A stretch of 64,000 nt of DNA. It comes from an uncultured Actinomycetes bacterium. Its GTDB lineage: Bacteria; Actinomycetota; Thermoleophilia; RBG-16-64-13. Below, in pieces: positions 1 through 64,000 of the stretch. A model generated the notes under the pieces. That model had not been told where the DNA came from and did not search any database. It was given only the letters and a program-made list of their open reading frames with translations. The stretch lies in NCBI GenBank assembly GCA_963706025.1, contig CAVPLM010000003.1, positions 512,001 to 576,000 of the forward strand. The letters are read 5' to 3'. The position numbers and the translations under genes were made by a program. Position 1 is the stretch's first letter; each line of letters opens with the position of its first letter.

Positions 1-314
1 ACGACTACTGGGTCGTCCGCATCCACCCTGAAGACGCGCAGGCTCGGGGTATCAAGCAGGGCGACGTCGTCAAGCTCTACAACGACCGGGCGTCCGTCCT
101 GGGCGTCGCCCAGGTGACCGAGAGGACCAGGCCTGGGGTGGTCCACTCGTACGAGGGATCGGCCAGATACGACCCGCTGGAGCCCGGCAAGGCCGGGAGC
201 ACAGACAGGGGCGGCTGCGTGAACCTGCTCACTCCCTCGCGGATGCTCTCCAAGAACGTCCCCGGGATGGCGCCCAACTCGTGCCTGATCGAGATCGCCA
301 GATGGGAGGCCTGA
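1..314 (+). CDS. 3' end (partial) of molybdopterin oxidoreductase large subunit, pyrogallol hydroxytransferase AthL-like
   Basis: Frame starting at base 3 reads DYWVVRIHPEDAQARGIKQGDVVKLYNDR...VHSYEGSARYDPL...DRGGCVNLLTP...NSCLIEIARWEA*. This is a molybdopterin dinucleotide-binding domain closely resembling the AthL C-terminus. Truncated by the window edge. Confidence 0.85.
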   Translation, partial: DYWVVRIHPEDAQARGIKQGDVVKLYNDRASVLGVAQVTERTRPGVVHSYEGSARYDPLEPGKAGSTDRGGCVNLLTPSRMLSKNVPGMAPNSCLIEIARWEA

Positions 315-315
315 G

Positions 316-1147
316 ATGACCAGGTACGGAATGGTGGTGAATGTCGCCCGCTGCATCGGCTGCTACAACTGCTTCATCACCTGCAAGGACGAGCACTGCG
401 GGAACGACCATCTGCCCTATGCGGCGGCCCAGCCCATGACCGGCCACACCTGGATGCGGGTCGTGGAGACGGAGCGGGGGCGGTTCCCCAAGCTCAAGGT
501 GGACTACACGGCCATCCCCTGCATGCATTGCGACGATCCTCCTTGCGTGGCCGCGGCTCGAGACGGCGCCGCCTACCTGCGGGACGACGGCATCGTGCTC
601 ATCGATCCGGCGAAGGCGGCCGGGCAGCACGAGCTGGTGCGCAGCTGCCCCTACCGGGTCATCTACTGGAACGAGGAAGCTCAGGTACCCCAGAAGTGCA
701 CCCTGTGCGCCCATCTTCTGGACGCCGGCTGGAAAGAGCCTCGCTGCGTCGAGGCCTGTCCCACCGGCGCCCTGGTCTTCGGGGACCTGGACGATCCCGG
801 CAGCGCGGTATCCCTGCTGGTGGCCTCGGGCCAGACCGAGGTGCTCCATCCCGAATACGAGCTGGGCGAGAAGGTCCGCTACCTGGGCCTGCCCAAGAGC
901 TTCGTGGCCGGGGCCGTGGTGTTCGGCGACACCGACGAGTGCGCCGTGGGAGTCGACGTCACCCTGGAGGGGCGCGGCGGAAAGAGACGGCGCGACCGAC
1001 GCCTACGGCGACTTCGAGTTCGAGGGCCTGCCTGCGGACACCGCCTTCACGGTGAGGATCGCGAGCCCCGGCTATCAGGAGAAGGCGATCGCGGTAAAGA
1101 CCAATACCTCCGTCTATCTGGGGGATGTCGTCCTGACGCAGGCCTAG
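316..1147 (+). CDS. 4Fe-4S small subunit (BthL-like) with C-terminal beta-sandwich domain; apparent frameshift near 985
   Basis: Cys motifs CIGCYNCFITC, CMHCDDPPC and KCTLCAH..RCVEACP. After about 990 another frame continues TDAYGDFEFEGLPADTAFTVRIASPGYQEKAIAVKTNTSVYLGDVVLTQA* (TAG 1145-1147), homologous to the tail of the paralog at 3910-4735. Confidence 0.85.
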
Positions 1148-1196
1148 TTCGTCCCCGCCCACTAAGCATTCTGATTGCGGCGGACATGCGGACAAT

Positions 1197-1313
1197 AGCA
1201 AGAGCGAGCGGGAGGATTTGAGCGCCAGAGAGAAGGCGATCCTGACGGACCTGGCTCATCAGGCCAGGTCAGAAGCTCTCGCGTGGGCGAGAAAGAAGGA
1301 AGAAGGAACATGA
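1197..1313 (+). pseudogene. C-terminal remnant of a RelE/HigB-like toxin
   Basis: Reads SKSEREDLSAREKAILTDLAHQARSEALAWARKKEEGT*. Its TGA overlaps the antitoxin ATG (ATGA, 1310-1313). There is no in-frame start codon back to the preceding gene's stop. Confidence 0.55.
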
Positions 1314-1687
1314 CGGACGACAGCGCGACTATCTTCGAAGAACTGAAGGCCGGTCTGGAGGACAGCATCGCGTTCTCTCGTGGAGAGCTCTCCTTGGTCA
1401 CGACCGCCATGCCGGCTCCACCACCCAAGACGGAACCGGCTCAGATCGCGGAACTGCGGAAGAGTCTCAAGATGTCGCAAGCTGTTTTCGCCGCGGTCAT
1501 CAACGTGTCGTCGAAAACCGTCCAGAGTTGGGAACAAGGTATCAGGCAGCCGTCTCAGGCCGCGCTTCGCATGCTGGAGGTGATCCGCGAAGACTCCACA
1601 CTGGTGGACCTCATCCTCCGTTGCGGGCCAAGGGCTGAAACCGGCGCTTCGGCGCGTCTCCCGCTCCGCCGGCGAGCGCGGGCCTGA
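1310..1687 (+). CDS. XRE-family HTH protein, HigA-like antitoxin
   Basis: IFEELKAGLEDSIAF N-terminus plus HTH (IAELRKSLKMSQAVFAAVINVSSKTVQSWEQGIRQPS). AAGGA RBS before ATG 1310. Confidence 0.85.
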   Translation: MTDDSATIFEELKAGLEDSIAFSRGELSLVTTAMPAPPPKTEPAQIAELRKSLKMSQAVFAAVINVSSKTVQSWEQGIRQPSQAALRMLEVIREDSTLVDLILRCGPRAETGASARLPLRRRARA

Positions 1688-1691
1688 GTCC

Positions 1692-1719
1692 GGCTTCTCG
1701 CGGAGCTTCGCGAGTAGCC
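1692..1719. terminator. GC-rich hairpin between convergent genes
   Basis: GGCT-T-CTCGCGG...TTCGCGAG-T-AGCC inverted repeat; no U-tract. Confidence 0.45.
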
Positions 1720-1746
1720 AGAGGGGAGCCTACGTCACCTATGCCG

Positions 1747-3822
1747 CTAGATCGCGTTGCCGATACGCCAGCCGGCCGCGGTCGCGTCGGGGATAAGGCC
1801 GGGGTCCTCGCAGTCGCCGATGGCGTAGATCTCCGGCACCTTTCCTTCAAGGCTCTCGGCCAGGGCCGTGCTCGCCGCGAAGGGCAGCGCACATATGACG
1901 CTGTCGGCCTCGATGGTCCGCGTCTCGCCCTCCTTGGTGACCAGGGTCAGCCCCTTGTCGGTGATCTCAACGAGCTTCACGCCCGCCAGTCGCTCGACGC
2001 CCTTCTTGTCGAACCAGTAGAAGAGGCGGGTCCTTCTCTCCGGGTACATCCCACTGCCGAGCTCTTCCCCGGTGTCGACGATCGTCACCTGCCTGCCCCG
2101 CTTCGTCAGGAACTCTCCCAACTGGCAGCCCTGGATGGCTCCCCCGATGATCACCGCGCTCTTGCCAACCGGCATCCAGTAACGGGTCAGGTCTCTCAGC
2201 GTCTTGGGACCGAGGATCCAGAGATAGAACCTTAGAGTCCCGTACAGGTCGTCGCTCCTGATGACGTTCCGTCCCTCGACCCCCGGGACGTCCGGCAGCG
2301 TGGGAGAGCCTCCGGCCGCTACGATGACCACGTCGGGCTTGGCCTCCGCGATGGCCGCGGCGTCGAACTCCTTGCCCAGTTGGACGTCGACCCCCAGCTT
2401 CCTGACCTGCCTCCTGAAGAACCAGATCACCTCGCGCACGTCTTCGACCTCGGACCCCTTGACCAGGGCAGCCAGAGACATTGACCCGCCGAGGTATTTG
2501 CCTTTTTCCCACAGGCTGACGGTATGTCCTCGCAGCGCGGCTACCCTGGCCGCCTGCATCCCCGCCGGCCCCCCACCGATAACGAGCACCTGCTTCTTCG
2601 CGGCGGTGGGCGCCGGCTCATAGGAATCGGTCCCGAAACAGGCATTGATGCGGCAGTGACGCGGCTCGTTATACGTGCTGCTGCAGTGGCCGCACTTGGT
2701 GCACGGTTGGATATCGGTGGATCGGCCCGTGCGCACCTTGTTGGGATACTCGGGGTCGGCGAAGATACGGCGATTGAAGCCGATCAGATCGGCCTTGCCC
2801 TCTTTGAGCACCTGCTCGCCCGAGTCCGCGTCGAAGCCACACACCGTCATGACGGGGATGGAGACCACCTGCTTGATGGCCGCCGCCAGCGGTACGTTGC
2901 AGAGGGCTCCCTTGTGAGTCCAGTCCATCTCCTTTGGGAACTCGCTCAAGGGGATGTGCGGTTCGGGATAGAAGAGGGTGTCGCTCAGATACGAGCCCTG
3001 GTGCATGCCCACCCAGTGCGAGCGCACGTGCAGGGAATCGACCCCGGCGCCCTGGTAGATCCGGGCCAGCTCCTTGTTCTCCTCAAGGCTGAGACCCAGT
3101 TCGCCGACCCCGGCCTCGATACCGTTCATGAACACCTGTATCGCGAAGTCGGGCCCGACGCGTTTCCTGACGGCCTCGATGGTATCGAGCACGAAACGCG
3201 TCCGGTTCTCCATGCTTTGCGGCCCATAGATGTCGTCGCGCCGGTTCCAGAAGCGCGACAGGAAGCTGTCGAAGAGGTGGTCCGCCCCCGTATGGATCTC
3301 GATGCCGTCGAAGCCTGCATCGGCCAGCCGGCCCGCGGCGGCGGCGTATCGCTCGACCAGCTCCTCGATCTCGGCGATGGTCAGCTGCTCGGGCGGCTCT
3401 TCCTCGTGGACGTCGAACATGGACGGGAAGGTCACGGGCGACGCGGCAACCCTCTTCGCAATCGTGTGGTAGACGCCGCCCCAGGGGCCGCGATGGTAGA
3501 ACTGCATGAACGCGGGACAACCGCCCTTGTGGATCTCGGCGGCAAGGTCGCTGATATCTTTCATGTACTTGTCGTCGTCGACGCGGAGGCGGCGGTCACC
3601 CTCTTCGGCCAGCGGCCATTCCATCGCGGGAGTCTCGACGACGATCAGTCCCGCCCCGCCCCGAGCCACCGCTCCGTAGAACGCCTTGGCGATGTCGCCG
3701 AAGCGGCGCTCGCCGGAGTCGAAGAAGTACGTCTGGGCCGCGGTCTTGACGATCCTGTTCTTCAGCTGCACCTTGCCGATGTTGATTGGCGAAAAGAGGT
3801 GCTCGTAGCGGAAACGCGCCAT
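1747..3822 (-). CDS. NADH:flavin oxidoreductase (Old Yellow Enzyme / 2,4-dienoyl-CoA reductase-like, FMN + Fe-S + FAD)
   Basis: LFSPINIG..LKNRIV N-terminus, AGFDGIEIH, NRRDDIYG, CTKCGHC..C cluster motif, and IGGGPAG Rossmann motif. Confidence 0.9.
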   Translation of the reverse strand: MARFRYEHLFSPINIGKVQLKNRIVKTAAQTYFFDSGERRFGDIAKAFYGAVARGGAGLIVVETPAMEWPLAEEGDRRLRVDDDKYMKDISDLAAEIHKGGCPAFMQFYHRGPWGGVYHTIAKRVAASPVTFPSMFDVHEEEPPEQLTIAEIEELVERYAAAAGRLADAGFDGIEIHTGADHLFDSFLSRFWNRRDDIYGPQSMENRTRFVLDTIEAVRKRVGPDFAIQVFMNGIEAGVGELGLSLEENKELARIYQGAGVDSLHVRSHWVGMHQGSYLSDTLFYPEPHIPLSEFPKEMDWTHKGALCNVPLAAAIKQVVSIPVMTVCGFDADSGEQVLKEGKADLIGFNRRIFADPEYPNKVRTGRSTDIQPCTKCGHCSSTYNEPRHCRINACFGTDSYEPAPTAAKKQVLVIGGGPAGMQAARVAALRGHTVSLWEKGKYLGGSMSLAALVKGSEVEDVREVIWFFRRQVRKLGVDVQLGKEFDAAAIAEAKPDVVIVAAGGSPTLPDVPGVEGRNVIRSDDLYGTLRFYLWILGPKTLRDLTRYWMPVGKSAVIIGGAIQGCQLGEFLTKRGRQVTIVDTGEELGSGMYPERRTRLFYWFDKKGVERLAGVKLVEITDKGLTLVTKEGETRTIEADSVICALPFAASTALAESLEGKVPEIYAIGDCEDPGLIPDATAAGWRIGNAI

Positions 3823-3856
3823 CAGCCGACCCCCCGGTCTTGGTTCCGTGCGTGGA

Positions 3857-3885
3857 GCCGCGGGGCGGCTCCGCCGCCCCGCGGC
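3857..3885. terminator. Perfect 13-bp intergenic stem-loop
   Basis: GCCGCGGGGCGGC-TCC-GCCGCCCCGCGGC between the Fe-S subunit gene and the OYE gene; terminator or mRNA stabiliser. Confidence 0.55.
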
Positions 3886-3909
3886 ACAGTCTCGACCCGC
3901 GGACAGCCT

Positions 3910-4735
3910 CTACGTCAGCGGGATATCTCCCAGGTTGATGTCTTGATCAGTGGTGTCCAGACCCGCGAAGCTCTTGACCTTGTCGCCGTGCTTCATCTGC
4001 AGATCGAACACCCCGTCCTTCAAACCCTCGAACCAGAAGTCCCCGTAGCTGTCGGTCTGAGCGGTGAGCTTCGCGCCGTCGGACGCCCCTGTCAAGGTGC
4101 AGGTGGCCCCGATGATGACCTCTTCCTCCACCGGGTCGTAGAGAGTACCGGCGATGAACTTCTTGGGCAGGTTGAGGTAGTAGACTCGGGGCAGAAGCGT
4201 GTCTTTCAGTTCCGGCTTCCACACCTCGGCCGTCGGCGATGAGCTCTTTGGCTTCTTCCTCGTCCATGAACCGGATGGCCAGGGTCGGGCAGGCATCGGC
4301 GCAGCGGGGCTCGGTCCAACCGTCGTCGAGCAGATGGGCGCAGCCGGTGCACTTCTGGGCTATGTTCAGGTTCTCATTGAAGAAGATCACGTTGTAGGGA
4401 CAAGCATCGACGCAGTTCTTGCAGCCGGTGCATTTGACCGGGTCGATGATGACCAGGCCGTCGTCCCGCTTGTAGAGGGCGCCGGTGATCGGGCAGGCTT
4501 CCGCGCAGGGAGCCTTGTCGCAGTGCATGCAGAGATGCGGGCGGTAGGCCACCTTCACCTTGGGTACCGTCCCTCGCACCCGCTCGGTGAGTTCGATCCA
4601 GAACTGGCCGGTATCGGGCTGGGGTTTGGCGATGGGGGTCCAGTCGTTGGCCACGTGCTCGTCTTTGCAGACGATCTGGCAGGAGTGGCAGCCATTGCAC
4701 TTGGCTATATCGATGACGAAGACTTTCTTTGCCAT
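3910..4735 (-). CDS. 4Fe-4S small subunit (BthL-like); apparent frameshift near 4235
   Basis: MAKKVFVIDIAKCNGCHSCQIVC, CMHCDKAPC, CTGCKNCVDACP and KCTGCAH..RCADACP. The C-terminal domain (TDSYGDFWFEGL) lies in ORF 3910-4296. Confidence 0.88.
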
Positions 4736-4737
4736 GA

Positions 4738-7416
4738 CTACCTCCCCTCCTGGACCCAGCCGTTGAAGCGCAGGCCGGAGGCGGGATCGTATTCGCGTGC
4801 AAACGCCTCCGGATACTCCCGCATCCACTCCTCCATCTGGGTCATGGAGACCCGCTCAACTTCGGCCAGATAGCCACTGGTGGCCTGACCGGCCGCGTGT
4901 TTTGAAGTCAACCCTTCAGGCGCGATCACGTTGATGGCCCCGCCCCGCTCGAGGGTGAAGGGGATGATGAAGTCGGCCCGGGCTCCGTGATCGATCGAGA
5001 CCACGCCCGGCATGATCCGCTCCCACACGAGAGCCCCGCAGAGCACCCCGCCTCGCTCGTTGTAGACCTTGACGATATCCCCGTTCTTGATGCCCCGTGC
5101 CGCTGCGTCGCTGGGGTGCATCCAGCAGGGCTCGTACATGTACCCGTCCCAGCCCTTGACCTTGCAGGTGAGGGCTTCTCTGGTCCAGGAGATGTCGTCG
5201 CACTGGGCGTGAGTCCTCCACCGGCCGTGATTCGACATCACGAGAAGCGGGTACGCCTTCGCCCTCGTACTGGAGATGCGCTCGTCGTGGGTGATGCCCT
5301 TCTCAATCCACTTGGGGATGGGGGGCCGTTCCTCGTCGGTGGGAAAGGCCTTCTCCAGGCTCTCGGAGTAGAACTCCAGCTTGCCGGTGGGAGTGGGTAT
5401 GGGATTGGCTACGGGGTCTTTGTAGAACTCATACAGACCGGCCGGCCATTTCTCCCAATCGGGGGCCACCGGGAGTACGCAGTACTGCTTCTCCTTGAAC
5501 TCATCCCACGGGACGACCGCGGTGAACTTCATGCCTTCGTACGTGCCCCTGATAAGTTCTTCCTCGCTGAAGCCGTCGGTGACCTCGTCGAGCAGACCGA
5601 GCTTCTTGGCCACCTCGCAGACCGCTTCGTAGTCGCTCTTCGATTCGCCGATGGGAGCGACGGCCTGATTCATGAGCACCACGCTCTGGAAGCTGTCACC
5701 CTCCCGGATGCAGGGAGAGATGTCGTTCAGTTCCAGAGTGGTGCTGGTCGGCAGGATGATGTCCGCGGAGAGCACGTCGTTCTCCAGCCAGGGATGCTGA
5801 GCCACGATGCACTCGATCTTCGGGTTCCTCACGGCTTCCATCACGTCGCTGCCGCAGTTCCAGCAAGTCGTCCGGCACGGCGTGTCCGTCCACATCATGT
5901 GGATCTCGGTGCCGCCCTTTTCCTTCTCGATGGGATAGGTGTACTTCTTGTACTGGTCGGAGGTGGGTTCCTCGTGGCCGCCCGTCCCCCAGAAATCGAC
6001 AGTCCCCTTCTTGATGGCTTCCTCGATGAGCGTCTTGGGGATCATCTGCTTGCCCCAGGCCGTGGGCGTGCCGCGGTGTGGCTTGAGCAAACGCTCGCCA
6101 TAGGGAGTAGCGGTCAGGTTCCCGAAGGGGCCCATGTGGTCGGCGCCGCCTGTGATGATGTTCTTGGGCATGCCCGTGTAGGCGATCTGCGCCTGATGGA
6201 CGCCCGGCTTGCCCAGGCCCTGCATGCCAAGGAGCACGACCTCGAGGCGGGCCGGTTCGTGCGAGTACGGCCCCCGCGCTAGGCCGCCGCCGAAGTAGTG
6301 CCCGATGGTGACGGTCTTCTTGGCCCAGTCTCTGGCGAGCGCTTTGATGGTCCACACCGGCACCCCGCATTTCGGCGAGGCCCACTTGGGCGTCTTGGGC
6401 ACGCCGTCGTCCTCGCCCATCACGTACGCCTTGATCTTGTCGAAGCCGACGGTATGGGTCCTGACGTATTCTTTGTCGAACGTGCCTTCCGTGATCCACA
6501 TGTACATGAGCGCCAACTGCAGCGCAGCGTCGGTGTTGGGAAGGATGGGGATCCACTTGTCGGCGTGGATGGCCGCGGCGTAGTTGAGGTCGGGGTTGAT
6601 GTAGACCTGCTTGATCCCGATCTCGGTCCAGAAGAAGAGCAGCCGGCTTGCAAACTGGCCCCGGAAGCCCCACGTGGTCGTTTCCGGGTCGCCCCCCCAG
6701 ACCACCACCATGTCGCTGTTCTGGCTGATGTCGTTAACGATGTTGTCGTTGGGGGCCATCATCCCGATGTAGCCCTTGCCCCAGATGTGCTTGGAGCCCC
6801 AGTACCAGCCTTCCCAGCTATCCGGGTTCCGTACTTGCTGGGTGAACCCCCCCATCTTGTCGAGGAGCAGCGTGGAACAGCCGTGAGGCGCGTGGACCAT
6901 CTTGCACTCCCCGTGCCCGTCGCCCTGCACCAGGATGGCCAGCGGCCCGTACTGCTTGTGGATGCGCCTGATCTCGTCGGCAACGAGGGTCGCGGCCTCA
7001 TCCCAGGAGACCCGCACATACTTGCTCTTGCCGCGGTTCTGCGGGTTTCTCTCCCCGTTGGGGTCCCAGTCGACCCGCTTGAGGGGGTACTTGACCCGGT
7101 TGGGGGAATACGTCCGCTTCTTGTATGCCAGGCTCCAGGGAGCCGGGACAGCTTTGTACAGAGGCTCGAGGGTCTTGCCGTTCTTCGTGATCTTCCAGGC
7201 GTTGAACGTCGCCGGGTCATACTTCGAATCCCAATGCAGGGGTCTGATCCTGACGACCCTGCCGTCTTTCACATCCACGCAGCAGGGACAGGCGCCGAAT
7301 ATGCCTCCACTCAGACCGAGCGCCTTGAGGACTGTCTTCTCCGAGCTCTTTGGAGTCTGCTCTTCTAAGCGGGACCCCTCCTGCGGGGTCGACGGTTCGC
7401 TGTTCTCTGCTGCCAC
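4738..7416 (-). CDS. Molybdopterin-dependent oxidoreductase large subunit, pyrogallol hydroxytransferase-like (DMSO reductase family)
   Basis: YSPNRVKYPLKRVDWDPNGERNPQNRGKS, NPDSWEGWYWG (Ser Mo-ligand motif as in AthL) and a C-terminal dinucleotide-binding domain. GTG 7416 follows a GGAGG RBS; no Tat signal seen. Confidence 0.9.
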   Translation of the reverse strand: MAAENSEPSTPQEGSRLEEQTPKSSEKTVLKALGLSGGIFGACPCCVDVKDGRVVRIRPLHWDSKYDPATFNAWKITKNGKTLEPLYKAVPAPWSLAYKKRTYSPNRVKYPLKRVDWDPNGERNPQNRGKSKYVRVSWDEAATLVADEIRRIHKQYGPLAILVQGDGHGECKMVHAPHGCSTLLLDKMGGFTQQVRNPDSWEGWYWGSKHIWGKGYIGMMAPNDNIVNDISQNSDMVVVWGGDPETTTWGFRGQFASRLLFFWTEIGIKQVYINPDLNYAAAIHADKWIPILPNTDAALQLALMYMWITEGTFDKEYVRTHTVGFDKIKAYVMGEDDGVPKTPKWASPKCGVPVWTIKALARDWAKKTVTIGHYFGGGLARGPYSHEPARLEVVLLGMQGLGKPGVHQAQIAYTGMPKNIITGGADHMGPFGNLTATPYGERLLKPHRGTPTAWGKQMIPKTLIEEAIKKGTVDFWGTGGHEEPTSDQYKKYTYPIEKEKGGTEIHMMWTDTPCRTTCWNCGSDVMEAVRNPKIECIVAQHPWLENDVLSADIILPTSTTLELNDISPCIREGDSFQSVVLMNQAVAPIGESKSDYEAVCEVAKKLGLLDEVTDGFSEEELIRGTYEGMKFTAVVPWDEFKEKQYCVLPVAPDWEKWPAGLYEFYKDPVANPIPTPTGKLEFYSESLEKAFPTDEERPPIPKWIEKGITHDERISSTRAKAYPLLVMSNHGRWRTHAQCDDISWTREALTCKVKGWDGYMYEPCWMHPSDAAARGIKNGDIVKVYNERGGVLCGALVWERIMPGVVSIDHGARADFIIPFTLERGGAINVIAPEGLTSKHAAGQATSGYLAEVERVSMTQMEEWMREYPEAFAREYDPASGLRFNGWVQEGR

Positions 7417-7652
7417 TTGATTCGTCCTCCTCAGTCGGTCAGATTGATCTCGACCAGAGCCCGACATACGGGCTAGTTACCATGATAGTCGTACTCAGAA
7501 GTAGGGGAGGCACTTCGCCACAACTATTCATGGCTGACGGGAAATATTACAGCAACGCATAGATGCCTCGGGTGCAGATCATCTACAGGGGGCCCCTCCT
7601 TCATTCTGGTTGTGTCCCAGCGGGGCCGGCCCGTCCGTCGCGGGCGAGCCTA

Positions 7653-7661
7653 TGCTACATT
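7653..7661 (+). promoter_or_regulatory. Extended -10 promoter for a probable leaderless transcript
   Basis: TGcTACATT ends 6 nt before ATG 7668; no Shine-Dalgarno sequence. Confidence 0.45.
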
Positions 7662-7667
7662 CGGCCC

Positions 7668-8009
7668 ATGAAGATCATCGACAGCCCTGTCCCCCTGAGG
7701 GACCTTGCTTCGATGGCCGAGGGCGGATTCGGGGATCTCGTCAAGGCCGTAGTCGATGTGGAACGCGGCATCATGGCCGTCGACGGGGAGCTGCATTCCG
7801 ACGAAGAAGCGCTCCTCCTTGAAGATGGTTCCGAGCAGCGGCATCTGTGGGGGATCAACATCTACCCGGCTCTGGAAGGTGCAGACCGAGTCGAGTTCGA
7901 CTCCCTGATCAACGTCCGCCCGTCGCAAAGTAATCGTTCGCGCAGCATCGTCGATCCTGAGATCCGCGCTAGGATCGCCGGCATCGTGGACACTCTGGTC
8001 ATACCGTGA
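7668..8009 (+). CDS. DUF5674-family protein
   Basis: VKAVVDVERGIMAVDGELHSDEEALLLEDGS..LWGINIYP..FDSLINVRPSQSNRSR, recognised from memory of the family. Confidence 0.75.
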   Translation: MKIIDSPVPLRDLASMAEGGFGDLVKAVVDVERGIMAVDGELHSDEEALLLEDGSEQRHLWGINIYPALEGADRVEFDSLINVRPSQSNRSRSIVDPEIRARIAGIVDTLVIP

Positions 8010-8350
8010 GCCCGCAGCACCCAGGATTATCCGCCGGCCGGTGGCATACCATGCCGCTCGTCGAGCAATTGGCGAACGTGGGTAGCGAGGTGGAGCGGGC
8101 GCTTGTTTGGGCCGCTAAGGGCAATCCCGAATACAGTCGACTGGCGCTCGAACGGGGACTAGAGCTGCTGGATTTGAGCATCGCCGATCCCAAGCACTTG
8201 CACCGCCTGAAGGAATTGACGCGCTTGCGCGAGATCCTACTGGACTACTTCCTTGGTGAGAACCAATTCGGATCGACGGAAAGCAGCTGGAGAAGCTACT
8301 TCCACGCGTATGGCCTCGCGGCTGCGATCAGGAGGGAATCGATTTGGTAA
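8006..8350 (+). CDS. Conserved hypothetical alpha-helical protein, coupled to the DUF5674 gene
   Basis: 114-aa ORF with a GTGA overlap; EQLANVGSEVERAL..ERGLELLDL..ELTRLRE motifs. Confidence 0.75.
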   Translation: MSPQHPGLSAGRWHTMPLVEQLANVGSEVERALVWAAKGNPEYSRLALERGLELLDLSIADPKHLHRLKELTRLREILLDYFLGENQFGSTESSWRSYFHAYGLAAAIRRESIW

Positions 8351-8916
8351 CGCGGTGTGCCTGGGTGGGGGAAGAGCCACTCTACGTCGGGTACCACGAC
8401 GACGAGTGGGGTGTGCCCGTGCACGACGATCGACTGCTTTTCGAGTTCCTGGTGCTGGAAGGGGCCCAGGCCGGCCTGAGTTGGCTGACCATCCTCAGGA
8501 AGCGAGAGGGCTATCGAAAGGCGTTTGCCGGCTTCGATCCTGCGGCGGTAGCCGCCTTTGGCCCCGCCGACGTCGAGCGGCTGCTGGCCGATCCGGCGAT
8601 CGTGCGCAACCGGCTCAAGGTGGACTCGGCCATCAACAACGCGCGCCGGTTCCTGCAAGTGCAGGAGGAGTTCGGGAGTTTCGAGGCCTACGTTTGGGGA
8701 TTCGTCGCTGGTGAGACCATTCACAACAAGTGGCGGACTATGGCGGAGATCCCTACCAAGACTGCGGAGGCGGAGCGACTGAGCGCCGATCTCAAGCGGC
8801 GGGGCTTCCGGTTCGTAGGCCCGACCATCATGTACGCTCACATGCAGGCGACCGGCATGGTGAACGATCACACGGTCGACTGCTTCCGCTGGGGCGAACT
8901 GAAACGGGGTGGATGA
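8344..8916 (+). CDS. tag: DNA-3-methyladenine glycosylase I
   Basis: RCAW, YHDDEWGVP, LEGAQAGLSW, IVRNRLK and GMVNDHTVDC motifs. Confidence 0.95.
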   Translation: MVTRCAWVGEEPLYVGYHDDEWGVPVHDDRLLFEFLVLEGAQAGLSWLTILRKREGYRKAFAGFDPAAVAAFGPADVERLLADPAIVRNRLKVDSAINNARRFLQVQEEFGSFEAYVWGFVAGETIHNKWRTMAEIPTKTAEAERLSADLKRRGFRFVGPTIMYAHMQATGMVNDHTVDCFRWGELKRGG

Positions 8917-10267
8917 GGTGGGCGGGCGGCCAGGAGTCGTGAAAACCGAGAGCGAGGGCCCGGCGACCGAGACCCAGACCATCATGTGCATCAACAGCGG
9001 CTCCTCCTCGCTGAAATTCCACCTGTACGAGATGGGCGTGTGTGGCGGGAGCGGCGTCGGCCCAGGGGATATCGCCGGCCCAGGGTGTATTGCCGGCCCA
9101 GGGGGTGGTGCCGGCCCAGGGGGCGGTGCCCGCGACCGGGGCCTATCCGAGGAGTTGCTTGCGCGGGGCGCCGTCGAGGGCATAGGGCAGGGCCAAGGCC
9201 GCCTCTGGTTCGTCGACGGGGCAGGAGAGCCCTTGGCCGAGCGGGAACTGGCCGACGTCCAGCATGAACACGCCATCGAACAGGCGCTTGCCATGCTCTC
9301 CAACAGAGATCTTCCTTCGATCGAGGCGATCGGACACCGGGTCGTCCACGGGGGGCCCAACCACTTCGTCCCGGAAGTCCTGACCCCGGAGCTCATCGAC
9401 GATCTTCGCAGACACACGGCCTGGGCGCCCCTGCACATGCCGGCCAGCCTGCGCGTGATCGAAGCTCTGCGGATGCAACGGCCGGGGCTACCCCAGGTGG
9501 CCTGCTTCGACACCGCTTTCCACGCGCAGATGCCGGAGATCGCCCGCCGCCTTCCCTTGCCCCGGCGTTTCTTCGACCAGGGAGTGCACAAGTACGGCTT
9601 CCACGGTCTCTCGTACGAGTACGTGCTCGACGCCCTCGGTGATCGGGCGAAGGGCCGGGTGGTGATCGCCCATCTGGGCAACGGGGCCAGCATGGCGGCC
9701 TGTCGGGATGGCCGGCCGATGGAGACCACCATGGGGATGACCCCTCTCGGCGGCTTCATGATGGGGACCCGGACCGGGGATCTGGACCCCGGAGTGCCGC
9801 TGTATCTGGTACGGGAGTGTGGCTACGACGACAAGACGCTCGAGCAGCTCCTCGACAAGGAGAGCGGACTGAAGGGGGTATCCGGCGAGACGGCGGACAT
9901 GAAGACTCTGCTCGAGCTTCGGGCAGGCGGCCACGAGGCGGCCACCCAGGCGGTGGAGATGTACTGTTACCAGGCGCGCAAGACGATCGGGTCGCTCACC
10001 GCCGTGCTGGGGGGGTTGGATCTTCTCGTGTTCACCGGGGGCATCGGCGAGAGGGCCGCTCCGGTGCGCGCCCTCATCTGTGGAGGCCTCGAGTACCTGG
10101 GCGTCAAGCTCGACCCGGCCAAGAACGAGACTCACGCCGAGACGATCAGCGACGACGGCAGCCTCTGCGCGGTGAGGGTCGTCCCCACAAACGAAGACGT
10201 GATGATCGCTCGTCACACCTATTCATTGGTATTCGGTGGCGCCGCAGCCGGCGGCGCCGAAACCTGA
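8909..10267 (+). CDS. ackA: Acetate/propionate kinase with a Gly/Pro repeat insertion
   Basis: [46 protein letters not shown] and TNED motifs. Confidence 0.93.
9050..9130 (+). repeat. In-frame 18-bp tandem repeat (4 copies plus a degenerate one) inside ackA
   Basis: GGCCCAGGG core at 9059, 9077, 9095 and 9113 (period 18), encoding xx(A/V)GPG units. Confidence 0.85.
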
Positions 10268-10281
10268 CAAGGAGGAAGATC

Positions 10282-12677
10282 GTGAGCACCCAACCGCCGC
10301 TCGAGGGCCAGACGCCGCTCGACCCCGCTCTGCTGGAGCGGATGAATGCCTACTGGCGCGCGGCGAACTATCTGTCGGTGGGTCAGATATATCTAAGGGA
10401 CAACCCTCTCCTGCGGCGGCCCCTCCGTCACGAGGACATCAAGGCCCGTCTCCTCGGTCACTGGGGCACCTGTCCCGGTCTGAACTTGATCTATGTGCAT
10501 CTGAACCGGGTCATCAAGGCCCGCGATCTGAACGTCGATCTACATCTGCGGACCGGGCCACGGGGGCCCGGCTATGGTCGCGAACGTCTTCCTGGAGGGC
10601 ACGTACAGCGAGTACTACGCGCACATTCCCCAGAATGAAAACGGGATCCAGCGGCTCTTCAAGCAGTTCTCCTTCCCGGGAGGCATCCCCAGTCATGTGG
10701 CCGCGGAGACGCCGGGTTCGATCCACGAAGGCGGGGAGCTGGGCTACGCGCTTTCCCACGCCTACGGAGCCGTCTTCGACAACCCCGATCTGATCGCGTG
10801 TTGTGTCATCGGCGATGGGGAGGCGGAGACCGGCGCCCTGGCTGCCTCCTGGCAGTCGAACAAGTTCCTGAATCCGGCTACCGATGGGGCCGTGCTCCCC
10901 ATACTCCATCTCAACGGCTACAAGATAGCCAATCCCACTGTCCTCGCCCGCATCGGCCGGGATGAGCTGGCGGACTACCTGCGGGGTTGCGGCCATAAGC
11001 CCTACTTCGTCGAGGGAGACGATCCCACCCGCATGCACCAGCTCATGGCGGCCACCCTCGACCGGGCGCTCGACGAGATCAAGGTGTACCAACACAGGGC
11101 CCGGGTGGAGGGCATCGTCGAGCGCCCCCAATGGCCCGCGATCGTATTGGTGACCCCCAAGGGCTGGACCGGCCCCAAGACCGTGGACGGACGGCAGACG
11201 GAGGGGAGCTTCCGCTCGCACCAGGTCCCGTTCTCGGATATGACCGAGGAGCACATCAGGCTCCTCGAAGACTGGATGCGCAGCTACAAGCCCGAGGAGC
11301 TTTTCGACGAGACCGGCGCGTTCCGGCTCGAACTGGCGGAACTGGCGCCCCAGGGCACTCGGCGCATGGGTGACAATCCGCATGCCAACGGCGGGCTGCT
11401 CCTCCACGACCTCGAACTCCCCGACTTCCGCGACTTCCAGGTAGAGGTGCCGGCGCCCGGGGCTCACGCTTGGCCAATCGACCAAAGTCATGGGCGACTT
11501 CCTCGCCGAGACCATGCGGCTCAATCTGGACACAAAGGATTTTCGGGTCTTCGGCCCTGACGAGACCGCCTCCAACCGCCTGGACGCGGTGCTCGAGGTC
11601 ACCCCCCGCACCTGGAACGCCACCATCATCCCTGGGGACGACCGTCTTGCTCCGGACGGGCGGGTGATGGAGATCCTGAGCGAGCACACCATCCAGGGCT
11701 GGCTGGAGGGATACCTACTGACCGGACGTCACGGCTTGTTCTCCTGCTACGAAGCCTTCATCCACATCATCGATTCCATGTTCAACCAGCACGCCAAGTG
11801 GCTGGACGTGAGCCAGGAGATCCCCTGGAGGCGGCCGGTGGCCTCGCTCAACTACCTGCTCACTTCGCACGTCTGGCGCCAGGACCACAACGGCTTCTCC
11901 CACCAGGACCCGGGATTCATCGACCACGTGCTCACCAAGAAGCCGTCAGTGGTGAGGGTCTATCTTCCCCCGGACGCCAACTGCCTCCTCTACGTCACCG
12001 ATAAGTGCCTGCGCAGCCGGAATCTCGTGAACGTGATCGTCTCTGGAAAACAGCCCGAGCCCCAGTGGCTGGACATGACCTCCGCCATCCGGCACTGCAC
12101 GACCGGAGTGGGGATCTGGAAGTGGGCCAGCAACGACGAGGGGGCCGATCCCGACGTGGTGATGGCCTGCGCCGGTGACGTCCCCACCATGGAGACGCTC
12201 GCGGCGGTCGATTTCCTGCACAAGTACCTTCCCGACCTCAAGATCAGGGTGGTGAACGTCGTGGACCTCATGACCCTGCAGCCCCAGAGCGAGCACCCCA
12301 ACGGTCTTTCCGACCGGGAGTTCGACAGCCTGTTCACCGTCGATCGTCCGGTCATGTTCGCCTACCACGGCTATCCCTGGCTGATCCACCGGCTCACCTA
12401 CCGGCGCACCAATCACGGCAACCTCCACGTCCGCGGGTATAAGGAGGAAGGCAGCACCACTACCCCCTTCGACATGACCGTGCGTAACGAGCTCGATCGC
12501 TTCAGCCTGGTGCGCGACGTCATCGACCGGGTACCCGGCCTGGGACGACGAGCGGCTCATCTGCGCCAGTTGGTGAAGGAGATCCACGTCGATCACTGGG
12601 AATACATCCGCGAATACGGCGACGACATGCCTCTGGTAACAGATTGGACCTGGGGATCGTACAGCGGGACTGCATAG
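10282..12677 (+). CDS. xfp: Phosphoketolase; apparent frameshifts near 10536 and 11465
   Basis: [58 protein letters not shown] and [14 protein letters not shown] distributed over three frames. GGAGG RBS before GTG 10282. Confidence 0.92.
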
Positions 12678-12706
12678 GGCCGGACCACGAAAGCGGAGGA
12701 GATCAA

Positions 12707-13150
12707 GTGAGTACCGAAGGAAATCCGCGCCTCGAAGTCATCCATACCGCGGAGAACGACCCCAGTTTCAACCTGCCGTATGCGCCGGCCATCAAGGTGA
12801 ACAGCGGAAAGCTGCTTTTCACTGCGGCGATGGCTGCCCCCACCTACCACCACCATCCACATCGACCGGAGGAGTTCGACCATCTTCCCGACGACCCCGG
12901 CGAGCAGGCTCGGATGACGCTGGAGCAACTCAAGGTGATCCTGGCGGCGGCCGGTGGCACCCTCCAGGATGTCGTCTTCGTCACCCGCTTCATCCGCGAC
13001 ATCGCTGAGAACCAGGATGCCATCAACCGTGTGTTCGGCGAGTACTTTGGCGATCACCGCCCCTCGAGCTGCACCGTGGAGGTGGTCCGCCTGGCGACCG
13101 ATCCCCGGCTGAAATTCGAGATGAGCGTGGTGGCGGTGGTGCCCGAATAG
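12707..13150 (+). CDS. RidA/YjgF-family protein
   Basis: PYAPAIK, EQARMTLEQLKVILAAAG, FGDHRPSSCTVEV and KFEMSVVA; GGAGG RBS. Confidence 0.85.
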   Translation: MSTEGNPRLEVIHTAENDPSFNLPYAPAIKVNSGKLLFTAAMAAPTYHHHPHRPEEFDHLPDDPGEQARMTLEQLKVILAAAGGTLQDVVFVTRFIRDIAENQDAINRVFGEYFGDHRPSSCTVEVVRLATDPRLKFEMSVVAVVPE

Positions 13151-13225
13151 GATCGGCGAGCGAGCGGCGCCCGAGCGACGCCGGGATGTGGATCCCTGGC
13201 GTCGCGTCTATGAGAGGAGGCTCGA

Positions 13226-14159
13226 TTGGCGCGTTTCTTCAAACTGGCGATGGTGCAACTGGCATCCGACGTCGACAACCTCGACCTGGAGGCCCGCAAG
13301 GCCGGGCAGAAGGCGAAGATCGACCGCTACCTGGACACCATCCTGGGTATCGACCCGGTCGTCGATCTGCTCGTCTTTCCCGAGACCACCGTCAGCGGCT
13401 TCGACCCCGCCCACTGGACCGCTCTCGCTGAGAGCATCCCCGGGCCCACCAGTGACTATTTCTGCCGCAAGGCGAGCGAACTCGGCACATGGATCTGCCC
13501 CGGGTCCATCATCGAGAAGCGCGTTGGCCTGGACGGTACCTACAACACCTCTCTGCTCATCTCGCCCTCCGGCGAGATAGTGCTCAAGTACAGCAAGGTC
13601 TTCGTGCCCTACCCCTTCGAGCAGTCGCTCAGGGGCAGCGATTTCCCGGTCTGCGAGATCCCCGGGGTGGGCCGAGTGGGCATCATGATCTGCGCCGATC
13701 ACGCCGTGCCGGAAGTGGCCCGCAATCTGGCCTTCAACGGAGCCGAGCTCATCCTCAACCCCACCTGCCAGGGTATCTTCATCGGGGGTATCCGTCACCT
13801 GGTCCCCCTCACCCAGGTGCGGGCCATCGAGAACCAGTGCTACCTGGTGGCCGTGAACCAGGCTGCGCCACAGGGCATGGGTCACTCCCTGGCCTGCGAC
13901 CCCGAGGGCCGGATCCTCGAAGAATTGGAATCAGCCAGAGTCCTTCGCCCTGGTCACGCTCAACCTGGACGAAGTGCAGCGGGTGCGAGAGCACGGGTCG
14001 TTCGGCGTGTCCAACCAGTTCCTGAAGATGGTGCGCGACTGCCAGGAGGAGGGAGGTCCGCTCGATCTCTGCTACCGGCGCGGACTCCAGAACGCGGCGG
14101 TGTTCGAGACCCTGTCCGGGCGCGCCCCCAAGACGATCGACGAGATCACTCATCCCTGA
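13226..14159 (+). CDS. Carbon-nitrogen hydrolase family protein; apparent frameshift near 13937
   Basis: Glu-Lys-Cys triad (FPE, YSKV, ICAD) and VRAIENQCY; the C-terminus lies in ORF 13974-14159. Confidence 0.85.
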
Positions 14160-14198
14160 AACCAGGCTGAGACAAGGATGCCTCCAGGAGGTTCCCGC

Positions 14199-15239
14199 AT
14201 GGACGTCTTCCCGAAGTTCAAGGCCGCGGTCGTGCAGGCGGCGCCGGTCTGGCTGGACCGGGAGGCCACGACCGAGAAGGCCTGTCGTCTGATAGAGCAG
14301 GCCGCGGGCCAAGGCGTGCGACTGCTCGCCTTTCCTGAGGCTTGGCTCCCGGGGTTCCCCTGGTGGATCTTCCTCGGCACTCCTGCCTGGGGCAACAGCT
14401 TCTTCGCCGAGCTCTACGCGAATTCCGTGGAGATCCCCAGCCCGACGACCGACCGGCTCTGTCGGGCGGCGAAAGGAGCCGGCATGTATGTGGTCATGGG
14501 CATGGACGAGCGCGGAGGTAGCAGCCTCTACTGCACCCAACTCTTCATCGATCCGGACGGCCGGATCATGGGCCGGCACCGCAAGCTCAAGCCCACTCAC
14601 GTGGAACGCTCAGTATGGGGCGAGGGAGACGGGAGTGACCTCAAGATCTTCGACACGCCTCTCGGCAAGATCGGGGGTCTGAACTGTTGGGAGCACATGC
14701 AGCCACTTACCCGCTATGCCATGTACTCTCTGGGGCAGCAGATACACATCGCCGCGTGGCCGGCCTTCAGCCTCTATCGCAAGTACGCATATGCGCTGGG
14801 AGAGGTCACGAGCGTCGGGGCGACCCGTCAATACGCGCTGGAGGGCGGCTGCTTCGCCCTGATGGCGGTGTCGCTGATCAGCAAGGAGATGGTCGAGCGA
14901 TTGGCGGATACGCCGGAACGGGCGGACCTGATCGAAGCGGGGGGAGGAGCCAGCCAGATCTTCGGTCCCGATGGAGCGACCATAGCCGGTCCGCCCCGTG
15001 AAGACGAGGAGGCCATCGTGACGGCGGACATCGACCTCGCCGAGATCGCCCGCGCTAAGAACTTCGCCGACCCCGTGGGTCACTATTCCCGGCCGGATAT
15101 CTTCAGATTGCTCGTCAACCGCGCTCCCCAACCCTGCGTCCAGGAGGTGGCCTCTTCAGGCGTGGGTGAGGGGCTCGCGGGCACCGGCGTGAGGTCTTAC
15201 CAGGAGATCTGTCAGGAAGAGACGCCTCCACAGGCATAG
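14199..15239 (+). CDS. Nitrilase
   Basis: KAAVVQAAPV, AFPEAWLPGFP, HRKLKPTHVER..WGEGDGS, LNCWEH and DPVGHYSRPD. Confidence 0.92.
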   Translation: MDVFPKFKAAVVQAAPVWLDREATTEKACRLIEQAAGQGVRLLAFPEAWLPGFPWWIFLGTPAWGNSFFAELYANSVEIPSPTTDRLCRAAKGAGMYVVMGMDERGGSSLYCTQLFIDPDGRIMGRHRKLKPTHVERSVWGEGDGSDLKIFDTPLGKIGGLNCWEHMQPLTRYAMYSLGQQIHIAAWPAFSLYRKYAYALGEVTSVGATRQYALEGGCFALMAVSLISKEMVERLADTPERADLIEAGGGASQIFGPDGATIAGPPREDEEAIVTADIDLAEIARAKNFADPVGHYSRPDIFRLLVNRAPQPCVQEVASSGVGEGLAGTGVRSYQEICQEETPPQA

Positions 15240-15253
15240 CGGAGGTACCCGGG

Positions 15254-16425
15254 CTAGAGTGCCTTCAGGTAGATCTCTCGGGCCTCCTTGGCTCCGACCT
15301 CGCGTGGGTTCATGAAAGCGATGGGGAACGCCTGGAGGCTCACAAGCTCCTCCACCAAGTGCGGGATGTCCGCCTCGGTCAGACCCACTTCAGATAGGTG
15401 TTGGGGCATGCCCAGCTCGGTCAGCAGACGGCGCACGGCTGCCACCGATCTGTAAGCAGCATCCATGGTGGAGAGCCCGTCCGTGTTCTCGCCCAGGAGT
15501 CGGGCCACCTCGGCAAATCGGGCGGGACTCGAGATCAGGTTGTACTCCATGACGTAAGGGAGCATCAGGCCGACGGTCGATCCATGGGAGATGTGGGCCT
15601 TCTTGCCCAGGGCGTGGTTCATGAAATGGGCCAGGCCGACGCCGGCGAGCGTCCCGGCCTGCATGGCCATAGCCGCGCCGATCGCCAGTCGGTAACGGTC
15701 TTCCATCCGCTGGGGGCCTTTGGCGAAGGCCGGTCCCAGGCTGGTGGAGACGAGACGGATGGCCGTGGAGGCATACATGTCGGAGAGCAGATTGGCTCGG
15801 ATGCACGTATAGGCCTCGATGGCGTGGGTAAGGGCGTCCACGCCGGTTTCGGCCGTGTTCCGGGGCGGCAGATGCCTGGTGAGCTCCGGGTCGATGATCA
15901 CGGCATCGGGATAGTTGGCCGTGGTCAGATAGGTGTAGGTGCGGTCGTCAGTGGCGTCGTGGTGACCACCGCCGCCGAGCTCCACTCCGAGCCGGTCCCC
16001 GCCGTGGTGGGGATGAGGACTTTGGCCAGGCTCTTCTCCGGTGTTCTTCCCTCGACAAGGTCTTGGACGGTGATCCCCTCGTTGGCCGCCAGCAGGCCGG
16101 CGGCCTTGGTAGTGTCCATGACACTGCCTCCGCCCACGCCCACCAGCAGGTCGTATCTCCCTTCTCTGGCCTTCCGACCGAGCTCCTCGATGACGGTGGC
16201 GGGTGCCTCCGCCCCACACTCATCGAACACGTCGGACCCCACGCCGGCGGCGTCCAGGACCCCCTTCACCGTGTCGACGATCCCGGCTTCGACCACACCG
16301 GGATCGGTCACCACGAGGATGCGGGTCGCGCTCAGGCTCCTCACAAGATCCCCCAGGCCGCCGGTCGCGCCTACCCCGAAGAGTGTGCGTGGGACCCTGA
16401 TCTCGATCACGTTGGTCATTTCCAT
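15254..16425 (-). CDS. Iron-containing alcohol dehydrogenase; apparent frameshift near 15950
   Basis: GVGGGSVMDTTK, IPTTAGTGSE, DALTHAIEAY, GLAHFMNH and SHG motifs across two ORFs. Confidence 0.88.
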
Positions 16426-16848
16426 GCAGGCGACCCCCTGAGGTCTGTTTTGGCATCAGTTGGTTGTGGTCGACGCTCGTTTGTGGCCGAGGCTCGTTGT
16501 GGCCACCGAGCGACGCGGCTACCGCTCTCGCGGCTGTCTCGTGATCCACACAACGTCGACCACCAATACTACTATCTGGCGGCCGAACGTCGGGAGAGAC
16601 GCGGATGGGGCGATGCGATCGCCCCCGACAGACAGAAGGGACGCTGATAGGCGTCCCCTCCGTGATGGGTGGCATTGCCGTTGGTCGTTTCGGCCTGCCG
16701 ACTAAGACCGCCGGTTCCTACGACTCCGCCTTTGGAGAAGGGAGTGTTCGATGCGAACGCACAATGCGTCCACTCTCCCAAAGGATTCAATACGAGCATC
16801 ACCCGCTGGTTTCCTGCCCCCGCGGCCGCACCGTTGTCTTCGCGCCTG

Positions 16849-17769
16849 CTAGGAGTGGGTCAGCACGGCCTTGCCCCGGACGCGCCGTTCTCGGAGGGCT
16901 TGGAGTACTGCGCGAGTCTCCGTCCAGTCGCTCACCATGCCTAAGAGCGGTCTCAGCCGTCCATCGGCTACAAGGGCCACAAGCGCGCCCAAGTCGTCTC
17001 CGCGGGTTTCGAGAGGATAGGCATGGAAAAGAGGCACGACCCGACAGGCCGGCCCGCGCGGGAAGTCGAGCAGGGCCAGCGGCGCCGGGCCGCCCAGCGT
17101 TCCGTACGTGACCGCTGCGCCACCGGGGGCGAGACGGTGCGCCGCCTCGGTGAGCACCTGACCGCCGACCCCGTCCAGCACCAGGTCGAACGGGCCAGGG
17201 ACGTTGTCATCCAATGAAGTCACTACCCGATGCGCCCCGAGATTCCGTGCCTCGGGCTCTCGCTCAAGGCTGGTCACCAGGGCAGTCACGTGGGCTCCGC
17301 TCGCGACTGCCAGCTGAACAGCGAACTGTCCCACACCACCTGTCGCGCCGGTGACGAGCACCCGGCGGGCGAGCAAAGACCCCCCAAGACGGATGGCCCG
17401 AAGGGCGGTGATCCCGGCTATGGGCAGAGAGGCCGCTTCTTCGAACGAGACTTCTTCGGGCAGCGGTACTGCCAGGTATGAAGGCACCGCCACCCGTTCC
17501 GCCCAGCATTCCCAGTCGACGAGACCGACCACTCGGGTGCCCACGGCAGGGCCGCTTCCGTCGGCAGCGGCCTGTATCACTACTCCGGCCAGATCCTGAC
17601 CCGGGCGCCAGCCGTCGGGACGCATCTGGAGTAGGAACAACTCCCCGCGGTTGACGGAGTACGCGCGTACCTCCACCAGCGCCTCGCCGGCGGCTGGTGT
17701 CGGCTCGGGCAGGTCATCGGCCAGGCGCAGCCCCCCGGGAGCCTTGGGATCGGTTATGAATCCCCGCAT
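16849..17769 (-). CDS. MDR-family (quinone oxidoreductase-like) dehydrogenase
   Basis: SVNRGE, GQDLAG, LVTGATGGVG and RGKAVL motifs. Confidence 0.88.
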   Translation of the reverse strand: MRGFITDPKAPGGLRLADDLPEPTPAAGEALVEVRAYSVNRGELFLLQMRPDGWRPGQDLAGVVIQAAADGSGPAVGTRVVGLVDWECWAERVAVPSYLAVPLPEEVSFEEAASLPIAGITALRAIRLGGSLLARRVLVTGATGGVGQFAVQLAVASGAHVTALVTSLEREPEARNLGAHRVVTSLDDNVPGPFDLVLDGVGGQVLTEAAHRLAPGGAAVTYGTLGGPAPLALLDFPRGPACRVVPLFHAYPLETRGDDLGALVALVADGRLRPLLGMVSDWTETRAVLQALRERRVRGKAVLTHS

Positions 17770-17771
17770 GG

Positions 17772-19545
17772 CTACTGCCCTTTCCACTCGAAGAGGTGCA
17801 GGTCACCGTTGGCTACGAAGGCGATATGCGAGTCCGAAGCCGAGATGAACGGTGAGAGCCAGGGAGGGTCGGGCTGCTCGGCCAAGACCTGCTCGTAATT
17901 GCCGTTGAGGCCCCGCGCCACGATCTCGTACGTGTTCCCGTCCGTGCTATCCATGGGCCGGAAGTAAGCGGCGAACGTAGACGCGGCAGTCGCGAAATCG
18001 CCCTGCGGCGTCGACGTCCCATCGGTCTCCGGAAGCGAGGTCGAGCGCCCTGAGGCCGTTCTCCGAGTACACGAGTGTGTCGCCCCCGATGGACGGCCGC
18101 CACGCTTCGCTGCCGACCAGTAGCGGTTGGGCCGCGAGATCCGAGAGATCGAGAGAGTACGTGCCGGTCTCGAGACCGCCGTCGGCTGCGGCCTGCTCCC
18201 AGGCAAGGTACTTCTCGCCGACGCTGTAGACCCAGACCGCGTCGCCCATGATCGAGGCTATCGCTGAGGGAACGACCAGCATGGGCGCGTTCGCGGTCCC
18301 ATCCGAACCCGGGACCATCGAATTATAGATCGGCGTCCGCAAGTATTCCTCCGGACTCGCTTCCCAAGGGCTCTCCTCTATCCAGGTGATCCATACCCCC
18401 GCGGTCTGGGGATAGTAGACATTCCTGTCTCCTCCGGCTATCTCTACTCTCGGACCGTCCGGCACATGGTAGGAGTAGATGTGCTGGTCGCTGAAGGTAC
18501 TGCTGGCCTCATCGTATTCGCCTTCCCACCACACCGCCGTATAGCCGTCGACATCTATCCCGCCCGCCTCCGAGGCCTCGACCGGCAACTCCACCATATT
18601 CCCCGTGATCAAGTTGTAGGCATAGAGCTGGGAGGCCGTGTCGGTCCGCGTTGCCATCAACAGGATGTTGTCGGACACGCTCACCTCCATCACCGGAGCC
18701 GGCACCTCGGGGATCTGCATCTCCACCCATTCGCCTGCCGAGTCCCCCGGATCTCCCGCGACGCTGGTCGTGCTCGGCGATGAGGTCGTGGAGGTCTCGG
18801 GCTCGGTGGTGCTCGTTGTCTCTTCCGCCGTCGAAGTGGTGGTGGTACTGGTGGGGGGGGCCGCGGACGTGGTGGTGACTTCTCCATCATCTCCGCCTCG
18901 GGCGAGAACCAGGGGCACGGCTACGGCCACCGCGATCACCACGACGGCCAGGGCGGCGATGGCGATCCACAGGCCACGACGGCTCTTGCCCTGCGGTCCG
19001 CCACCGGGGCCTCCAGGACCGGGCGGCCCGCTCGGCCCTCCCGGATAGCCGGCCCGCCCGGGTAGCCTGGGCCTCCCGGGTAGCCTGGGCCGCCGGGGGC
19101 TGCGTGGCCGCCTTGCCCGGTGTAACCACTTTGTCCGGTGTAGCCGCCACTGGCTCCTTGACCGGGCGGGTACCCACCCGTTGAAGGGGCGGAGGGCGTC
19201 AAGATGAGGGTAGGAGGTAGTGTAGACGCCGAAGGGGCAACGACAGGCTGGTCGGTGGGTGGAGGTACCGGCGTGAAGGGCGGGGAAGCCGCGGCCACGA
19301 CCGGCGGCTGGGCGAGGGCGCCGCCGGCTTCGCTCGGGCCACTGGAGACGGCTGCTGCGGCGCCACCGGACGCTGTGCCGCCGCCGGCCGCCGAGGCGCC
19401 TCCAGCCGCGGCGGTTCCAGCCGACGGGCGCGGGCCCGGCTCCTGCCGCACCCACAGTGGGCTCTGCAGGACCGACCGCGGCCCCGCAGTTGCGGCAGAA
19501 GCGGGCGTCGGCGGGCACTTCCTTCCCACACGCGCTGCAATACAT
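17772..19545 (-). CDS. Zinc-ribbon membrane-anchored protein with a Gly/Pro-rich cytoplasmic region, Thr-rich linker and beta-propeller-like ectodomain; several apparent frameshifts
   Basis: MYCSACG..FCRNCG, GGPGYP repeats, TM segment (LWIAIAALAVVVIAVAVAVPLVL) and poly-Thr. The C-terminus is in ORF 17772-18206. Confidence 0.75.
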
Positions 19546-19775
19546 CTCGTCACCCCCATCGGACGGCCTGTCGCGAGTCCAGCGTGGCGCCACGGAATCG
19601 CGCCTGGCCTCTAAGGATACAACCGGACCTCCACAAATGTGCGCGTGAAGAGGCAGGCTGAGTCGGTTCTATCCGAGAGTCCGGACGCCGTACTGTGGAT
19701 AGCAGTTGCCCGAGTGACGCGTCTCGGGGCAGTTCGGACCGGCACGAGCCGATGGTCGGGCTTCCTGAATAGCCG

Positions 19776-21215
19776 CTATCCGTCTTCGCCGGGCAGGGCG
19801 CCCATGGTCTCCGGCTCCCCCGGCACCTCTGGGCCGCCGAACTCCATCTGTTCGTGGTGCTCGTCACGCTGCAGGCGCGGGGCGCGGCGAAAGGTGACAT
19901 TGGCGTGGCGCGAGGGGTAGTCGATGCCGGTGCCGCCCAGCAGGTCGGCCACGGTGAGGATCTGCAGGCGTGGATGCTTGGTGTGCCAGCCGGGAGAGCT
20001 ACAGAAACCGGCCGAGGCAGCCTCGGTGCGCATGGGCTGGGTGGGCTCTTTCATGGAGATGAGCACACCGATCTCCGCTTCCTCGCGCTCGACCACGCCC
20101 CGGAGATCGCGCACGTGAGTCACGTTGGTATCGCCGGCTTTGACGGAAATAATCACCTGCTTCGTCTTGCCTTTGGCCTCGTCGTGGAAGTAGAGGCGGC
20201 CGTCGATGCCTCGGTCGGCGCCTTTCTTGTGCTCCACGGGCCGGGCGCCCACGAGTCCCAGGGCCCACCACTGGAATTGCCAGGGATCCTGAGCGGCAAG
20301 GGCTTCGGCATCGGGGACGGAGACCGGCTCACCGATAACGCGAGGCATTGATTCTTCGCCAAAGGAATCCAAAAGACGGTTCTTGATGAGCGTCATGGCC
20401 AGGTGGGTGATGTCGATGCCGATCCAGTTGCGCTTGAGCTTCTCGGCGGCGATGACGGCGGTGCCGCAGCCGCAGAAGGGGTCGAGGACCAGGTCGCCCT
20501 CGTTGCTGGAGGCCTGGATGATGCGCTCGAGGAGGGCGAGGGGCTTCTGGGTGGGGTAGCCGAGGCGCTCCTGGGCATGGGCGCGAATTGGCGGGATGTC
20601 GTCCCAGATGTTGGTCAGAGGCATGCCGGGCATATCGTCCAGGTATCGCTTGAGCTGAATCCGGCCGTCGGGATTCTTGGGAAACACGAGGGACCCTGTC
20701 GATCAAACTCCTCCATCTTCTCTCTTGACACGGCCCATCCATTTGGATGCGGCTTGTAGCCCTTGTATTCGTACTGGAGATTGGGCCTAACGCCCGGGTT
20801 CCTGAGATCGCTGATCCGATACCGACGTCCGTCAGGTTCGGTGTGGCGGTAGAACTGTTCCAAGTATTCCTTTGAGTAGGGAAGGTACTGGAGGTTAAAA
20901 CGAAACGTTCCAGATTCAGAGTAGAAAAGGATCGAGTCTGTGACCGACCCATAATTCCGCGTCGCGTTCCCGTGAGCGCTCGTCCTCTTCCAGATGATCT
21001 CGTTATCGAAGTTCTGTGCCCCGAAAATGGCGTCCATCAGCATCTTCAGATAGTGACTCGCGGTGGGATCGCAGTGCAGGTAGATGCTGCCGGTAGGCTT
21101 GAGCACCCTGCGCAGCTCCACAAGGCGAGGCGCCATCATGGCCAAGTAGGCGAGCATGTTGCTGGGGCTGCAGGATGTCGAGGTTGTCGCCATAGTAGAG
21201 GACGTTGCGGTTCAT
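19776..21215 (-). pseudogene. Site-specific DNA methyltransferase fused to an Mrr-like domain, with an internal deletion removing the catalytic DPPF region
   Basis: MNRNVLYYGDNLDIL joins out of frame (~21168) to PSNMLAYLAMMAPRL..TGSIYLHCD. YPTQKP, VLDPFCGCGT and ADRGIDG..IISVK are present; no D/N/S-PP-Y/F motif. Additional frameshift near 20695. Confidence 0.8.
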
Positions 21216-21225
21216 GAGGTGGGCG

Positions 21226-21840
21226 TCAGCTCCAATGGCTCGGACGTCTCAGAACATATCCATCAGGCTTCTCTATATCCTCAGGCAGCTGAGCTGCCGC
21301 GATCTTGGCTCGGCCCATTGTGAACGACACATTTGCTGCCTCGGCCAGGGCGCTTGAATGCCGCGAGGGAGGGAACGCGACCACAACCCGTTTCTTGGGC
21401 GCAAGCTGGTGGACCTTCTTAACTGCCGCCAAGAGATCGCTATCCCCTGATGCCAGCAGACAGGTATCAAACGTGTCCGCAAGAGCATCGCCGAACATCT
21501 CGAGGCCGATTAGGAGATCTGTCATTTTCTCCTTCGGCACTGTGTCGACCATACCGCAGTATGGGCACGTTCGGGGAGTATCCAGGTACTGCCCGTAGTG
21601 GAGGGAGCATTGCCCAAGCGTCTCAAGTGCTTCAAGATAGATGCCCTGCCTGCGAACCTTGTCTGGCGGCGACGACACCCTGGCTGTGAAGTATTTGACC
21701 GAGACGAGGGACTGGGCCGGCGACAGCAGCGAATGGCAGAGGGCAGGGACGTCAAGCCAGTAGAAGCGCCGCCAGCCTTTGCTCTTGAGCCCGAAGTAGA
21801 GGTTGAAGCCATCCACGTAAGCTGCCACTCTCTCAGTCAT
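21226..21840 (-). CDS. NYN (LabA/DUF88, PIN-fold) domain protein, predicted RNase with a CxxC insert
   Basis: YVDGFNLY, KYFTA, CPYC, EKMTD and SGDSD acidic active-site motifs; GAAGGGAAG RBS. Confidence 0.9.
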   Translation of the reverse strand: MTERVAAYVDGFNLYFGLKSKGWRRFYWLDVPALCHSLLSPAQSLVSVKYFTARVSSPPDKVRRQGIYLEALETLGQCSLHYGQYLDTPRTCPYCGMVDTVPKEKMTDLLIGLEMFGDALADTFDTCLLASGDSDLLAAVKKVHQLAPKKRVVVAFPPSRHSSALAEAANVSFTMGRAKIAAAQLPEDIEKPDGYVLRRPSHWS

Positions 21841-21856
21841 TACTTCCCTTCATATA

Positions 21857-21885
21857 TTGACATAACTGGCAAGTGGGTGTAGGAT
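21857..21885 (+). promoter_or_regulatory. Sigma70-type promoter divergent from the NYN gene
   Basis: TTGACA (21857-21862), 17-nt spacer, TAGGAT (21880-21885). Confidence 0.75.
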
Positions 21886-21891
21886 GCTCCG

Positions 21892-21955
21892 CAACAGCAC
21901 CGGGGATAGTATCCCCGGCCCGACAGCCCTTCGAAAGGAGGGCTGTTTCTTTTTT
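21892..21955 (+). ncRNA. Candidate ~65-nt small RNA with two hairpins
   Basis: Bounded by the consensus promoter and an intrinsic terminator. Contains hairpin CCGGGGAT-agt-ATCCCCGG (21900-21918) followed by the terminator hairpin; no complete ORF in the interval. Confidence 0.6.
21923..21955 (+). terminator. Rho-independent terminator
   Basis: ACAGCCCT-TC-GAAA-GG-AGGGCTGT followed by TTCTTTTTT. Confidence 0.85.
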
Positions 21956-22082
21956 GCCCTCCCAAGATCAGCCCAATGTCCTCAAGCTCGATCAGTCTCG
22001 CTGCCGCGGCTCCTACGATCCTGGTTCTACTCTACATGATCTTCTGGGGACTCTCTCGTATACGACCAAGGTACGATTCTGG

Positions 22083-22181
22083 CACCCGGCGTAGCTCGAC
22101 CAGGCGGGGCGCCATCATGGCAAGGTAGGCGAGCATGTTGCTGGGGCCGAGGAAGGTCCAGAAGGCGCGCAAGGCGTCGGC
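22083..22181 (-). pseudogene. Fragment of a second allele of the DNA methyltransferase
   Basis: Encodes ADALRAFWTFLGPSNMLAYLAMMAPRLVELRRV; 22083-22147 matches 21104-21168 with only synonymous differences. Confidence 0.8.
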
Positions 22182-22234
22182 GAAACGCTTTCGCCTCGCT
22201 CGCGGAGGAGACTGCCTGTGATAGCCTTCCGGGC

Positions 22235-23065
22235 ATGACACAGGTGATCCTCCTTGCCGTTGTGGGCTTTGTGGGCGGGACTTTCGGGTCCATGGTCGGG
22301 CTGGGTGGAGGTGTCTTCATCATCCCCGTGCTCACGCTGTTCCTGGACGTTCCCATCCACAACGCCATCGCGGCCAGCCTGGCCGCCGTCATCGCTACTT
22401 CGACCACCGGGTCCGTCACCTACGTGCGCCAGGAGCTGACCAACCTGCGGTTGGGCGCGACCATGGAAACGGCCCTTACCGTAGGAGCTTTGGCCGGAGG
22501 ACTGGTGGGGGCGCTTCTTGGCAAGGAGGTGCTAAGCGCCGTCTTCGGGGCGGTAATGGTGGCGGTCTCGATATACATGGGGCTCACTCGGAACGCAGCT
22601 CCCAACTATCCGGCCGAAGGAGCGGACCTAGGGAGTCTGGGAGCTACCTATTTCGACCGTAACCTCGACCGTGACGTGCGCTATCGAGTGAAGCGCCTGC
22701 CGCTTGGGCTGTTCACGGGACTGGTGGCCGGTAACGTATCGGGTCTGCTGGGTGTGGGGGGAGGTTTCATGACGGTGCCCGTCATGAGGCTCGGGATGGG
22801 CATCCCCATGCGGGCAGCCGTCTCTACGAGCAGCTTGATGCTCGGCGTGACGGCCTGCGCCGGAGCGGCGGTGTACTTCGCCCGGGGGATGATGGACCCG
22901 GTGATCACGGTCCCGGTCGTCCTGGGAGTGATGACCGGAGCTTACCTAGGATCCCGCCTAGCGGTCAGAGTGAGGAGCTCCATACTGGCGAGCATCTTGA
23001 CCGTGGTTCTCTTCGCTCTGGCTGTGCAGATGATCCTGGCCTCGGCGGGGTTCAGCCTGAGATGA
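22235..23065 (+). CDS. Sulfite exporter TauE/SafE family membrane protein
   Basis: GSMVGLGGGVFIIP and SGLLGVGGGFMTVP internal repeats. TGaTAGCCT lies 7 nt before the ATG, suggesting a leaderless mRNA. Confidence 0.9.
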   Translation: MTQVILLAVVGFVGGTFGSMVGLGGGVFIIPVLTLFLDVPIHNAIAASLAAVIATSTTGSVTYVRQELTNLRLGATMETALTVGALAGGLVGALLGKEVLSAVFGAVMVAVSIYMGLTRNAAPNYPAEGADLGSLGATYFDRNLDRDVRYRVKRLPLGLFTGLVAGNVSGLLGVGGGFMTVPVMRLGMGIPMRAAVSTSSLMLGVTACAGAAVYFARGMMDPVITVPVVLGVMTGAYLGSRLAVRVRSSILASILTVVLFALAVQMILASAGFSLR

Positions 23066-23430
23066 GGGCTCCGAGCGACTCCGACCCTCGTTTGGCCGCC
23101 CGCCTGTCCCGCCTGCTTCTCGTCGGGCTCAGCCTGGCCGTCCTTCTCCTCTTGACCGGTGTGGTCCTTACCTTGGTGAAGCCCGGGGTGCCCATCTCGG
23201 TCAGTTCCCTTAGAGGACTGCCCGGGGCCCTGGTCGCTCTGGAACCGGGCGGCTTCTTCGATCTGGGGCTGCTCATCCTTCTGGCCACACCGGCCGCCCG
23301 AGTGGTCGCACTCCTTATGGCCTTCGCCCGGCGACGCCTGTGGCTGTTCTCGGGCGTCAGCCTTATCGTGTTGGTCGTCCTGGCGCTGAGCCTGTTCCTC
23401 GGGCTGAGGGGCGCAATATGTTCGATCTAA
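23062..23430 (+). CDS. DUF1634-family membrane protein
   Basis: LGLLILLATPAARV motif; typical partner of tauE; ATGA overlap. Confidence 0.8.
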   Translation: MRAPSDSDPRLAARLSRLLLVGLSLAVLLLLTGVVLTLVKPGVPISVSSLRGLPGALVALEPGGFFDLGLLILLATPAARVVALLMAFARRRLWLFSGVSLIVLVVLALSLFLGLRGAICSI

Positions 23431-23475
23431 GGCTCCTCCCTGCCTCCGGCACCGTTCGAGCGGTGCAGCCCGTTC

Positions 23476-25104
23476 TCAGTCTGCCACCAAGCTGGGATTG
23501 GGAACGCTCACAGAGGCCCCTGTCGCTTTGCGCCCCAACACCCAATGCTCCAGAGCTTCGGCCACACCGTCCCGAAGGTTCGAAGAAGTGATGACGTCGG
23601 CAACCGCCTTGGCCGCCGGAGTGGCGTTGCCCATGGCCACTCCGATGCCGGCCCACTGCAGCAGAGCGGCGTCGGTATCGTGGTCGCCGATCGCCATCGT
23701 CTGCTCGGCTGGGATCTGCATCCGCCGGGCGAGCTGCTGGGCCATCGCGGCCTTCGATGCATCCTGCGAAGTGATATCGACCACTCCCGGCGTTATCTCG
23801 CATATGGTGGCCCGGTCGCCGAACACACGCTGGATGGCAAGCATGGCCGTAGCCGCGGCTTCCTCCTGGAGGTCTCGCAGGTCGAGGAACACCTTGTCGA
23901 TGGGCTCGCCTGCCCGGAGCATCTCGTCGATGCTGCCGACCCTATGCGGCTCCGAGACCTCATAGTTCAGGATTCCCTCGCGCACCAGGTCCCCTAAGCG
24001 GTCGGTGAACCACTCGTCGTCGCTCTCTATGTTGACTATGGCGCCGAGGTCTCGACCCAGGGCCACGATCTGCGCTGTTAGCTCTGGCTCCACCGACACA
24101 TGGGCTAGGCCCGCCGCAGTCTGAACATTCCATAGCAATGCACCGTTGCAGGCGATAAGAGGGGCGCTGAGACCGAGCCGCTGGTGGAAGGGGCGCAAGG
24201 CCCGAGGCGGACGGGACGACACCAACACGACCTCCACGCCTCCTTCGCGCACGGCGGTGATGGCCCGCCTCACCCGCTCGGACATGTGCCGGGGTCCGGA
24301 TAGCAGGGTACCGTCCAGATCGATGAAGATCAGGCGTATCACTCGTCCGGTTCCGACCAGCTGAGCCAGTCCGCGGGAGACATAGTCCAGATGGTGACGC
24401 ATGGCCTGGCGGGCCTGCTGCTCGTTGCCTGACCGGATGGCCCGCCGGATGGCGTCATGCTGCTGCTGCAGCGTGCTCGCCCCGCCCGGCTCGTTGTAGA
24501 AGACGGAGAGAGTGGCGGCCATGTGGTCGTGAAGCAGATCGACGGGCTCTCGCATGACCCGCTCGAACAGCGGGTTGTGGGTGGCCGCGCCGATCGCGGC
24601 ATGGAAGGCGACGTCGTCCTCAGGAGAGACTATCTCGCCCGGGGCGGTCAACAAGTCGGAGAGAATGTGCAGGTCCTCCATGGTGGCGCGGCGCGCGGCC
24701 AAGCTGGCCGCCTCGATCTCCACCGCGCTGCGGATCTCCATCAGCTCGATGACCCGCTCCGCACCCTGTCCCAACAAGGGGGACAGGGGCGCGGCGATAC
24801 CCGGACCGGGGAGGATGGCCACCGTGGTTCCCTGGGCGCCGCGGCCGGTCACGAGCAGGCCGTGGGCTTTCAACTCTCGGAGCGCTTCGCGTACCGCGGG
24901 CCGGCCGACGCCCAGTTGCACGGCCAGGTCCCGCTCCGCCGGGATCCGGTCGCCGGGCTTGTAGTGTCCGGAGGCGATGAGATGCCGGAGCTGATCGGCC
25001 ACCTGGTCGGCCACGGTCTGAGGAGTCACCGGGTGGAGGCGGTCGTCGACAGGATGTGTGCCGTTTCGAGCTCTGCTACGGTCGCCGCTGTGCTCCAAGG
25101 TCAC
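23476..25104 (-). CDS. FadR/GntR regulator fused to a Cof-type HAD phosphatase
   Basis: wHTH (PGDRIPAERDLA..VGRPAVREAL) and FCD domain (DVAFHAAI..QQH), followed by HAD motifs IDLDGTLL, SSR, SK and GDHDTD. Confidence 0.8.
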   Translation of the reverse strand: MTLEHSGDRSRARNGTHPVDDRLHPVTPQTVADQVADQLRHLIASGHYKPGDRIPAERDLAVQLGVGRPAVREALRELKAHGLLVTGRGAQGTTVAILPGPGIAAPLSPLLGQGAERVIELMEIRSAVEIEAASLAARRATMEDLHILSDLLTAPGEIVSPEDDVAFHAAIGAATHNPLFERVMREPVDLLHDHMAATLSVFYNEPGGASTLQQQHDAIRRAIRSGNEQQARQAMRHHLDYVSRGLAQLVGTGRVIRLIFIDLDGTLLSGPRHMSERVRRAITAVREGGVEVVLVSSRPPRALRPFHQRLGLSAPLIACNGALLWNVQTAAGLAHVSVEPELTAQIVALGRDLGAIVNIESDDEWFTDRLGDLVREGILNYEVSEPHRVGSIDEMLRAGEPIDKVFLDLRDLQEEAAATAMLAIQRVFGDRATICEITPGVVDITSQDASKAAMAQQLARRMQIPAEQTMAIGDHDTDAALLQWAGIGVAMGNATPAAKAVADVITSSNLRDGVAEALEHWVLGRKATGASVSVPNPSLVAD

Positions 25105-25170
25105 TCCTTTCCCGTTCTAGGTATGATGGTAACACCATAACCCAGTGCGAGGCAAGGCGTCTTTGGAGCG

Positions 25171-25947
25171 TCAGCCCTCCACTTCGGAGGGCTCAGAGAG
25201 CACTTCGAGCTCCGCCCGCTTCAGCCGGCGCTTCAAGGCAGCCCTGGAAAGCCAGATGCCGAACTCGTACAAGAGGAGCAAGGGGATGAGCATGAGGGCC
25301 ATGCTCAGCGGATCCTGGCTGGGAGTGAAGATCATGGCGACGACAGCCATGACCAAGATGGCGTACTTGCGAACCTTCCGCATCTTCACGTGGTCGATGA
25401 GACCCACCCACGCAAGCAACATCATGATGAGCGGAAGTTCAAAGACCGCGCCGAAGGCCAGAACGAACATGGAGACGAACGTGACGTATCTCTCGGCCTG
25501 CAGCAGCTGATTGAAGTACTCACCTCCGTAACCGACCATGAACCTAAGGCCCACCGGTAGCACGACGAAGTACGCGAACGCCACGCCGGCCATGAAGAGG
25601 CCGGTGGTGAAGGCGACATACGGTACGACGCTACGCCGCTCGTTCTCGTAGAGGGCGGGCATGATGAAAGCCCAGAACTGATAGAGGATGTAGGGCAGGG
25701 AGATGATAAGCCCGGCGTAGATGGACACTTTCAGCACCTGCATGAAAGCTTCGGTCACGCCGAGAGTGGTCAACTCAGTGACCTGGGTGTACTTGAGAGG
25801 CCGAAGCAGGACGAAGAAGACCCAATCCTTCTCTATGAAAGCGGCGATGACGCATACCACGACCACGATCGCGACATACGTGAGGCGTTTGCGTAGTTCG
25901 CCGAGATGCCCCATGAGGGGCATCACCCTGGTCGGATCCTTACTCAC
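25171..25947 (-). CDS. tatC: Twin-arginine translocase subunit TatC
   Basis: MPLMGHLGELRKRL, YQFWAFIMPALYENER, FELP and IFTP..DPLS motifs. Confidence 0.95.
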   Translation of the reverse strand: MSKDPTRVMPLMGHLGELRKRLTYVAIVVVVCVIAAFIEKDWVFFVLLRPLKYTQVTELTTLGVTEAFMQVLKVSIYAGLIISLPYILYQFWAFIMPALYENERRSVVPYVAFTTGLFMAGVAFAYFVVLPVGLRFMVGYGGEYFNQLLQAERYVTFVSMFVLAFGAVFELPLIMMLLAWVGLIDHVKMRKVRKYAILVMAVVAMIFTPSQDPLSMALMLIPLLLLYEFGIWLSRAALKRRLKRAELEVLSEPSEVEG

Positions 25948-26095
25948 GAACCCTCAGCTCAGAAGACCGCCTTACTCGCTGCGGATCGACCGCGTGACTG
26001 TCTCATCGTGACGCGGGAAGCCGCCCTGGCGCTCCGCGGCCCAGCACAGTATAGCCCAGACCGGTCACGGCGGCGGCTTCGGACCAGACCGTTCG

Positions 26096-26124
26096 TTGCA
26101 AGGCCATAAGCGATTTGTTATCGT
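26096..26124 (+). promoter_or_regulatory. Probable nuo operon promoter
   Basis: TTGCAA, 17-nt spacer, TATCGT, with a TG extension before the -10 box. Confidence 0.55.
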
Positions 26125-26196
26125 CGACGTCAGCTTGCGGCTGGTGTCTCTTGCGCGCCACGATCTAAGGGGCGCGCTTGGCGATGAGGTGCTCGC

Positions 26197-26565
26197 TTGG
26201 TAAATCCGACTGTCGATCTCGTCATCCAGTTCGCGATCATGTTCGCCATCGGCGCGGCCATGGCGATCGCGTTCGTGGCCATCTCACACCTCCTCGCTCC
26301 CAGAAGCAAGAACCCCAGCAAAGCGCAGCCCTATGAGTGCGGCGTGGTGCCCAAAGCCGACGCCCGGGCGCCCTTCAATATCCACTACTATCTGGTGGCT
26401 GTGCTCTTCGTGCTGTTCGATCTCGAGGCGGTGTTCATCTATCCCTGGGCGGTCTCGCTGCGGGATCTGGGGACCGCGGGCTTGGTGGAGATGTTCGTGT
26501 TCATCGCCATCCTCTTGGTCGGCTACGTCTACGCCTGGAAGAAGGGCGTCTTCGAATGGGAATGA
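26197..26565 (+). CDS. nuoA: NADH-quinone oxidoreductase subunit A
   Basis: [19 protein letters not shown] and WKKGVFEW. Confidence 0.95.
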
Positions 26566-27212
26566 CGGATCCGACCCTTCGCCAGGCCACAGACAGCGAG
26601 GTGCGCGAAGCTATGGACCGTGGGGCCCTCGCCGGCGAGGACACCGGGCCGGGCCGAGCTGACGACACCGCGGACGCCATGGGTGGGCCGGTGCGTCTTC
26701 CCGGTGGCATCGCGATGCCGGTCCAGATCGAGCGCATACTCGGATTCGGGCGCAGCTTCTCCTTCTGGCCGCTTCTCTTCGGTCTGGCCTGCTGCGCCAT
26801 CGAGATGATGGCCCTGGGCGGGTCGCGCTTCGACATGTCGCGCTTCGGCATGGAGGCCATGCGGGCTTCGCCGCGCCAGGCCGACGGCATGATCGTGGCC
26901 GGCTGGTGCAGCATCAAGATGGCGCCTCGGGTGGTCCGCCTCTACGAGCAGATCCCCGATCCCAAATGGGTGCTGGCCATGGGCTCTTGCGCCATCTCGG
27001 GCAATATCTGGGACACCTACAACATCGTGCAGGGCATCGACAGCCTCATCCCGGTGGACGTGTACGTGCCCGGCTGCCCACCCCGCCCGGAAGCTTTGTG
27101 GGAGGGCTTGGAGATGATCCGGGAGCGCATCAAGGAGAGCAGGCACGCTTATGACGGTTTGCGCCGCATCCCCGCTCGTGACGCGATAGCCGAAGGAGTG
27201 GCCGAGCCGTGA
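26562..27212 (+). CDS. nuoB: NADH-quinone oxidoreductase subunit B
   Basis: [19 protein letters not shown] and VPGCPPRPE; ATGA overlap with nuoA. Confidence 0.95.
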
Positions 27213-27757
27213 GCGCCGAAGCCGTCAGCGCCGCCGGCAAGGCAGAGCGTCCGCTCCCGGCTACGCTGGCGGCCGCCAAGATGGAGCTCGAAGAGCGCTT
27301 CGGGACCAGGCTTCTGGGGAGCTGCGAGTTCCGAGGAGAGCTCACCTACACGGTGGCCCCGGAAGATTGGGTGGAGGTCCTACGGTTCTGCAAGGAGGCG
27401 CCGGCGCTTGCCTTCGATCAGCTCGATTGTCTGCTGGGCGACCACCTGCCCGAGCGGGCCGCGGCCCCGCTGCAGGTGGTCGCGCATCTTCTGTCGCACA
27501 CTCACGGGCACCGCCTGCGGATCAAGACTCCTCTGGTCGAGGGGCGGGGTCTGCCCACCGTCACCGGCCTGTGGCCCTCGGCCGGCTTCGACGAGCGCGA
27601 GGCCTGGGAGATGTTCGGCATCGTGTTCGAGGGCCATCCCGACCTGCGCCGGCTCCTCACCACCGAGGACTTCGTCGGCCATCCGTTGCGGAAGGATTTC
27701 CCCTTGCAGGGCACGGTGGGAGGTCGGATCCGCACCGATCTGAGAGGCAAGATCTAG
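27209..27757 (+). CDS. nuoC: NADH-quinone oxidoreductase subunit C
   Basis: [22 protein letters not shown] and [10 protein letters not shown]. Confidence 0.95.
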
Positions 27758-29047
27758 GTGAGCGACCACCACGACAACGCGACCGCGGCCCCGGAGGTGC
27801 AGGGGGGCGCCGTCTCGGGTCGCCCCACCCTGGAGGAGCTCAAGGAGCGCAAGGCCCGCAGCCGCCGGCGTCTGGAACACACCGGCGAGGTGATGACCAT
27901 CAGCATGGGTCCGCAGCACCCGTCGATGCACGGCGTGTACCGGGCCGAACTCGATCTCGACGGCGAGGTCATCGTGGCCGTGCGGCCCGAGATCGGCAAC
28001 CTGCACCGCGGGGTGGAGAAGCTCTGCGAGCAGCGCACCTACCATCAGATCATCCCCATCACCGACCGCCTGGACTATCTGGCCGGCTTTGTCATGAACC
28101 ACGGCTATTGCGAGGCGGTGGAGAAGCTCATGGGACTGGAGGTGCCGGTCCGGGGCCGTTACATCCGCACCATAGCGGGTGAGCTATGCCGCATCGCCAA
28201 CCACATCCTGTGGCTGGGCGTCCACATCATGGATCTGGGCACGCAGACCTTCTTCTGCATCTGCTTCCGCGACCGCGAGTACGTGCTCGACCTGCTCGAG
28301 ATGCTCACGGGCGCACGACTCACCCACTCCTTCGGCCGCATAGGCGGGGTGGCGAAGGACCTGCCCGACGGCTTCGACCATCGTTGCCGCAAGGTCATCG
28401 ACTTCCTGCCCAAGCGGGTGGCGGAGTACGAGCGCATCGTCAAGCACAACCGCATCTACTACAAGCGGGCCAAGGGCGTGGGGATCTTCACCTCAGAGGA
28501 TTGCTATGCGTGGCGGGTCACGGGGCCGACGCTGCGTTCCGCCGGGGTCGCCCGCGACCTGCGCAAGGACGAGCCCTACGCGGCCTACGACGAGGTCGAT
28601 TTCGAGGTGGCGGTGGAGTACAACGCCGACGTCTACGACCGTTTCCTCGTCCGTATGAAAGAGATCCGGGAGTCGTGCAAGATCGTCCGCCAGTGCCTGG
28701 ACAACCTTCCCGACGGGCCGTTCGTGGCCCGGGACGCCGGCCGGACTCTGCCGCTGAAGAAGAACGTGCTCCGGGACCCGGCGGCCATGATCCAGGACTT
28801 CTACCAGGTGTTCGAGGGCCCGCAGGTGCCCAAAGGCGAGGTCTATCGGGCCATCGAGGCGCCCAAGGGCGAGATGGGCGTCTACATCCGGTCGGAGGGC
28901 GGCGCGAAGCCCGCCCGCATCCGCTTCACCACCCCCAGTTTCTACCACGGGCAGGCGGTGCCGCCCCTGGTCGAAGGGGAGATGGTTTCTGACATGGTGG
29001 CGATCTTCGCCAGCATCGACGTGGTACTCGGGGACTGTGACCGATGA
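27758..29047 (+). CDS. nuoD: NADH-quinone oxidoreductase subunit D
   Basis: GPQHPSMHGV, LHRGVEK, DRLDY, EAPKGE and a GDCDR C-terminus; no NiFe CxxC motifs. Confidence 0.95.
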   Translation: MSDHHDNATAAPEVQGGAVSGRPTLEELKERKARSRRRLEHTGEVMTISMGPQHPSMHGVYRAELDLDGEVIVAVRPEIGNLHRGVEKLCEQRTYHQIIPITDRLDYLAGFVMNHGYCEAVEKLMGLEVPVRGRYIRTIAGELCRIANHILWLGVHIMDLGTQTFFCICFRDREYVLDLLEMLTGARLTHSFGRIGGVAKDLPDGFDHRCRKVIDFLPKRVAEYERIVKHNRIYYKRAKGVGIFTSEDCYAWRVTGPTLRSAGVARDLRKDEPYAAYDEVDFEVAVEYNADVYDRFLVRMKEIRESCKIVRQCLDNLPDGPFVARDAGRTLPLKKNVLRDPAAMIQDFYQVFEGPQVPKGEVYRAIEAPKGEMGVYIRSEGGAKPARIRFTTPSFYHGQAVPPLVEGEMVSDMVAIFASIDVVLGDCDR

Positions 29048-30069
29048 GCGATCCTGTCGCCCAGTTCGTCTTCCTGCTGATCAAGGCCATCCTCATGCCG
29101 GTGCTCATCATCATGATGGTGGCGTTCATCATCTACTTCGAGCGCAAGTTCGCCGGCTTCTTCCAGGGGAGGGTAGGGCCGACCTACCTGGGGCCTTGGG
29201 GCTCCCTGCAGTCGTTCGGGGATATCTTCAAGCTCCTTTCGAAAGAGGATTTGATCCCGACCCGAGCCGACAAGCCGGTCTTCCGGCTGGCGCCCTACAT
29301 CGCCTTCATCCCCGCCTTCTTGGTGATGGCGGTGCTGCCGTTCGGGCCGGTCTCGGAGGAGACCTATCTCTTCGGGTACCAGTTCGACTACGTGATCGCG
29401 AACTTCGATACCGGCCTGGTGCTGTTCCTGGCGATGGGGGCCATCGCAGTGTACGGGGTGGTCCTGGCCGGTTGGTCCTCCAACAACAACTACTCCTTGC
29501 TTGGCGGTCTGCGGGCCGGCGCCCAGATGATCTCCTACGAGCTGGCCATGGGCTTCTCGGTGGTGGGGGTCATGGTGATGGCCGGATCCTTGAATCTGGT
29601 GGCCATCGTCGACGGCCAGGCGGGCAACTTCTGGGACTGGTACTTCATCCCGCAGGTGGTGGGAGGGCTGATCTTCTTCATCGCCACCATCGCCGAGCTC
29701 AACCGTACGCCGTTCGACCTACCCGAGGCCGAGCAGGAATTGGTGGCCGGCCACCTGACCGAGTACTCGGGGATGCGCTGGGGCATGTTCTACTTCGCCG
29801 AGTACGTGAACCTGGTGGTCATATCTGGGATCGTCGCCACCCTGTATTTCGGGGGCTGGCGGGCCCCGTTCGAGGTGCTCGATTTCATCCCCGGTCCCAT
29901 CTGGCTCTTGGTCAAGATCTGCCTTCTCGTCTTCCTCTACATGTGGGTGCGCTGGACCATCTTCCGCTACCGCTACAACCAGCTGATGTCCATCGGTTGG
30001 AAGGTGTTGCTCCCCCTGGCCATCCTCAACCTGGTGGTCACGGCGATCGTAGTGAGCGTGGTGGGCTGA
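29044..30069 (+). CDS. nuoH: NADH-quinone oxidoreductase subunit H
   Basis: ERK..QGRVGP, AQMISYE, NRTPFDLPEAEQELVAG and RYRYNQLM. Confidence 0.95.
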   Translation: MSDPVAQFVFLLIKAILMPVLIIMMVAFIIYFERKFAGFFQGRVGPTYLGPWGSLQSFGDIFKLLSKEDLIPTRADKPVFRLAPYIAFIPAFLVMAVLPFGPVSEETYLFGYQFDYVIANFDTGLVLFLAMGAIAVYGVVLAGWSSNNNYSLLGGLRAGAQMISYELAMGFSVVGVMVMAGSLNLVAIVDGQAGNFWDWYFIPQVVGGLIFFIATIAELNRTPFDLPEAEQELVAGHLTEYSGMRWGMFYFAEYVNLVVISGIVATLYFGGWRAPFEVLDFIPGPIWLLVKICLLVFLYMWVRWTIFRYRYNQLMSIGWKVLLPLAILNLVVTAIVVSVVG

Positions 30070-30070
30070 C

Positions 30071-30631
30071 ATGGGCCTGAAAGACGTAGTCAAGAAGGGC
30101 GCCTTCGTCGACATCCTCCGGGGGATGTCGGTCACCGGGACCTACTTCGTGGTCGACAAGGTGACCGTGGAGTATCCGAAGGAGAAGCTGGAGACCTACC
30201 CGCGGTTCCGCGGCGCGCAGGCGCTGCTCACCGATCCTGAGACCGGCGACACCAAGTGCGTGGCCTGCATGCTGTGCGCCACCGTCTGTCCCTCTCAGTG
30301 CATCAGCATCGTGGGCGAGCAGACGTCCGAGGGCCGGAGCCACCCGGCCGTCTTCGACCTCGACCTGGCGCGCTGCATCTTCTGCGGCCTGTGCGAGGAG
30401 GTCTGTCCGGAGGCCGCCATCGTGATGACCCGGCGGTACGAGCTGGCCACGTTCGACAAGAACGACTTCTTCCTCGACAAGACGGCGCTCATCGCCAATC
30501 AGGCGTACGCGCACAAAGAGCTGTTCTCGCGGCCGGCGGGCGAAGGCGCTGGTGCCGCCGAGGGCCCGCGGGGCGCGGCGCCCGGCGTCATGCCCGCCCC
30601 CGCCCCGGCGCCCGCGGACGGGGAGCGCTGA
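30071..30631 (+). CDS. nuoI: NADH-quinone oxidoreductase subunit I
   Basis: CVACMLCATVCP and CIFCGLCEEVCP. Confidence 0.95.
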   Translation: MGLKDVVKKGAFVDILRGMSVTGTYFVVDKVTVEYPKEKLETYPRFRGAQALLTDPETGDTKCVACMLCATVCPSQCISIVGEQTSEGRSHPAVFDLDLARCIFCGLCEEVCPEAAIVMTRRYELATFDKNDFFLDKTALIANQAYAHKELFSRPAGEGAGAAEGPRGAAPGVMPAPAPAPADGER

Positions 30632-30636
30632 CCGGC

Positions 30637-31225
30637 ATGGTCGAGAAGATCCTCTTCCTGATATTCGCGGTTCTGGCCGTGGCCGGCGGGCTGGGTACCA
30701 TCACCCGCAAGAACGTCGTTCACGCCCTGCTGCTGCTGGTGTTCACGTTCGTGAACATCGCCGCCATCTTCCTTCTGACCGGAGCCTACTTCCTGGCCGT
30801 CGTGCAGATCCTGGTCTACGCGGGCGCCATCATGGTGCTGTTCGTGTTCGTGATCATGTTCCTCAACCTGCGGACCTTCGAGCAGGAGGAGCAGACCCAT
30901 CGCGGGCAGCGGTGGGTGGCGCTGGTGCTGTCGGCGCTGGTGTTGGTGGAGTTCGTCGTTATCTTGGCGGGTATCACCTTCGTCTCCGCGCGGGGTGGCG
31001 CCACGCCCGAAGCGATCGCGGCGGCCGGGGGCAACAGCAAGGTGTTCGGCGCAGGCCCTGTTCGATCAGATGCTGCTGCCCTTCGAAGTGGCCTCGGTGA
31101 TCCTGCTCGTGGCCATGGTCGGCGCCATCATCCTGGTGAAGAGAGAGAAGTCGGCCGGCGGAGCGCCCCGGGCCTGGGAGCCCGGCGCGCAGCCGTCGCC
31201 AGAAGCCGTCGAGGAGGAGGTATAG
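30637..31225 (+). CDS. nuoJ: NADH-quinone oxidoreductase subunit J; apparent frameshift near 31051
   Basis: QILVYAGAIMVLFVFVIM, then LPFEVASVILLVAMVGAI in a shifted frame. Confidence 0.9.
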
Positions 31226-31230
31226 CCGCC

Positions 31231-31557
31231 ATGGGCGCCACTCCCGCAGACATGCCCATCCCGGTCGACTGGTATCTCTACCTGTCGGCAGTCCTCTTCC
31301 TCATCGGCGCCGCCGGGGTGCTCACGCGGCGCAATCTCTTCATCATCCTGTTCTCTCTGGAGCTGATGATGAACGCCGTCAACCTCAACCTGGTGGGCTT
31401 CAGCCGCTTCCACGAGAACCTGGTGGGCCAGAACTTCGTGCTCTTCGTCATGGCCGTCGCCGCCGCCGAGGCGGCCGTCGGCCTGGCCATCGCCACCGCT
31501 CTCTTCCGTAACCGGCAGACGCTCATGGTCGACCTGTTCGATCGGATGAAGGGCTAA
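31231..31557 (+). CDS. nuoK: NADH-quinone oxidoreductase subunit K
   Basis: RRN..SLELMMNAVNL and AAAEAAVGLAI. Confidence 0.93.
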   Translation: MGATPADMPIPVDWYLYLSAVLFLIGAAGVLTRRNLFIILFSLELMMNAVNLNLVGFSRFHENLVGQNFVLFVMAVAAAEAAVGLAIATALFRNRQTLMVDLFDRMKG

Positions 31558-31566
31558 GGGGAGCGC

Positions 31567-33468
31567 ATGGAGAGCTACATCTGGCTCATACCGGTCCTGC
31601 CCCTGGCGGCCTTCGTCGTCACCCTGATCTTCGGCAGGTGGTGGATCAAGGATTCGGCCCACTGGCTCCCCATCCTGGCCATGCTGGGCTCGTTCGGGCT
31701 GTCGATCGCCGCCTTCATCCAGGTGCGCGGGGCCGAGGAGCCGGTGGTGGTGGAACTCTGGCGCTGGTTCTCGGTGGGCAGCTTCCAGGTGCCGTTCGCC
31801 TTCCAGGTCGACCAGCTCTCCGCCGTCATGTTGCTGGTGGTGACGGGCGTGGGGCTGCTGATCTTCATCTATTCCAGAGGGTATATGCGCGGTGACAGCG
31901 GCTACTACCGCTTCTTCGCGTACATGAGCCTGTTCGCCTTCAGCATGCTCCTGCTCGTACTGGCCGGAAACTACCTGCTGCTCTACTTCGGCTGGGAGGC
32001 GGTCGGACTCTGCTCCTACTACCTGATCGGGTACTACTATCACAAGCCCGAGGCGGCCGCGGCAGGCAAGAAGGCCTTCATCGTGAACCGGGTGGGCGAC
32101 TTCGGCTTCGGCCTGGGCGTGATGCTGATCTTCGTCACCTTCGGTACGCTCGACTACGTGGGCGTGTTCGAGCAGGTCGTGGCCGGTTCGGCGGGGCAGG
32201 GGGTGCTGATCGGCATCGCCCTGCTGCTGTTCATGGGAGCCATGGGCAAGTCGGCCCAGTTCCCGCTGCACGTATGGCTGCCCGACGCCATGGAAGGTCC
32301 CACTCCGGTGTCGGCCCTCATCCACGCCGCCACCATGGTGACCGCCGGGGTCTATCTGGTGGCCCGGAGCTCGGTCATCTTCGCCAGCGCGCCTTCGGCT
32401 CTGCTGGTGGTGGGGGCCATCGGGACCTTCACGGCCATCTTCGCCGCCGTCATCGGCATCTGCCAGAAGGACATCAAGAAGGTGCTCGCGTATTCCACCG
32501 TCTCCCAACTGGGGTACATGTTCATGGCTCTGGGGGTGGGCGCCTGGGCCATAGCCATCTTCCATCTGGTGACCCACGCCTTCTTCAAGGCCCTCTTGTT
32601 CCTCGGCGCCGGCTCGGTGATCCATTCAGTGGGCGGCGAGCAGGACATGGACAAGATGGGTGGGTTGGCCAAGCGTATCCCTGTCACCTACTACACCCTC
32701 GTGGCCGGGGCTCTGGCCCTCTCCGGCATCTTCCCGTTCGCGGGCTTCTGGTCCAAGGACGACATACTGGGGGCGGTCTGGCGGGACGGGAAGTACGTGT
32801 TCTGGGCCGTGGGCCTGATCGCGGCCTTCATCACCGCCTTCTATACGTTCCGCATGATCTTCATGACCTTCTTTGGCAAGCCGCGCATGGACGAAGAGAC
32901 CGAGAAGCACGTGCACGAGAGTCCCTGGTCGATGATCGTGCCCCTGGTGGTCCTGGCGGTGGCCTCGCTGTTGGGCGGCTTCCTGGGTCTGCCGGGCGAG
33001 TTGGGCGCCATCCAGAGGTTCTTGGAGCCCGTGTTCGCTCCGGCGAACGCCATTCTGGGGATCGAGGAGCAGAGCCTCACCGCCATCGACTACGCGCTGA
33101 TGGTGGCATCGCTGATCGTGGCCATGATGGGCATCGCCTTTGCCTGGCTCCTGTATGTCCGCCGGCCCGCCGATCTGCCCCAGTTCTTCGGGGCTCTCTT
33201 CCGGCCTGCCTACAAAGTGGTCTACAACAAGTTCTACATCGACGAGTTCTACGCGGCCACGGTCGTGCGCCTGGCCGTCGACGGCTCTCGCTGGGTGTGG
33301 CACAAGTTCGACGAGCATGTGATCGATGGGGCGGCGCACGGAGTGGCCTGGCTGTGGCAGCGGGCGGGTAGCGGGCTGCGTCCGCTCCAGACCGGGCGGG
33401 TGCAGAACTACCTCCTGGGTATGTTCATCGGGGTGTTCGTCATCGTGACTCTGGTCATCTTCCTCTAG
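31567..33468 (+). CDS. nuoL: NADH-quinone oxidoreductase subunit L
   Basis: GKSAQFPLHVWLPDAMEGPTPVSALIHAATMV and FHLVTHAFFKA. Confidence 0.96.
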   Translation: MESYIWLIPVLPLAAFVVTLIFGRWWIKDSAHWLPILAMLGSFGLSIAAFIQVRGAEEPVVVELWRWFSVGSFQVPFAFQVDQLSAVMLLVVTGVGLLIFIYSRGYMRGDSGYYRFFAYMSLFAFSMLLLVLAGNYLLLYFGWEAVGLCSYYLIGYYYHKPEAAAAGKKAFIVNRVGDFGFGLGVMLIFVTFGTLDYVGVFEQVVAGSAGQGVLIGIALLLFMGAMGKSAQFPLHVWLPDAMEGPTPVSALIHAATMVTAGVYLVARSSVIFASAPSALLVVGAIGTFTAIFAAVIGICQKDIKKVLAYSTVSQLGYMFMALGVGAWAIAIFHLVTHAFFKALLFLGAGSVIHSVGGEQDMDKMGGLAKRIPVTYYTLVAGALALSGIFPFAGFWSKDDILGAVWRDGKYVFWAVGLIAAFITAFYTFRMIFMTFFGKPRMDEETEKHVHESPWSMIVPLVVLAVASLLGGFLGLPGELGAIQRFLEPVFAPANAILGIEEQSLTAIDYALMVASLIVAMMGIAFAWLLYVRRPADLPQFFGALFRPAYKVVYNKFYIDEFYAATVVRLAVDGSRWVWHKFDEHVIDGAAHGVAWLWQRAGSGLRPLQTGRVQNYLLGMFIGVFVIVTLVIFL

Positions 33469-33489
33469 GGTGCCGGTCTAGGGTGCCGG
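33464..33489 (+). repeat. Perfect 13-bp tandem duplication spanning the nuoL stop codon
   Basis: TCTAGGGTGCCGG twice. Confidence 0.8.
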
Positions 33490-33508
33490 TGCGGAACAGG
33501 GTGAGATA

Positions 33509-35071
33509 GTGGAATTCGATTTCGCGACACAGTTGGGTTTCAGGGGACTCACCATCCTGACCTTCCTGCCCACCGCGGGGGCTGTTGTCATGCTGGTCTT
33601 CATGCGCAGGCGTCCCAGCGCCTACAAGGCGACGGCTCTAGTCACCACCATCCTCACTCTGATCCTGGCCATCTACCTGGCCACCCAGTTCCAGAGCGAC
33701 ACCGCCGCGTACCAGTTCCAGGAGAACGAGTCGTGGATCGCCAGCCTGGGCATCTCGTATCACCTGGGCGTCGACGGCATCTCCCTCCTTCTGATACTGC
33801 TCACGACGCTACTCTCGGTGGTCGCGATCGCGGGCTCCTGGAACTCCATCAAGGACCGAGGACTGGCCTTCTTCATCAGCCTGCTCGTACTCGAGACCGG
33901 CATGCTGGGTGTGTTCGTCTCGATGGATCTGTTCCTGTTCTACGTGTTCTGGGAGATCCAGCTCATCCCCATGTATTTCATCATCGGCCTCTGGGGAGGT
34001 GCCCGGCGGGTCTACGCCGCCATCAAGTTCTTCCTCTTCACCTTCGTCGGCTCGGTGCTCATGCTGGTCGCCATCCTGGCCGTGGTGTGGTGGTACGCGA
34101 GTAACGGCGGGCCGCTCACCTTCGACATCCTGACCCTGCAGCAGGTCGGTTTCCCCGGCGCCACCGCGGCCTGGGCCTTTGCGGCCTTTTTCATCGCCTT
34201 CGCCATCAAAGTGCCCATGTTCCCGGTGCACACCTGGCTACCCGACGCGCATACCGAGGCGCCCACCGCCGGTTCGGTGATCCTGGCCGGGGTGCTCCTC
34301 AAGATGGGGGTCTACGGCATGATCCGCTTCTGCATCGGGTTCTTCCCGGAGATGGCGGTGAAGGCGATCACACCCGTCTTGATCCTATCGGTTGTAGCTG
34401 TGGTGTATGGAGCGGCGATGTCGCTGGTCCAGCCCGACATGAAGCGGCTGGTGGCGTATTCGTCGGTCAGCCACATGGGGTTCGTCACCGCCGGACTGTT
34501 CGTCTTCAACCAGCAAGGGATCGAGGGCTCGATCCTCCAGATGGTCAGCCACGGGATCCTCACGGGCGCCCTGTTCATGATGGTGGGCTTCTTCTACGAT
34601 CGCACTCACACCCGTATGATCGCCGACTACGGGGGGATGGCCAAACCCATGCCGGTGGCTGCCGCGTTCTTCAGCCTGTTCGTGCTGGGTAGTCTGGGCC
34701 TGCCCGGTCTGAGCGGGTTCGTGGGCGAGTTCCTGATCTTGGTGGGCGTGTTCCAGTACGCGCAGGTCTTCGCCGTACTTGCGTCCATCGGGATCGTGCT
34801 GGGTGCAGCGTACCTCCTGTGGATGTACCAGCGGACCATGTTCCAGCCGGCCAACGAGAAATGGCTCTCGCTCAAGGACCTGAGCGCTCGGGAGATCATC
34901 ACTCTCGTGCCGTTGGTGGGCATGGCCGTGTGGATCGGGATCTACCCGCACACGTTCCTCAACCTGCTGCACGCGCCCGCGCAGAACATCATGATGCAGG
35001 TCCAGCCGTACCTGGCGGAGCACAGCAACAGCCTGCTTCGCCTGGCGAGCAGCTTGTTCGGGGGCTTCTAG
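33509..35071 (+). CDS. nuoM: NADH-quinone oxidoreductase subunit M
   Basis: IKVPMFPVHTWLPDAHTEAP and AYSSVSHMG. Confidence 0.96.
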   Translation: MEFDFATQLGFRGLTILTFLPTAGAVVMLVFMRRRPSAYKATALVTTILTLILAIYLATQFQSDTAAYQFQENESWIASLGISYHLGVDGISLLLILLTTLLSVVAIAGSWNSIKDRGLAFFISLLVLETGMLGVFVSMDLFLFYVFWEIQLIPMYFIIGLWGGARRVYAAIKFFLFTFVGSVLMLVAILAVVWWYASNGGPLTFDILTLQQVGFPGATAAWAFAAFFIAFAIKVPMFPVHTWLPDAHTEAPTAGSVILAGVLLKMGVYGMIRFCIGFFPEMAVKAITPVLILSVVAVVYGAAMSLVQPDMKRLVAYSSVSHMGFVTAGLFVFNQQGIEGSILQMVSHGILTGALFMMVGFFYDRTHTRMIADYGGMAKPMPVAAAFFSLFVLGSLGLPGLSGFVGEFLILVGVFQYAQVFAVLASIGIVLGAAYLLWMYQRTMFQPANEKWLSLKDLSAREIITLVPLVGMAVWIGIYPHTFLNLLHAPAQNIMMQVQPYLAEHSNSLLRLASSLFGGF

Positions 35072-35072
35072 G

Positions 35073-36548
35073 ATGCAGGCGTCCGACCTCATCACCGTGC
35101 TCCCCGAGCTGATCCTGCTGGTGGCGGCCTGCGCCGTAGTGCTCGTGGAGCCCTTCCTCAAAGCCGACAAGACCGCCGTCCTGGCCATCGCTCTGACGGC
35201 GCTTGTCGGGTCGGGAGCCCTGTCGTTGGGTCTGGTGGGTGAGGACCGAACGGCGTTCGCGGGCATGCTGGTGCTGGACGACTGGGCCGTCTTCTTCAAG
35301 GTGCTGTTCGCGGTGGCCGCGGCCCTTACCATCCTCATGTCTTCGCGCTACCTTGAGGCGCACGGCCGCCATCTGGGCGAGTACTACGCCCTGATCTTGT
35401 TCGCGGTCATCGGGATGGACCTCATGGCGGCGTCGCGCGACTTCATCGCTTTCTACGTGGCCCTCGAGTTGATGGCCATCAGCAGCTACATCTTGGCCGC
35501 CTTCTTCCGCTACCGGGTACGCTCGAACGAGTCGTCGCTCAAGTACTTCCTCACCGGCTCGTTCGCCTCGGCCATCATGCTCTACGGTATCTCGTTGGTG
35601 TATGGGTACGCCGGGGCCACCAACTTCCAGACCGTCGGCCAGGCTCTGGCTGGGAGCGTTGGATCGGGCGACGAAGGGGTCTCGGCGGGCGTGATGCTGG
35701 CCGTGTTCCTGGTGGCGGTCGGTCTGGCCTTCAAGGTCTCGGCGGCCCCGTTCCACATGTGGACGCCCGACGTCTACCAGGGCGCTCCCACTCCGGTGGC
35801 GGCCTTCTTCTCGGTCGGTCCCAAAGCTGCCGCTTTCTCCGTGATCATAGTGGCCTTCATAGTGGCCTTCCCGGCCCAGGCGAGGGAATGGGGTGTGTTC
35901 TTCATCGTCCTTTCCATTCTGACCATGGTGGTCGGGAACGTCTTCGCCCTGGTCCAGACCAACGTGAAGCGGATGCTGGCCTATTCCTCGATAGCCCACG
36001 CCGGCTATCTCCTGGCCGGCATCGGGGCGATGGGCTGGAGCGGCAATTCCTATCCGGGCCAAGGGGTGCTCATCTATCTGGTTGCGTACACCTTCATGAA
36101 CCTGGGCGCGTTCGGGGTGCTGGCTTACCTCAAGACCCAAGCGCCGGATAAGTTCGACTACTCGCTCAAGAGCCTGGCCGGACTGGGCCGCCGTTCCCCC
36201 TGGGCCGCCGTGCTGCTGTCGTTGTTCCTGCTCTCGCTCGCCGGGATCCCGGGAACGGCAGGTTTCATCGGCAAGTTCTACGTGTTCGGGGCGATCGTCC
36301 AGGCCGATCTGGTGTGGCTGGCGGTGATCGCGGTGCTGATGAGCGCGGTCGCCGTCTACTACTACCTCCGCGTGATCATGTACATGCTCTTCCGGGAGCC
36401 GGAAGAGGAATTCGCAGTCAAGGAGCCCATCTCGGGTGGCATGGCCGCCGCCCTGGCCTTGAGCGCCATAGCCACCGTGGTCATCGGAGTGGTGCCATCG
36501 TGGCTCTGGGACGCGGTGGTGAGCGCCTTCACCACGCTCTTCAACTGA
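35073..36548 (+). CDS. nuoN: NADH-quinone oxidoreductase subunit N
   Basis: FKVSAAPFHMWTPDVYQGAP and KRMLAYSSIAHAGY. Confidence 0.96.
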   Translation: MQASDLITVLPELILLVAACAVVLVEPFLKADKTAVLAIALTALVGSGALSLGLVGEDRTAFAGMLVLDDWAVFFKVLFAVAAALTILMSSRYLEAHGRHLGEYYALILFAVIGMDLMAASRDFIAFYVALELMAISSYILAAFFRYRVRSNESSLKYFLTGSFASAIMLYGISLVYGYAGATNFQTVGQALAGSVGSGDEGVSAGVMLAVFLVAVGLAFKVSAAPFHMWTPDVYQGAPTPVAAFFSVGPKAAAFSVIIVAFIVAFPAQAREWGVFFIVLSILTMVVGNVFALVQTNVKRMLAYSSIAHAGYLLAGIGAMGWSGNSYPGQGVLIYLVAYTFMNLGAFGVLAYLKTQAPDKFDYSLKSLAGLGRRSPWAAVLLSLFLLSLAGIPGTAGFIGKFYVFGAIVQADLVWLAVIAVLMSAVAVYYYLRVIMYMLFREPEEEFAVKEPISGGMAAALALSAIATVVIGVVPSWLWDAVVSAFTTLFN

Positions 36549-36570
36549 GCCTGGGGCGAGGAGCAAGTCC

Positions 36571-38074
36571 GTGCTGCTCGAGGGGGACTGGGTCTTTCCC
36601 ATCAGTGGACCGCCCGTCGCGGGTGGCGCCGTGCTGGTCGCCGATGGGGTGATCGAGGCGGTGGGGCCCGCCGCGGAGCTGCGGGCCCGGCATCCGGACG
36701 AGCCAGTGCGGGCCTTCCCCGGCTTTGTCCTCATGCCCGGTTTGGTGAACGCCCACACCCACCTCGAGTATTCGGCCTTCCGTGGCTTCGCGCCGCCCAG
36801 CGGGTTCGGGGAGTGGATACTGCGGCTGCTGCTCGCCCGGCGGAAGCTGGACCGCGACGACTACGCCGTCTCGGCCCTGTGGGGGGCCCATGAGTGCGTC
36901 CGGGGCGGTGTCACTTCCATCGGCGACACCTCGTTCGAGGGGTGGACCGTGGCGCGCGCAGCCGGCTCCGCCGGGCTGCGCGCCCGCGTCTACCTAGAGG
37001 TCTTCGGTCTCGACGACGCCGAGCTACCCCGGACCATGGCGGCTCTGGAGACCCGGCTCGCGGCGCTGCGGGACGAATGCGGCCGGACGGCCGCCGCGCT
37101 AGAGCCCGGGATCTCACCCCACGCCCCTTACACCGTCTCGGCCCGGCTGTATCGGGAAGTGGCGCGCTTGGCCGAACGGTCGAGCCTGCGGGTCGCCACT
37201 CATGTGGCCGAGTCGCAGGCGGAGGTGGAGCTGCTGACCAAGGGAAACGGGGCGATCGCTCACGCCTACCGGGCTGCGCACATGTGGAGAGGGCAGCGGT
37301 GGAGGCCACCGAATCTGAGCCCGGTGAAGTACCTGGCCGGGACTCGGATCTTGGGACCGCGGGCTCTGGCCATCCACTGCGTCCAGGTCGACGACGCCGA
37401 TATCGCGCTTCTGGCCGAGAGCGGAGCCGCGGTGGCGCACTGCCCGCGCTCGAACCTGCGGCTCCAGTGCGGGACCGCACCGGTGGCGGCCCTGATCGGG
37501 GCCGGGGTCACCGTAGGCCTTGGCACCGACAGCCTCAGCTCCAACGACAGTCTGGACATGTTCGCCGAGATGCGGGCTGCGCTGGCAGTCAGCCGGGCGC
37601 GCGCGCTCCGCGGCGCGCCCCTACCCCCCGGCGCGGGCGCCCCCGCCCTCACGCCGGAAACCGTCCTCCGCATGGCCACCCTCGATGGCGCCCGCGCCCT
37701 GGGCTGGGACAGCATGGTAGGGAGCTTGGAGAAGGGCAAGCGCGCGGATCTGATCGCCGTCCGTCTGCCGGGACTATCGTCTGGGGCTGTGGCCGGCCGT
37801 GCCGATCAGCCCTCAAGCAACGACGATCAACCCGCCGAAGCCGGTCCGCCCGGCCCGGTCGAGAGCCTGGTCGCGCATGCCACGGCGAGCGACGTCGGCA
37901 TGGTGATGGTAGATGGGCGAGTCATCTCCGACAGCCTGTCGCCGGCGGCCCCAGAGTGGTCGGCGGCCGACATGCCGCCAGCCGGACCGGGCGGCGTTGC
38001 CCGAGGACGACATGACCGCGATCCGCGAGGCCTTCTCGGCGGTGCGGGCCAAGCTGGGCCTCAAGGACTCATAG
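36571..38074 (+). CDS. Amidohydrolase superfamily deaminase (MTA/SAH or aminodeoxyfutalosine deaminase-like); probable frameshift near the 3' end
   Basis: NAHTHLEYS, SPHAPY, THVAES, IHCV, CPRSN and GTDS motifs. An alternative-frame tail (DMTAIREAFSAVRAKLGLKDS*) ends at 38074, avoiding overlap with the MFS gene. Confidence 0.85.
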
Positions 38075-38101
38075 AGCCGGTCGAGAAGGCGAGTGGAGCA
38101 G

Positions 38102-39610
38102 TCAGGCCGCCAGATCCGAGGCGGGGACAGCCTCGACCCTGCCGAGGACTGCAGAACCTGGGACGTGTACTCTGCTCGGCACCGGCGCCAAGTGGGTAGC
38201 CGCGGCCAACTGGGGAGCGGCCGACGTCTTGGCGTCCGCAGTCTGCGACTCGTCGGCCAACCGCCATACCGAAGGACTAAAGGCAGCAAACACCACCACG
38301 CCGACTATCATCGCGCCGGCGCCGATCATGACAAAGGGCGCACTCCACTGTATGAGGGCGCCGGCGATCGTGCTAGATACCGGAGCCAGGCCGACAACTG
38401 CGAACATGAGGACGCTCATCATCCGGCCGAGCATGTGGCGAGCGGTACGTAGCTGGAGCCAAGTGATGAACTGGATCACCACGTAGCCCTGGCCGAGTCC
38501 CATGACAAAAGCGACGATAGCCGCGGGCACCATCGAGGAGAGCACGCCGAGCAGGGCCAAACCGATTCCCATCGTCCCAGTGAGCAAGAGCATGAGCATC
38601 GGGAACCTACGAGCCGACGGCCGGCGGCGAGCCCCGGCTATGATGACGCCGAGAAGGGAGCCTCCACCGAAGGCCGAGAGGATGATGCCGAACGCGGCAG
38701 CACCGCCCGTGAACCGGGTATCGGCCAAGACTGGAATACCGACCGAGATCGGGCCGGTCATCAGAAGGTTGACTGCGGCGATGAGCACGAAGTACTGGCG
38801 GAGCGTCTTGTCCTGCCAGACGGTCGCGAGACCGTCGCTGATCGACGAGAGCACCCCGCTCTCGCGGACGATCTTCTTCTCGCTTTGAGGGGCGGCCGGC
38901 AGCCTGATCATGGCCAAGGTTATGGCGGAAACAAGGAAACTCGCTGCGTCAAGTGCGAAGGCAACGCCGATACCCCTCATGTCCGGGACGGCCGGGTTCG
39001 CCGCTCCACCGCCGTCCAGGAGGGCGATAAGAGTGCCGGCCAGGACTGGTCCGAGGAAGACTGACAGTTGGGCGGTGCCCTGAATGATGGCGTTGCCGGT
39101 CTGCAGACGCTCGGTCCCCAGGAGCCGGGGGATCATGGCGGATTGAGCCGGGAAGAAGAAGGCGTCCGCAAGCCCGAACAACAGGGCGAAAGCGTAGAGC
39201 ATCCACAACTGAGTAACCCCTGTAATCGTAAGAAGCGCCAGCGCACCGACCACGACCAGACGGCTCGTGTTGGAACACAGCATCATCGTGCGGGGAGAGA
39301 ACCGGTCGGTAAGGGCTCCGCCCAACAGCATGAAGAGTGCGCGCGGGATGGCGACCAGGGCCAGAACTGTCCCAAGGGCAAAAGCGCTGCCGGTCAGCTT
39401 GAGAACGAGCCACGGCAGCGAGATCAGGTAGAACTGATCGCCCAGCAGGGAAATGCCCTCACCGTACCAGAGCAGACGGAAGTCGCGATTGCGCAAGCTC
39501 TCGGAGAGGCCCGAAGGTATCTTGGAGGCTCGCTGTCCATCGGCCTCGCGCCGCCCCAGCCTCTGGGCCGGACTGCTCCCTATCGCTACGCTTCTCATAG
39601 TGGACTCCAT
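38102..39610 (-). CDS. MFS transporter
   Basis: LRNRDFRLLW, GGALTDRFSPRTMM and about 12 hydrophobic segments. Confidence 0.9.
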   Translation of the reverse strand: MESTMRSVAIGSSPAQRLGRREADGQRASKIPSGLSESLRNRDFRLLWYGEGISLLGDQFYLISLPWLVLKLTGSAFALGTVLALVAIPRALFMLLGGALTDRFSPRTMMLCSNTSRLVVVGALALLTITGVTQLWMLYAFALLFGLADAFFFPAQSAMIPRLLGTERLQTGNAIIQGTAQLSVFLGPVLAGTLIALLDGGGAANPAVPDMRGIGVAFALDAASFLVSAITLAMIRLPAAPQSEKKIVRESGVLSSISDGLATVWQDKTLRQYFVLIAAVNLLMTGPISVGIPVLADTRFTGGAAAFGIILSAFGGGSLLGVIIAGARRRPSARRFPMLMLLLTGTMGIGLALLGVLSSMVPAAIVAFVMGLGQGYVVIQFITWLQLRTARHMLGRMMSVLMFAVVGLAPVSSTIAGALIQWSAPFVMIGAGAMIVGVVVFAAFSPSVWRLADESQTADAKTSAAPQLAAATHLAPVPSRVHVPGSAVLGRVEAVPASDLAA

Positions 39611-39805
39611 GGGTCTGCTTGGCACTCTGCCCTCATTGTGACGTGCCGTCAACCCCCTGAGATCAGCCAGAAGGGGGTTTCTTAGACTGGCCAGGCGACC
39701 AGGATCTGAACACCTCAACTGGCGAGGCGAAGACACGGCTGCGAGGGCTACCCTCAAGGGAGAAACGGAGGGTGACCGGCAGAACCGCCGCGCAAGGGGC
39801 AAACG

Positions 39806-39883
39806 CAACTGGAGCGCGGGGAGATCGACCTGCTGCTTCTCGACTGGGAACTCCCGGGCCTCGATGCGCCTATATGCTCGTGA
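39806..39883 (+). pseudogene. Short remnant of a response-regulator receiver domain
   Basis: Reads QLERGEIDLLLLDWELPGLDAPICS*, matching the REC beta3 phospho-Asp motif (D-x-x-L-L-D-x-x-L/M-P-x-x-D). Confidence 0.5.
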
Positions 39884-39963
39884 GATCGGGACCCGGTCCC
39901 CCCGCCGCACCGCAGCCCTAGAAGGGCGCCCCCCGCCCCCTCCGGAAGTGGACCCGCCGCTGT

Positions 39964-41370
39964 CTACTTCAAGAGTCTCGCGAAGTCTGTCACCGGCATG
40001 AATGCCAGCACCTGGCGGCGCCTCATCTCGAACAGAGCGGCCGGATCCCCTTCCTTGCCTCGGTTCGTAGCCACGGCCGTCGCGTAGCCGGCACTCCTGG
40101 CTGCCTCGATGACCCTTCTGTCGTAGGCACCATACGGGTACGCGAGCGCGTAGGGCAACAAGCCGGTGGCCAGGCTGATGGCGTCGCGCGAATCCACCAG
40201 CTCAGAGGTCAGGCGCGAGTCCGATACCGTTCTCAGATCGGGATGGGAGACCGTGTGCGATTGTATGGACATCCCTTGGGCGGCCATCTCGGCAAGCATG
40301 TCCCAGTCCATCTGACCCTCGTTGCCTACCGTCCCGGTTATCACGAAGAACGTAGCGGTCAACCCATACTGTTTCAAGATGGGGAAGGCAACTTCATAGT
40401 TGTCCACTCCCCCGTCGTCGAACGTAAGGATCACGGGCTTGTCCGGCAGCCCTCCTCCCCCGATCATGGCCGTGTACAAGTCCGCGAGACTGACCGTCTG
40501 GTAGCCGTTGTTCACCAGATACTCCATCTCGGCTACGAAGTCCCAGGTCCGGACCGTGAGCTGATCGGCATAGGGACCCGCGGGTGGAGGGGTTTCGTCA
40601 ACGTAGTGATACATGAGGATAGGCACGCGGATCCCGGAGGGATCTCCGGAGAGGCTCATGACCCGGAGCACCAGCGCTGCCGCCTGGGCCCGTGTCAGAT
40701 CGCTCGTCGGGGCCAGGTAGATGCCACCCTGACCCGAGCTGCCCTGCACGACGTGGTGGAACACAAGATACGCGGTGCCAGGGGCATGGTCGGGCGCGAG
40801 CGAGTCGGCGTCCGCGAAGGCGTAGAGTATGTCTGCTCCCTCGGCTGCGAACCAGTCGCCCAGCGACAGGTAGATGCCCCGGTCACCCTGGATGTAGCCG
40901 CTTCGAGAAAGCTCTGTCCTCGAGAGGTAGAGGCCCAGAATAGAGTTCGCCTGCTGGCGGCTTATCGATCTCCCGGGCCCGAATGTACCGTCGCCGTAAC
41001 CATTGGTGATCCCGGCCTCCATGCTCCCCTCGACCCAGGGAAAGTAGTACGAGGAAGGGGGGACGTCGGTGAAAGTGGCGTACGGAGGTCTGCTCGTGCT
41101 GAGCCCAAGACCGGTCATGACCATCTTGACGAACTGGCCGCGATTGACGGAAAGACCCGGTCTGAAGGTACCGTCGCTGTACCCTGACGCGACGGTGGCC
41201 ACGGCGCTCTCGGTCACACCGTACTGGGCGAGCCACCTACTGTTGGGGATGTCGGTCCAGGGTACGGCCAGCGCGGCGTGGCTGGACACGAACCACGAAG
41301 CGCCGAGCACGACCGCGACGGCCAGCACGGCGGCGACACTTCGGGCAGCTATGCGCAGGCGATTTCTCAC
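39964..41370 (-). CDS. Secreted SLH-domain polysaccharide deacetylase (CE4/NodB)
   Basis: Signal peptide; SLH motifs GYSDGTFRP..VNRGQF and GYGDGTFGP..ISRQQA; catalytic ILMYH, TFDDG, SHTVSH and AYPYG. Confidence 0.9.
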   Translation of the reverse strand: MRNRLRIAARSVAAVLAVAVVLGASWFVSSHAALAVPWTDIPNSRWLAQYGVTESAVATVASGYSDGTFRPGLSVNRGQFVKMVMTGLGLSTSRPPYATFTDVPPSSYYFPWVEGSMEAGITNGYGDGTFGPGRSISRQQANSILGLYLSRTELSRSGYIQGDRGIYLSLGDWFAAEGADILYAFADADSLAPDHAPGTAYLVFHHVVQGSSGQGGIYLAPTSDLTRAQAAALVLRVMSLSGDPSGIRVPILMYHYVDETPPPAGPYADQLTVRTWDFVAEMEYLVNNGYQTVSLADLYTAMIGGGGLPDKPVILTFDDGGVDNYEVAFPILKQYGLTATFFVITGTVGNEGQMDWDMLAEMAAQGMSIQSHTVSHPDLRTVSDSRLTSELVDSRDAISLATGLLPYALAYPYGAYDRRVIEAARSAGYATAVATNRGKEGDPAALFEMRRRQVLAFMPVTDFARLLK

Positions 41371-41474
41371 CGGCAGTCACCCTCTGGCGATGGTTGCCCT
41401 CTCGACGTGACTGTTCATCTAATCATACGTCGGACGGGGCTGCACGGGTGACGCTCCCTAGAGACAGCCTCTGC

Positions 41475-42737
41475 CTACCGAAGTCGCCGGAGTGCATCGA
41501 GAAGCTGGGCGGCCTCCTCGGGTGGCATCCCGCCGGTTGACAACTCGATGTAGGCGTCCGGAAGGAAGACCGAGAAGCTGACGATGTTCTGCCCGTTCCC
41601 CGTTTGCCTCGTGTAGACGGTGGCTTCCTGCCCGGCCACCATACGAACCGTCTTTGTGAACTGGCCCGACTCCAGAAGGTATCCCTCGCACAACTCCCGC
41701 CCCGACTGCGCCGAAGGGCTGTCAGGGGCGAACACGTAGACCTGGATGTTCACGTTCGGCGAGTTGGTCGGCCGGTCGTAAATGAGATTGATGCTCTCTT
41801 GCTGGGGTTCATAAGAAGGATCCGGATGAAAGTCGGAGTGCTCGGCCAGGACCAGCGTGTGACCGAGGATCTCCGGACCGAGCCAGTATTGGCCCCAGTC
41901 CGCCTGAGGGCTCAGCGGATGGTCAAGGGCCAGATCAATGGTGGTTCCCGCAAGGATCGGGTCCTCAGGAGGGGCTATCGCCACGTCATCTGGGCTGAGC
42001 TCAGGCAGCGCCTGGAAGGCATAGCTGACCGTGCTCCTCACGCGTTCGGGGTTCGTCTCGCCCCCTGCATCGAGAGCTACGATGTCAGCCGCGAACCTCA
42101 CCGGAAGATAGTCTGCGGCAAGGACGAGGATCATCTCGGCGCTGGCTTCCTCCCCGCTCCTAGTCCAGCTGAGCCGCCACCCTCCGCCAGACTCGTTTTC
42201 GGCAACCAGATTCTCCGCACCCGTTAGCAGGTTTTCGTAGCGCTGGCCTCCCTCTCCTATCCACAGCGGTAGCGGCAGACCCTGCGGCGGATCTAGACTT
42301 ACGTGCTTTCCGTAGGAAACGGGATCGGACAAATAAGAGACTCGCTCCTTCCCGTTCACGCTCTCCTGTTCCACGGTTCCCTCGGCCCGGCGCACCGTCT
42401 GCAGGCCTAGACCGTTCTCCTGATCGAGGAGCTGGGTCACTTCGACCACGTTGGAAGGGGCGGATGAACCTCCGCCAACGTATTCGGTCTCCTGCTTGAT
42501 ACTGATCCGGACCGGGCCAAGTATCTCCACCGCGGCTACACTTGCGGCCCAGATGTCCTCGAAGGACTCGATCGACGCCGGAGGCGCGACTTCCGTGGAA
42601 GATGTGGCGAGGTCAGGGATGGTGACGGTCGAAGATGGCGTGCCACAGCCGGAGAGCAGGAACAAACCGAGGCCGAGTGCGACAGCGCACAAACCGGTCT
42701 TCAGCCACGAACGCTTCCCCACAATCATGTCCTTCAT
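41475..42737 (-). CDS. Hypothetical lipoprotein
   Basis: 420-aa ORF with lipobox LSGC; TATAAT lies shortly upstream on the minus strand. Confidence 0.75.
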   Translation of the reverse strand: MKDMIVGKRSWLKTGLCAVALGLGLFLLSGCGTPSSTVTIPDLATSSTEVAPPASIESFEDIWAASVAAVEILGPVRISIKQETEYVGGGSSAPSNVVEVTQLLDQENGLGLQTVRRAEGTVEQESVNGKERVSYLSDPVSYGKHVSLDPPQGLPLPLWIGEGGQRYENLLTGAENLVAENESGGGWRLSWTRSGEEASAEMILVLAADYLPVRFAADIVALDAGGETNPERVRSTVSYAFQALPELSPDDVAIAPPEDPILAGTTIDLALDHPLSPQADWGQYWLGPEILGHTLVLAEHSDFHPDPSYEPQQESINLIYDRPTNSPNVNIQVYVFAPDSPSAQSGRELCEGYLLESGQFTKTVRMVAGQEATVYTRQTGNGQNIVSFSVFLPDAYIELSTGGMPPEEAAQLLDALRRLR

Positions 42738-42977
42738 CCTACGCCCTCAGTTCATTATATGTCCGCCAGGGGCGAGAGTGTGCCTCGTGAGTTGCTCCGC
42801 GACGCAACCAGGACCGGTTTCACGACGTCGTAGCAGCACCCCGCCAGCGCCCGTCGGGGCTCCGGTAGTCGTCCGTTCGGGAATCAGGCATAATCTGACG
42901 GGCAATCTGCGGCATTCGACGTTGACCGGTGCGTGGGGCTGACGACCAGCTGCAGCCAGGGTTAGGAGACTACATTG

Positions 42978-43640
42978 ATGCTCGATCGAAAACGGGTCAA
43001 GAAGTGGACCAAGTGGATCGCTCTCTTCGTGGCCCTATCCTTTGGGGCGGGTTTCCTGTTCCTGGGCGTCGGCTATGGGGGGGCTGGTTTCAACCTGTCC
43101 GATCTGTTCACCGGTGGGGACGAGCCCACGAACACGACCCTCTCTCCCGACGAGAAGATCGCCGCCTTCCAGCAGAGGGTGCAGCAGAATCCCAAGGACG
43201 TCGAGGCTCTTCTCGGGCTGGCCACCATCTATCAGGAAAACGGCCAGCTTACGCTGGCGATCCCCTACTTGGAGCAGGTCATCGTCGTCGATCCGGCCCA
43301 GAAAGATGTCTACATGCGGTTGGCCAACCTTTACATGAACAACGACGTTCTGGACTACCAGGGCGCGACGACGGTGCTCATCAAGCTCACCTCGGTGGAT
43401 CCTGAGAACCCGGATGTGTATCTCAAGCTGGGCATAGCTCAGAGGGAGCTCGGCCAGACCGAGGCGGCCATCCTGGCATGGCAGAAGTACCTGCAACTGG
43501 CGCCCAATGGGGACATGGCCGACGTGGTCAGGGAGCAGATCGCGACCCTCAGCAAGAAGCCCACTACTACCACCACCGCCGGGGCCGGCGCCACTACCAC
43601 CACCGCGACCTCCGCGCCCACTACTTCCACGACCCGGTAG
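42978..43640 (+). CDS. Membrane-anchored TPR protein with a Thr-rich tail
   Basis: N-terminal TM segment; TPR helices (ALLGLATIY, VYMRLANLY, VYLKLGIAQ). Confidence 0.85.
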   Translation: MLDRKRVKKWTKWIALFVALSFGAGFLFLGVGYGGAGFNLSDLFTGGDEPTNTTLSPDEKIAAFQQRVQQNPKDVEALLGLATIYQENGQLTLAIPYLEQVIVVDPAQKDVYMRLANLYMNNDVLDYQGATTVLIKLTSVDPENPDVYLKLGIAQRELGQTEAAILAWQKYLQLAPNGDMADVVREQIATLSKKPTTTTTAGAGATTTTATSAPTTSTTR

Positions 43641-43757
43641 CCCCGCGCGGTAGACGACTTCCTTATCGGCTCGCCCGTAGGCGTATATACTGGAAGAGTA
43701 GCGCCCCGTCATCTGCAGGGGTTCTTCGAGCCCCATCCGGGAGTCTGAGAGAAGAGC

Positions 43758-44093
43758 GTGAATCTGTCCATAAGCACCGAGACCGATGAGAAGACGGTGG
43801 TCGTCCACGTGGGCGGCGATCTGGATGTGTATACGGCTCCTCGGCTCAGGGAGACCCTTGCGAAAGCCCTGGTCGATGGCAGGCGATTGGTCCTCGACCT
43901 CTCCGAGGTGCACTTCATAGATTCTACGGCTCTGGGAGTGCTCGTCTCCGCCCTCGAGCAGAGCCAAGCCGCCGCCGGAGACCTACGGTTGGTCCTGGAC
44001 GATCCCTATCTGCTCAAGATCTTCCACATAACCGGGTTCGACGGCATGTTCTCGATCTATCCCGAAATCGCGGACGCCGTCTCCGGCGACTGA
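43758..44093 (+). CDS. STAS-domain anti-sigma factor antagonist
   Basis: GGDLDVYTAPRLRE and LDLSEVHFIDSTALGVL. Confidence 0.92.
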   Translation: MNLSISTETDEKTVVVHVGGDLDVYTAPRLRETLAKALVDGRRLVLDLSEVHFIDSTALGVLVSALEQSQAAAGDLRLVLDDPYLLKIFHITGFDGMFSIYPEIADAVSGD

Positions 44094-44195
44094 CGCCGAG
44101 GCGCCGAGCCCCACACCGCCTCTATCAGCACCCGGCCCTGCCGTGGGCGTGCTATCTTTCGCCTCTGACACGCCAGCCGACGAGGAGCCTGGGTT

Positions 44196-46479
44196 TTGCG
44201 ACTCATAATCACAGAGAAGAACGACGCCGCGAGTAAGATCGCCGGGATCCTGGCTCACAACGGGGTAGAGCAGGAATCCTACCTGCGGGTCCCCTACTAT
44301 CTGTTCACCGACGCAGAGGGGCAGCAGGCCGCCGCCGTAGGACTCAAGGGCCACGTGCTCCAGGTGGACTTCCCTCCGGAGTTCTCGGAATGGCGCAAGG
44401 TGGAGCCGAAGGCGCTCATCGATGCTCCGCTCATCAAGACCGAGACCGCCAAGTCGGTGGTCCGGACGGTGAAGAAGCTGGCCGCCGACGCCACCACCCT
44501 CATCATCGCCACCGACTTCGACCGCGAGGGGGAGTTGATCGGGCTCGAGGCCCTCAATCTGGCCCTGGAAGAGAACGCGAAGCTCGTGCGCACGGTGCGA
44601 CGGGCGCGCTTCTCGGCCCTCACCCCTGGAGAGATCACCCGCGCCTTCACGCATCTCGACCACCTGTCGGAACCGTTGGCCTGGGCCGGCGAAGCGCGGC
44701 AGGACATAGACCTCATCTGGGGGGCGACGCTCACCCGGTTCGTCTCCCTGGCCACCTCACGTCTGGGGAGCCAATTCTTGAGCGTGGGGCGGGTCCAGAC
44801 TCCGACCCTCGTGCTTGTGGTGGAGCGGGAGAAGGAGCGGCGGGCCTTCGTGCCCGAGCCGTTCTGGGTCGTGAAGGTGGAGTTGGACGCCGAGGGGCAG
44901 CGCTTCAGCGCCGTCCACAAGGAGGAACGCTTCAAGGACGAAGCCCGGGCGACCGCGGTCTTCGAGAAGCTGTCCGGTCCCGGCCAGGTCACGGCCGTCA
45001 AGCAGACCAGCCGCAAGGTCCCGCGGCCGGCTCCTTTCAACACCACCAGTTTCACCAGTGCCGCCACCTCCCTTGGCTACAGCGCATCGGCGGTGATGCG
45101 CGTCGCCGAGGATCTCTACATGTCGGGTCACATCAGCTACCCGCGCACCGACAACACCGTCTATCCGTCTTCGCTCGATCTGCGTGAAGCCCTGAATACC
45201 CTGGCCCAAGGCGAGTTCCGTCTGGAGGCCGGGAAGCTACTTGCCCGGTCCACCTTGCATCCCAGCCGGGGCGACAAGCGCACCACCGACCACCCGCCCA
45301 TCTACCCCACCGGAGCGCCCCACCGCAGAGAGTTGGGCGAGCGGGAATGGCGGATCTACGAGTTGGTGTCCAGGCGCTTCATGGCCACGCTGGCCGACGA
45401 GGCGGTGATGGAGTCCAACCGCGTCGACCTCGATCTGAACGGGGAGCCGTTCTTCGCCCGGGGAAACCGGGTGGTGACGGCCGGATGGCTGGAGTACTAC
45501 CCCTACAGTCGTCAGAAGGACTCGGAACTACCGCTGCTGCAGAAGGGCGACCAGGTAAGGCTTGTGAACAAGGAGTTCGAAGCCAAGGAGACCCAACCTC
45601 CGTCGCGATTCGGGCAAGGACCGCTCATCGAGCTGATGGAGAAGCACAACCTGGGCACCAAGGCCACCCGGCACTCCATCATCCAGAACCTCTACGATCG
45701 CGGCTACGTGCACGGCAATCCGGTGGAGCCCACCGAGATGGGAATCAAAATGGCCGAGGCCTTGCAGGAGTTCGCTCCCCGCATCGCCTCCCCGGAGATG
45801 ACCGCCGAGTTGGAGAAGGACATGGACCTGATCTCGGTGAGGGACCTCACCAAGGAACAGGTGGTCACCATCTCCCGGGACCTGTTGCGCCAGGCCTACG
45901 GCTCCCTGGAGCAGAACAAGGAGCAGATGGCCGCCAAGATCTACGAAGGGATAACCGACGACCGCATCCTGGGCGAGTGTCCCAAATGCGGGAAGAACAG
46001 GATCCGGATCATACGCTCCAAAGCCACTAAGAAGCGCTTCGTGGGTTGCGAAGGCTACCCCGACTGCGATCAGACCTATCCCCTGCCCCAGCGGGGCGAC
46101 GTCCTCGGCACCGGGGAGATCTGTCCCCAGTGCGGCACTCCCAAGGTGAAGGTCTTGGGGGGCCGGCGCCCGTGGGTCCTGTGTCTCGACCCCAATTGTC
46201 CCACCAAGGCCGAGTACCGGGAGAAGCGGGCAGCGCGGGCAGAGCGGGCGGCCGGCGCCGGCGCGGCCGGCGCGGCCCGCACGAAGACCGGCGCGGCCGG
46301 CGGCCGCGAAGAGCGGCGCGGCCCGCACGAAGACCGGGGCGGCCGGCGCCAAGAGCGGCGCCCGCAAGACCGCTACCAAAACCCCCAGCACGCGCGGGCG
46401 GACGAAGGGCGAAGCTGCGGCCGCAACCGAGACTGTCGCGACACCATCCGTCCCGGGTACGTCCGAGGGTGAGGCTTAG
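44196..46479 (+). CDS. topA: DNA topoisomerase I (type IA, archaeal-like) with two Zn-finger repeats and a Lys/Ala-rich tail; probable frameshift near 46300
   Basis: LIITEK, ATDFDREGE, SVGRVQTP, catalytic ISYPRTD, DHPPIYPT, LGTKATR and CxxC fingers. Shifted-frame tail ..AKSGARKTATKT..SEGEA* ends at 46479. Confidence 0.93.
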
Positions 46480-46482
46480 ACC

Positions 46483-47166
46483 TTGCTGCCGGAAGATGCC
46501 GATCTGGACGACGCGACCCTTGCAGCTATGGGAAGCGACCTGCACGGTCTCTTCATCACTTTTGAAGGGCTGGATGGGTGCGGCAAATCCACCCAGATGG
46601 AACTGCTGGCCGAGGGACTGCGGGAGCGGGGATATGTGGTGCTGCTCACGCGGGAGCCGGGCGGGACGCCCCTGGGCGAGGCGATCCGCGACCTTCTGCT
46701 CGACCCCAGGCATCACGGGATGTCGGCGCGGGCCGAGGCCCTGCTGTACGCCGCGGCCCGCGCCCATCTGGTGGAGCAGGTGATCCGGCCGGCTCTGGAG
46801 GACGGCCAGGTGGTGCTGTGCGACCGCTACCTCGATTCATCTCTCGCCTATCAGGGCTACGGCCGAGGTCTGGGTACCGATGACATCGTCACGTTGAATG
46901 TTTGGGCAACCGAATGCCTCTTTCCCGATCTGACGCTGCTGCTGGACCTCGACGATTCCCTCCGGCCGGCCCGCCTGGCGGCGGTGCCCGATCGGCTGGA
47001 GGCTGAGGATGACGAGTTCCACCGGCGCGTGGCCGAAGGGTATCGGTCTCTGTCGCATTCGCACTCCCATCGCATCCGAAGAATAGATGCCAACGGCACC
47101 GAGTCCGCGGTACAGGCCCGGGTGCGGGCCGTGGTCGAAGAGGAGTTGAGGCTCTTCAGTCACTAG
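46483..47166 (+). CDS. tmk: Thymidylate kinase
   Basis: FITFEGLDGCGKSTQ, TREPGGT and CDRYLDSSLAYQG. Confidence 0.96.
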   Translation: MLPEDADLDDATLAAMGSDLHGLFITFEGLDGCGKSTQMELLAEGLRERGYVVLLTREPGGTPLGEAIRDLLLDPRHHGMSARAEALLYAAARAHLVEQVIRPALEDGQVVLCDRYLDSSLAYQGYGRGLGTDDIVTLNVWATECLFPDLTLLLDLDDSLRPARLAAVPDRLEAEDDEFHRRVAEGYRSLSHSHSHRIRRIDANGTESAVQARVRAVVEEELRLFSH

Positions 47167-47280
47167 AGCTCGTTTCAGAATGACGCTTTGCCGACAGGGT
47201 GCGATCGGCGCGACTGAAGGACGATGGATCGCTCCGCCGGAGCGCGGCCGGAGTCGATGCGCCACCATGTGGGAGGTGCG

Positions 47281-48432
47281 GTGAGAAGTCTGTTCGCGGA
47301 TATCGTTGGACAGGAAATGGCGATCGCCATCCTCACCCGCGCGCTCGAGCAGGGGGCATCGCATGCCTATCTGTTCGCGGGCCCACCGGGAGTGGGCAAG
47401 AGCGAGGCCGCCCTGGCTTTCGCGGCGGGACTGGCCTGCGCCGAGGGTGGCTGTGGAGCCTGCAACACCTGCCGCCGGGTGCAGAAAGGGTTGCATCCCG
47501 ACGTGGAGATCGTGGCCGCCGAGGGCAACCAGTTCCTCATCGAACAGATTCGAGAGGTTGTCTACCATTCCGCCTACCGCCCATATGAAGTCGACACCCG
47601 GGCCAAGGTCTATATCTTCATAGAAGCCGACAAGTTCAACGCCGAGCATCCCCCTCCGGCGAATGCCTTCCTCAAGACCCTGGAAGAACCACCAGCCCAC
47701 GTCCATTTCATCTTGGTTACCGATCACCCCGAGAGACTGCTTCCCACGATCGCGTCGCGTTGTCAACTGGTGACCTTCTCGCCCGTGCCTGTTCCGGCCC
47801 TCGCCGCCGATCTGGTGGGCAGGTTCGGATTGTCGAGGAGGGAAGCCGACCTGATCGCCCGGGTGGCCGGCGGTAATCTCAGCCAGGCCAGGGAGTTGGC
47901 CACGTCGGAGAGCGCGCGCAGGCAACGGGATCAGTTGCTCGATCTGGCTCGGGATCTCCCCACGGCCGGTCTCATGGACACCCAAGTCGCCCTCGATGAG
48001 GTGATGAACACGATCGAGAGGCGCGCTCAGGAGAGGGTGGCGGAGTCGGCCGGAGAGCTGCAGCAGGCGCTGGAATGGGCAGGCGATGCCCGCACACGTA
48101 AGTGGCTCGAGAAACGTCACGAAGAGAAGCTCAAGCGGCAACAGCGCCGGCTCAACACCCTGGGACTCCAGACCGTCACTCGCGTCTTCTCCGGCTGGTA
48201 CCGCGACCTGGCTCTCGTCTCGGCCGGCGCCGAAGAAGCCGCCCTGAACCAAGACCGCCTCGACGAACTACGGGCCGCCGCTCTGCCCGGGGGCCTTCTT
48301 TCCTATATGAAGGCCGTGATGGCGGTCCGTCAGACGCAAGAGCGGCTCCGGTATAATGTCGATGCCCGATGCGCCATCGGAGATATGTTCTATTCAATCA
48401 AGGAGGCCCTGGCTCAGTGGCCGATATTGTAG
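47281..48432 (+). CDS. holB: DNA polymerase III subunit delta'
   Basis: HAYLFAGPPGVGK, CGACNTC, HPD, NAFLKTLEEPP and TIASRC; GGAGG RBS. Confidence 0.93.
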   Translation: MRSLFADIVGQEMAIAILTRALEQGASHAYLFAGPPGVGKSEAALAFAAGLACAEGGCGACNTCRRVQKGLHPDVEIVAAEGNQFLIEQIREVVYHSAYRPYEVDTRAKVYIFIEADKFNAEHPPPANAFLKTLEEPPAHVHFILVTDHPERLLPTIASRCQLVTFSPVPVPALAADLVGRFGLSRREADLIARVAGGNLSQARELATSESARRQRDQLLDLARDLPTAGLMDTQVALDEVMNTIERRAQERVAESAGELQQALEWAGDARTRKWLEKRHEEKLKRQQRRLNTLGLQTVTRVFSGWYRDLALVSAGAEEAALNQDRLDELRAAALPGGLLSYMKAVMAVRQTQERLRYNVDARCAIGDMFYSIKEALAQWPIL

Positions 48433-49872
48433 GGGTCGTTTTCCACAGCGGGGCCAAGGTCTACTACTTCGATCCCGCAGGACTCGAGCTTTCCCGGGGA
48501 GATCGCGTAGTCGTCCAGACGTCGAAGGGCACCGAGATCGGCCAGGTGGTCGATCCGCCCCATGTCGTGGACGATTCGGAGATCCGGGCTCAGCTCAAGA
48601 GGGTCACTCGCGTGGCCACCGGCAAGGATCTGGAGGCGCAGGTCGCCGACGAGAACATGCGCAAGGAGGCCATGGCTACCTGCCGGGAGTTGATCGCCGG
48701 CCACGGTTTGGACATGAAACTGGTGGGTGCCGACATCGGGTTCGGCGGCGAGAAGATCACCATCAGTTTCTACTCCGACGAGCGGGTCGATTTCCGCGCC
48801 CTGGTGGCCGACTTGGCCAAGGTGCTCAAGATGCGCGTCGAGCTACGCCAGGTCGGAGCGCGCGAAGAAGCGCGTATGGTGGGGGGCTTGGGTCCGTGCG
48901 GTCGCAATCTGTGCTGCACGTTGTTCCCGGGCGACGACGAGCCGGTATCGATCCGCATGGCCAAGGAGCAGAACCTGCCCCTGAATCCCATGAAGATCTC
49001 CGGCTTGTGCGGCCGGCTCATGTGCTGTCTCAAGTACGAGCAGGAGCAATACGTGCGCTTCCGGAAAGAGGCGCCTCCCAAGGGGACCTCGGTGTCCACG
49101 CCGGCGGGGGAGGGGGTCATCGTCGGATACAACGTTCCCAAAGATGCCATCACCGTGAGGTACGAGGACGGCTCGTACACCGACATCCGTCTCAGCGGCT
49201 GTCAATGCCAGGAGGGCGGAGGCTTGATGGTGATCCCCGAGATGGAAGAGCCCCCGTTCGTGCCCATCGTCGAGGATCTCCACGGACTGGAAGCGCTGGC
49301 AGTGGCCGAATGCACCCCCGACGCCCTGGCGGTGGTGGAGGCAGAGGTCATCAGCGGGCGAGGACGGTGAGCCGGTGCAGGTCATTGTGGCGGAGAGCTC
49401 CCGACGGGGACGGGGCCGACGGGGACGGGGTCGGCGGGGGGGCAGGCGCCGGACACAGCCCCAGGCTGTTGGCGAACCCGTCGATCTGGCTTCCGGTGAG
49501 GCCGAGGGCACCGCTTCCGGCGAAGAACGAAGCAGTGCCCACCGTCGTGGTCACAAGCCGAGCAGGCACGCGCATCATCAGGGTGATCAAGGGGCCGACA
49601 AGCACCAGGAGGCAGCGCGCGACTCCCCGGTTGAGGGGAGCGGCACCGAGGAACCCGGCGCGCGGCGGCGGTGGAAGCGGCCGGCCGCGGCGCCGGCGGA
49701 GGCGCCGCCCGGCCGGTGGCGGCAACGGCACGGCGGCGGCAGCGGCGGGGGCGGCGGCGGGGGCGGCGGGGGCGGCGGAGCCATCGACGGAGGCACCGGG
49801 GCGACCGGGGGCGGCAGTGGAGCGACCGCTGGCGGCGAGCACCGGAGCGCCGGCCCCGGAAACGAGGCCTGA
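48417..49872 (+). CDS. PSP1/RicT (YaaT) family protein with a probable long low-complexity C-terminal extension (frameshift near 49355)
   Basis: RVDFRALV, GPCGRNLCC and KISGLCGRLMCCLKYE. The core ORF ends at 49370; the adjacent ORF 49375-49872 has no RBS and is RG/His/Gly-rich. Confidence 0.8.
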
Positions 49873-49966
49873 GACCGAGGGGCAGACGCGTCTGGAGGGC
49901 GGGGCGGCCGGGTGCAGGTCAGTAGGGCGCGGCTTTGCCGGCCGCGGTTTGGCGGAGGCCCGGAGC

Positions 49967-49995
49967 TTGTCAGCTTCCTCGCGAGCTTCTAAACT
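49967..49995 (+). promoter_or_regulatory. Probable tRNA promoter
   Basis: TTGTCA, 17-nt spacer, TAAACT, followed by a GC-rich leader. Confidence 0.6.
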
Positions 49996-50036
49996 AAGGC
50001 GCCCGCGGCGCCATATTGGGGCGCCCGAGGTTTCAT

Positions 50037-50109
50037 GCCGACGTAGCTCAGATGGCAGAGCGGCTCACTCGTAATGAGCAGGTCCGGGGTTCGATTCCCC
50101 GCGTCGGCT
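50037..50109 (+). tRNA. tRNA-Thr(CGT), CCA not encoded
   Basis: Acceptor GCCGACG/CGTCGGC, D arm GCTC/GAGC, anticodon arm GCTCA-CTCGTAA-TGAGC, T arm CGGGG-TTCGATT-CCCCG. Confidence 0.97.
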
Positions 50110-50290
50110 TGCCTTATTGCCACGTTGCGGAGAAGCTTCATATCGTTTTCCAGGAACTCGCCGGCTCGCAACCTCTTGCCGAGCGGGTTGATCCGCTCGC
50201 CGATAGTCACGGTGGGAAGATGGTATTCGATCGTAGCGGTCTTGGAGCCGTTGCTGACTTGGGTTATCAGTCTCTCGACACTCGCATTCG
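50110..50290 (-). pseudogene. Possible C-terminal relic of a serine recombinase abutting the tRNA 3' end
   Basis: Open frame ..VERLITQVSNGSKTATIEYHLP.. reads on into the tRNA antisense, as integrases at tRNA att sites often do; similarity is weak. Confidence 0.3.
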
Positions 50291-50358
50291 TACTCGGTCT
50301 TCTCGGGTGCTGCCGATGCTCTAACTGGACGCCGTTCGTGCTCTTGCCCGACCGAACG

Positions 50359-51622
50359 TCAATGCGCACGATCCGCCTCTTGCCGGTCGGCGGCCCGCCG
50401 CAGGGCGGAGACCACCGGCAGTTCCTGCCCGGAAAGAAAGCGGACCATGCCCCCACCCGAGGTACAAACGTAGCCCATCCGCTCGAGGACTCCGAACTTG
50501 GCACCGGCCGCGACACTGTCGCCGCCGCCGATTACCGAGTAGCCTGGAGAGCTGGCGATGGCCGTCCACAGCCGGCGGGTGCCTTCTGCGCTCTCCACCT
50601 CTTCATATATCCCGGCGGGCCCATTCACGAAGATGGTCGCCGCCTGGCCGATCACCAATTCGTACGCCTCGATGGTCTTGCGACCGATGTCGATCAGTAG
50701 GTGGTCGCTGGGCAGCTCGTCCAGGCCGATCTCCTTGCGACCGCCGTGGTCGATGGCGAAGTCGACCGGACTCAAGATCTTCTCCCCGTATCTGGCGTCG
50801 AGTTCCCTGGCCTTCTCGATGAAAGGTGTGAGACCCTTCTCCTCTATGAGGCGTTCGCTAGGCAGACCCAAGGACGTACCCCGGGCCAGGACCATCACTT
50901 CCCCGTTGAGTCCGCAGCTAAGACACCGATCGGCAGCTCCCGTGCTCAGCACAGCCTCCATCATGCTGAAGGCATCGGCGATACGCGCTCCTCCCAGCAC
51001 ATACACGCACGGGTGACTGGGAGTCTCCTTTGACCCGAGCCAGGGCACCGAACTCCTCGATGAAAAGCCGCCCGGCGGCGGTGGGTAGCACCTCCGCAAA
51101 TCCCACCAGAGAGGGCGAGTAGCGATGCGCAGCCGCAAAGGCCTCGTTTACGAACAGGTCTGCCAATGGAGCCAGATTCCGCACCAGTCTGGTCGCGGCC
51201 AGTTCGGCTGGGGTCAGCTTGACAAAGTTCACGAAGGTGGACACTTCTTCTGAGTAGTAGCGCACATTGTTCAGAAGGAGGAGTTCCCCGGGTTTGAGCG
51301 ACTTGATCGCCTCGACCGCGGCCGGCCCGGCTATGTCGTCGATGAAGTCGACCGGACGTTTGAGCAATTCGGCCAACCGCTTCGCGTGCGGCTCCAAGGA
51401 AACAAGATTGTGATAGTCCTCAGTGTCACCCTGGTGGGCCAGAATAACCACCCTGGCACCGGCATCCGCGAGCTCCCTGATGGTGGGCAGGCTCTTCTGG
51501 ATACGGTTGTCGTTCACCAGTTGCCTGGTCTCGCGGTCGATGGGCGAGTTGATATCGACCCTCAGGAGGACGGTCTTGCCCTCAAGAGCAAAGTCGTCGA
51601 GCGTGTGTATGCCTGCTTCCAT
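50359..51622 (-). CDS. pgk: Phosphoglycerate kinase (archaeal-like); apparent frameshift near 51030
   Basis: LLRVDINSP, LAHQG, NNVRY, AFAAAHR, DIG, NGPAG, IGGGDS and TSGGG. Confidence 0.92.
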
Positions 51623-51647
51623 GACGTCCGGTCTCCACCCGTGAAGG

Positions 51648-52676
51648 TCAGGCCCGGACGCGCATGCCCAGGTACTTGTTGGTGAGCCCCACGGCCTCCA
51701 GCCGGTCCGTCTGCATGGGAACGCAGGCCCGAATGCCGTCGATGGTTTCAGGGATGACCACCGCTTCCTGGGGGATGTAGATGGCGAACATGACGTCCTT
51801 GCCGGAAAGACCAACGCATTCCTCCCACACGCCGATCTCATACATGTCGGCCCGTTTGGTGCCGAGATGCCGCGCGTACTGGAAGAAGGCCGCGTTGGAG
51901 TTAAAGCCGTCCGAGATCTTGACTACCCGGATGCGCGGGTGCTGCTTGAAGATGGAGATGACTTCCTCCACGCCGATGGACTTCTTGGGAGTGGCGACCA
52001 GGTTGACTATGTGCCCGTGAGTGACCGGCGTATGGACGAGCAGGCCGGTGGCATGCACGTGAGGCATGATCTTCATCAGGTCGACGCACTGATGGTTGGG
52101 GACTTTTTCCACCTGGAGAACGTCGACCAAGCCCCGGTGAGTATCGCCCGGGTCGGCCACCCGGCGGATGATGGTGATGGCCACCTTCTCCATCCCCACG
52201 ACCCGGTCGAGGGCATCCACGGCCCGGATGAGGCCGGTGGTGTTGCACGAGGTCAGCTTGAGGAAGTCCTTTCCTATGCCATTCTCGTAGTTGGCGTACC
52301 CGTGGAAGAAGACATCGGCGATGTCGTCTTTCTCGCCCCCCTGAAAGATGGCTTTGACATCGTGCTTGCGATAGAGATCCTTCATCTTGGCGCCGACGCC
52401 ACCGGGTGTGGCGTCCAGGGCCACATCGATCTGCGCGAGGAGGTCTTCAAGCGAGCCTGCCAACTGTACGCCGGCGGCGGAGAACTTGTCCTTCTGTCCT
52501 TCGTCCACGTAGAAGACTTTGAAAGGCGCACCGCTCTCCTGGAGAGCGCGCAGCGGCAGGGTAGGGGCGACGTCAGCCACCCCGACCAGCTCCATGTCGC
52601 CTTGGGCCGCGACCCCATCGGCGAGCCTGCTCCCGATGGTCCCGTAACCGATTACTGCTACTCGAATCTTACTCAC
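51648..52676 (-). CDS. gap: Glyceraldehyde-3-phosphate dehydrogenase, type II (archaeal-type)
   Basis: GYGTIG, DATPGGVG, IFQGGEK, catalytic SCNTTGL, RRVADP and QEAVVIPETID. Confidence 0.93.
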   Translation of the reverse strand: MSKIRVAVIGYGTIGSRLADGVAAQGDMELVGVADVAPTLPLRALQESGAPFKVFYVDEGQKDKFSAAGVQLAGSLEDLLAQIDVALDATPGGVGAKMKDLYRKHDVKAIFQGGEKDDIADVFFHGYANYENGIGKDFLKLTSCNTTGLIRAVDALDRVVGMEKVAITIIRRVADPGDTHRGLVDVLQVEKVPNHQCVDLMKIMPHVHATGLLVHTPVTHGHIVNLVATPKKSIGVEEVISIFKQHPRIRVVKISDGFNSNAAFFQYARHLGTKRADMYEIGVWEECVGLSGKDVMFAIYIPQEAVVIPETIDGIRACVPMQTDRLEAVGLTNKYLGMRVRA

Positions 52677-52754
52677 TTCAGGCCTCCCTCCATTGGTACA
52701 GATCCCGACCACGCGGTCGGCTCACGGAGCCTCGCCGGTCCCTCGACTCCTGCA

Positions 52755-54185
52755 TTACCCAGCGTGAAGCGCGCAGCCGGCAGCGGCAAGAGCAGCTTCT
52801 CCGAGGGCCTCGGACAGCGTGGGATGTGCACGGATGACCGAGGAAAGCTCGGTCAGCGTGGCCTCAAGTTCCATGGCCAGCACCGCCTCCGCCAGAAGCT
52901 CTCCAACGTGGGGTCCGACCATGTGAACGCCGAGCACCTGGCCGAAACGTGCTTCGGCTACTATCTTCACAAGCCCGGAATCGCTCGCCTGGGTCTGTGC
53001 GCGACCCGAGGCCGAGAAGGGGAATCTCCCCACCAGGACTTCACGGCCAGTCTCCCTTGCCCGCGCTTCGGTCAGCCCCACGCTTGCTACTTCTGGGTCC
53101 GTATAGGTGACCGAGGGAATGCGATCGGCCCTGACTGGCTGGGGCGAGAGACCGGCCAGCTTCTCGACCGCGACTATGCCCTGGCGAGATGCGACGTGAG
53201 CGAGCAACGCCTGCCCCGTGACATCCCCGATGGCCAGCACCGAAGGCACATTGGTCACCTGGTAAGCATCTGTCAAGACGTACCCTCGAGAGTCGGTCTT
53301 GATACCAGCGGCGGCGAGGTTCAGCCCCTCGGTATAGGGGAATCTTCCGGCAGCCACAAGGACGTATTCCGCAGATAAACCATTGAGCGGTGCACCCGAG
53401 AACTCCACGCTCAAGCCACCCGTGTCCTCTCGAATCGCCTTGACTGCACTCTCTGTGTGGATTGACACCCCCTCGGCCGCAAGCGACTTGGCCAAGATCT
53501 TGCTCATATCAGAGTCCTCGCGGGGAAGGATCGACGGTAGCGCCTCTACGAGAGTGACCTTCGAGCCCAAGCGGGCAAAAATGAGACTCCACTCGCAGCC
53601 CACTGCCCCCGCGCCCACGACGATCAAGCTGGATGGGATTGACTTGAGAGCGAGCGCTCCGTCGGAGTCGAGCACCCGAGGATGATCGGCGCCGGGAATA
53701 GGCAGTGCCGCCGGCTTCGAACCGGTCGCCACCATAATGTGGGCGGCCTCCACCGTCTCTTGGGCGCCAAGCGCCGCGCCCTTGCCGGCACCGATATCGG
53801 CCTCAACCGGCTCGACGACCAGCGTGCGCGGTCCCACGAAGGAAGCGCGCCCGGCCAGGACCTCCACCTTGGCGTGCCTGAGCAGGGTGCGTACCCCGCT
53901 GCGGAGCTTGGCGACCACGTCCTCGCGGCGCTCAAGAGCAGCCGCATAGTCGATGCGTGGCTCCCCCTTGACGATCACCCCGTAGGTAGCGGCGTGCCGC
54001 ACTTCATGAGCGACCGCCGCCGTCTGCAGCATCGCCTTGGTGGGGATGCACCCTCGGTTCAGGCAGATGCCTCCCAGATGGGTGCTCTCGATCAGAGTCA
54101 CCTTCATCCCCAGTTGAGCGGCACGCAGAGCGGCGACATATCCGCCGGGTCCCGCGCCGATGATAGCGAGATCAGTCGTTGCCAT
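52755..54185 (-). CDS. lpdA: Dihydrolipoyl dehydrogenase (E3)
   Basis: GAGPGGY, GGICLNRGCIPTK and HPTLSE. Confidence 0.95.
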   Translation of the reverse strand: MATTDLAIIGAGPGGYVAALRAAQLGMKVTLIESTHLGGICLNRGCIPTKAMLQTAAVAHEVRHAATYGVIVKGEPRIDYAAALERREDVVAKLRSGVRTLLRHAKVEVLAGRASFVGPRTLVVEPVEADIGAGKGAALGAQETVEAAHIMVATGSKPAALPIPGADHPRVLDSDGALALKSIPSSLIVVGAGAVGCEWSLIFARLGSKVTLVEALPSILPREDSDMSKILAKSLAAEGVSIHTESAVKAIREDTGGLSVEFSGAPLNGLSAEYVLVAAGRFPYTEGLNLAAAGIKTDSRGYVLTDAYQVTNVPSVLAIGDVTGQALLAHVASRQGIVAVEKLAGLSPQPVRADRIPSVTYTDPEVASVGLTEARARETGREVLVGRFPFSASGRAQTQASDSGLVKIVAEARFGQVLGVHMVGPHVGELLAEAVLAMELEATLTELSSVIRAHPTLSEALGEAALAAAGCALHAG

Positions 54186-54190
54186 GGGCG

Positions 54191-55584
54191 TCAACAGACT
54201 GCGAGCAGCTCATAGGGCTGCTCAAGGTAGTGTTTGACTGTGCGCAAGAAGGCTGCGGCCGGGGCTCCGTCGATGATCCGGTGGTCGAAGGTCAGACTCA
54301 GATACATCATGGAACGGATGGCGATCTGGCCGTCCAGGACCACCGGTTTTTGAACGATGCGGCCGATCCCTAGGATTCCGGCCTCGGGAAGGTTGATGAT
54401 GGGGGTGAAGGCATCGATCTCGTAGGTGCCCAGGTTGGTGACCGTGAAGGTCCCTCCGGTCACATCGTCGGCAACCAGCGTACCGGCCCGGGCCCGTTCG
54501 ATCTTGTCCCGCGACTCCTGGGCTATAGCCTGCACACCCTTGACGTCGGCGTCGTGGATCACCGGGACCACCAGGCCGTCGGCAACCGCGACCGCCACCC
54601 CCACGTTGACCGCGTCCAGCAGCTGGATCTCTTCTTCGCCCACTCGGGCGTTCATCAGGGGGTGCTCGCGCAATGCTTGGGCCGTGATCTTGACCACGAT
54701 GTCGGTGTAGGAGGGACGTACTCCGCCCTGGCTCTCGGCCCGGGCCAGCAAGCAGTCGCGCATCCGCACCGTTTCGGTGACGTCCACTTCGGTGGTGTGC
54801 GTGACCCGGGGGATGGTCCGGGCGCTCTGGAACATCCTCTGGGCGACGATCCGACGCAGGCCGGCCATGGGCACCACGGAGGCGATCTCCGCCGGGGCCA
54901 GGGGCAGACCCGCCCGGGTGGCGGAGCCCACGTCGGCCGGGGCCGGCCCCGCAGCAGGTGCCCCCGCGGCGAGGACATCGGCTCCCCGGATGCGGCCGCT
55001 AACCCCGGTGCCTGCCACGCCGGCCAGGTCCACTCCGGACTCGGCGGCCAGCTTCTTGGCTAGGGGCGTGGCCCGGACCGTGCCGACTGCGGCCTGCTCG
55101 TTCTGCGTACTTGGCCACATCGTCTTCGGTCACCCGGCCCCCGGGACCGGTGCCGGTGACCAGAGCCAGATCGAGGCCCCGCTCGCGTGCCGCCCGCTTG
55201 GCCGCTGGAGAGGCCTTCACGTATTCGCCGCTCCCAACCGACTGGGCGGCCACGGTCGCCACGGCTTCTGCGGGCTTGGTGGCATCGGCCCGTTCCTCGC
55301 CAGGCTCGGCGGTCGCAGCTGCGTCCTTATCGGGCACTTCCTCCCCAGCTTCGCCGATCCAGCAGAGGGCCCCCTCGACCGGGACGACTGTATCCACGGG
55401 AGCCACGATCTTGAGCAGCACCCCGGCTTCGGGGGCTTCGACCACATTGTTCACCTTGTCGGTGAGCACCTCCACAATCGACTCGCCCTTGGCGACGGCC
55501 TCTCCCTCCTGCTTCAGCCACTCAGTCACCGTGACTTCCTGCGGTGGTGAGTCCCATATAGGGCACATTCACTCTGGTCGCCAT
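54191..55584 (-). CDS. Dihydrolipoamide acyltransferase (E2); apparent frameshifts near 55545 and 55110
   Basis: Lipoyl motif EVLTDKV, two E3-binding domains (ASPAAKR..GTGPGGRV and ATPLAKK..GTGVSGRI), and DHRIIDG. Confidence 0.9.
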
Positions 55585-55593
55585 GATTGCCCC

Positions 55594-56571
55594 CTAAAGG
55601 AGTCCGCGGACGGCACTAGCGATGTCGTTCTCATCGGGGATGAAGGCCTTCTCGAGCACCGGGCTGAAGGGAACCGGAGTGTCCCACCCGCACACGCGCG
55701 CCACCGGGGCATCCAGGTAGTCAAAGACGTTCTCCGTTATCCGCGAGGCGATCTCCGCCCCGATGCCGCACGGTCTTGCGAGCTTCGTGAACGATGACCG
55801 CCCGATGGGTCTTACGCACCGATTCACAGATGCGCTCCAGGTCCAGGGGCCTGATGGTGCGGGGGTCGATCACCTCCACGCTCATGCCCTCCTCGGCCAG
55901 CTTCTCGGCCGCCGCGAGCGCCTTGGGCACCATGGCCGATATGGCGACCACGGTGACATCCGTGCCCTCTCGGGGAACCGCGGCCACCCCGAAGGGGATG
56001 GTGTACTCCTCCCCCTCGTCCGGCACCGGTCCGGTGGTCCGGTAGAGCATCTTGTGCTCGATGAAAACCACCGGGTCCTCGCCCCGGATGGCGGTCTTTA
56101 AGAGACCCTTGGCATCATACGGGGTGGCCGGCATCACCAGAAGGAGGCCGGGCGAATGCAGTATCCAGGCCTCCAGGCACTGGGAATGGTGGGCGGCTGC
56201 TCCGCGGCCGGCACCTTCCGCGGTCCGGATCACCAGGGGCAGCTGGCTTTGCCGCCGAACATGTACCGGATCTGGCCCGCTTGGTTGGCGATCTGGTCCA
56301 GGCACACCCCGAGGAAGTCGGTCTGCATGATCTCCGGCACGGGGCGCATGCCCGTCATGGCCGCCCCTATGCCGCAGCCCACGATGGCCGATTCAGATAT
56401 GGGCGTATCGCGGACTCTCTCCTCGCCGAACTGCTCGCGCAGGTCGCCGCTCACGCCGTAGATCCCCCCGTAGGGTCCGCAGTCCTCGCCGAACATGAAC
56501 ACGGTCGGATCGCGGAGCATCTCTTCCCGGAGGGCTTCTCTCACCGCCTGACTGTAGGAAATCTCTCTCAT
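55594..56571 (-). CDS. 2-oxoacid/acetoin dehydrogenase E1 beta subunit; apparent frameshifts near 56250 and 55775
   Basis: [36 protein letters not shown] and FDYLDAPV across three frames. Confidence 0.9.
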
Positions 56572-56599
56572 TTACGTGCTCCCCTAGTCATGGAAGAGG

Positions 56600-57616
56600 C
56601 TACAGGCCTGAATCGGCCAGATGGGCAAAAGCGGGGCTGTAGACGTCGGTCTTGCCGTCCTTCAACTCCGGGAAGGGGGCGCTCTTCGCATAAGCGACGG
56701 CCGACTCTATCTCCGCGTCGATCTCCGCGTGGATGGCGTCCAGTTGCTTCTGGGTAGCTTGCTTGGACTCCTTCAGCCACACTCCGAACCGGGCGATGGC
56801 GTCCTTTTCGGGGGCCTCCCACTGCTGCATCTCCTCGGCCGAGCGATAGCGCATCCCCCGGCCGGGATCACCCTCGAAATGCCCGCGCAGGCGATAGGTC
56901 TTGCACTCGACCAGAGACGGCCCCTCTCCGGACCTGGCCCGCTCAACGGCGGCCGCGACCGCCTCGTAGACGGCCATCACGTCGTTTCCATCTACAACGA
57001 CACCGGGCATGCCGTAGCCCGGCGCCCTGTCGGCCACGTCAGTGATGGCCTGATGCCGTTCTTGCGAAACCGAGATGCCATAGCCGTTGTTCTCGCAGAC
57101 AAAGACGAGGGGCACCTTCCAGGTGGCCGCCAGGTTGAGCGCCTCGTGCGCCGCTCCAGAGTTGGAGGCGGCATCCCCGAAGAAGGCCAGACAGACCTGG
57201 CCTGATTGGCGCAGCAGGGCGGAGTAGGCAGCCCCGACGGCTATGGGAAGACCGGAGCCGACGATGCCCATGGCGCCCAGAATGCCCAGGTCCAGATCGG
57301 CGATGTGCATGGACCCGCCCTTGCCCTTGCAGTATCCGGTCGCCCGTCCGAAGAGCTCGGCCATCATCTTGTCGGTCTGGCCGCCCTTGGCGATCAGATG
57401 GCCGTGGCCCCGGTGGGTGCTCGTGATGTAGTCGTCAGGCTTGAGGGCGCTGCACGCTCCCACGGCCACCGCCTCCTCGCCTGCGTAGAGGTGGGCGAGG
57501 CCGGGCATGGTGCCCTCGGCATACATCTCCACGATCTTCTCCTCAAACCGCCGTATGCGCAGCATCTTGCGATACATCTCGAGGAGCTGCTCTCTGCTCG
57601 GGCTCTTGGGGCTCAA
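56600..57616 (-). CDS. 2-oxoacid/acetoin dehydrogenase E1 alpha subunit (TPP-dependent)
   Basis: HLYAGEEA, STHRGHGH, GKGGSMH, FFGDAA..ENN and TYRLRGHFEGD. Confidence 0.93.
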   Translation of the reverse strand: MSPKSPSREQLLEMYRKMLRIRRFEEKIVEMYAEGTMPGLAHLYAGEEAVAVGACSALKPDDYITSTHRGHGHLIAKGGQTDKMMAELFGRATGYCKGKGGSMHIADLDLGILGAMGIVGSGLPIAVGAAYSALLRQSGQVCLAFFGDAASNSGAAHEALNLAATWKVPLVFVCENNGYGISVSQERHQAITDVADRAPGYGMPGVVVDGNDVMAVYEAVAAAVERARSGEGPSLVECKTYRLRGHFEGDPGRGMRYRSAEEMQQWEAPEKDAIARFGVWLKESKQATQKQLDAIHAEIDAEIESAVAYAKSAPFPELKDGKTDVYSPAFAHLADSGL

Positions 57617-58034
57617 GTCGGAACTCCTTCACATTTCGTCGTCCGCAAACACCGACTCCTCATCGCGTAGGCTCTTTCGCTGGCCTGTCGATCCACCCTT
57701 GCCTAGTGCCGGTTCTCACCAGGCTCGGAGTATTGCCGAATAGCTGAACCGTGATCACTTCAGTCCTCGTCGTGTCTGAGGTCGAAGTGCAAGAAGTGGA
57801 ATTGTCATCAACCCAGACTCAGGACGACCCACTGAACCTTGGCCCCTTTCGAATTGTGGCAACCTATCCCTCAGGGTCGAACCCAACTTCACCGGACAAC
57901 CTCGGCTCTGCGTCCATGTCTCGTCTCGCCCAGTCCGTTCAGACGCCGCCGTTCATGTCGAGCATAGTTCAGGCGAAATACGGGGAGCCGTTGTACGGGA
58001 GAAGAGACGTGGAATTTGCGGTAACTGCCCCCCA

Positions 58035-58140
58035 CCGGATCTCCTCGACCCGCCAAAACGAGCGCCCGACTATACCGACAGTGTGATATTGGCCCAAAGG
58101 GCAGGTTTTGTCAATATGTCCAATCGCTTTCAGATAAAGA
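58035..58140 (-). promoter_or_regulatory. Promoter/leader copy A, driving the dehydrogenase-gap-pgk operon; inverted homolog of 59080-59183
   Basis: Minus-strand TTGACA (58114-58109), 17-nt spacer, CAATAT (58091-58086), embedded in about 105 bp alignable to copy B. Confidence 0.75.
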
Positions 58141-58188
58141 CAAACCCATGGCCCGGTCGGGTCTGCTGACAGCGCGTCGAGAGGTCAG

Positions 58189-59007
58189 CTACTCTTGGCG
58201 CTCGACTGGGGCAGGATAGTGCCCAGAGTAGCCCAAGGCGCGAGAGGCCTCCTCGTTTGCTGCGAGGACCGCCTTGACCGCCGCAGGCTTTCTTGCGTCG
58301 CGTCTGGACAAAGGCATGGCGATACTCAGCGCACCCAAGACGCTTTCCCCAGCGTCGAAGTAGGGGGCGGCTATGGCGCATATGCCTTCGTCAAACTCCC
58401 CTGGGTCTTCCGCATAGCCCTGTGAGGCGATCACCGCGAGTTCCTTACGCAGAAGCTCTGGGTCTGTGATGGTACGGGGTGTCTGTGCCGTAAGCTGGTG
58501 CGTCTCCAGGAAGTGCGTCAACCCGGGTTCGCCCAGGTACGCCAGCATAGCCTTGCCCGATGCACGGGAGTGGGCGGCGGCTCTGAGACCGGGTCGAAGT
58601 CCTGACACTCTTAGGTGTTGAGGACCCTCGACTACTGCGCGAAGGACCACATCACCACCTTCCCAGCTCGAGACGCAGGCTGTCTCACCAGTCAACTCTG
58701 AGAGATGGCCCAGAATCTGAATCAGATCTCTTTCAGGCCGCAGTTGACGGGAGTAGGTACCATAAAGGTTTCCCAGCGCTTGCCCAAGCCGAATCTTGCG
58801 GTCAGCCGCCTTGGATACATACTCTCGGTCGAGGAGCGTGTTGACCAGACGGTAGCACGTGGACAGGTTCAAATTGAGCGACTCGCTGAGCTGCTTCACT
58901 GTCGCTCCGTCCGACTGCTGTGCGAGCAGGTCGAGTACGCTCAGTCCACGGTCGAGCGTAAGAAGCCCTGCCGAGGCCTTATCATCGCTATCTAGAAGCC
59001 TTCTCAT
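58189..59007 (-). CDS. IclR-family transcriptional regulator
   Basis: TLDRGLSVLDLL..STCYRLVNTL HTH, ASGKAMLA, TPRTITD and GYAED..E..GICAIAAP; GGGGAGG upstream of ATG 59007. Confidence 0.93.
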   Translation of the reverse strand: MRRLLDSDDKASAGLLTLDRGLSVLDLLAQQSDGATVKQLSESLNLNLSTCYRLVNTLLDREYVSKAADRKIRLGQALGNLYGTYSRQLRPERDLIQILGHLSELTGETACVSSWEGGDVVLRAVVEGPQHLRVSGLRPGLRAAAHSRASGKAMLAYLGEPGLTHFLETHQLTAQTPRTITDPELLRKELAVIASQGYAEDPGEFDEGICAIAAPYFDAGESVLGALSIAMPLSRRDARKPAAVKAVLAANEEASRALGYSGHYPAPVERQE

Positions 59008-59079
59008 TAGTTGACAAAACCTCCCCGGTTTGCTCAAGAATATACCATGGCGCGCTCGATGACAGACACGCCCTGATAA

Positions 59080-59183
59080 TCTCTATCTGGAACAAATTAG
59101 GGATATTGACAAAACCCGTCCGGTACGCCAGTATCACTCTGTCGACAGTCGGGTGCTCGTGTTGGCGAGTCGTAGTGACCGGG
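59080..59183 (+). promoter_or_regulatory. Promoter/leader copy B, driving the ABC transporter operon
   Basis: TTGACA (59106-59111), 17-nt spacer, CAGTAT (59129-59134); homologous to the reverse complement of 58035-58140. Confidence 0.75.
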
Positions 59184-59229
59184 CTTTCCGCCCTACGAGG
59201 CGCATCCAGAGCCGCAAGGAGCTTGCGAA

Positions 59230-60312
59230 ATGAGCAAAGCGGATGTGGTGCTCGAGAGCATCACCAAAGTCTTTGGTCGTACCGTGGCCGTTGATAACTT
59301 GTCGCTGTCGGTCCAGGAAGGGGAGTTTCTCTCTTTGATTGGGCCGAGCGGCTGTGGTAAGACGACGACCCTTCGGATTATCGCCGGCCTGGAAGAGCCC
59401 ACCAGCGGCACCGTCATCATCAAGGACGAGCGCATGGAGCACGTCCCAGCTCACAAACGGGGCACGGGGATGGTTTTCCAGAGCTTCGCCCTGTTCCCGC
59501 ACATGAACGTGCAGAAGAACGTGGAATTCGGGCTCAGGATGCGCGGTGATGACGCGCAGACCAGAGCCGACAAGACAAGGAAAGCGTTGGCTTCTGTGGG
59601 ACTCGATGTTCTCGGTTCTCGAAGCATCTCGCAGTTGAGCGGAGGCCAGAAGCAGAGAGTCGCTCTGGCGCGGTCTCTGGTCACCGAGCCCAGCGTTCTG
59701 CTTCTTGACGAGCCGCTAGGATCACTGGATGCCAGCCTTCGCATCGTCATGCAAGGCGAATTGAAGGCGCTGCAGAAACAGCTTGGCATCACGTTCATCC
59801 ACGTCACCCACAATCAAAGCGAAGCTCTCGCAATGGCCGACCGGATAGCGGTCATGATTGAGGGCCGGATTGAGCAGTTGGGCACACCGTGGGAGATCTA
59901 CGATGAGCCGGCCTCGAAGTTCGTGGCACAGTTCGTGGGCAAGAACAATATTATCGACGGCGTAGTCGAGTCCGTTGACGGGACCCTGACAACCGTGTCC
60001 AGTCCTCTGGGTACGTTCCAGGCTCAATGCTCGGAGAAGAGGTGCCCCCAGGTTGGCAAAGAAGCGACTTATGTGGTGCGCGCCGACTGCTTGGTCATCG
60101 GGGAAGGAGGTGATGGCTTAGAGAACAGAGCAACCGGGATTCTGCAAGGAGAGGAACACATCGGTAACATCGCAACCTATGTGCTGGCCTCGGAGAACGG
60201 CCAACTACTCAAGGTAGAAGTGCACGAACGTACGACGGGGGGCTGGAAGCCTCAGTTTGGAGAGAAGCTTGGCGTTGCCTGGAAAACGGAGGATGCTCGC
60301 CTGCTTCTCTAG
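59230..60312 (+). CDS. ABC transporter ATP-binding protein (PotA-like)
   Basis: GPSGCGKTT, LSGGQKQR, LLLDEP and a TOBE-like C-terminus. Confidence 0.95.
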   Translation: MSKADVVLESITKVFGRTVAVDNLSLSVQEGEFLSLIGPSGCGKTTTLRIIAGLEEPTSGTVIIKDERMEHVPAHKRGTGMVFQSFALFPHMNVQKNVEFGLRMRGDDAQTRADKTRKALASVGLDVLGSRSISQLSGGQKQRVALARSLVTEPSVLLLDEPLGSLDASLRIVMQGELKALQKQLGITFIHVTHNQSEALAMADRIAVMIEGRIEQLGTPWEIYDEPASKFVAQFVGKNNIIDGVVESVDGTLTTVSSPLGTFQAQCSEKRCPQVGKEATYVVRADCLVIGEGGDGLENRATGILQGEEHIGNIATYVLASENGQLLKVEVHERTTGGWKPQFGEKLGVAWKTEDARLLL

Positions 60313-60388
60313 TTCTGGTGAGCGTGGAGGCGAGCACAGAGCGTTCCTGCCTGCGAATGCATCTCACTATTGATTGGGGGGCAAGAGG

Positions 60389-61753
60389 ATGAGTGACGAG
60401 CTGCAGCAAAAGAAGAACCACGAGCTATCTGAGCTAATGAAACGGATGACGGACAGCCAGATGACCCGGCGTCAGTTCATGGTGCGGGCGGCGGCGCTGG
60501 GCTTCGGCATGACGACCATCGGAGCAGCGTTGGCCGCCTGCGGCAGCGAGGAGACCACGACCACCACCATGGCAGCGACCACCACCACGGCAGCTGGCGC
60601 CACAACGACGGCCGGAGCCGCGACCACCACGACTGCCGGAGCAACAGCGACGACTGCGAGTATCGAGGGTGTCACCCTCAACGTAATGGCGCAAGGGGTG
60701 ATGCTCGCGGACAACATCGTCCAGAAGGCCCAAGAAGACACAGGCTTGATTCTGAACTGCACGGCCACCACTGAGCCGGACATGATGACCAGAATGCTCA
60801 CCGGCGGCGCCAGCCAGTACGACGTCGTTCAAGGCGCGACCTGCTACTTGGAGCCTATGTGGAACGCTGGGGTCCTGCAGCCTATTCCGTTGGAAAAGGT
60901 CCCCAACTGCAAGAACCTTCGCCCGCAGTTCACCGATCCCAGTGCCATCGGCGTGGGCGAGGACAGGTACCCAATCATGGTTTCCTGGCTTGACCCCAAC
61001 CCGGATGAGCAAACCACATTCAAAATGGTTCCGGCACTCTGGAACATGGAGGGCTGGGGCTACCTGTCAGACAAGTGCCCAGAGCTCAATAAGAGCTCGG
61101 ACCTTCCGTACAGCACCATGTGGGATCCCAAGTATAAGGGGCACGTGGGCATCTGGAACGACAGCGTTTGGGCGCCCGGCTGGACGGCCATGGCCATGGC
61201 GGCGAAGGGCATGCTGACACTATCTGGCAGCCCGTCGAAGCTGACAACGGAGGAGATCGACAAGGTAATGGCGCACCTGACCTCTCTCCGTCAGGCCGGT
61301 CAGTATCGAACCTACTGGAGCGACTACGGCGAGATCGTCAACCTGATGTCCAGCGGGGAGGTCTGGTGTGCCGACTGCTGGAACCCGATCGCTTCGGCCG
61401 TCAACCAGGTGACGCCTTGTACATTCGTCAACCCCACCGAGGGCGCGCGCGGGTGGATGCACGGTATGGTCGTCTCGAAGGAATGCAAGAACACTGACGC
61501 GGCCTTCGCCTACATCGACTGGTGCCAGAATGGTTGGCGTATGGCGCAGATTGCGCCAATGGGCCTCTATGAAACCACGAACGGCAACGTCAAGGAGTAT
61601 ATGAAGCCCGAAGACTACGCGTTCTGGTATGAGGGCACCGGCCGCGACGTCGGTTCGATGGAGCATCGGCTGCCCATGATCAACGCCTGGGTTGAGTACC
61701 CTGCCAATCCCGAGTATCAGCTCAGCAAGTGGCTGAACTTCCTGGCCTCGTAG
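60389..61753 (+). CDS. ABC substrate-binding lipoprotein (PotD-like), Tat-exported
   Basis: TRRQFMV twin-arginine motif, LAAC lipobox, Thr-rich linker, and WDPKYKG / PTEGARGW motifs. Confidence 0.9.
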   Translation: MSDELQQKKNHELSELMKRMTDSQMTRRQFMVRAAALGFGMTTIGAALAACGSEETTTTTMAATTTTAAGATTTAGAATTTTAGATATTASIEGVTLNVMAQGVMLADNIVQKAQEDTGLILNCTATTEPDMMTRMLTGGASQYDVVQGATCYLEPMWNAGVLQPIPLEKVPNCKNLRPQFTDPSAIGVGEDRYPIMVSWLDPNPDEQTTFKMVPALWNMEGWGYLSDKCPELNKSSDLPYSTMWDPKYKGHVGIWNDSVWAPGWTAMAMAAKGMLTLSGSPSKLTTEEIDKVMAHLTSLRQAGQYRTYWSDYGEIVNLMSSGEVWCADCWNPIASAVNQVTPCTFVNPTEGARGWMHGMVVSKECKNTDAAFAYIDWCQNGWRMAQIAPMGLYETTNGNVKEYMKPEDYAFWYEGTGRDVGSMEHRLPMINAWVEYPANPEYQLSKWLNFLAS

Positions 61754-61765
61754 TCCCCCCTTTGT

Positions 61766-61806
61766 CGGAGTCGGTCGGTTCTCTTTCTGTCAACCGACCG
61801 ACTCCG
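61766..61806 (+). terminator. 15-bp perfect stem-loop after the substrate-binding protein gene
   Basis: CGGAGTCGGTCGGTT / AACCGACCGACTCCG; typical intra-operon stabiliser or attenuator. Confidence 0.7.
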
Positions 61807-61877
61807 GCCCAAAGCGGCGCCGATACGGTCGTGGGGACCGGATGGCGCGGTTCTTGGAGGTCGGCACTAAGGAGGTG

Positions 61878-62819
61878 ATGATGCAGGAAACGACGAAGGC
61901 ACGTCAGTCGGCCCGAAAAGGGCGCCAGTCCAGTCTGAGCGACACGATTCTTGATGCAATCCGGCGGCGGCCCGGTCTGGGCCAGTTCCTCCTGCTTTTC
62001 CCGGCCGTGTTCTACATGGGCTTTTTCATGGTGATTTCGGTTGGTGGATTGCTCGTCTTCAGTTTCATGAAGAACGACCCAACTACTATGACCATGAAAC
62101 CCCTTTGGAACGTCGAGAATTGGCGACAGTTCTTCACCCAGATCACCAACCTCTCGACCCTGCTCTTCACAGTCAGGGAGACCGTGATCGTCCTAGTCAT
62201 CTGCTTGCTTGTCGCCTATCCGATTGCCTACTTCACGGCTCGAATGGTAAAGGACTCGCGAATACAAATCGCCATTCTGCTTCTGTCCATTATTCCCTTC
62301 TGGACCAGTTACACCGTCAGAATGGTTGCCTGGCTCCCGATACTCGGGGAAACCGGACTTGTCAATAGCGCTCTCATGGGGCTTGGAATTCTGAAAACGC
62401 CTTCTCAGATGTTCATGTACACCGAGGGTGCGCAGGTCTACGTGATGGTATTGACCTATGCCCTCTTCTGCATCGGGCCCATATACTTCTCAATATCGCA
62501 AGTCAGCCAAGATCTGCTCGACGCCGCAGCCGACCTTGGGGCCAATGGGTGGCGGACCTTCGTCCGCGTGATTCTGCCGCTGTCGGTCCCGGGAATTGTT
62601 ATCGGATCGATCTTCGTGTCCGCGCTGGTCATGGGCGAGTTCGCTACCGCGAGGGTAATAGGGGGCACGCAGAACCCCCTCCTCGGTAACAATCTTGTCG
62701 CCCAAGCTTCGCTGCTGCAGTTTCCTCAGGCGTCGGTAACGTCGGCGGTGCTTGTCGTGACATCCTTGGCCTTCGTGTTTATCTTGACTCGCTTTGTGAA
62801 GATTCGAGCCCAGCTCTAG
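61878..62819 (+). CDS. ABC permease (PotB-like)
   Basis: AYPIAY, IPFWTSYTVR and EAA-loop DAAADLGA..TFVRVILPLS. Confidence 0.92.
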   Translation: MMQETTKARQSARKGRQSSLSDTILDAIRRRPGLGQFLLLFPAVFYMGFFMVISVGGLLVFSFMKNDPTTMTMKPLWNVENWRQFFTQITNLSTLLFTVRETVIVLVICLLVAYPIAYFTARMVKDSRIQIAILLLSIIPFWTSYTVRMVAWLPILGETGLVNSALMGLGILKTPSQMFMYTEGAQVYVMVLTYALFCIGPIYFSISQVSQDLLDAAADLGANGWRTFVRVILPLSVPGIVIGSIFVSALVMGEFATARVIGGTQNPLLGNNLVAQASLLQFPQASVTSAVLVVTSLAFVFILTRFVKIRAQL

Positions 62820-62965
62820 TGGGGGGTCTGTGATAACCGACAGCGATTTGCCCGGCCGTAGCGTCACCACAACGTGCGGGGGCATCCCTGCTAGGTGCCC
62901 TGTTCTCCGATAGTCGACGCAACCACAGTGCAAACCGCCCTAAGGAAGTTCTTCGGAGGGGCAGC

Positions 62966-63817
62966 ATGGCTAGAGTAGTCAAATGGGCATTGGGGATCTT
63001 CACCGGTGTGTTTATCGGGATGATGTATCTACCCTTTATTTCGATGTTTGTCCTATCCTTTCAGGACCCAATGGGTGGATCGACCTTCCCCATGAAAGGG
63101 TTCAGCCTATATTTCTACGAACGGCTTTTCGGCCTGACCGATTTGCGAGTGACATACGCTGAGGAGGGAACACTGAACATCGGCTTCACCGCTCCGCTCC
63201 TGCGTTCGTTAGCGCTGGCGATCATGACCCTCTGTATCACCGTGGTCTTGGCAACCCTGGCCGCGCAGGGCTTCAGGAAGCCTTTCAAGGGATCGGGGGT
63301 CGTTTTCTACACGTTCCTCCTGGGAATCATTACCCCAGGCGTGAGCGTAGGACTCGGTCTGGCGCTGTTCTCCCAGTATCTGGGTATTGACAGATCTTGG
63401 TGGGGCACCACCCTCGTTGTCCACATTCTGTGGACGCTCCCGTTCGCTTTCCTGATCATGCTGATCATGTTCAACCGGTTCGACGAAACGGTTGAGGAAG
63501 CAGCCCGGGTTCTGGGGGCCAACGAGTGGTCCACGTTCCGGACGGTCACTTTGCCCTTGATGGGGCCGGGGATCATGAGCGCGGCCCTTTTCTCGTTCAC
63601 CCTGTCTTTCGACGAACTGGCGCGCAGTATGTTCCTTACGGGAGTTGACCAGACCTTGCCTTTGACAACGTTGCAGGCCTTGTCGCTCCGGATTACGCCA
63701 AAGCTCTACGCGTGGGGTTCGGTTATCACGCTGATTTCACTGGCCATTCTCGCGGTTTATCTGATCTACATCGCACGATCGTTGCGCAGGGAGCGGAAAG
63801 GACCTGCGCCTGGGTAG
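62966..63817 (+). CDS. ABC permease (PotC-like)
   Basis: EEAARVLGA..TFRTVTLP and FTLSFDE. Confidence 0.92.
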   Translation: MARVVKWALGIFTGVFIGMMYLPFISMFVLSFQDPMGGSTFPMKGFSLYFYERLFGLTDLRVTYAEEGTLNIGFTAPLLRSLALAIMTLCITVVLATLAAQGFRKPFKGSGVVFYTFLLGIITPGVSVGLGLALFSQYLGIDRSWWGTTLVVHILWTLPFAFLIMLIMFNRFDETVEEAARVLGANEWSTFRTVTLPLMGPGIMSAALFSFTLSFDELARSMFLTGVDQTLPLTTLQALSLRITPKLYAWGSVITLISLAILAVYLIYIARSLRRERKGPAPG

Positions 63818-63875
63818 ACGGCCCTGAGGCCGTGCCAGTCGCCGGGTGCTTGAGACTCTGAATTCAGAGAGAGGG

Positions 63876-64000
63876 GTGGAGACAACGAAAGCCGTGGATA
63901 GCAGGTTTCAGAAGCTATTTGAACCCATCAATCTCGGGCCCGTTCGACTGAAGAACCGGATCGTTATGCCCGCGATGTTCACCAAGTATGCCACTGCCTT
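63876..64000 (+). CDS. 5' end (partial) of an NADH:flavin oxidoreductase (OYE family)
   Basis: ..DSRFQKLFEPINLGPVRLKNRIVMPAM; truncated by the window edge. Confidence 0.8.
   Translation, partial: METTKAVDSRFQKLFEPINLGPVRLKNRIVMPAMFTKYATA

Follow-up and report, generated by a model that had tools for sequence, protein, structure and literature searches.

HEC-09 (Hma-embedded candidate 9) was put forward as a single-gene candidate which, according to the preprint describing it, protected E. coli against none of the phages tested and shares three aspartates with MARF1 (Payne et al., bioRxiv 10.1101/2024.01.29.577857). Because no protection was seen against those phages, its anti-phage role stays a candidate one, and in the accessible part of that preprint we found no mention of an RNA partner. 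In type III toxin-antitoxin systems (ToxIN, CptIN, TenpIN), an endoribonuclease-type protein gene lies beside a small structured non-coding RNA. In a C. difficile prophage the RNA RCd22 (abiF motif) is reported to neutralise AbiF by direct RNA-protein contact in both cis and trans (10.1101/2025.04.15.648962). A Bacteroides fragilis type III CRISPR-associated NYN ribonuclease is described as a sequence-nonspecific trimming enzyme (10.1101/2024.04.08.588522).

The window (the whole 64-kb stretch of DNA that was analysed) encodes a full-length HEC-09 family member with an NYN fold related to that of MARF1. The preprint presents HEC-09 as one protein-coding gene; here that gene has a conserved RNA gene as companion, and the window copy sits in a decayed restriction-modification fragment, not in an Hma system. 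The module resembles the type III systems in setting an endoribonuclease-type gene beside a small structured RNA, but the protein is NYN/PIN-like and not ToxN-like: Pfam gives NYN only, and PADLOC gives HEC-09 plus one weak NYN model, with no ToxN, CptN, or TenpN toxin. The RNA, too, is usually single and divergent with its own promoter and terminator, unlike the toxin-cut repeat arrays of type III systems, and the window has one divergent unit in place of tandem same-strand repeats. A type I assignment does not fit a 204-aa soluble enzyme fold and an RNA that does not overlap the open reading frame and has no cognate-specific complementarity to its start. The model that we propose for the NYN module is that of AbiF and RCd22, in which a conserved structured RNA motif adjoins a toxic defence-type protein; AbiF differs in being an Abi_2, HEPN/Cas13-related protein with an unrelated RNA (10.1101/2025.04.15.648962), and its inhibition has experimental support, whereas that of NYN is predicted by analogy. 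Like the B. fragilis enzyme, which works in defence with a defined structured RNA (crRNA intermediates), the module joins a small bacterial NYN RNase to such an RNA, but neither a CRISPR array nor a cas gene is present here, and no part of the RNA varies as a spacer would.

Literature searches, which covered titles and abstracts for toxin-antitoxin pairs, returned, among the papers listed, no pair of an NYN protein and a small RNA, no report of an NYN domain with a covarying RNA motif, and no work on NYN with a non-coding RNA partner in anti-phage defence. The RNA partner appears undescribed. The original prediction that no named system has this form holds for the pair, for which Rfam also lacks a family, but not for the protein, whose family was already named HEC-09.

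The nuclease and its divergent RNA gene

The elements of the module in the window are as follows.

21226 to 21840, minus strand: NYN-domain nuclease gene, 204 aa (open reading frame; PADLOC family HEC-09, Pfam PF01936)
21857 to 21885, plus strand: predicted promoter of the small RNA, TTGACA-17-TAGGAT (10 of 12 consensus matches)
21891 to 21958, plus strand: small RNA gene with conserved 5′ tail, hairpin 1, and short linker (covariance model R1 and fold)
21899 to 21919, plus strand: hairpin 1, 8-9 bp, pentaloop UAGUA (fold; delimited as 21900-21918 in the sequence scan)
21922 to 21955, plus strand: small RNA terminator hairpin with 11 pairs, GAAA loop, and U tract (stem-loop 21922-21947, T run to 21955)

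Residues 3-204 of the NYN protein align to positions 2-203 of the 203-position PADLOC profile PDLC04163 (HEC-09; E 1.2e-79), and it scores 28.9 bits against Pfam PF01936, whose curated cutoff is 24.2; NCBIfam has no family for it. Its AlphaFold model (pLDDT 92.3) had as best Foldseek matches 2qip (E 1.9e-10) and the MARF1 NYN structures 5yaa and 6fdl. As predicted from the sequence, the protein keeps the acidic residues of its family: D10, D108, D133, and D135, the predicted metal-binding residues, are invariant among 37 family members including the window protein (alignment A1). A protein search counted 2770 relatives. In the window, NYN has an MTase-Mrr relic and a TauE gene for neighbours, with no Hma system around it; among 121 related loci, an HmaA-type open reading frame lies upstream of NYN in 13 and an HmaB-type one downstream in 6. 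Two neighbours of each type were checked against profiles, which confirmed the HmaA-type frame in L035 and L039.

On the opposite strand, the −35 hexamer of the small RNA promoter begins 16 nt from the NYN start codon. A 5-kb scan gave three promoter-like sites, against 1.0 ± 1.1 in shuffled sequence. The predicted 66-nt transcript folds as exactly hairpin 1 plus the terminator hairpin (−34.7 kcal/mol, z −5.80), and none of 200 shuffles folded equally well. Thus the promoter, the perfect hairpin, and the GAAA-loop terminator with its U tract are all where the original prediction had placed them, and the sequence supplies the promoter, conserved structure, and intrinsic terminator by which a stand-alone bacterial small RNA gene is recognised. 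R1 matches the window RNA with 68.9 bits (E 4.6e-21), and this match beside NYN is unique both in the window and in the whole 3.66-Mb genome. Rfam 15 gave no match at E <= 1 across 19000-24000; for 21840-21990, the best of nine matches at E <= 10 reached 15 bits, the gathering score being 43.

Two features noted by eye were discarded: in the window the 5′ tail can pair with the terminator's 3′ half, an alternative that is not retained in other loci, and a −10-like hexamer on the NYN strand within hairpin 1 has its key base wrong in 60 of 106 copies. Only one RNA run, the metatranscriptome X20, contained any of the stretch (6% of sampled words). Over 19700-22500 it gave one near-identical contig (21970-22192), and its contigs cover neither the small RNA nor NYN, although contigs would miss a 65-nt RNA anyway.

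Conservation, covariation, and layout of the RNA

The covariance model R1 was built from 31 RNA copies and applied to the related loci with a threshold of E <= 0.01. A match adjoins NYN in 107 of the 121 loci, and in 102 of the 107 loci whose NYN identity is at least 43%; among the five misses in that range, two have less than 110 nt of upstream sequence and one has a 21.5-bit match. Loci L030 and L131 have close NYN genes and no RNA. Conversely, no more than 150 nt separates 107 of the 115 RNA copies from the NYN gene, and the titles of the RNA-bearing records name at least 12 phyla. These copies come from the 80 genome matches kept out of 559 confirmed. Across 151 genomes of the phylum, four match HEC-09 strongly (E <= 1e-60), and in every one of them a strong RNA match lies directly beside the gene. 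One strong RNA-like match (48 bits, in genome G177) stands apart: neither of its 1.5-kb flanks contains an NYN gene, and the HEC-09 profile has no match in that genome. Separately, we note that more distant NYN subfamilies have different hairpin-plus-terminator RNAs alongside.

The family consensus consists of a short conserved 5′ tail, a hairpin of 7-8 bp with the pentaloop U-A-G-Y-A, a CC linker, and a terminator hairpin with U tract. In the 31-sequence seed alignment, 95.7% of cells were paired versus 79.5% in shuffles, and the covariation score was 0.549 versus 0.224; no shuffle out of 500 scored as high, and slid controls gave 0.06-0.15. For 108 distinct copies, 96.8% of cells were paired versus 78.1%, again with none of 500 shuffles as high. 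Compensatory changes occurred in these copies at 15 of 16 base pairs, including 7 of 8 modelled pairs of the terminator helix, counts that lean toward structure because alignment A5 is model-fitted. Unpaired bases are near-invariant across phyla: C5 and C8 in 109/109 copies, the loop G in 105/106, and the loop A in 100/106. The proposal that homologs would carry a covarying two-hairpin RNA with promoter and terminator upstream, and that NYN owns a self-contained small RNA gene, is strongly supported by these loci, their covariation, and promoters adapted to the lineage. The small RNA gene is conserved, structured, promoter-driven, and physically tied to NYN in many phyla and in three orientations.

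We consider it highly improbable that the hairpins act as DNA, whether as a recombination site, an operator, or a replication signal, or that they are a terminator left behind by a plus-strand gene since lost. The window copy of hairpin 1 is perfectly palindromic, and the element has conserved AAC and GTT on its 5′ and 3′ sides, respectively. These may loosely resemble the ends of integron attC sites. Yet the half-sites are free to change in sequence as long as they still pair, a pattern better suited to base-pairing than to protein-DNA recognition, and the lineage-adapted promoters at constant distance and the U tracts on a single strand also argue against a DNA element. A lost-gene terminator would not recur in these many loci with unrelated neighbourhoods.

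Relative to NYN, the RNA is divergent only in 94 of the related loci and co-directional in 7, and 5 have convergent downstream copies; the co-directional layout also occurs in three genomes of the phylum sample. Some loci carry arrays of two to four units, as in L036, where each of four units has its own promoter, and in L059, where three head-to-tail units share a single promoter. Tandem units behind one promoter, and the order promoter, RNA, terminator, nuclease gene in the co-directional variant, are further likenesses to type III systems. At most loci a consensus −35/−10 pair stands at constant distance from the RNA 5′ end, and in Bacteroidota- or Flavobacterium-titled loci it is replaced by a TAnnTTTG-type box, which we take to be the Bacteroidota promoter consensus. 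In co-directional loci, 20-35 nt separate a weakened U tract from the start codon, with a Shine-Dalgarno-like site. In divergent loci, the distance from RNA start to NYN start codon has a median of 65 nt and a minimum of 34 and is filled by the RNA promoter; no recognisable separate NYN promoter was found in them.

That last observation is compatible with a role of the RNA in controlling NYN expression only, as a cis-antisense RNA, an attenuating leader or terminator, or a convergent 3′ antisense in a type I-like manner. In all arrangements, the RNA is either a terminator-bearing leader or antisense to a read-through NYN transcript, and within Hma systems NYN shares the orientation of the hmaA and hmaB genes on either side of it. 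An NYN mRNA begun further upstream, as in hmaA-NYN-hmaB operons, would include an exact antisense copy of the RNA. However, an element acting purely in cis would have no need of a conserved loop or tail, and both are near-invariant across phyla; the independent promoters, the presence of as many as four RNA genes in an array, and the three orientations suggest dosage of a trans product. Pairing to the translation start was little better for cognate than for non-cognate pairs (−24.8 versus −23.1 kcal/mol, p 0.056), as was pairing to the coding sequence (p 0.017), and GC content, which cognates share, confounds both comparisons. A base-pairing model in which the small RNA acts on the translation start or coding sequence was set aside because this cognate advantage is marginal and GC-confounded. 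We regard control of expression alone as unlikely but still a reading to be reckoned with, and cis-antisense control may act together with a trans mechanism. The divergent, co-directional, and convergent layouts and the arrays argue for a trans-acting partner and, together with the conservation of the loop sequences from phylum to phylum, make a trans protein-RNA partnership more likely than pure leader antisense.

The neighbouring relic, flanking repeats, and insertion site

The DNA around the module in the window contains the following elements.

19776 to 21193, minus strand: MTase-Mrr relic, a neighbour outside the module (Pfam: positions 24-219 of the N6_N4_Mtase profile, split between two frames, and Mrr_cat)
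21103 to 21182, no strand assigned: direct repeat copy A, within the downstream MTase relic (80 nt, 84% identical to copy B)
22082 to 22161, no strand assigned: direct repeat copy B, an orphan MTase fragment upstream of the RNA (repeat of copy A)
19630 to 22190, no strand assigned: approximate extent of DNA missing in two sister genomes (blastn synteny)

An MTase-Mrr gene had been predicted 10 nt past NYN. An open reading frame does start there and its first 15 codons are MTase-typical, but it then runs out of frame; the frame with the MTase domain starts at 21193 without the N-terminal part of intact homologs, which have 77-187 additional in-frame residues, DPPF included. An extra C after 20691, present in all three DNA runs, joins the two MTase frames. 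The hint that this gene belongs to the module was discarded: of the 121 other loci, only 3 show any similarity to the MTase, in no case adjacent to NYN, and the window copy lacks the catalytic N-terminal part. The MTase-Mrr gene is a truncated relic and not in the module. Of the overall prediction, the pairing of a small RNA gene with NYN is strongly supported on comparative grounds, and the part given to MTase-Mrr is not supported.

Synteny with the sister genomes G001 and G003 (blastn) breaks at about 19627 and 22194, and both have an SDR gene at the site and lack the module. Further signs of mobility or selfishness are the 292 plasmid records that bear NYN relatives and the want of a close relative in the 60 related genomes searched, where the best identity was 38%. 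The window cassette is bracketed by the imperfect repeats A and B, segments of a host gene, in which every difference over shared codons is synonymous. A flanking direct repeat was scored in 23 of the 121 other loci, or about 20 after removal of L027, L048, and L041, where it is an RNA copy or self-match; it corresponds to the 3′ end of the long upstream open reading frame in L013 and L109 and to the beginning of the downstream frame in L055.

Such repeats at the ends or starts of genes would accord with a different role for the RNA, namely as a positive cofactor, a guide-like scaffold, or a preferred substrate of an active ribonucleoprotein that perhaps serves spread of the cassette and not defence. 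We judge this quite unlikely. The RNA has no variable guide segment and its unpaired parts are conserved, the roughly 900-bp unit holds no integrase or transposase, and flanking repeats are limited to a minority of the loci; such repeats would also result if a circle carrying a piece of a host gene integrated by a single RecA-mediated crossover. A search for fused or intein-hosted NYN forms gave just two longer proteins, which resemble run-on gene calls and are not intein-like by Pfam tags, and no read joint that skips the cassette (an empty site) was found in the three DNA runs. In a version that we hold to be very unlikely, the NYN-RNA ribonucleoprotein would drive a minimal selfish cassette of this size, without a recombinase, that inserts itself at or inside host genes and leaves long imperfect target duplications with largely synonymous differences, the RNA doubling as antidote.

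A proposed RNA brake on the nuclease

The reading that we prefer, with a probability of about 0.55, is that the module consists of the HEC-09 NYN nuclease and a dedicated RNA that acts as a type III- or AbiF-like brake on the nuclease. The RNA of about 65 nt would be transcribed independently and in excess from a strong constitutive promoter, and the NYN protein would bind it via hairpin 1 and be held inactive. A drop in RNA supply, for example when a phage shuts off host transcription or the cassette is lost, would free the nuclease to cut RNA of the cell or the phage. Where the RNA is co-directional, NYN would be reached solely by read-through of the weakened terminator of the RNA, and such access would ensure a high RNA-to-nuclease ratio, as in ToxIN. 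The module probably entered the window genome within the decayed restriction-modification fragment.

Through these comparisons HEC-09, a single-gene candidate that failed its phage test, becomes a two-component protein-RNA module, which suggests why it may have seemed inert. A strongly covarying RNA family absent from Rfam is added, with more than 100 copies. The module has a cultured carrier, plasmid pTHEOS01 of Thermus oshimai JL-2, which makes it directly testable. The RNAs beside distant NYN subfamilies suggest that having an RNA partner may be the general rule for small NYN genes of bacteria. Should the RNA prove to be an antitoxin, control by RNA antitoxins would widen from ToxN and AbiF to PIN-like NYN nucleases, whose fold is one used by eukaryotic antiviral RNases.

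The NYN gene and the small RNA gene in the window

The original prediction described an NYN gene with a divergent small RNA of about 65 nt, and the open reading frame, promoter, hairpin and GAAA-loop terminator that it claimed were all found in the window sequence, at the following positions.

21226-21840, minus strand: NYN open reading frame, 204 aa
21857-21885, plus strand: small RNA promoter, TTGACA-17-TAGGAT, the -35 hexamer beginning 16 nt from the NYN start codon
21900-21918, plus strand: perfect hairpin
21922-21947, plus strand: terminator with 11 pairs and a GAAA loop, then a T run
19776-21215: MTase-Mrr gene downstream of NYN, a relic
21103-21182 and 22082-22161: direct repeat of an MTase segment (80 nt, 84% identical) flanking NYN and the RNA
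17947-19593, minus strand: 548-aa zinc-ribbon protein

The two-hairpin fold of the 66-nt transcript has a predicted energy of -34.7 kcal/mol (z -5.80), which none of 200 shuffles equaled. The Rfam scan proposed as a check yielded no family for the RNA: Rfam 15 gave no match at E ≤ 1 across 5 kb around the locus, and with 151 nt alone the best score was 15 bits vs a gathering score of 43. The RNA is likewise undescribed in the literature searched for NYN paired with a small RNA.

Two sister genomes lack a stretch of 2.5 kb (about 19630-22190) in which the MTase-Mrr relic is followed by NYN and the RNA and then, after a 125-nt spacer, by an MTase fragment; their syntenic site carries an SDR gene instead, whole in G001 and reduced to 86 codons in G003 (L161, L162). 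A search of 60 related genomes turned up no close NYN relative, the best match having 38% identity. The zinc-ribbon protein, which has a weak PADLOC PD-T4-6 match (E 9.9e-9), is syntenic in the sister genomes and therefore lies outside the inserted stretch. The original prediction placed an MTase-Mrr gene 10 nt after NYN; the first 15 codons of the gene (from 21215) do persist there, but they are out of frame with the remainder and the DPPF-bearing segment is missing. The MTase frame from 21193 is without its N-terminal part, and intact homologs carry 77-187 extra in-frame residues, DPPF included. A two-frame split near 20690 was closed by an extra C in the contigs of all three DNA runs. All nucleotide differences between the two MTase repeat copies are synonymous over 21 shared codons, as if the copies derived from two functional alleles.

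Covariation and layout of the RNA

We compared the window with 121 related NYN loci, comprising 80 from species-representative genomes (the best 80 of 559 confirmed, among at least 600 pattern matches) and a further 41 from metagenomes. The closest relatives visibly carry this two-hairpin element ahead of NYN, and 46 of 122 loci, window counted, matched a loose regular expression for it; this expression let purine or pyrimidine vary independently on each side, so that pairing was not forced, while the general shape was pre-selected. From the 46 loci, 31 were chosen for diversity as a seed alignment, on which RNAalifold recovered both hairpins with compensatory changes at 13 of 16 pairs. Pairing was 95.7% of cells vs 79.5% in shuffles of these 31 sequences, and the covariation score of 0.549 (vs 0.224 shuffled) was reached by none of 500 shuffles and fell to 0.06-0.15 in a control in which the partner was slid by 1-3 columns.

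At E ≤ 0.01, R1, the covariance model built from the 31 copies, had matches in 107 of the 121 NYN loci compared. Where NYN was at least 43% identical, 102 of 107 loci scored at least 30 bits; L022 and L105 missed R1, each with less than 110 nt of upstream sequence, L063 gave a 21.5-bit match below threshold, and L030 and L131 had no R1 match despite this identity. More distant loci matched in 3 of 14 cases, and the window RNA is the single R1 match in the window and in the entire 3.66-Mb genome. The 109 model-aligned copies (108 distinct) showed 96.8% pairing vs 78.1% shuffled, an alignment that is biased towards the modeled structure by being fitted to R1; compensatory changes occurred in 15 of 16 pairs among the 108 distinct copies, and 0/500 shuffles were as high. 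Unpaired positions were also retained: two C in the 5′ tail (109/109 copies), G and A in the pentaloop (105/106 and 100/106, respectively), a CC linker, and UCUUUUU at the 3′ end, together with G-U, A-U and C-G at the terminator base. A conserved upstream structure among NYN homologs, for which a check had been suggested, is thus present, with R1 matches in 107/121 loci and covariation in 15/16 pairs. Taken together, these sequence comparisons argue that NYN and the RNA are a real and well-supported conserved protein-RNA gene pair.

Most loci have TTGACA-like and TAnnnT boxes correctly spaced from the modeled RNA 5′ end. Loci titled Bacteroidota, Flavobacterium and similar have instead a TAnnTTTG-type box, which we take to be the consensus of the main Bacteroidota sigma factor. 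The U tract is confined to one strand, and the element is predicted to be a transcribed gene. This gene is divergent and upstream only in 94 loci, and the distance from the 5′ end of divergent upstream copies to the NYN start has a median of 65 nt (34-266 nt in 99 of 100 copies, 2280 nt in one). In seven loci, and in three more genomes of the phylum sample, it is co-directional, ending in the seven loci 6-19 nt ahead of the NYN start. Co-directional loci have a consensus promoter before the RNA, an interrupted U tract, and between U tract and start codon a Shine-Dalgarno-like site only, a layout in which NYN could be made by terminator read-through only. Five loci have convergent copies right behind the NYN stop; a partial match 2 kb downstream in L125 (17.9 bits, E 0.002) is probably due to chance. 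Arrays also occur, with four units and one promoter each in L036, three head-to-tail units behind a single promoter in L059, and paired units in five further loci.

Neighboring genes, flanking repeats and spread

The conserved unit is NYN plus the RNA, and the neighbors vary. MTase similarity appeared in only 3 of the 121 other loci, never adjacent to NYN, and the window copy is a relic; the MTase-Mrr gene is accordingly dropped as a module member. Thirteen loci have an HmaA-type ORF upstream of NYN, and six have an HmaB-type ORF downstream of it (two of each profile-checked). A radA-type gene was found on one flank in nine loci and an ispD-type gene on the other in eight; in the one locus checked by Pfam, ispD is followed by ispF.

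Imperfect flanking direct repeats were scored in 23 of the 121 other loci, or about 20 after removal of L027, L048 and L041, whose repeats were RNA copies or a self-match. The repeats are 66-450 nt long (L013, L109, L055, L072 and L078, among others) and, in the loci examined, duplicate the 3′ end or start of the adjoining host gene. Mismatches strongly favor one codon position in L013, L072, L109 and L078, with no such bias in L094, L068 and L079. The pattern fits a cassette that would carry along part of its previous host gene and integrate by recombination.

By their record titles, the loci come from Dehalococcoidia and other Chloroflexota, Ignavibacteriota, Planctomycetota, KSB1, Desulfobacterota-type bacteria, Actinomycetota, Pseudomonadota, Verrucomicrobiota, Hydrogenedentota, Bacteroidota, Acidobacteriota and Myxococcota. 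Deinococcota are added by plasmid pTHEOS01 of Thermus oshimai JL-2 (L151, 205812-206550), whose NYN is 47.8% identical and whose divergent RNA lies 60 nt upstream (R1, 58.5 bits). In this cultured organism the module adjoins a helicase-related gene. Among 151 genomes of the phylum, each of the four whose HEC-09 match was strong (E ≤ 1e-60) also has a strong RNA match next to it, and R1 matched in none of the eight whose NYN matches were second-tier (E 1e-35 to 1e-40). One genome of this sample, G177, holds a strong R1 match with a different loop (L135, G177:C34:35728-35795, 48 bits); no NYN lies in the 1.5 kb to each side of it, the HEC-09 profile matches nowhere in that genome, and L135 is an orphan or relic copy. 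Some genome counts take in genomes flagged as unpublished (G198, G061 and G143), and no conclusion depends on these.

Distant NYN subfamilies (about 31-37% identical) have, by eye, other adjacent hairpin-plus-terminator elements that are R1-negative (L118, L119, L123-L127, with L126 among them, L128/L129, L130, and L152 at 3050-3130), and one member sits on a 3461-bp E. coli plasmid. These elements suggest that small NYN genes in general have RNA partners.

The NYN protein and the proposed role of the RNA

The protein has an NYN domain (Pfam, 28.9 bits vs a cutoff of 24.2) and a full-length match to the PADLOC-DB family HEC-09 (E 1.2e-79); an NCBIfam search returned no family. Its predicted structure (pLDDT 92.3, built on 37 relatives) is nearest to LabA-like 2qip (E 1.9e-10) and to the mouse and human MARF1 NYN domains. 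The family numbers 2770 proteins at E ≤ 0.001, from 3405 candidates; among the 120 matches listed, nearly all have lengths of 203-218 aa, and the nearest one shares 77% identity. Across 37 aligned members, D10, N13, D108, D133 and D135 do not vary, nor does a CxxC pair, which bears out the claim that the acidic residues (D10, D108, D133 and D135) are kept.

HEC-09 was described as a single NYN protein embedded in Hma systems, similar to MARF1 with three aspartates in common, that in E. coli gave no protection against any phage tested (10.1101/2024.01.29.577857). The family is known so far only as an inactive single-gene defense candidate; the available portion of that description mentions no RNA partner, whereas the window member has an adjoining RNA gene.

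The conservation, structure, promoter, linkage and layouts of the RNA are established at the level of sequence. Since the RNA occurs in three orientations, with its own promoters, in arrays and with unpaired nucleotides conserved across phyla, it is best explained as a trans-acting partner, and the NYN protein, as the sole other conserved component, would be what recognizes it. The RNA might additionally contribute to NYN control as a cis-antisense RNA or attenuator, given that the divergent loci show no recognizable promoter of NYN's own. Duplex energies revealed no pairing with the start region that was specific to the cognate gene.

For the trans-acting RNA, we favor an antitoxin-like role on the NYN nuclease, with RNA binding, inhibition, toxicity and defense as its putative elements. 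The closest worked example is AbiF with RCd22, and the closest layout is that of ToxIN. Abundant RNA would bind the NYN nuclease via hairpin 1 and hold it inactive, and loss of the RNA supply would set the nuclease free.
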